A DNA stretch of 26,465 nt from an archaeon (GTDB lineage Archaea; EX4484-52; B79-G9). The stretch's first letter is position 1, and each line of letters starts with the position of its first letter. Shown one piece after another: positions 1 through 26,465 of this stretch. The stretch spans positions 1 to 26,465 of the forward strand of contig JBDRKP010000001.1 in assembly GCA_043813875.1 (NCBI GenBank), in the 5' to 3' direction. Below the pieces are notes generated by a model that worked only from the letters and a program-made list of their open reading frames with translations, made no database searches and was not told the origin of the DNA. Made by a program: the position numbers and the translations under genes.

Positions 1-1
1 T

Positions 2-97
2 ACTATCGACAGTACCCCACCTCTCAAGTTCGAGTTCATACCTGCTCTTGGTTGGAATCAGGAGCACATTCTCTGCTGCGATTTTTTTGTATGCCAT
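2..97 (-). CDS. 5' end of a gene running off the window (MAYKKIAAENVLLIPTKSRYELELERWGTVDS...); weak resemblance to the N-terminus of NADK2-type NAD kinases
   Basis: Manual translation. ATG at 97-95 is preceded by GGTG and the frame is open to the window edge. The product guess rests only on a hydrophobic strand followed by K-S-R-Y-E-x-E. Confidence 0.55.
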   Translation of the reverse strand, partial: MAYKKIAAENVLLIPTKSRYELELERWGTVDS

Positions 98-362
98 TAT
101 AGATACACCGGATTGAGTTTATTTCTGAAATAAAATCACTACAACACAATAATAAAAAGAAGAACCATTTTAAATCTTACGATATTTAAGATTTGAATCC
201 TCTCCAATCCTAAAAGTTTGGGATTCCTACCATGAGCAGACAATACCCTGAAACTCATTGAATATCAAACAGAAAAAACGTCTTTTTTCATGAAAAAGAG
301 AGCACTCACAATTCATACCCAATCCTAAAGGAGAGATTTCCTTTGAGCGAACATTTAAAATC

Positions 363-1841
363 TCAACCCAGAAATCTCCGGATCCACGCCGCCTTCGTGA
401 TGTTCTCCCGGAGCGCCTCACTCTGCTGCTTCGAAAAATCATCCATGATGATACCGGTAAACCTTCGATGATCCTCATCGACCTCAAAATCAGTGATCTT
501 CAGGGCACCCTCGATGGACTTCCTCAAGGGCGCAGGAATAAACTTCAGATTATCCTTGTTAAAATACCTCAAAGAATCACGCAAATCCTCATCAAAATGC
601 GCATACATCGACCGTACAGCCTCAAGATCATGAGAATCGAGAGCCGAAAGTCCCAGAATCTCCGGCGGTATCCCGAAAGAATACATCGCAGCCGCAAAAG
701 TTATGGCTCTTGGCAGATGCACATCGCCGGACTTGCGCGAATACCCGAAAAGCCCGATATGAAGCTTCCTCTTGCGCCTCGGCGGCACATGCTTCGCGAT
801 GGCATTGACCATCGGAGCCATGGCCTGTACCTCTTTCTGGTACCGCACTGACACCTTCTCGATTATCTCGACAAGCCTTTTCTCATCGACATATACAGGA
901 GACCCTTTCTTCGAATAGTTCAGGTCATATATGGCTTTCTTGACCACACCCTCATCATAATCATACTTGAAGGCAGACTGGATAGTATACGTCTGCACGC
1001 TCGGGTATCCCTTCATGCAATTCGCTATATTATCCGGCCTGAAATTGCCCCTGAAAGGCGCAGAACCCACCCCGATCATCACAGGAAGCTCAACAGACAG
1101 CAACTCATCAAGCCTGTGTATCCTCTGCAGCGCAACCTTCTCGATAAGCGTAGCCGCAAGCGACCCGTAATTGAGCGCAGGATCGCTCCTTGCAAGCCAC
1201 ACGCGCTGGTAATCATCGATCTTCTGCGACACGACGAACTTCTCGACAATCTTATCAGCCCCGAGCATCGCCTCCTTCGTCTCAAAAAGCGGCATCACTC
1301 TTATCTTCTCAGGAAAAAACCTGCCGATCCACTTCGAAAGAGGTATATCGCCATCAATCAGCGTCACATCCTGCTTGCCGGCCACAAACCGCTTGTAATA
1401 CTCAGCGATCCTTATAAGGCACTTCTCATCCGACACCATCGGGATGCTCACCTCAAAAAAAGGTGCGACATCATCATTATACAGGGCGTTCGAGATATCG
1501 AAACTGCGCGGGATCGACTCAAGCACCTCCAAAAGCAGCTTCGCCTCATTCTTCTCGACAGCCGGGTTCGGCGCCCGAAGCAGCATGAACACATCCCGTC
1601 CGAGCCTGTTCTCCATGAAATAGTCAGGATAGCGCGTAAGAAGCTTCTTTATGACAAAATTATCCACTTCCTTGCCCTCGCAATCCCAAAGCTGCTCTTT
1701 TGCCCGAAGATGCGAATAGACATGGAACGCCTCCTTTATCTCATCATCCCCGCCGATGACAGTATTGTCTGCAAAAAAAGGGCTGCTCACATTATCCGGG
1801 TGCTGTGTGCTCATACAGCGCGCAATATTATATTTCGTCAT
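363..1841 (-). CDS. ppcA: Archaeal-type phosphoenolpyruvate carboxylase
   Basis: 492 aa; MSTQHPDN, WDCEGKEVD, LARSDPALNYG, GVGSAPFRG and LPRAITF motifs of PpcA; GAGGT RBS overlaps the lysA stop. Confidence 0.95.
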   Translation of the reverse strand: MTKYNIARCMSTQHPDNVSSPFFADNTVIGGDDEIKEAFHVYSHLRAKEQLWDCEGKEVDNFVIKKLLTRYPDYFMENRLGRDVFMLLRAPNPAVEKNEAKLLLEVLESIPRSFDISNALYNDDVAPFFEVSIPMVSDEKCLIRIAEYYKRFVAGKQDVTLIDGDIPLSKWIGRFFPEKIRVMPLFETKEAMLGADKIVEKFVVSQKIDDYQRVWLARSDPALNYGSLAATLIEKVALQRIHRLDELLSVELPVMIGVGSAPFRGNFRPDNIANCMKGYPSVQTYTIQSAFKYDYDEGVVKKAIYDLNYSKKGSPVYVDEKRLVEIIEKVSVRYQKEVQAMAPMVNAIAKHVPPRRKRKLHIGLFGYSRKSGDVHLPRAITFAAAMYSFGIPPEILGLSALDSHDLEAVRSMYAHFDEDLRDSLRYFNKDNLKFIPAPLRKSIEGALKITDFEVDEDHRRFTGIIMDDFSKQQSEALRENITKAAWIRRFLG

Positions 1842-1844
1842 ACC

Positions 1845-3110
1845 TCACACCTGCCCGGCGAATCGCGTCTCGCGCACGACCCTGACTTTCTTTTTGTCCA
1901 CCATGACCTCAGCCGGCATCGGCCTCGAATTATAATTAGACGCCATGCTATAGCCGTAAGCGCCCGCATTAAGTATCGCAAGGATATCCTTTTCATCAGG
2001 GACAGGCAATTCACGCAGAGTCTCCTTGTTCTCATTGAACACATCCCCTGACTCGCAAAGGTTCCCTGCGACCATGAACTCCTTCTTATCAGGCGACTCG
2101 ACACGGTTACAGACGACCATCTCATGATAAGAGCCATAAAAAGATGGCCTCACAAGCGTATTGAACCCGCCGTTAACGCCGATCAAAGGAACATTCTTTT
2201 CCTCGACAGTATTTATCTCAAGCAGAAGCACGCCGGCATCCCCGACAATATACCTGCCGGGCTCAACAGCGATCTGAGCATCCTTAAGCTTAGATGCCGC
2301 AACCTTCTCTGAGATTCCGCGAGCATAATCATCCAGCGGAAATTCCCCGTGATCCTTCCTGTAAGGTATCCCGGGACCGCCGCCAAAATCGATGAACTGC
2401 AACTCAATCGACAACTTATCCTGTATCTTTGACGCCACATCGATAGTCCTGTCCACAGTCTTTAAGAACACAGGCACATCACGAGAGAGCCACCCGGACC
2501 CGATATGCTGATGCAGCCCTAAAAGATTGAAGCCCGCATCTTTGACCATCCGGGCAGCCTCGAATATCTTCGATTCAGGTATCCCGAACTTGACATACTT
2601 TCCGGCAGTGATCGTACGCCCGTGATGGCCTGCTCCCACTCCCGGGTTCCACCGGAGCGAGACATCAAGCTTCTCATCCGTCAATAAAGAAAGCCGCCTG
2701 ATCTGCGACAGGGAATCGATATTGATAAAGACATCCATCTCAAGCAACATCAAAAGATCCTCATCGCTTACGCTTGTTCCGGTAAACATGATCCTCTCGA
2801 CAGGAAACCCGGATTCAAGAGCGATCCTCGCCTCGTACGGCGAAACAGAATCAATATGCGCACCCTCATCCTTCAGCGCCTTCAGTATCTCGGGATTCGA
2901 ATTCGCCTTCATCGCATAATGTATCCTGAAATTATCTGTATGCGAAGCGAAAGCATCCCTGATGGCGCGGTAATTATCAAGGATCCTCTGCCTGTTATAC
3001 ACATAAAGCGGCGTACCATACTTCTTCGCAAGCTCGACAGCATCCATGCCGCCTATAGCAAGATGGCCGCTTTCATTTATTTCAAGATGCCCGTCCCTTT
3101 CCCACCACAT
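1845..3110 (-). CDS. lysA: Diaminopimelate decarboxylase
   Basis: 421 aa; YGTPLYVY, YAMKAN (PLP lysine), HQHIGS, DFGGG, EPGRYIV, GNLCESGD, GAYGYSMASNYN; adjacent to dapA and dapB. Confidence 0.93.
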   Translation of the reverse strand: MWWERDGHLEINESGHLAIGGMDAVELAKKYGTPLYVYNRQRILDNYRAIRDAFASHTDNFRIHYAMKANSNPEILKALKDEGAHIDSVSPYEARIALESGFPVERIMFTGTSVSDEDLLMLLEMDVFINIDSLSQIRRLSLLTDEKLDVSLRWNPGVGAGHHGRTITAGKYVKFGIPESKIFEAARMVKDAGFNLLGLHQHIGSGWLSRDVPVFLKTVDRTIDVASKIQDKLSIELQFIDFGGGPGIPYRKDHGEFPLDDYARGISEKVAASKLKDAQIAVEPGRYIVGDAGVLLLEINTVEEKNVPLIGVNGGFNTLVRPSFYGSYHEMVVCNRVESPDKKEFMVAGNLCESGDVFNENKETLRELPVPDEKDILAILNAGAYGYSMASNYNSRPMPAEVMVDKKKVRVVRETRFAGQV

Positions 3111-3114
3111 GGTC

Positions 3115-4023
3115 TCACTTTCCTATAAGTCCGAGCTCAAAAAGCACCTTATCGACCTGCTTCTTGGTATCATCAGTAACATCTATCAGGGGAAGTCTCG
3201 CCACGCCGACCGGTATCCCCATCCTCCTCAGCGCATAATGGACAGGCTGCGGGTTGGTCTCGATGAAAAGCACCCGATAGAGTTCCTTAAGCTTCAGATC
3301 TATCTTTTTGGCCTCATCGTACTTCCCTGCGCGCACAAGCCTGATTACCTCGCTCGTGCGCTTCGGATCCACATTTGCGGCGACAGAAATCCCGCCAGTC
3401 CCGCCTGCCTTGATAATATCAAGATTCAGGCCGTCATCACCCGAGACGACAGAGAACTCAAGATCCCTCGTGCCCTCGATTATTTTTTTGACCTGCTCCA
3501 TATTGCCCGACGCCTCCTTCACGGCGATTATATTCGAAAATTCCTTCGCAAGCCTGATAGTCGTTTCAGCCTCAATATTCTTGCATGTCCTTCCGGGAAC
3601 ATTATAGATGATTATATCTCCGTCAATAGCAGAAGCGACCTTGGCGTAATGCTGGTAAAGACCTTCCTGCATCGGCTTGTTCTGGTAAGGGCTGATCTGG
3701 AGATGCGTGTTTATGCCAAGATCCTCAATCTTCTTTGCCGCGCTGACAGCCTCCCGTGTGCAATTGGAGCCGTCACCGGCAATTATCCTCGTCTTCCCAT
3801 CGACATATTCAAGACAGTTCTCCATAAGCGCGACCTGCTCATCCCACGTCATGGAACTCGCATGCCCGGTGCACCCGGCAACGACAATCCCGTCGACACC
3901 GCCGCGCACCACATGATCGATCAGCTTATTCATCGCTTCCTGATTCACAGGATTATTAAGCCCGTCCCCGTCTTTCATTGGAGTGACAAGCGCAGGATAA
4001 CATCCGCCAAATATTTTTGCCAT
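3115..4023 (-). CDS. dapA: 4-hydroxy-tetrahydrodipicolinate synthase
   Basis: ALVTPM, GCTG, SPYQNKP, IYNVPGRT, VKEASG, SGDD and ETNPQPV motifs. Start moved to ATG 4023 (GGAGG RBS, 1 nt after the dapB stop) rather than 4047. Confidence 0.93.
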   Translation of the reverse strand: MAKIFGGCYPALVTPMKDGDGLNNPVNQEAMNKLIDHVVRGGVDGIVVAGCTGHASSMTWDEQVALMENCLEYVDGKTRIIAGDGSNCTREAVSAAKKIEDLGINTHLQISPYQNKPMQEGLYQHYAKVASAIDGDIIIYNVPGRTCKNIEAETTIRLAKEFSNIIAVKEASGNMEQVKKIIEGTRDLEFSVVSGDDGLNLDIIKAGGTGGISVAANVDPKRTSEVIRLVRAGKYDEAKKIDLKLKELYRVLFIETNPQPVHYALRRMGIPVGVARLPLIDVTDDTKKQVDKVLFELGLIGK

Positions 4024-4024
4024 T

Positions 4025-4789
4025 CTAATCGCCTCCGGTAATTTCATCTAACATATTCTCGAATATGTAAAATCCTTTTTTGCCCGCTATCCATTGGGCT
4101 GCCTGCAGGGCGCCGTCGGCAAATTCCTCCCTGCCGCGCGCAGTCTGCCTTATCTCGACATTGTTTGCCGGGGCATCAAACCCGACCACGTGGGTGCATG
4201 GAATAGAACCGCCCCTGACGCTTGCAAAATGCAGTTCATCCGGCTCAATCCTACGATTAAGGCGGTCAATCACAAGCTTCTTCTTGCGGTCGAAGTTCTT
4301 AAGAAGCACATCCCCTAACTTGATCGCTGTCCCTGAAGGGCTGTCAAGCTTCTGGTTATGATGCAGTTCATAGGCATAGATGTCATACTCCCTGAACCTG
4401 TTGAAAAGCCCTGCGGCATAGGCGCTTATGCGAAACATCAGGTTCACCCCTATCGAGAAATTCGACCCATAGACAAAACCGATACCTGAATCGCTCACGA
4501 TTTTCCTTACCTCTTTCTCCTTATCATACCATCCTGTAGTCCCCACGACAATATATTTCTTAAACTCCGCAAGCTTCTTTATATTGCCCATGATGACATC
4601 AGGGCGCGTGAAATCGATGCACACGTCAACGCCCTCCATGCTCTCCTTATTGATCTCCTTGTACATCTTGCCTTTCCTTTCAATGAAAGGATCAATTATC
4701 GCCTTCACATTGATTTTCCTATCCTCGGCAAGCTTCTCGATGATCTTGCCCATCTTCCCGTATCCTATTATCGCAATATTCAACGCCAT
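4025..4789 (-). CDS. dapB: 4-hydroxy-tetrahydrodipicolinate reductase
   Basis: 254 aa; IIGYGKMG, IDFT, VVGTTGW, NFSIGVN and ELHHNQKLDSPSGTA motifs; GGAGATGA RBS. Confidence 0.95.
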   Translation of the reverse strand: MALNIAIIGYGKMGKIIEKLAEDRKINVKAIIDPFIERKGKMYKEINKESMEGVDVCIDFTRPDVIMGNIKKLAEFKKYIVVGTTGWYDKEKEVRKIVSDSGIGFVYGSNFSIGVNLMFRISAYAAGLFNRFREYDIYAYELHHNQKLDSPSGTAIKLGDVLLKNFDRKKKLVIDRLNRRIEPDELHFASVRGGSIPCTHVVGFDAPANNVEIRQTARGREEFADGALQAAQWIAGKKGFYIFENMLDEITGGD

Positions 4790-5063
4790 ACTATCATCTC
4801 CTAAGATTTACAGACTGACAACTAATAAATATGTATCCGAAAAAAGAAACAGAATGAAAGAAACATGAGGAGAAGTTAAAAACAGAACTGAAAAAACTGA
4901 TTGACTCCTGCAGAATAAAATTTCCGACATTCACCCATGCAATCACTAACTGTTAATGGAAGCGCAATATTTATAAGTTTAATGACAATCGCGCCAAAAG
5001 AGAGAGACAATACAAAAACTGATAGATTTAAGCACTCCATGCGATGATAACATAATCCAAATA

Positions 5064-5071
5064 TTTATAAT
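5064..5071 (+). promoter_or_regulatory. Candidate TATA box for the radical SAM gene
   Basis: TTTATAAT about 45 nt upstream of the GTG; a second AATATTTATAA copy lies at 4966-4976. Confidence 0.4.
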
Positions 5072-5116
5072 GTTTCAATACAGATAAATCACCTTATATC
5101 AAAAAAGTGACAGGAA

Positions 5117-6079
5117 GTGATTATATTGCAACCCAAAAAAATAGATTTTGAGATGCTCCATGTTTTCGTCACAGACAGATGTAACATGCGATGCCCTCAT
5201 TGCTACGTCGACAGCACTGGACGATACACAGACGAGCTGACTACAGAAGAGATGACTGATTTATTTCAGGATTTAAACTCGATCAATTTTACTGACGGCA
5301 TCCATATCGAAGGAGGCGAGCCGTTTCTAAGAAAAGACCTCATCGATATCCTGACTGTCCTCAATGATCTCTCGAAAGTGACGATCGCAACCAACGGCAC
5401 CATCCCGTACAGACCCGAATTTGACGAGCTAAAAGGCATACAGAGAATCGGCTTCTCGGTAGAAGGCGTAACACAGGAAACGCATGCCAAGCTAAGGCCG
5501 AACAACCTCAAGAAGCTTCTTGACAATATGGTATCATTCCAGGACAACGGCTTCAGCATCCAGTCACGGACGACATTGACATCACAGAATTATGGCGAGA
5601 TAGAAGGTATTATCGCGAAAGATGCCGATAGAGGCATACCGATTGCCCGCTTCATGGCATTCACGCCTGTGGGGCGGGGGACCGAGAATCAACACCTCGA
5701 ACTTGACATGCAACAATACAGAAAATCAATAGAAAACTATATCCAGACTGTGAAAAAATACGGCGATAAAGTGATGATAAAATTATCGGTGCCGACACCC
5801 ATTGCAGAAAAACTGGACCTAAAAAACGCCGAAACAGTCGCAAGAATTGAGAGATCCATCTGCTATAAAGGATGCGATCAGGCTGCCATAGCTTCCAACG
5901 GTGATGTATTCCAATGCTATAACAATCTGGGCTATCCAAAAAATAAATACGGGAACATAAGAGACAAAAACTTCAGTGAAATAATATCATCAGATGATTT
6001 TGGCATTAAAACTCAGTGTCCTAATAAATCATGTGTCTCAAAAGAGAGAGGCTACACTCATCTCATCAACAAATCATAG
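5117..6079 (+). CDS. Radical SAM protein with C-terminal twitch/partial SPASM domain
   Basis: CNMRCPHC (CxxxCxxC), GGEP, TNGT, PVGRG; C-terminal CYKGC...NGDVFQC...GNI...CPNKSC; no N-terminal PqqD/RRE-sized extension. Confidence 0.9.
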   Translation: MIILQPKKIDFEMLHVFVTDRCNMRCPHCYVDSTGRYTDELTTEEMTDLFQDLNSINFTDGIHIEGGEPFLRKDLIDILTVLNDLSKVTIATNGTIPYRPEFDELKGIQRIGFSVEGVTQETHAKLRPNNLKKLLDNMVSFQDNGFSIQSRTTLTSQNYGEIEGIIAKDADRGIPIARFMAFTPVGRGTENQHLELDMQQYRKSIENYIQTVKKYGDKVMIKLSVPTPIAEKLDLKNAETVARIERSICYKGCDQAAIASNGDVFQCYNNLGYPKNKYGNIRDKNFSEIISSDDFGIKTQCPNKSCVSKERGYTHLINKS

Positions 6080-6139
6080 AAACGGTGAAGAACAGATATA
6101 AAAAAATCAATAATTCTAAAATCGACAAAAGCGAGATAT

Positions 6140-7093
6140 ATGAAATGCGATAATGTTTTAGATGCTATAGGGCACACTCCACTAGTCAAAATAAACAATT
6201 TCTTGCCAAAAAACAGCCCCGTCAACATATATTGCAAACTCGAATGGCTGAATCCTGGCGGCAGCGTAAAAGACAGGACTGCTCTCGGCCTTATTGAAAA
6301 AGCGGAAAGATACGGCACCTTGAAACCGGGAAGCACCATCGTCGAATCGACATCAGGAAATTTAGGCATTGCCCTCGCGATGGTTTGCGCAATCAAGAGA
6401 TACAGGTTCATATGCGTACTTGACCCAAAAACACCATCAAGCAACATCAATCTATTGAGATCGCTCGGAGCAGAGATAGACATCGTATCTGAAACCGACG
6501 AGACCGGAGGATATCAGAAACCAAGGATAAGAAGAGTCGAGGAGATTGTCAGTTCAACACCAGACTGCATAAATCTCGACCAATACAGCAACGCCGCCGC
6601 AAGAGAAGCGCATTACAGCTCAACCGGCCCGGAAATATATGACGACCTTGAAGGCAAAGTCGATGTCCTTGTAGGAGCCGTAAGCACAGGCGGCCATTTA
6701 TGCGGAACAGCGCAATACCTCAAAAAGAAGATACCAGGCATTACCGTCATCGGCGTGGAACCGGAAGGCTCAGCCATATTCGGTGGCGACCATCACCCCT
6801 ACAAACAGAACGGTACCGGCTTAAGCTTCAGGCCAAAAAACTACATGGCAGAATTCGTCGACATCGAAAAAAAAGTCAGGGACATAGATGCATTTACGAT
6901 GGCAAGACAACTCGCAAAAAAAGAAGGGCTTCTCGTAGGCGGCTCCTCGGGCGGGGTCTTTCATATCGCATTAGAGCATGCAGAAACCCTCAAAAAGAAG
7001 TCGAACATAGTAGTCCTATTTCCCGACGGCGCCACAAAATACGCAGACAACGTATTCTGTGATGAATGGATGAAAGAAAACGGATTCATCTAA
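6140..7093 (+). CDS. PLP-dependent cysteine-synthase-family enzyme, SbnA-like (2,3-diaminopropionate pathway subfamily)
   Basis: NPGGSVKDR (PLP lysine), ESTSGNLGIALA, CVLDPK, DETGGY..PRI, DQYSN, VSTGG and GSAIFGG. The GNLG, DxxGGY and VST features fit SbnA-type enzymes better than CysK. Confidence 0.85.
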   Translation: MKCDNVLDAIGHTPLVKINNFLPKNSPVNIYCKLEWLNPGGSVKDRTALGLIEKAERYGTLKPGSTIVESTSGNLGIALAMVCAIKRYRFICVLDPKTPSSNINLLRSLGAEIDIVSETDETGGYQKPRIRRVEEIVSSTPDCINLDQYSNAAAREAHYSSTGPEIYDDLEGKVDVLVGAVSTGGHLCGTAQYLKKKIPGITVIGVEPEGSAIFGGDHHPYKQNGTGLSFRPKNYMAEFVDIEKKVRDIDAFTMARQLAKKEGLLVGGSSGGVFHIALEHAETLKKKSNIVVLFPDGATKYADNVFCDEWMKENGFI

Positions 7094-7282
7094 TGAGTCA
7101 AAATCCGTCCATTCTCAAGAAAAATCCGCAGCCAAGTGCTTTCTGGAGAAATCGATATTCTTCTTGTCATGGAAACGACCATAGACGACTCAGACAGGGA
7201 CGAGATTGAAAACATGCTTCACACATACGGCATCTCTGCAGTGATTGTCCCGAACATGGCAAAACCGCGATGTCAAATCTAG
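7093..7282 (+). other. Cryptic small ORF or frameshifted gene remnant
   Basis: An ATG overlapping the upstream stop (TAATG) opens a 38-aa ORF (7093-7209). The +1 frame reads like protein (VLSGEIDILLVMETTIDDSDRDEIENMLHTYGISAVIVPNMAKPRCQI; GTG 7136, TAG 7280-7282). Confidence 0.4.
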
Positions 7283-7371
7283 AGTATCAAGAAAAACACG
7301 GAACATAAAACATATATATAAATTTGCCTCGAATATAACTCCACCATATTTTTGAATCACTTTTGTGACGT

Positions 7372-8529
7372 GTGAGTATCGTGTTGATAAAGAGCGATGA
7401 CGGCAAAAAAAGAAAAGCAGTATTTATAGGCGCAGGAAACGTCGGTTCTTCATTGAGAAAGAAAGTATATCAAAATAGCGACAGGCTGGGCCTTGAGCCA
7501 TATGCAACCATCAGAAGAAGCGGCGCATCATATTGCATAGATGATAGCTCAACAACATGGAATAGTGTCCTCAACGAACTGAACACAGGAAACGTCGTCT
7601 TTATCGCAACGCCATCCGACGGTTCCGCCATACCGTACATTGAAGAGGCTCTCAATAAAGGAATATACGTCGTATCATGCGAAAAAGCAGCCGCAGCATC
7701 CAAATATCCTATGCTTGCACCTCACATTGACATTCTATACAAAGACAATGCAAACGTAGGTGGAGACACAGGACTGAAACCAGCAACAAAAGAACTTATA
7801 AACACACAAGGTTTATTTGCCGGATACGACAGGATAGTATACATCCTCAACGGCACGATGGGCCACATACTCAAAAGAATCCCTGAGATAAAGAAAGAGA
7901 TTTATGATTCACTTCAAGAAGCAGAAGAAAAGGACATCATAGCCGAGACAATCAAAACCGCTTTCCAGGAGGTCTGTGATCTTGGTTACGCAGAACCGGG
8001 AAAAGAGTCGCCTCTGGAAATCCTGGAAGAAGAGATTTACGGAGACATCATTAGAAAAGCAGCAATAATGACAAACCATATAGAACACCACATATCCCCT
8101 TTCAACATACCGAACAACTCGCCACAAGATATCAGACACATGGAAAACGTCAATCCACAAAGCATCCTTGATTATATAGCCAAGCTGACAGACAAAAACA
8201 CCAAACTGGTAACAGTCATAAAACAAATCAACGGGCAAGACTTAACAGATTACAAGATAGCAGAATACATAAGAAATGAATTTGCAGTAGAGATAGGATT
8301 TATGGAAAATACTTCAGGCGACCTCGCCATGATTGAAGGCGTACTGAACGGCGCAGTAATCGGAAGAAACGGCACTTACATAAATATCGTGGAACCGAAA
8401 CCTGGCGCCGGAGCAGAAGCAACATCATACCGGATGCTAAAAGACTACTCTGAACTTATTTCAAAAGAGAAAACAATAATAGAAACATATATTGTCCGAC
8501 CGGAAGAGAGAGTACATCAAAGCGCTTGA
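7372..8529 (+). CDS. hom: Divergent homoserine dehydrogenase-like protein (no ACT domain evident)
   Basis: GAGNVG Rossmann motif, ALNKGIYVVSCEK, ANVGG, ILNGT, GYAEP, DIIRKAAI and PGAGAEAT are collinear with HSD motifs; own TATA-like TATATAAA at about 7316-7323. Start codon uncertain. Confidence 0.75.
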   Translation: MSIVLIKSDDGKKRKAVFIGAGNVGSSLRKKVYQNSDRLGLEPYATIRRSGASYCIDDSSTTWNSVLNELNTGNVVFIATPSDGSAIPYIEEALNKGIYVVSCEKAAAASKYPMLAPHIDILYKDNANVGGDTGLKPATKELINTQGLFAGYDRIVYILNGTMGHILKRIPEIKKEIYDSLQEAEEKDIIAETIKTAFQEVCDLGYAEPGKESPLEILEEEIYGDIIRKAAIMTNHIEHHISPFNIPNNSPQDIRHMENVNPQSILDYIAKLTDKNTKLVTVIKQINGQDLTDYKIAEYIRNEFAVEIGFMENTSGDLAMIEGVLNGAVIGRNGTYINIVEPKPGAGAEATSYRMLKDYSELISKEKTIIETYIVRPEERVHQSA

Positions 8530-9947
8530 TTGTGGTCAAACTTATCGATCGCCTTCGCAAAGATCCACCGCGCCATCAAAATCGCACCCACACCCATCAC
8601 AGCCACAACCCCAAAAACTGATTCTACAGGAAAGAACGACGCAGTCACAAGCGCCACAAGCACAGGCAGGCAATAAGCGAAATACTTCACAAACACCCGC
8701 GCATCATAAAGCACGATATTTGGCGTTAGCCCCGCTATATACACAAGAACCGAAAGCACATAAAAAGACACAGAAAACATCAAAAAAAGATTCAGCACCA
8801 ACAAGTCAAGCTTTCCGGCCGCATACGAGACAGAGAACAATATAGCTACAGACGAAAAAGAACTGATGACAGTATAGCTGATGACCTTCGACACCAGCAC
8901 AGAACGCACAGGCACCGGCAGTATCCTGTAATTGCCAAGCGAATCATACTGGTTAAGCCAGTTGTAGATCCCGGTAGATATCACACCGACAACAATCGCA
9001 AAAGTCATGACCGTATTGTTCAGCACAAAAAAATACTTAGAAAACACATTCATCATCACCCACACCATAGCCGCAGGTATAAGATAAGTAAAAAGTATCT
9101 TAGATACGCCCCCGGTAGTCCGATGCATATCGATAAGATCCTTCGCCACAAACGGGGCATATTTCCTTGTGACACGAAAAAGATAGCCATAGACCGGCAG
9201 AAAAAGATCCCTGCCCCTCCTCCTGCTCGCCGAAACAGGCTCACCTGAAAGCAAAAGAAGCGCAACAAAAATCAGTGCAACAGGCAAAAAAAGCGCAATA
9301 AAAAAAGCATCCGCACTGAAACCTGAAAGCAATGAGACCGGCAGCAATAAAGAAGCGATAACATCAGCGCGAAACCATACCTCATAATAGACAAAAGCAA
9401 TATAGGAAAACACCAGAGATGAGAAAAGAAACACCCCCCTGAACCTTGAATACAGCATAGTGATGAAAAAAGACAAAGATATCCCCCACAAAAAAGCCAG
9501 CGTAAACGTAACAAGCATCATCAAAAGATAACCCGCACCAAACCCCCCCAAAAGCAGCGCAAAAGCGATACCGACACCGACAGGCAATATCGAAAGAAAA
9601 AAATAATATATCACATCCTGCAGGGCAAACGTAAGAAGGATGACACGCGGCGACAGCGGAAGGGTCCTCGAAGAATAAAGAAGAAGACTCAAATGGTCAA
9701 ACCGTATATTCAGCGCATCCTTCGCATGCAGCCCGAACACCCCGACAGACACGCCATATACAAGAAACATGAGATGAACAATGACCGCAAGCGCACGCAT
9801 ATCCAGACTGGACTGCATAGCAGAAAAAGACACAAAATAAGAAAAAAAAGCGACAACAACAGGGTACAAGAAAAAGAACTTCCTGTCAAAAGGGGCAGTA
9901 CGCATGCGATACTCCTCTTTCAGCATGGCAGAAAGAAGTTCAAGCAT
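8517..9947 (-). CDS. Multi-pass membrane protein, probable ABC-2-type permease
   Basis: About 12 hydrophobic segments in two similar halves (KEEYR...TLPLS; KDLID...ILPVP); start overlaps the ABC ATPase stop; ATG 9947 preferred over GTG 9956. Confidence 0.8.
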   Translation of the reverse strand: MLELLSAMLKEEYRMRTAPFDRKFFFLYPVVVAFFSYFVSFSAMQSSLDMRALAVIVHLMFLVYGVSVGVFGLHAKDALNIRFDHLSLLLYSSRTLPLSPRVILLTFALQDVIYYFFLSILPVGVGIAFALLLGGFGAGYLLMMLVTFTLAFLWGISLSFFITMLYSRFRGVFLFSSLVFSYIAFVYYEVWFRADVIASLLLPVSLLSGFSADAFFIALFLPVALIFVALLLLSGEPVSASRRRGRDLFLPVYGYLFRVTRKYAPFVAKDLIDMHRTTGGVSKILFTYLIPAAMVWVMMNVFSKYFFVLNNTVMTFAIVVGVISTGIYNWLNQYDSLGNYRILPVPVRSVLVSKVISYTVISSFSSVAILFSVSYAAGKLDLLVLNLFLMFSVSFYVLSVLVYIAGLTPNIVLYDARVFVKYFAYCLPVLVALVTASFFPVESVFGVVAVMGVGAILMARWIFAKAIDKFDHNQAL

Positions 9948-10668
9948 CCCCACCACGGATCATCCTTATAAATACATTCTCAAGCGTCTCATCCTTCTTC
10001 CCCTTGAGATCCGAAAGCTTATCGCACGCCACAACCTTGCCCTTATCGATAATCGCAATCCTCTCGCACAGCTCATCAGCTATCTCAAGCACATGGGTAG
10101 AAAGAAATATCGTATTGCCCTTCTCTGCATACTCCTTAAGATAGACCTTTATCTTCTTCTGCATTATCGGATCAAGATTTATAAGAGGCTCATCGATGAA
10201 AACGACCTTCGGCTCATGCAGGAACGCCTGGGCAATCATAAGCTTCTGCCTCGTCCCGCGCGACAGGTCCTTGCACAGCACATCCTTCTGGTCCCAAAAC
10301 TCAAGCAGCTCGAACCACCTGGAACATTTGGATTCATAACCCTTTATCTTCCTGATTTTCGCCACAAAATAAAGATACTCAATAGCAGTAAGAAAACTCG
10401 GCGGATTCTCCTGCTCCGGAACGATTCCCACATTCGCCCTGACTCTCACAGCATCTTTTGCGCAATCGATACCCAGCACCATTGCCAAACCGCTCGTCGC
10501 CTTTATCTGCCCCGTAAGTATATTTATCATCGTCGTCTTGCCGGCGCCATTAGGCCCGAGAAACCCGAAAATCTCGCCAGGCCCGACATCAATACTGACA
10601 CCAGAAAGAGCGCACACAGACCCATAATCCTTAACAACCGATTCAGCAGAAATTACATGCTTGACCAT
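9940..10668 (-). CDS. ABC transporter ATP-binding protein (ABC-2/CcmA-like exporter type)
   Basis: GPNGAGKTT Walker A, LSRGTRQK signature variant, FIDEP Walker B, STH switch; TTATATA about 25 nt upstream suggests a near-leaderless promoter. Confidence 0.93.
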   Translation of the reverse strand: MVKHVISAESVVKDYGSVCALSGVSIDVGPGEIFGFLGPNGAGKTTMINILTGQIKATSGLAMVLGIDCAKDAVRVRANVGIVPEQENPPSFLTAIEYLYFVAKIRKIKGYESKCSRWFELLEFWDQKDVLCKDLSRGTRQKLMIAQAFLHEPKVVFIDEPLINLDPIMQKKIKVYLKEYAEKGNTIFLSTHVLEIADELCERIAIIDKGKVVACDKLSDLKGKKDETLENVFIRMIRGGDA

Positions 10669-10719
10669 AGATAACCTTTAGTCACAGGAGTATATAATAT
10701 TTTCCCGCCCGAAAATACA

Positions 10720-11199
10720 CTAGCAACAGAGCCCATAAGCCTTGCAACACACATTGCTATAACCTATATTCGAAGGCACGCAAACCGTACCCGCATCGCA
10801 AAGCGAATAATAGGGCAGCAACCTGCCCTCTTTTAATATATAGAAATCCTTCGACTCAAGCGAGATACTATATACCGGAAAATTAGCGTCATAATAAGGC
10901 CTGAAAACCAGATCAAACCAAAGAACATACCCATTTTCCCTTGCAACCTCCTTCTGCATCTGGACGAACTCGTCAATCTCACTCGTATCAGTCAGGTCCT
11001 TCTTTGCAATCTCATAAAGACCCTTCTCTGCCTCCTCGACAGTCCATATCGGATTATTATCCTGCACAACTGAAAATTCAACCTTCGTGCCCTTATAAAG
11101 AGTAGTGCTCAGCATATGTAGAATGATGACAATCATGATTGCTCCAACTAAAAAAAACTGGCCCTTCCTGTATTTACCACAAAAAGACATAACCATCAA
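10720..11199 (-). CDS. Class III signal peptide (prepilin-like) protein with Cys-rich C-terminus
   Basis: RKG/QFFLVGAIMIVIILH; tail LCDAGTVCVPSNIGYSNVCCKAYGLCC has 6 Cys; last gene of the pilus operon. Confidence 0.75.
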   Translation of the reverse strand: MMVMSFCGKYRKGQFFLVGAIMIVIILHMLSTTLYKGTKVEFSVVQDNNPIWTVEEAEKGLYEIAKKDLTDTSEIDEFVQMQKEVARENGYVLWFDLVFRPYYDANFPVYSISLESKDFYILKEGRLLPYYSLCDAGTVCVPSNIGYSNVCCKAYGLCC

Positions 11200-13277
11200 C
11201 CACTCCTGAAATACACCTTATATGGCTGAAACATATCTGAATCCTCAATAAATGTACTCTTCACAAGCACAGACCCGGAAGCACTTGGACTACGCACCAT
11301 ATCAGACGTATGTCTCACAGACCACAGGATCAATGATCGCAGGATATGCCACTCATCATCCGCACTGACATTCCCCTTGATCCACGCAGCTTTTCTCAAC
11401 CCTTTTTTATGATTGACAATCGCAACCGGCAGTCTCCAGCGCTCAGCAAGCGTCCAGTTCACCAGCGTACCATCCACCGCAATGTCAACTTTATAATACT
11501 CAGGCCCTATCCTCACCATATCACCAGTATAAAACGGCCCCTCACCCACATCATTGCATTTATTATTCTGATTCAAATCAATATTCAGCACATTAAAACC
11601 CTTCGACACATTTGTTATGGTAAACGCGTAAGACAGATTCCATGAAGAACTGTTGTATCTATAGCCGCTTCCCGAAAGCAGGCTATTTGAAGAACATACC
11701 CCCAATCCACTCAGAAAATTATTTACCACGAGCATTTCACCTATATCATAGACCGTATTATTATAGTCCGTATCCTGTTCAAGCACAATATACTGTGTAT
11801 CATTATGCACCGAATATAGCTTGTCCGGATACATATTGACAAATTTATGCCGAGACACAGGCCTGATTTCGACAGATCTCCCCCTTTCATCTATCTTCTT
11901 GACCATAAAATCCGTAGAACCGATATTCAGACTATCATCCACCGCCACAATAGCATCATTCGTAAGATTGTGATCTCCATTCGAATCCACCACAACGCGA
12001 TCATATTCATTGCTGGCATTCATCACCAGGACAAAATGCTTCTCTTTCCTGACATCAACTTCACCTAAATGATATATCGAAGATGCATCTTTCGTCCCGA
12101 TTTTACAATATACCGCAGGATTCACCGAAGTATTGACATACCCTATCAATCCGCTCGCAGTATAAGTCGCACAAGCTAAAGACAGATCCGTACAATTCAC
12201 ATGCCCGATATAATAATCCGTATCTCCAAGATAACAATCATACTCAAAATTCGGGCCAGTATCAGTCCAGGTAAGATTATTATATGTGACCCAGCTAAGA
12301 GTATTGACCATAATATTTGTGAAATTGAAATATTTCAAGATCATATTTGTCGGATCAGTAACTGTTTTCGGAACAATGGATATATTAAGGTCATCAGACG
12401 GCCTTATATCAACGTTTTCAAGATACTGAAGACCGAATATCTCTCTCTGGACTTCATCAAGGTTATCCTTTGTTATATTAGCGACTTCAATTATCGATTT
12501 GCCCTCATCCAGGAAAAGATTCAGCCTGGACTTTATTTTCACAAGATCCATATACCTTGGAATTATCAGGACATCAAGATCCATGATATCAGATTCATTA
12601 GTCCTTGCACGTACAGAGATATTAATCTCACGACCATTTATCGAGAGAGTTCTTAATTTATCTCTATAACGCACAACATCTTCTCCACGTATGAACTCGA
12701 CATCCAAAGTAGCATTGACAACAGACGAAAATATCCATATTTCACCGCTTGCATTCACAGTACTGCTCATAGTCCTTGGCCCCTCATAGGCATCATAAGT
12801 ACCACTTTTATCCGAATCAAAATAGATTGAATCATAATCTATTGCGCCATTAGTATCATTATCCACAAGAACGAACTTATGACCCTGAAACGTCGCATTA
12901 TAACAAGGATACTCTGAGGTAACTCCTTCACTCGCGCATGCCACACTAGCAGTAGAAACCAAAACACTCTCATTAGAAAGCACACCGACAATCAGATTCT
13001 GCGCAATAAGCCCATCAGTATACAGGCCATACGAATACCCGACCCCCAGGAAATGCCTCGCAATCTTAACAAACGCAGCAGGCTTATTCTCCACAATCAT
13101 ACCCGAAAGGCCTGCATCATTAAACGAAGAGATAAATTCCCTAGATACCTGTTTCTGTTTCATCTCTGCCCATCCCGTATTAGACTGCGGATATTGTATG
13201 ATTGTTGCAGTATAGCTCAACAGCAAAAGCGCAGCAAGAATGCCTTCAAGTGCATGCATGAACCCCTTAGATCTCAT
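11196..13277 (-). CDS. Large pilin-like/adhesin protein with class III signal peptide
   Basis: MRSKG/FMHALEGILAALLLL; many N-x-S/T sequons; three DxD/N-rich repeats. ATG 13277 (AGGT RBS) preferred over 13292. Confidence 0.75.
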   Translation of the reverse strand: MRSKGFMHALEGILAALLLLSYTATIIQYPQSNTGWAEMKQKQVSREFISSFNDAGLSGMIVENKPAAFVKIARHFLGVGYSYGLYTDGLIAQNLIVGVLSNESVLVSTASVACASEGVTSEYPCYNATFQGHKFVLVDNDTNGAIDYDSIYFDSDKSGTYDAYEGPRTMSSTVNASGEIWIFSSVVNATLDVEFIRGEDVVRYRDKLRTLSINGREINISVRARTNESDIMDLDVLIIPRYMDLVKIKSRLNLFLDEGKSIIEVANITKDNLDEVQREIFGLQYLENVDIRPSDDLNISIVPKTVTDPTNMILKYFNFTNIMVNTLSWVTYNNLTWTDTGPNFEYDCYLGDTDYYIGHVNCTDLSLACATYTASGLIGYVNTSVNPAVYCKIGTKDASSIYHLGEVDVRKEKHFVLVMNASNEYDRVVVDSNGDHNLTNDAIVAVDDSLNIGSTDFMVKKIDERGRSVEIRPVSRHKFVNMYPDKLYSVHNDTQYIVLEQDTDYNNTVYDIGEMLVVNNFLSGLGVCSSNSLLSGSGYRYNSSSWNLSYAFTITNVSKGFNVLNIDLNQNNKCNDVGEGPFYTGDMVRIGPEYYKVDIAVDGTLVNWTLAERWRLPVAIVNHKKGLRKAAWIKGNVSADDEWHILRSLILWSVRHTSDMVRSPSASGSVLVKSTFIEDSDMFQPYKVYFRSG

Positions 13278-13285
13278 ATCATTAC

Positions 13286-14035
13286 CTACCAATAGACTAT
13301 ATCAACCGTAGTTATCCAATTATTATAAGCTGTAAACCTGGTGACTTTCGAACTCGATGCAGACATAGGAGCATACTTACCGCAATCAAGCATATCCACA
13401 CCCAGTATCAAGAACTCTCCGGTTGTATCAATCTTATCAAATGAAAAAGTGTATTTGCCTAACTGGACCGCATCATCCTGCGCCACCACCGCTATCAACC
13501 CCGAACTGTTAAAGACAGCAACAGAATCATAAAACAACGAAGTCGTATTGAATATTGATTCAAAAACATACTCAATACCCCCAATTGTAGAGTTACCGGT
13601 CCTGTTCAGCCCTTTCATATAATCCGTTCTGATAACAGGACTGCTCTTGATGATTATACGAAAATCATCCTGACCGTCAACATAGAACAACTCCTTGAAG
13701 TAGCTGTAATTTGCTCTCGAATAATCATCATCCATTGTCGTTGTATCATCAAAATAATGAAATATTCCGCAGGCACCCAAAGATGCAATCGACTGATTAT
13801 TGACTCGCGTATCATTTTTCAGATAATCCATAACCTCGATACTCAGCGTCCACGCCTCTTCCCGTATAGCATTCTCACGCGATTCATCAAAGTACTTGGG
13901 AAACACCATGATTGAAGCATATATGATATAAGAGACAACCATGATAAATATGCCGAATCCCGCTATAAACTCTATACTCACCTGCGCCTTTGGCTTCATC
14001 TTACCTGCCCTGCATAACAAACGGATTTTTCTCAT
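13286..14035 (-). CDS. Pilin-like protein with QxSxE class III signal peptide
   Basis: KPKA/QVSIEFIAGFGIFIMVV (Q+1, E+5). Start could be ATG 14035 or 13999. Confidence 0.8.
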   Translation of the reverse strand: MRKIRLLCRAGKMKPKAQVSIEFIAGFGIFIMVVSYIIYASIMVFPKYFDESRENAIREEAWTLSIEVMDYLKNDTRVNNQSIASLGACGIFHYFDDTTTMDDDYSRANYSYFKELFYVDGQDDFRIIIKSSPVIRTDYMKGLNRTGNSTIGGIEYVFESIFNTTSLFYDSVAVFNSSGLIAVVAQDDAVQLGKYTFSFDKIDTTGEFLILGVDMLDCGKYAPMSASSSKVTRFTAYNNWITTVDIVYW

Positions 14036-14042
14036 CGTACCA

Positions 14043-15044
14043 CTAGACAAATATCAAAAACACACACAAAGTCGCAGTTACCATAATAGCCGCGTGTTTT
14101 ATGCCGGCCACCGCCCTGCCTTCACCTATGACTCCTGCAAGAATCCCGCTTGAGATACCTTGGGCAAGACACATGAACAAGAAAAGGCTAACGAAATACA
14201 CATGTTCGCAACCCAGCCCGAATGCGCTCCCAAACGAACACATCGCCTGCGATGGAAGCCCCAAAGCATTGCAATTAGCAGAAGGATCTATCGGTGTAGT
14301 TGGATCCGAAAAATTAATAGAAAGCATCGGCACTATCAACTTATATAGCAGTACTATGATCCCAAGAAACATAAAGAAAATGAAGTACATGATATATATC
14401 TGCTGCGACATTATCGCCTTCTTTTCATCCTCGATCTCCTTGATCAGGCCGATATTCATCGCAATCGAATTCATCGTGCTCGCGATATCCCCGCCGGACC
14501 TGAACGACTCATTTATGATAGTGAACGACTGCTTCATGATAGAACTGCCTTTGATCCTTTCACCAAAACGCTGCATGGCTTTCGGAAACGGCAGACCCCA
14601 TGAAACCTGGTTGTCTGCTTTCCTAACCTCCCGGGAAAGAGGCCCATAATCAATATTCGCTGTCATCGTAAGAGCCTGGGGTATAGTCATCCCTCCCCTG
14701 ACTGCTTCCGAAAAGTCCTTCATGAAACGTGGAAAACTATCCTCCATCCTCTTGAAACGGGCATATCCGAAATACTCATATGCTGTTATCGGCACCACAC
14801 CGACAATCATAGCCATAACCAATAACAGAACACTTAAGGTCTGTCCAAAGCTCTTGCAGTCAGGATCAGGCACATCAGAACACTTACAATTGCATTGATT
14901 ATCTGCACTGCATCCGGCATCTTCATCAGTAACTGCTTTCGGCACACTTGTTATCAGCAAGACGATACCCGCGATAAGCATAATGAAACCCAGAGCCAGG
15001 CTGCCAATCTTCAAAAAAGTCGCTTTTTGCATTTTTTTCGTCAT
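14043..15044 (-). CDS. Type IV pilus/T2SSF platform protein (TadB/TadC-like)
   Basis: MEDSFPRFMKD...GMTIPQAL...DYGPLSREV...SWGLPF...SGGDI T2SSF pattern with 5 TM segments; next to the secretion ATPase. Confidence 0.9.
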   Translation of the reverse strand: MTKKMQKATFLKIGSLALGFIMLIAGIVLLITSVPKAVTDEDAGCSADNQCNCKCSDVPDPDCKSFGQTLSVLLLVMAMIVGVVPITAYEYFGYARFKRMEDSFPRFMKDFSEAVRGGMTIPQALTMTANIDYGPLSREVRKADNQVSWGLPFPKAMQRFGERIKGSSIMKQSFTIINESFRSGGDIASTMNSIAMNIGLIKEIEDEKKAIMSQQIYIMYFIFFMFLGIIVLLYKLIVPMLSINFSDPTTPIDPSANCNALGLPSQAMCSFGSAFGLGCEHVYFVSLFLFMCLAQGISSGILAGVIGEGRAVAGIKHAAIMVTATLCVFLIFV

Positions 15045-15097
15045 TCTAAACCCTCATGAAACTCCAGGATATATGGAGCGATACATTCGCCAACACT

Positions 15098-16021
15098 TCA
15101 CGCCTTCACCGATGGAGCGATACCTTTAATCAATATCATGAAACCAAAAGATGCCAAAGGCAAAAATATGAACGATACAAGGAACTGCGCCGCCACAATA
15201 AATACAGTTGTCTTGGGATCCGCACTCATAGAACCCATGATAGTCGTCAATACCATGAAAAACACAGAACCCACTATCACGACAGTTATATACATCTCAA
15301 TATACATGGAAAGCTGCTGCGTAAACTGGGCCAGCCTTCGCTTGTATTCCTGCATAGTGCTGATAGCCTTCTCATGCAGGAATCTCTGAAGATCACCGCC
15401 CACCACCAATATAGACTTGATACCCCAAAAAATATCCCTGAGATGATCTGAGGGGGTCCTGTTCGCAGCATTCTCGATAGCCAATGCAAGATTCACACCT
15501 AGTACATCCGTCTCCTCGATGATCCTCTCAGCTTCCTTCGATATCTCGCCATACTCCTTGAAATTCGCAAGCGCCCGAAACATCGCAATCGGCGGCGTAC
15601 CGCTACCGGAAATAGTCGCAAGATACAGCGTAGCGAACGGCAACGAATCATCTATCCTCTTTTTCCTGTCAGAAACAATAACAGAAGGATAAGTATAAAA
15701 CAACATAAATATACCGGACGATGACAAAAGACCGAAAAGAAACCCCATAAAAACGCTCAGGATAATAGCAGCAGAAATATTAAGAGACGAAGCTGCAATA
15801 TTAAGCAATCCGAATATTATTATCGGCGATATCAAAGACATAGCAAAAAAGACAACAATTGACGTTGCCGCTGCAACAGACAAGAATTCCACAAGAGTCA
15901 TGGAAATATTCGCACGCTCAAGATCCTTATGAAGATCCTTAAATACAGGCACAAGATACTTCCTCGAGAACTGACCAAAATATCTGTACGAATACTTTGC
16001 ATAATCAGTATTTGCATCCAT
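15098..16021 (-). CDS. Type IV pilus/T2SSF platform protein (TadC-like)
   Basis: RKKRIDDSLPFA...YGEISKE...AANRTPS...GGDL T2SSF pattern; starts 1 nt after the ATPase stop. Confidence 0.9.
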   Translation of the reverse strand: MDANTDYAKYSYRYFGQFSRKYLVPVFKDLHKDLERANISMTLVEFLSVAAATSIVVFFAMSLISPIIIFGLLNIAASSLNISAAIILSVFMGFLFGLLSSSGIFMLFYTYPSVIVSDRKKRIDDSLPFATLYLATISGSGTPPIAMFRALANFKEYGEISKEAERIIEETDVLGVNLALAIENAANRTPSDHLRDIFWGIKSILVVGGDLQRFLHEKAISTMQEYKRRLAQFTQQLSMYIEMYITVVIVGSVFFMVLTTIMGSMSADPKTTVFIVAAQFLVSFIFLPLASFGFMILIKGIAPSVKA

Positions 16022-16022
16022 T

Positions 16023-17807
16023 CTATTCTTCCTCTATAATATTCATCACATCTTGAGGGTTAGAATAATATCGCGAAAAAACCTCGCCTACTTCCATATA
16101 ACCTTTTATTCCTTTCTCTTTAAGCCATCTCAACACTTTGATTCGGTTCATGATCTCAGACTTAAGTTTCATCTCAGTTATACCCTCATCCCTGCAAAGG
16201 CGGCCAAGCAATTCCGAATCCTCATCAAAAACAAACACATCGGACGTTGCATCCCATTTAAGCACCCTCGAGCTATCAAGATATTTCTCATCCGCATCAT
16301 AATAATTGATCTCATGGATCTCCGTAGCCCGCCTCACATTATGATTCCTGTACCTGAAACGTTTCGCAAACACTATCAAGTCAAGAGTTTCCAAAAGCGA
16401 CGATGGCAACTGGATTGGCGGAGTCGTAAGACGATCAATCACCTTCTCAAGAGAATCAGCATGCATGGTAGATAAACCTGCATGCCCGGTCGCCATTGCC
16501 TGGAAAAGTATAAACGCCTCCTTGCCCCTGACTTCACCGACAATAAGATAATCCGGCCTCTGCCTCAATGCACCTCTCAAAAGATCAAACATGCTCACCT
16601 CACCCAGCCTCTTATCAGTGCCAGCCACATATGAACTTATGCCTTCCCTTGCGATCTCAGGAATCCAATGCACATGCGGAAGACGCAATTCAGGCGTATC
16701 CTCGATAGAGACGATCTTCATGCCCGGCCTTATAAAAAGCGACAGAGCATTCAGGAGTGTTGTCTTACCGGAAGCTGTCGGTCCGCAGACAAGTATCGAT
16801 CGATTATGCTCGATGACAAACCAAAGATAAGCAAGCATCTTGACATCGACTGTATTAGTTTCCAATAGATGTATCGGCGTCATCGGCTCCTTCGTGAATT
16901 TCCTTATGGTGAAATTCGAACCCCTCTTGGCAATATCTGTCTCAAGCGTAGCCTGAACCCTTGAACCATCTGGAAGAGCTCCCTGAAAAATGGGTTCTGC
17001 AACAGATACAGTCTTGCCGCACCTCTGTGACAACTTCATGACAAAATCATCAAGCTCATCCCTTGTCTTAAAGAATACATCTGACCTCAAAGAACCGTAT
17101 TTCGAATTCCTGTGATATACGAACACAGGAATATCAATACCGTCACAGCTTATATCCTCGATATTTGGATCATTAAGGATAGGTTGGAGACGGTCAAGAT
17201 CGATGAAATTTCTCAAGAGATAATAATAATATTTCTCTTTCTGTTCCGGCGTCATCTTCATCCCATACTGCATTACTATCTGCTCAATCAACTTAATCAA
17301 ATAACCCTTTGCTGCATCTTTATGTACAGACTCAAAATGGACATTTATTTTTTCTACGATGGCATTCTTTATCCGCGAAACATCCCTCATCTCAACTTCA
17401 GTAAGTTCTGGCTCCGAGACACAATATTCCAAAGATTTTAACTCTGGATTCCACTTGATATCCGCCCATGCATAAACCGTTTCATTTTCAGATGGGTCCA
17501 CAGGCGTAAGAGGATAGCGCTCATTTATAGTCTGGGCTTCAGAATAATCAACATCGATACCCTCGCCCCTCGTTTTTTCCAGATCACGAAGAGAGACAAC
17601 TTTATAGTCCTTCTCACGGACCTTCCGCTTCCTCTTAGGCTGCTGCTGCTCTGGCTGCAAACCCTTCAGCACTGGAATAAGCTGATTCACAATACCGATA
17701 TCAATATTAGGATAATCTTGCGCCAGAGAATCCTTCTTTTTTTCCATATGTTTCTTATACCTTGATTTAAAGGCCTTGACACTTTTCTTCAGATTCAATG
17801 TCTTCAT
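16023..17807 (-). CDS. Type II/IV secretion (VirB11/FlaI-family) pilus assembly ATPase
   Basis: IEDISCDG, LPDGSRV, TIRKF, GPTASGKTT, SIEDTPEL, RQRPDYLIVGEVRG and TGHAGLSTMHA. ATG 17807 lies just after the upstream stop. Confidence 0.95.
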   Translation of the reverse strand: MKTLNLKKSVKAFKSRYKKHMEKKKDSLAQDYPNIDIGIVNQLIPVLKGLQPEQQQPKRKRKVREKDYKVVSLRDLEKTRGEGIDVDYSEAQTINERYPLTPVDPSENETVYAWADIKWNPELKSLEYCVSEPELTEVEMRDVSRIKNAIVEKINVHFESVHKDAAKGYLIKLIEQIVMQYGMKMTPEQKEKYYYYLLRNFIDLDRLQPILNDPNIEDISCDGIDIPVFVYHRNSKYGSLRSDVFFKTRDELDDFVMKLSQRCGKTVSVAEPIFQGALPDGSRVQATLETDIAKRGSNFTIRKFTKEPMTPIHLLETNTVDVKMLAYLWFVIEHNRSILVCGPTASGKTTLLNALSLFIRPGMKIVSIEDTPELRLPHVHWIPEIAREGISSYVAGTDKRLGEVSMFDLLRGALRQRPDYLIVGEVRGKEAFILFQAMATGHAGLSTMHADSLEKVIDRLTTPPIQLPSSLLETLDLIVFAKRFRYRNHNVRRATEIHEINYYDADEKYLDSSRVLKWDATSDVFVFDEDSELLGRLCRDEGITEMKLKSEIMNRIKVLRWLKEKGIKGYMEVGEVFSRYYSNPQDVMNIIEEE

Positions 17808-17808
17808 C

Positions 17809-18303
17809 TTAGTAATTATTAACACCCCTCATCAATACCTTTCCATCATCAAACTCAAGCCGAAGCATGTTATCCGCATAAGATAGACCCTGAAGCTCAA
17901 CAGATATATTCTTCTCATTCCAGATTTTATTATTGTCGTGTATCAATATCCTTTTTTTGCTATCCTCGCCAAGAATAGTATACGCCTCTCCACCAATCTC
18001 ATCGGGTAGTCTGATCGTTACATGGCACTGTGTGCAATCCATGCTATCCAGCGATGCGATATATGCTTTGAGATATCCATTAATCTCCTCTGCCTGTTCA
18101 TCCTGGACAAATTCAAGTATTTTATCATTAAGAGAATTGAAAATAAAGATTACCCCTGCAATTATTATGACCCCTAATGTGAACATCATCATTTCTTCAA
18201 GTACAAGGACCTGGCCCTTCCTTACTTTTTTACTAGCTAGGTCTGGCTTCCGGCCACAACAATGATTATATAGTCCATGAGTCATTATATCATCGCTGCT
18301 CAT
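17809..18303 (-). CDS. Pilin-like protein with class III signal peptide
   Basis: KKVRKG/QVLVLEEMMMFTLGVIIIAGVI; LPDEIGGEAYTI motif seen in archaeal minor pilins; ATGA overlap with the upstream gene. Confidence 0.8.
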   Translation of the reverse strand: MSSDDIMTHGLYNHCCGRKPDLASKKVRKGQVLVLEEMMMFTLGVIIIAGVIFIFNSLNDKILEFVQDEQAEEINGYLKAYIASLDSMDCTQCHVTIRLPDEIGGEAYTILGEDSKKRILIHDNNKIWNEKNISVELQGLSYADNMLRLEFDDGKVLMRGVNNY

Positions 18304-19205
18304 GACATTGAAATGAATACCTTTGTCTCAATCAGGTCTCCGCCATACTTCGACCTTTCACCACTTATTTTCGGATTATCATCACGTCGTATATTTATCC
18401 TATGCTGTCCGGGACCCAAAACATTGTTGCCGTCACGTGTTAATTGTATCCGGTAACCATCATTGCCCGGGCTTGATATATCATCAAGTTCCCTGTAGAC
18501 AAGACGATATGTAGTCTTGAAACGATCACCAGCAGACTCACTTCTTGCGATTATGACTCCTGCCTCATCAGCGCCCATGATGCCTGCCCTCTCTCTTTCA
18601 GGGCCAAGTATAAGCGCCTGGCCGTCAATATCCTCAGTCGGCGTGCAATCGATATGATGTACAAGATATGTATCGCCATCAAGCGTAAATCTCTGCCCCT
18701 CACTATAAGTAGCCTCTATTGATGATTCGGTACATGTCGATAGTACGACCTGTGCCGGACTGCAAGAAGAATTCATCATACAGCTAACATCATCATTGAT
18801 GCTCACTGTCCCGGACCCTCCATCTGCTTTCACCGCAGCCATATCTTCCTGTACGGGTGTTGTTCCGCCGACAAGAGGCACCCATGCAGTGGTCGCGATA
18901 TTCAGGCCTCTCGTAACCACAGAATAGCTCAATGAATTGTCATCGTCAAGCACAAGATCGCCTGCAAGCTCAAAAGAGACTGTTTTTTGCTCTCCTGTCA
19001 CTGCGACATCATCAATCTTATCCTTCAGCAACACCATCAAACTCTCCGCCTTCTCATTATCAGACGACGTCTGTCCCTTCTCTATCAAAGGAACACCCCA
19101 CATATATGTGGAACCGATAATAGCAATCAAAATACCAGTTATAAGAATAATGGATATAACCTGTGATTGAGCTTTACGAACCATATCACACTTTAATAAT
19201 CTCAT
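18300..19205 (-). CDS. Pilin-like protein with class III signal peptide (first gene of the pilus operon)
   Basis: RKA/QSQVISIILITGILIAIIGSTYMWG. Start ATG 19205 (GGTGG RBS) or 19184; the 19274 start in the track lies inside the hairpin region. Confidence 0.8.
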   Translation of the reverse strand: MRLLKCDMVRKAQSQVISIILITGILIAIIGSTYMWGVPLIEKGQTSSDNEKAESLMVLLKDKIDDVAVTGEQKTVSFELAGDLVLDDDNSLSYSVVTRGLNIATTAWVPLVGGTTPVQEDMAAVKADGGSGTVSINDDVSCMMNSSCSPAQVVLSTCTESSIEATYSEGQRFTLDGDTYLVHHIDCTPTEDIDGQALILGPERERAGIMGADEAGVIIARSESAGDRFKTTYRLVYRELDDISSPGNDGYRIQLTRDGNNVLGPGQHRINIRRDDNPKISGERSKYGGDLIETKVFISMS

Positions 19206-19223
19206 CTTTACCACCTTCCTCTC

Positions 19224-19412
19224 ATGCCCGAAACACACAGGCATATTCATCCCAAATATAAAGTGAAGGCACATAATTTAAGCAAAGTGCCTCCCCATAT
19301 CCTTAAAATTGCAAGGCAATTTTAGGATCCAGCGAATCGGGGATTCGCTCGGATAGGTCAAGGCAACTTGGTTTTTGGCGATATTTGCTCATTTATTTCA
19401 TGCCTTGACTAT
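19224..19412. repeat. Chain of five inverted repeats (candidate structured RNA leader)
   Basis: Stems at 19224-19244, 19267-19292, 19299-19328, 19327-19354 and 19353-19412, checked by hand. Confidence 0.7.
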
Positions 19413-19450
19413 AATTATACCAACATCTAAACATATTGTGTACAACATCG

Positions 19451-19464
19451 TATATAAGATTTTC
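19451..19464 (-). promoter_or_regulatory. Candidate BRE-TATA promoter of the pilus operon
   Basis: The minus strand reads GAAAATCTTATATA, which predicts a transcription start near 19428, just before the hairpin chain. Confidence 0.45.
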
Positions 19465-19615
19465 CAAGAATATATAGATTTCGTAGAATTTCAATCAACA
19501 AAAAACTATTTATGATTACTGAACCAAATTTGACATACAAAGAGACACAAACTCTAATACACAGAATATTTAGACACAATTTATAGACACGACATATCAA
19601 CAGAGGTGCTTTTGA

Positions 19616-21037
19616 ATGAATGCAAAATACACAAAAAGAGACATACTGACTTCTCCAAACCAGAGCAATTCCTGCAGGATCCTGCTATTCGGCTCCGGTG
19701 AAATCGGCCGCGAGGTAGTCATACAGGGCCAGCGCCTCGGCATGACGACAATCGCAGTCGACCGCTACGAAGGAGCCCCCGCCCAGCAGGTCGCACACAG
19801 ATCATACACAATAGACATGAAAGACGGCGATGCGATGCGCCACATAGTAGAAAAAGAAAAACCGGACGCAATCGTCTGCGAGATAGAGGCGATCAACCTC
19901 GACATGCTCATGGAACTCGAAAAAGAAGGCTACCCCGTCAGGCCAAACGCAAAAGCGGTCTGGATCACGATGAACAGGGAAAGGAGCAGGGAACTCATAT
20001 CAAGGCAGGCAGGCGTAAAGACAAGCAAATATATCTACGTCGGCACAGATGACGCTAAAGCATTCAAAGACGCAGTCGAAAAGATAGGCTATCCGTGCAT
20101 CAGCAAGGCCATCATGAGCTCATCAGGCCACGGCTCATACTCAATCAGAACCCAAAAAGACATAGAGCCCGCAAGGCTCGCAGCGATAAAAGGCGCAAGA
20201 GGCTCCGGCGCAAAAGCGATAATAGAAGAATTCATAGACTTCGACACAGAAGTCACAGAACTTGCGGTAAGGCACCTCGACGAAAACGGGAAGATAGTCA
20301 CATCGTTCCCAAAACCCATCGGTCACTATCAGATAGAAGGCGACTACCATGCTTCTTGGCAGAGCCCGAACGTCGAACAATACCTTCCCTGGAAACCCGA
20401 AGACATAGGCACAAAATTCAAGCCAGACATGGACCTCGCGATAAAGACCGAAAAAAAAATATACGAAGCCGCAGAAAAAATAACCGGCGCTCTAGGCGGC
20501 CTTGGCATCTTCGGCGTAGAGCTCTTCGTCAGGGCAAGAGACGGCAAAGTGGAAGTCCTCGGCAACGAATGCTCGCCGCGCCCCCACGATACCGGCATGG
20601 TGACATTTTTGTCGCACATGATCGGCATGAACGAAAGCGCGCTTCATCTTCGCGCCATCACAGGCCTGCCCATACCCACGACAACAAACACAGACGGCTA
20701 TCAAGTCATAGAACCCCTGATGCCCGCCTCATCGCACGTCATAAAAGCAGGAGTAGGCGGCTGGGACCCTGAATTCAGGGGCATATGGGATGCAGGAAAC
20801 ACCCCGGGAGTGAACATATACATGTTCGGAAAGCCCAACATTCCCTACGACCCGAAAAACCCGTTTGACGCCCACAGGAGACTAGGAATAACACTGGCTA
20901 TTGGGACAGACGCCCTGGATGCAAAAAAGAAAGCAGAACAAGCAGCCCACAAGATAGAGATGAGAACAAGGCAGCACAACAAGTGGATATCACAGGACAT
21001 GACCCGCGACGCAAGAAAAAAGCATGTATCCCAGTAA
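19616..21037 (+). CDS. purT: Formate-dependent phosphoribosylglycinamide formyltransferase
   Basis: GSGEIGREV, VDRYEGAPAQQVAH, EIEAI, MSSSGHG, EEFIDFD, GDYHASWQ, SPRPHDTGMVT, FGKP and RRLG motifs; GAGGTG RBS at 19603-19608. Confidence 0.95.
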   Translation: MNAKYTKRDILTSPNQSNSCRILLFGSGEIGREVVIQGQRLGMTTIAVDRYEGAPAQQVAHRSYTIDMKDGDAMRHIVEKEKPDAIVCEIEAINLDMLMELEKEGYPVRPNAKAVWITMNRERSRELISRQAGVKTSKYIYVGTDDAKAFKDAVEKIGYPCISKAIMSSSGHGSYSIRTQKDIEPARLAAIKGARGSGAKAIIEEFIDFDTEVTELAVRHLDENGKIVTSFPKPIGHYQIEGDYHASWQSPNVEQYLPWKPEDIGTKFKPDMDLAIKTEKKIYEAAEKITGALGGLGIFGVELFVRARDGKVEVLGNECSPRPHDTGMVTFLSHMIGMNESALHLRAITGLPIPTTTNTDGYQVIEPLMPASSHVIKAGVGGWDPEFRGIWDAGNTPGVNIYMFGKPNIPYDPKNPFDAHRRLGITLAIGTDALDAKKKAEQAAHKIEMRTRQHNKWISQDMTRDARKKHVSQ

Positions 21038-21092
21038 CATCTCAGAAACAATTTTAAAAAACAATCCAAAACAATCCAAGAGGTGATAAGAC

Positions 21093-21155
21093 ATGGTAGT
21101 AAACAAAGGCCCAAAAAAAAGAAAGAAAATCAAAGTAAGAGGAATGAAGAAATAA
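21093..21155 (+). CDS. Putative 20-aa highly basic peptide MVVNKGPKKRKKIKVRGMKK
   Basis: GAGGTGAT RBS at 21080-21087, 5 nt before the ATG; 10 of 20 residues are K/R; stop TAA at 21153-21155. Confidence 0.55.
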   Translation: MVVNKGPKKRKKIKVRGMKK

Positions 21156-21495
21156 GAAAGGAATGCCAGAGATATCTGAAAGCAATTCCTTCTAAATTCC
21201 TCGTATATTTTATAATCCCAAACTCCGCTAAATTACGGCCCATGTTTCAATCAAAAAAAAAGGCGATACCTAACGAAATATGAATATTTTTAGCAATACG
21301 CAATGCAGATAATGAATTTCGAGTCATTGATGACTAATGTTGTCGAAATAAGTTACCTGATCCGTAAAATTGGAAGAGTTCGGGTATAATCTTATTGTTA
21401 TGTTCAATAAAATTTCCATTTCTTACTACCTTTTTGCGGAATTCCGTGGCCTATTGGCCATATTGACGAATTCATAGCAAAAATCTTGCGATAAC

Positions 21496-21524
21496 TTTAT
21501 AAATATTAACAACTACTAAGTAGT
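21496..21524 (+). promoter_or_regulatory. TATA box plus downstream palindrome for the metalloprotease gene
   Basis: TTTATAAA at 21496-21503; ACTACT-A-AGTAGT at 21512-21524; ATG at 21539. Confidence 0.5.
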
Positions 21525-21538
21525 ACTATTGTGATTTT

Positions 21539-22291
21539 ATGCCTTTCAGTCGTGATATTTGGGAAAAGACATGGAAAGATACATATAATGGTTTAGGTTC
21601 TATACCATTCATAAGACAATATGGTTCAGATGGGCAACATTATGCAGGCTATAATTGGATAAATGGCAGAGAAATAAGAGTGTTCAAAGAACCAAAAGTT
21701 GCTGTAAAAGTTGTGCATCCTATAGTTGATGCACTTAAAAATCTCATAGACGAAATTGGTTTAGATATTCAAGTAAATTATTTTGGAAATGATAGCACAT
21801 TAAACAGACAAATAGAAAAATATACTTCACAGGATAATTATCGAAAAGTAGGAGGAAGCCCAGTAAAATTACTGGACGGCGACAGCCTAAGTCGAGAATT
21901 ACTAACAGAAGATTGGAGAAAATATAAACCGCATGCAGATGTCATAATTACAGATAAGTATCTAAAATTAGGTACAGAAAATTGGGGTCAAAGCCAATTT
22001 AGTTTAGGTACCGAAATAATATCTCTCCCTGATAGAAGACAAGATGCTCTTGAATTTATATACAACATATCAAAGCATGAAGGAGAACATCTAATAGGAT
22101 ATAATCAACACCACGATAGTAACAAAGTAACGGGGTATAAAGAACCTAGTGATTGTCTCATGTATTGGAAAGCATCAACAGATAGACTTTGCAATAAATG
22201 TAAAAATGCAACGGTATTCTTTTGGGAAGGAGCCAAAGATAGAATGAACGATACATTCTTCGAAAAACAACCCATTTTGATTCTTCAATAA
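21539..22291 (+). CDS. Zinc metalloprotease, metzincin/archaemetzincin-like
   Basis: HEGEHLIGYNQHH zinc motif, CLM Met-turn and LCNKC; no signal peptide; visibly AT-rich. Confidence 0.7.
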   Translation: MPFSRDIWEKTWKDTYNGLGSIPFIRQYGSDGQHYAGYNWINGREIRVFKEPKVAVKVVHPIVDALKNLIDEIGLDIQVNYFGNDSTLNRQIEKYTSQDNYRKVGGSPVKLLDGDSLSRELLTEDWRKYKPHADVIITDKYLKLGTENWGQSQFSLGTEIISLPDRRQDALEFIYNISKHEGEHLIGYNQHHDSNKVTGYKEPSDCLMYWKASTDRLCNKCKNATVFFWEGAKDRMNDTFFEKQPILILQ

Positions 22292-22588
22292 TAGATGAAT
22301 AGCATGTTAATTTTAACAATTTTAACGCAACTCCTCCTCAAGTCCTATGGACAATTACACTCCTTGCGGCCGAATATAAAGGGAAATGAAATTACTCTTC
22401 GTCGCTTTGCTCCTTGTTCATCTCATGCCTCGCGGATTCACAGTACTCATTAGAGTATTGCCAAAACAGATAGCAGACAAGCGATCTTTTCATGTCGTTC
22501 AAACCATTGACGATAGCGGAACCTTTAGCGTTTCAAACAACCACCACGAACTCAACATATAAATATCTAATCCACTAAAACTCAAGGT

Positions 22589-23485
22589 ATGATTATCGAA
22601 ATCCTTCTCTTGGCTTCCGCGCTCATCGGCACAGCAGCTGGCGGCTGGATAGACTTAAAGACTACAGAGATACCGGACATCGTACCCCTGTCAATGGTCA
22701 TAGCAGGTGTGGTACTACATACCGCCAACGGCCTGACCGGCGGCTCCTTTGAGGGACTTGTCAGCGCAATCATCGTAGGCGCAATCTACCTCGCCCTCGG
22801 CTACGTCCTCTACTACACCGGCCAGTGGGGCGAAGCAGACGTATTGCTGCTCGCAGCAACCGGCTTCCTGATACCCCAGCCGCTGTCATTCTTCAACATC
22901 ATAACAACAAAAGAGATATACCCGATCTTATTCCTCATGAACACATTCATAGTCGGCGGCATATACTCACTCATCTACTCAGGAATCCTTGCCTCAAGGA
23001 ACCCGGAAATATTCACGAACTATTGGAAAGACATAGCAAAAAACAGGAACAAGATCATGACGGCAATCGCAGCATTCACCATAGCCATGCTTGGATTGAC
23101 ATACATCCTAAGCTACATGGCAGACATCTACATCACAACATCACTCATCGCAACCCAGCTCATATTCTTCGTCCCCATGGCAGCCGCTCTGATACTCATG
23201 TATCGTTTCGCACTCGTCCTTGACAACACAGCATTCAAAAGAAAAATACCGGCATCAAGACTAAGAGAAGGCGACGTCCTGGCAGAAAACGTGGAACTAA
23301 AAGGCACAACCCTTTCAGGAAAACTATTCATAGGCCTCACAGTTGACCAGATAAGATTGATAAAAAAAGAGAGAAGACACGTAAGCATCAAAGAAGGCAT
23401 CAGATACGGCCCGACATTCTTCCTGTCGATATTGTTCACATGGTTCTTCGGCAACTCCATAATCATGATCTTCGGCTGGATCTGA
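22589..23485 (+). CDS. Prepilin peptidase (A24 GxGD-type aspartic protease, EppA-like length)
   Basis: IDLKTTEIPD (first Asp), GQWGEADV (second Asp), multiple TM segments, LREGDVL and EGIRYGPTF C-terminal pattern; TATAAATA about 24 nt upstream. Confidence 0.88.
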   Translation: MIIEILLLASALIGTAAGGWIDLKTTEIPDIVPLSMVIAGVVLHTANGLTGGSFEGLVSAIIVGAIYLALGYVLYYTGQWGEADVLLLAATGFLIPQPLSFFNIITTKEIYPILFLMNTFIVGGIYSLIYSGILASRNPEIFTNYWKDIAKNRNKIMTAIAAFTIAMLGLTYILSYMADIYITTSLIATQLIFFVPMAAALILMYRFALVLDNTAFKRKIPASRLREGDVLAENVELKGTTLSGKLFIGLTVDQIRLIKKERRHVSIKEGIRYGPTFFLSILFTWFFGNSIIMIFGWI

Positions 23486-23492
23486 GATGGTC

Positions 23493-24818
23493 CTAACGCG
23501 TTATCCTGACACTATAATTACCGGTACCGCTCAACTTCCCCTCAAGCTCAACAATTCTGTCGCCAATGCTCACCTCAACCGACTCAAGCATCTTTTGTCT
23601 TAAAGAGACATCCGATTTCAATGACTCAACATCCGCCAGGACTCGGGCATACTGGCATTCAAGCTCCTTTTTTCCCTGCATGGTCCGGTCAGACTCAATC
23701 CTCCCCCGAATCTCCGTTTCCTTCGCCTTCAGTTCCATCAGTTCCTTCCGCAATCCATCAAGCTCGTCATCCTTCTTCAGCCTCGAGATCGCACACATGG
23801 TCTTTTCCTTCAGCTTGTCCTTCAAAGAAATAGAGCCGCGGCTCACATGCATCTCAAGATCCGACAAAGCGCTCTTTAGCAACCTGGATCCTTCATCCTC
23901 CTCCACAGCAGAAACAGGATCATCGATATAAAGCCCAAGCAGCCGCTCCTCCTCTTTACCCGAAAGCTGCGCAACCCGTGAATACTTCTTCAGCCCCCTG
24001 CTTATGACAGATAAAGATTGCACAATCCTTGCTTTCACGACATCAATCTCATCAAGCACCACTCTATGCTCCTCATTAAGCTTGAGAAACCCCAGGGCAT
24101 CCGCCCCTTTATCCAAATCCGCAATCTGCCCCTTCAGCGCATCACACGATTTGGAAATCTCCTTCAACCGCTTTCTATTCAACAAGATATCCCGGTCAAG
24201 TTCTTTCTTCTTCAAAAAATCAGCATCAAGCTCACCAAGTAACTTATAAGAAGCATCAACCGAAGCGACTTTATCCCTCAGCGGGCCAAGATACAGAAAA
24301 GCCTCATCAATCTTCTTGCTCATCTCAAACAGGTCATCCTTGACGCTCTCGGCAACATCTGGTATCCCCGTATCGACAAAATAGAAGTTTTTCTTGGTAT
24401 CCATCATGAAATGAGCCATCTGATCTTTGACAGAATCAAAGAACCCGAACGCCTCAAAAGCACCGGTTTTAGATATATTCACACCATGCATGAAAGTATT
24501 AAGCTTGCTGACAAGCGCCTTCCGGTTATTGATCACGGCGCGCTCCATCCTCTTATCGCGCATCTCATCGATTTTCGCATCCTTCAGCCCGAGAGCATCC
24601 TTTTCAAGCTGCTCCTTGATCTCCTTCATCGATTCCAGTATGACAGAGACATGCCCATCAATATCAGAAATGAACGGCTTGGACACAGAATCAAGCCAGC
24701 CCTTGGCTTCCTTGTACTCTAAAGAGACATCTTCATGCGGCAGATCATCCTCTTCCTTACCCTTCCCGTCGCCGCCAAGACCCGAAAGCATCTCTTTGAC
24801 CTTATCAAGAAATCCCAT
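23493..24818 (-). CDS. Hypothetical coiled-coil protein
   Basis: 441 aa, E/K/L-rich heptads; amphipathic MGFLDKVKEML N-terminus; no Walker motifs or TM segments seen. Confidence 0.8.
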   Translation of the reverse strand: MGFLDKVKEMLSGLGGDGKGKEEDDLPHEDVSLEYKEAKGWLDSVSKPFISDIDGHVSVILESMKEIKEQLEKDALGLKDAKIDEMRDKRMERAVINNRKALVSKLNTFMHGVNISKTGAFEAFGFFDSVKDQMAHFMMDTKKNFYFVDTGIPDVAESVKDDLFEMSKKIDEAFLYLGPLRDKVASVDASYKLLGELDADFLKKKELDRDILLNRKRLKEISKSCDALKGQIADLDKGADALGFLKLNEEHRVVLDEIDVVKARIVQSLSVISRGLKKYSRVAQLSGKEEERLLGLYIDDPVSAVEEDEGSRLLKSALSDLEMHVSRGSISLKDKLKEKTMCAISRLKKDDELDGLRKELMELKAKETEIRGRIESDRTMQGKKELECQYARVLADVESLKSDVSLRQKMLESVEVSIGDRIVELEGKLSGTGNYSVRITR

Positions 24819-24882
24819 ATCTCATCATATAATTATGAAAATTCAATTCTTTTATAGGTTTGCAACCAGAAAAGAATGCGAT

Positions 24883-26463
24883 TCATCCATCCACCCTTCT
24901 CCTCCCACTCCTGCCTTTTGCGACAAGATAGACAATCAGCAATATAATAACAGCCACAAAAACAAAAACAGGATATCCACCACTCAATAAAAATGCCCCC
25001 GTCGGCGTGATTGAAACATCAGAACCAGACCCACCCTCATTTTCATCGACAGTATTTCTCAAGACCCGCACAGGCTTAACATTATCAGATTCACCCTGCT
25101 GCATAGCATTCAACCCTTGAAGACCTCCCTGCCTCAAAACATCATCCTTCACACCACCGGGTAGATCATCAGCATTGATTTCAACATTCTCTAAAGGCAT
25201 CTTATCAGCAGATTCATTGAAAGTGATATTCACACTCTTGAAAGGAGCAACATACCCACGGCTTGAACCTCCACGAGAATTACATCCATCGCAATCACCG
25301 CTGCATGTCGAGCACGTCTCACCAAAATTAGTATCACAGAAAGAATCACCGCAATACGTCTTATCTGGCCTGCAGACACCATGCACGCAATTGCCAAGAG
25401 CGCATTCATAATCACTCACGCAAGCTCCGCCAGCCGGAATTTTCCCACCGATACCATATATGCTGAAATGGCTGACATTCGCCCACACATAATTGAGAGT
25501 TGTATTCACACCAGCACCATAGACCCAATCCATCGCCTCATCAAGCATTATCCACGCATCAGACGACTCATTGAACCAATAGAATCCAAGGCTATTCTCA
25601 TCAACACCGGAATCAAGCAATTCATCATCATACATTATCCTGATAAGGACATAAGAAAGATTGCCAAAAAGATTATCATCCACCTCAATCTGTACATACT
25701 TTCCGATTTCCACAACACCAAAAGAGCTGTTGGTAGGGTTAAAAAGCGATTCAGTGATATTTATGCTGATGTTCGTCATATTGACGTTAGCCGACATCTC
25801 AAGGACAGTATCAACAGAAGATGCATTAAGAACCAGGACATCACCAGAAAAAAGATCAACATTGTTAAGAGAAGTCACCATGACCACATCAAACGAAACA
25901 GACACAGAATCATTTACATAGCCTGATTCATCAACACACGACACATTCAATCTATTGGCGCCAATCCGCGCAGTAATATTCTGCACACCGCCAAGCATAT
26001 TCTCAAACAACACAACCCTCTCACCGCCATTCAGCACATAAGAGCAATTTGCAGCCTCATCTGTACTCACATTCAGCCTAACATACTGGCTCATATAATC
26101 CACCGCTACCGGCTCATTTATAGTAACAATAGGCGGGATCAGGTTGCAAGTTCTAATGACATCGTCCGGTCTCCCCTCATTATCAGACGGAAGGTCAGTG
26201 ATCTCATAACAGCCATCAAGATCTTCAAAACTGATGCACGACTGCGTTCCATTTTCAAAACACTCACCATAACCGGAACATACCCAGTCAGGCGCACAGA
26301 AATCGCAGGAATAACTATTATTCAGACTTGACTTTACAGGATAAGCACTTCTAAAAACCGTCCATGTCCTATTGGTGCGTATTTTTTGCGTTAAATTGTA
26401 GCATACATTAATAAGTAATAAAAACTGATAAATATTGACGTAATATTTATAAATAATAGCATA
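24883..26463 (-). CDS. Membrane-anchored Cys-rich cell-surface protein (PGF-pre-PGF-like beta domain); true start unresolved
   Basis: VDENSLGFYWFN...YVWANVSHFSIYGIGG domain, Cys-rich modules, low-complexity linker, TPTGAF + TM helix + basic tail. The frame is open for 120 codons upstream of the annotated GTG 26103. Confidence 0.7.
   Translation of the reverse strand, partial: YAIIYKYYVNIYQFLLLINVCYNLTQKIRTNRTWTVFRSAYPVKSSLNNSYSCDFCAPDWVCSGYGECFENGTQSCISFEDLDGCYEITDLPSDNEGRPDDVIRTCNLIPPIVTINEPVAVDYMSQYVRLNVSTDEAANCSYVLNGGERVVLFENMLGGVQNITARIGANRLNVSCVDESGYVNDSVSVSFDVVMVTSLNNVDLFSGDVLVLNASSVDTVLEMSANVNMTNISINITESLFNPTNSSFGVVEIGKYVQIEVDDNLFGNLSYVLIRIMYDDELLDSGVDENSLGFYWFNESSDAWIMLDEAMDWVYGAGVNTTLNYVWANVSHFSIYGIGGKIPAGGACVSDYECALGNCVHGVCRPDKTYCGDSFCDTNFGETCSTCSGDCDGCNSRGGSSRGYVAPFKSVNITFNESADKMPLENVEINADDLPGGVKDDVLRQGGLQGLNAMQQGESDNVKPVRVLRNTVDENEGGSGSDVSITPTGAFLLSGGYPVFVFVAVIILLIVYLVAKGRSGRRRVDG
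26428..26455. promoter_or_regulatory. Palindromic operator-like site overlapping a symmetric TATA-like element
   Basis: ATAAATATT-GACGT-AATATTTAT (26428-26450) and TATTTATAAATA (26444-26455) are both perfect inverted repeats. Confidence 0.4.
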
Positions 26464-26465
26464 CA

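Follow-up and report, generated by a model that had tools for sequence, protein, structure and literature searches.

A conserved pair of radical SAM and SbnA-related PLP enzymes in a groundwater archaeon: a candidate route to an unusual amino acid

Introduction

SbnA-type phosphoserine-dependent beta-replacement enzymes provide precursors of siderophores and antibiotics, and the examples considered here work with an NAD-dependent partner of the SbnB type. SbnA/SbnB, together with SulH/SulG, CmnB/CmnK and ZmaU/ZmaV, form L-2,3-diaminopropionate from O-phosphoserine and glutamate. The same PLP-dependent fold is found in CysK, CysM and CBS. Among radical SAM enzymes, SPASM proteins carry a seven-cysteine motif, whereas the twitch motif consists of a CX9-15GX4C hairpin and two further cysteines without the CX2CX5CX3C block of SPASM; BtrN and SpeY are small-molecule dehydrogenases of the twitch type.

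The stretch of DNA analysed here (26,465 nt, hereafter the window) belongs to a small groundwater archaeon whose genome is 91.5% complete. It contains a two-gene unit that resembles SbnA/SbnB in its organisation and in the fold and superclade of its PLP enzyme, but a radical SAM enzyme takes the place of the NAD-dependent SbnB, a member of the ornithine cyclodeaminase family. The unit also resides in an archaeon, in whose genome no siderophore or NRPS consumer was found. The preferred reading, to which a probability of roughly 0.5 is given, is that the pair constitutes a two-enzyme small-molecule pathway in which a phosphoserine-dependent beta-replacement is linked with the radical-based conversion of a small molecule. 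Searches of article full texts found no description of a radical SAM enzyme paired in this way with SbnA, a cysteine synthase or another PLP or O-phosphoserine enzyme.

Organisation of the locus

In the list of open reading frames of the window the radical SAM gene occupies 5117..6079 on the plus strand (320 amino acids, GTG start). The PLP gene, encoding a fold-type-II enzyme, follows in the same orientation at 6140..7093 on the plus strand (317 amino acids, ATG start), and the gap of 60 nt at 6080-6139 agrees with the original prediction of two co-oriented genes. The true start of the radical SAM gene is likely the TTG at 5126, giving 317 amino acids, the form in which the protein is on record (P0003). 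A putative archaeal promoter and ribosome-binding region for the pair, read from the sequence and assigned its role by position, lies at 5064..5120 on the plus strand; it comprises a TTTATAA box at 5064-5070, upstream of the radical SAM gene, and the Shine-Dalgarno-like word AGGAAGTGA at 5112-5120. A second, similar word, AATATTTATAA, occurs at 4966-4976 (family D8 in the repeat search). The spacer at 6080..6139 (plus strand) is A-rich and contains GATATAAAAAAA, so an internal promoter is possible there. No terminator-like site was called in the spacer by a scan of bacterial type, which is uninformative for promoters and terminators of an archaeal host. The window yielded no Rfam matches and no tRNA genes.

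The PLP-dependent enzyme

The PLP protein consists of a single PALP domain (Pfam, 239.9 bits) and lacks CBS domains. Against the SbnA equivalog TIGR03945 it scored 320.6 bits, below the cut-off of 349.95, which was exceeded by three control proteins named as SbnA by PGAP (L169, 405.7; L170, 412.6; L173, 357.2) and reached by one of 22 close homologues (P0128, 350.8). The CysK, CysM and CBS models gave about 220 to 312 bits and likewise stayed below their cut-offs: 279.6 against 344.15 for TIGR01136, 261.4 against 350.95 for TIGR01139, 219.3 against 394.2 for TIGR01138 and 312.1 against 510.25 for the CBS model TIGR01137.

Selective binding of L-OPS by Staphylococcus aureus SbnA is reported to involve Arg132, Tyr152 and Ser185 (PMC12414870). 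With numbering taken from an alignment to 5D84, the enzyme of the window has K, R, Y and S at the columns of Lys47, Arg132, Tyr152 and Ser185, thus retaining the catalytic lysine and the phosphoserine-site residues as that source names them. The R/Y/S triad is present in this enzyme and all its close homologues, and in 73 of 129 aligned rows overall; the corresponding residues are S/F/G in CysK, -/F/G in CBS and K/F/G in a paralogue encoded by the host genome itself. Arg224 of SbnA, which a preprint places in a site for citrate or glutamate-like ligands (bioRxiv 10.64898/2026.06.04.730285), is replaced by Tyr in the window clade, and Arg occurs at this position in only three of the 129 rows, those of the PGAP-named SbnAs. 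The tyrosine speaks against SbnA's own reaction. Glutamate is doubtful as the second substrate because the TIGR03945 cut-off was failed and the Arg224 equivalent is absent.

A quick IQ-TREE analysis of 60 rows grouped the window clade with the PGAP-named SbnAs (SH-aLRT 97) and apart from CBS (99). Two bacterial SbnA-like clades (rows P0128-P0192) lie closest to the window enzyme. On these sequence features the enzyme is placed in the SbnA superclade, as neither a true SbnA nor a CysK, CysM or CBS. The description of the enzyme as SbnA-like therefore holds for its superclade and its phosphoserine residues and fails for identity with SbnA, the HMM score and the Arg224 position being those given above. 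Its distinction from an ordinary cysteine synthase was borne out by the HMM cut-offs, the triad, the tree and the presence of a CysK/CysM-type paralogue elsewhere in the genome (contig C43, cysKM 323.5 bits), of a type that 20 of the phylum's 41 other genomes also carry.

It is unlikely that the pair instead serves sulfur metabolism, with the PLP enzyme acting as a phosphoserine sulfhydrylase or a thioether-forming CBS-like enzyme and the radical SAM enzyme supplying or handling the sulfur partner, as an accessory module for cysteine or thioether amino acids. The CBS and cysteine-synthase scores (312.1 and 279.6 bits) come close behind that of SbnA, CBS cores are the closest sequence matches among solved structures (243.6 bits, against 209.5 for SbnA), and the second-substrate loop, PYKQNGTGLSF, which differs from that of SbnA, contains a Tyr-Lys as in the CBS rows. 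SkfB, the nearest fold to the radical SAM enzyme, makes thioethers, its function being that given in the title of the structure entry. Against this, a CysK/CysM-type gene is already present in the genome, the triad groups the enzyme with SbnA and not with CysK or CBS, and the tree separates it from CBS. A CBS-like route through cystathionine was made unlikely by the genome's lack of a real Cys_Met_Meta_PP enzyme to use that product, the best match reaching 36.6 bits over a partial stretch.

SbnB, consumers and substrate supply

The sbnB gene adjoins sbnA in L169 and L170. In the archaeal genome, at 91.5% completeness, the SbnB/ornithine cyclodeaminase family (PF02423) gave no match, in a search whose control was positive in eight of 14 genomes, and neither did the NIS and NRPS families (PF04183 and PF00668). 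The original prediction had reported no ornithine cyclodeaminase, NRPS or NIS gene in the window; a scan of its 22 open reading frames agreed, finding no match to these families (IucA/IucC for NIS), and the genome-wide search that it had proposed for sbnB likewise gave no member of the SbnB family. The genome encodes SerA (603.5 bits, cut-off 454), and the phosphorylated serine route can therefore supply O-phosphoserine.

The radical SAM enzyme

Pfam detected a Radical_SAM domain (PF04055; 76.9 bits, cut-off 29.5), Fer4_12 (27.5 bits) and, at residues 249-295, SPASM (25.0 bits, cut-off 21.5). The CX3CX2C motif is CNMRCPHC (C22/C26/C29). Five cysteines lie towards the C-terminus (C249, C253, C267, C301 and C306), of which C267, C301 and C306 are invariant in six members of the family. 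Their arrangement follows the twitch pattern, C249...G262xxxxC267 and then C301xxxxC306 only, so that a lone CX4C stands at the place of the seven-cysteine motif of SPASM proteins. The motifs point to a twitch-type enzyme with a single auxiliary cluster, carried by one C-terminal domain, and not a full SPASM protein.

The protein lies below every curated NCBIfam cut-off. Its top-scoring models are of the NirJ/Ahb group (109.7, 91.1, 87.6, 84.6 and 75.2 bits), led by NirJ2 (109.7 bits, cut-off 500) and AhbD (91.1 bits), but against cut-offs of 500-650 these scores reach one fifth, and the window contains no haem d1 or Ahb genes. The enzyme thus falls outside Ahb/NirJ and every other curated family.

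In an AF2 model (pLDDT 92.6) the closest folds are SkfB, SuiB, PqqE and anSME, with VIA-align Z values of 26.5, 24.6, 22.1 and 21.2. Together with CteB these maturases span Z 26.5 to 20.5 and match the model best in structure across the radical SAM core and the C-terminal cluster domain; Foldseek gave E 2.4e-16 for SkfB, a twitch-type sactisynthase (PDB 6EFN). Identity to the SkfB/SPASM maturases is only 14-22%. That the nearest solved structures are peptide-modifying enzymes (SkfB, SuiB, PqqE) is an observation against a small-molecule role. Alignment of the model with SkfB, SuiB and CteB starts only at residues 88-91 of those proteins, and the CX3CX2C motif begins at residue 22; the enzyme is therefore modelled as lacking an N-terminal peptide-recognition domain. 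The analogy to BtrN drawn in the original prediction appears weak, with Z values of 13.2 for BtrN and 11.7 for SpeY and no sequence match to either at E 0.001 or better, although the small size, the single auxiliary cluster after an N-terminal CX3CX2C and the want of a recognition domain are shared.

A role in peptide or protein maturation, in which the radical SAM enzyme would act on some peptide or protein, perhaps on the PLP enzyme, in the manner of anSME, SkfB and SuiB, and the PLP enzyme would be its substrate or a tailoring enzyme, is accordingly suggested by the RiPP and protein maturases among the top structural matches and by sub-threshold NCBIfam matches to the maturases WgkB, StsB and PapB. 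It is nonetheless improbable: the recognition domain is missing, the small-molecule families NirJ2, AhbD and MoaA score equally or higher below threshold, and no small ORF is common to the three regions upstream of the radical SAM gene that were searched for a precursor peptide (window, L093 and L094). On the downstream side, visible in the window only, the 48-amino-acid ORF that follows the pair has no Pfam match. A complex prediction for the two proteins, run without controls, was uninformative (score 0.00).

Distribution of the gene pair

Relatives of the radical SAM enzyme are few. Among 398 hits, five had 61-66% identity and one had 37%, and a set of 1.84 billion representatives contains two orthologue-level clusters of the family. 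An orthologue was present in none of the 41 other genomes of the phylum. An ESM Atlas search returned generic radical SAM clusters only, and a profile search of genome contigs with the family alignment yielded, among the matches listed, only superfamily members of 22-37% identity. Close homologues of the PLP enzyme (E 1e-85 or better) were absent from all 401 genomes examined of one bacterial order.

Both proteins occur together on three further contigs, matched by shared source and identical contig size with the DNA itself unseen: a Logan contig of 24016 bp (radical SAM protein P0005, PLP protein P0125), an ENA contig of 2627 bp (P0006, P0124), which has room for little beyond the two genes, and a Logan contig of 3589 bp (P0008, P0129). 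Each of these proteins is recorded on exactly one contig. The three PLP orthologues are 71%, 64% and 56% identical to the window enzyme, and the identity ranks of the radical SAM and PLP relatives run parallel. For P0007, another radical SAM relative, on a contig of up to 10075 bp, no size-matched PLP partner was found among the 120 matches listed; the visible contigs of P0004 and of a near-copy of P0006 stop within the radical SAM gene or shortly behind it. Since the partners co-occur three more times on contigs of the same size and source, the adjacency appears to exceed chance, and the recurrence of the pair, which the original prediction had named as a test, was found on this basis. None of the three outcomes that would have spoken against that prediction (a pair not conserved elsewhere, an ordinary cysteine synthase, a radical SAM enzyme of a characterised unrelated family) was observed, and the prediction is supported in part. 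That two unrelated genes merely travel together, with no pathway in common, is very unlikely, for although the spacer has an A/T-rich word that might act as a promoter of its own, the association holds down to 37% (radical SAM) and 56% (PLP) identity and the other visible neighbours differ between the contigs. With a CysK/CysM-type paralogue elsewhere in the genome and no radical SAM orthologue in the 41 other genomes, the pair would not be a housekeeping unit.

Genomic setting

Upstream of the pair lie lysA, dapA and dapB on the minus strand (Pfam, NCBIfam), and downstream, at 7372-8529, is a gene with a weak Homoserine_dh domain (Pfam, 31.3 bits). The placement between a dap operon and hom was thus seen as predicted, but the setting is accidental and without functional meaning, because the pair sits in an insertion hotspot and the supposed hom is an orphan paralogue. 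The insert, of approximately 5.9 kb at 4790..10719, occupies a variable spot between dapB and a conserved pilus-type cluster; its contents are the pair, the 48-amino-acid ORF, the Homoserine_dh-like gene and, at 8517-10668 on the minus strand, an ABC ATPase with a 479-amino-acid membrane protein. Searches of five relatives in the genus with the window's ORFs (tblastn) found the genomes without the pair's insert. A repeat search found no direct or inverted repeats that convincingly frame the insert, and assembly of four DNA sequencing runs gave short contigs only, with no joints across it.

Only the pair, of all the genes in the insert, is co-conserved elsewhere; the others do not travel with it. 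The Homoserine_dh-like gene was considered as a stand-in for SbnB and dropped: its sole match among 5409 candidates was itself, and without any homologue it could not share the conservation of the pair. The ABC transporter was likewise dropped as an exporter of the product: four of the phylum's 41 other genomes encode its permease, and all four lack the radical SAM gene. The pair is probably a self-contained cassette acquired horizontally.

Proposed pathway

The two-enzyme small-molecule pathway probably leads to an unusual amino acid by an undescribed route; its substrate, order of steps and product we infer as follows. The PLP enzyme would most likely bind O-phospho-L-serine and eliminate the phosphate, leaving a PLP-aminoacrylate to which a nucleophile would be added, giving a beta-substituted alanine. 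Since Tyr stands at the position of SbnA's Arg224 in this enzyme, glutamate is probably not the nucleophile, or else it is bound in another way. The radical SAM enzyme would be the dedicated partner of the PLP enzyme and may have one of two tasks: oxidising or cleaving the adduct, which is the job of the NAD-dependent SbnB in 2,3-diaminopropionate synthesis, or making the nucleophile.

A more specific form of the first option, in which the twitch enzyme replaces SbnB by radical chemistry and independently of NAD, is conceivable but doubtful. BtrN and SpeY would be the mechanistic model for such an oxidation. A hydrogen would be abstracted from the position adjacent to the adduct's secondary amine (or thioether) and an electron passed to the auxiliary cluster, with release of 2,3-diaminopropionate or of a new beta-substituted alanine.

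Significance

The unit is very rare and is known only from uncultured organisms. The conserved pairing of an SbnA-superclade enzyme with an unclassified radical SAM enzyme, where neither an SbnB nor an obvious consumer was found, points to a new way of processing the adduct or to a new non-proteinogenic amino acid. If the replacement of SbnB were true, this would be the first radical-SAM-coupled beta-replacement pathway, in uncultured archaea with small genomes. The pair would also give the first functional handle on a small orphan family of radical SAM enzymes.

Two co-oriented genes

The two co-oriented genes of the original prediction are real open reading frames on the forward strand, a radical SAM gene (5117–6079, +) and, 60 nt further on, a PLP gene (6140–7093, +). 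A Shine-Dalgarno-like word, AGGAAGTGA, at 5112–5120 favours TTG 5126 as the start of the radical SAM gene, and a start at this codon matches the recorded 317-aa form of the protein. The genome (1.64 Mb in 90 contigs, 91.5% complete) is archaeal in character: it encodes a PEP carboxylase of the archaeal type (TIGR02751, 555.6 bits) and has pilus genes resembling FlaI/ArlJ.

The PLP enzyme

The PLP enzyme is a single-domain fold-type-II protein (Pfam PALP, 239.9 bits). Among NCBIfam models it scored 320.6 bits to SbnA (TIGR03945, cut-off 349.95), 312.1 to CBS and 279.6 to cysKM. Three plasmid-borne proteins named SbnA by PGAP, two of which adjoin sbnB, yielded 405.7, 412.6 and 357.2 bits with the SbnA model; only one of 22 close homologues reached the cut-off. 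A quick IQ-TREE phylogeny of 60 sequences, with SH-aLRT support only and long reference branches that make its finer order unsafe, gave a support of 97 to a group made up of the window clade (six sequences), the clade of a more distant homologue (P0129) and the reference SbnAs, with CBS set apart at 99.

According to PMC12414870, Arg132, Tyr152 and Ser185 of SbnA bind O-phosphoserine selectively and Lys47 is the PLP lysine (numbering from the 5D84 alignment). The window's enzyme and its close homologues carry K, R, Y and S at these columns, and 73 of the 129 aligned sequences share the R/Y/S triad. The same triad columns read S/F/G in a Bacteroides CysK, -/F/G in a Nostoc CBS and K/F/G in the genome's own paralogue. 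According to bioRxiv 10.64898/2026.06.04.730285, Arg132, Lys100 and Arg224 of SbnA touch a glutamate-like citrate. The Lys100 column is conserved and non-discriminating (K in 123 of 129), and Arg at the Arg224 column is confined to the three reference SbnAs among the 129, the window clade having Tyr (PYKQNGTGLSF). These residues may be read as a phosphoserine site that is kept beside a second-substrate site that is altered. Judged from sequence, the enzyme is SbnA-like but not SbnA: the predicted likeness holds for the superclade and the K/R/Y/S residues, but not for SbnA proper, from which the enzyme differs in its sub-cut-off score and in Tyr for Arg224.

Related genes in the genome

A second gene of this kind, on contig C43, scored 323.5 bits to cysKM and 316.4 to CysM and adjoins an EamA transporter gene. 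Its type is present in 20 of the 41 other genomes of the phylum comparison set (42 species genomes, all from one order), at 34–43% identity to the window's PLP enzyme. The latter is not the housekeeping enzyme; the concern that it might be an ordinary cysteine synthase is answered by its triad and by this separate CysK/CysM-type gene. Among eight genus genomes, of which the relatives are 68–89% complete, the window's own was the sole one with cysK-like matches at E 1e-20 or better, and had two.

The lack of SbnB first noted in the window extends to the 91.5%-complete genome, which yielded no matches to PF02423 (SbnB's family), nor to PF04183 (IucA/IucC) or PF00668 (NRPS condensation). SerA is present (603.5 bits), divided between two contig ends; no match to the SerC_1 model was found in the genome, which has four class-V aminotransferases.

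In Staphylococcus aureus, SbnA is supplied by SbnI, a serine kinase with a ParB fold. In two Bacillus plasmid loci, a gene for a ParB N-terminal domain-containing protein lies 5' of an SbnA-type gene, directly in L169 (3161–3922) and separated from it by a DMT transporter gene in L186 (3321–4085). No ParB-type gene lies beside the window pair. On a Bacillus wiedmannii plasmid (L173, 3971–6724), a PGAP-named sbnA directly adjoins the gene of a further SbnA-like protein, annotated 'cysteine synthase family protein' (triad R/Y/G, loop GPYLQQGPG), and an acyl-CoA-dehydrogenase-family gene; no sbnB occurs within the 10.9 kb shown. In this locus, too, an SbnA-type gene has a partner other than SbnB.

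The radical SAM enzyme

Pfam matches of the radical SAM protein were Radical_SAM (76.9 bits), Fer4_12 (27.5) and SPASM (25.0). The CX3CX2C motif is C22/C26/C29, and five C-terminal cysteines follow the pattern C249...G262xxxxC267...C301xxxxC306, the arrangement expected for one auxiliary cluster (twitch) and not for a full SPASM domain. The protein matched 63 NCBIfam families, all sub-threshold among the best 25 of the 63. The highest scores, NirJ2 (109.7) and AhbD (91.1), each against a cut-off of 500, place it outside the NirJ/Ahb families, and it is, by these scores, an orphan among curated families.

The best solved structures by sequence were GDGT-MAS (47.5 bits) and SkfB (46.5 bits). An AlphaFold2 model (69-row alignment, pLDDT 92.6) was nearest to SkfB (Z 26.5), SuiB (24.6), PqqE (22.1) and viperin (22.0), followed by anSME (21.2), MoaA (21.1), BlsE (20.7) and CteB (20.5); the Foldseek ranking agreed. 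The twitch dehydrogenases BtrN and SpeY reached only 13.2 and 11.7, so that the enzyme is structurally nearer to the SkfB type than to BtrN, the example of a twitch enzyme named originally. The model aligns with SkfB, SuiB and CteB only from their residues 88–91 onward, and the enzyme is therefore without their N-terminal domain.

Recurrence and rarity of the pair

Three further contigs appear to carry both proteins, as matched indirectly by shared source and exact size in bp, not by contig sequence, each protein having been found on exactly one contig: P0005 with P0125 (Logan, 24016 bp), P0006 with P0124 (ENA, 2627 bp) and P0008 with P0129 (Logan, 3589 bp), the radical SAM protein named first. 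The 2627-bp contig leaves little space beyond the two genes. The association therefore outlasts divergence to 37% (radical SAM) and 56% (PLP) identity, and the original prediction withstands the doubt whether the pair recurs elsewhere. A further radical SAM relative, P0007, had no PLP partner of matching contig size among the 120 PLP matches listed. Two JGI contigs (L093, L094) stop within or shortly past the radical SAM gene; upstream lie oxidative-stress genes in one and a glycosyltransferase gene in the other, mutually unrelated, so the radical SAM gene starts the unit and the upstream context is not conserved.

A word-based search of 5.8 billion clustered proteins found five radical SAM relatives at 61–66% identity and one at 37%, beyond which identity fell to 30%. 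When 1.84 billion representatives were searched exhaustively with a profile, two clusters scored at orthologue level (567 and 356 bits); the next hit had 193 bits, and 70 proteins reached E 1e-30 or better. Among the 42 phylum genomes the gene is found only in the window's own. The family is tiny, and the two-gene unit very rare.

Genomic neighbourhood

Of 16 family genomes, 12 have dapB. Four of the five genus relatives compared carry orf159, orf698 and a pilus-type cluster after it, with gaps filled by unrelated secreted proteins (G007, ~470 bp; G003, ~940 bp; G006, ~2.1 kb; G005, ~4.9 kb); the fifth, G001, has different genes at this spot. Compared with these five loci (L164–L168), the window carries an insert of ~5.9 kb (4790–10719) containing the pair, a 48-aa ORF, 'hom', and an ABC ATPase gene with that of a 479-aa membrane protein. 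The dapB-to-pilus-cluster stretch is a variable hotspot in the genus, ~470 bp to ~5 kb. Its cargo is genome-specific and consists of large secreted proteins, of genes resembling argG and aminotransferase genes, or of the radical SAM/PLP cassette. Neither an integrase nor a tRNA gene was seen at 4790–10719, and no repeats convincingly frame it.

The acidic 48-aa ORF (7136–7282, +; GTG start, no Pfam match) lies in the gap of 278 nt downstream of the PLP gene. 'hom' (7372–8529, +) encodes 385 aa that begin with a Rossmann GxGxxG motif and match Homoserine_dh only weakly (31.3 bits). It is a divergent paralogue of the canonical hom on contig C23 (201.5 bits), is absent from the seven other genus genomes and had no homologue among 5409 candidates when the 5.8 billion proteins were searched; either a fast-evolving paralogue or an orphan dehydrogenase would fit. 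A 20-nt word just 5' of the radical SAM start (5095–5114) repeats at 90% identity in the 5' part of this gene (7466–7485), possibly by chance. On the minus strand, a DrrA-like ABC ATPase gene overlaps that of the polytopic membrane protein, which has no Pfam match (8517–10668). The ABC permease is sporadic (4 of 41 other phylum genomes, none of these four with the radical SAM gene). The type-IV-pilus/archaellum-like cluster (11196–19274, −), with a FlaI-like ATPase, two T2SSF/ArlJ-like, DUF7266-/DUF7289-like and a 698-aa protein without family, is common to the genus relatives at 59–78% identity. The placement between dap and hom, noted originally, carries no functional meaning: the spot is variable, 'hom' is not kept with the pair, the neighbourhood is accidental, and only the radical SAM and PLP genes form a unit.

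Proposed pathway

The general reading, to which we assign a probability of about 0.5, is that the pair belongs to a shared, phosphoserine-dependent small-molecule pathway. The PLP enzyme would convert O-phosphoserine to aminoacrylate and then add a nucleophile bound otherwise than glutamate in SbnA. The radical SAM enzyme would work on one of this pathway's small molecules, either cleaving the adduct oxidatively, and so standing in for SbnB, or making the nucleophile. Enzymes of the BtrN/anSME type perform two-electron oxidations; by analogy the radical SAM enzyme might replace SbnB in the cleavage, a doubtful proposal.

A sulfur or thioether route is unlikely; the genome holds only weak partial Cys_Met_Meta_PP matches (best 36.6 bits), which argues against its cystathionine form. 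Equally unlikely is maturation of a peptide or protein, which the likeness to SkfB favours and the missing N-terminal domain disfavours. Mere co-travel of the two genes, weighed alongside their recurrence, is the least probable.

No account of a radical SAM/SbnA-type pair turned up in full-text literature searches. The shared phosphoserine-dependent pathway would make this pair a variation on a known kind of pathway, and a very rare one.
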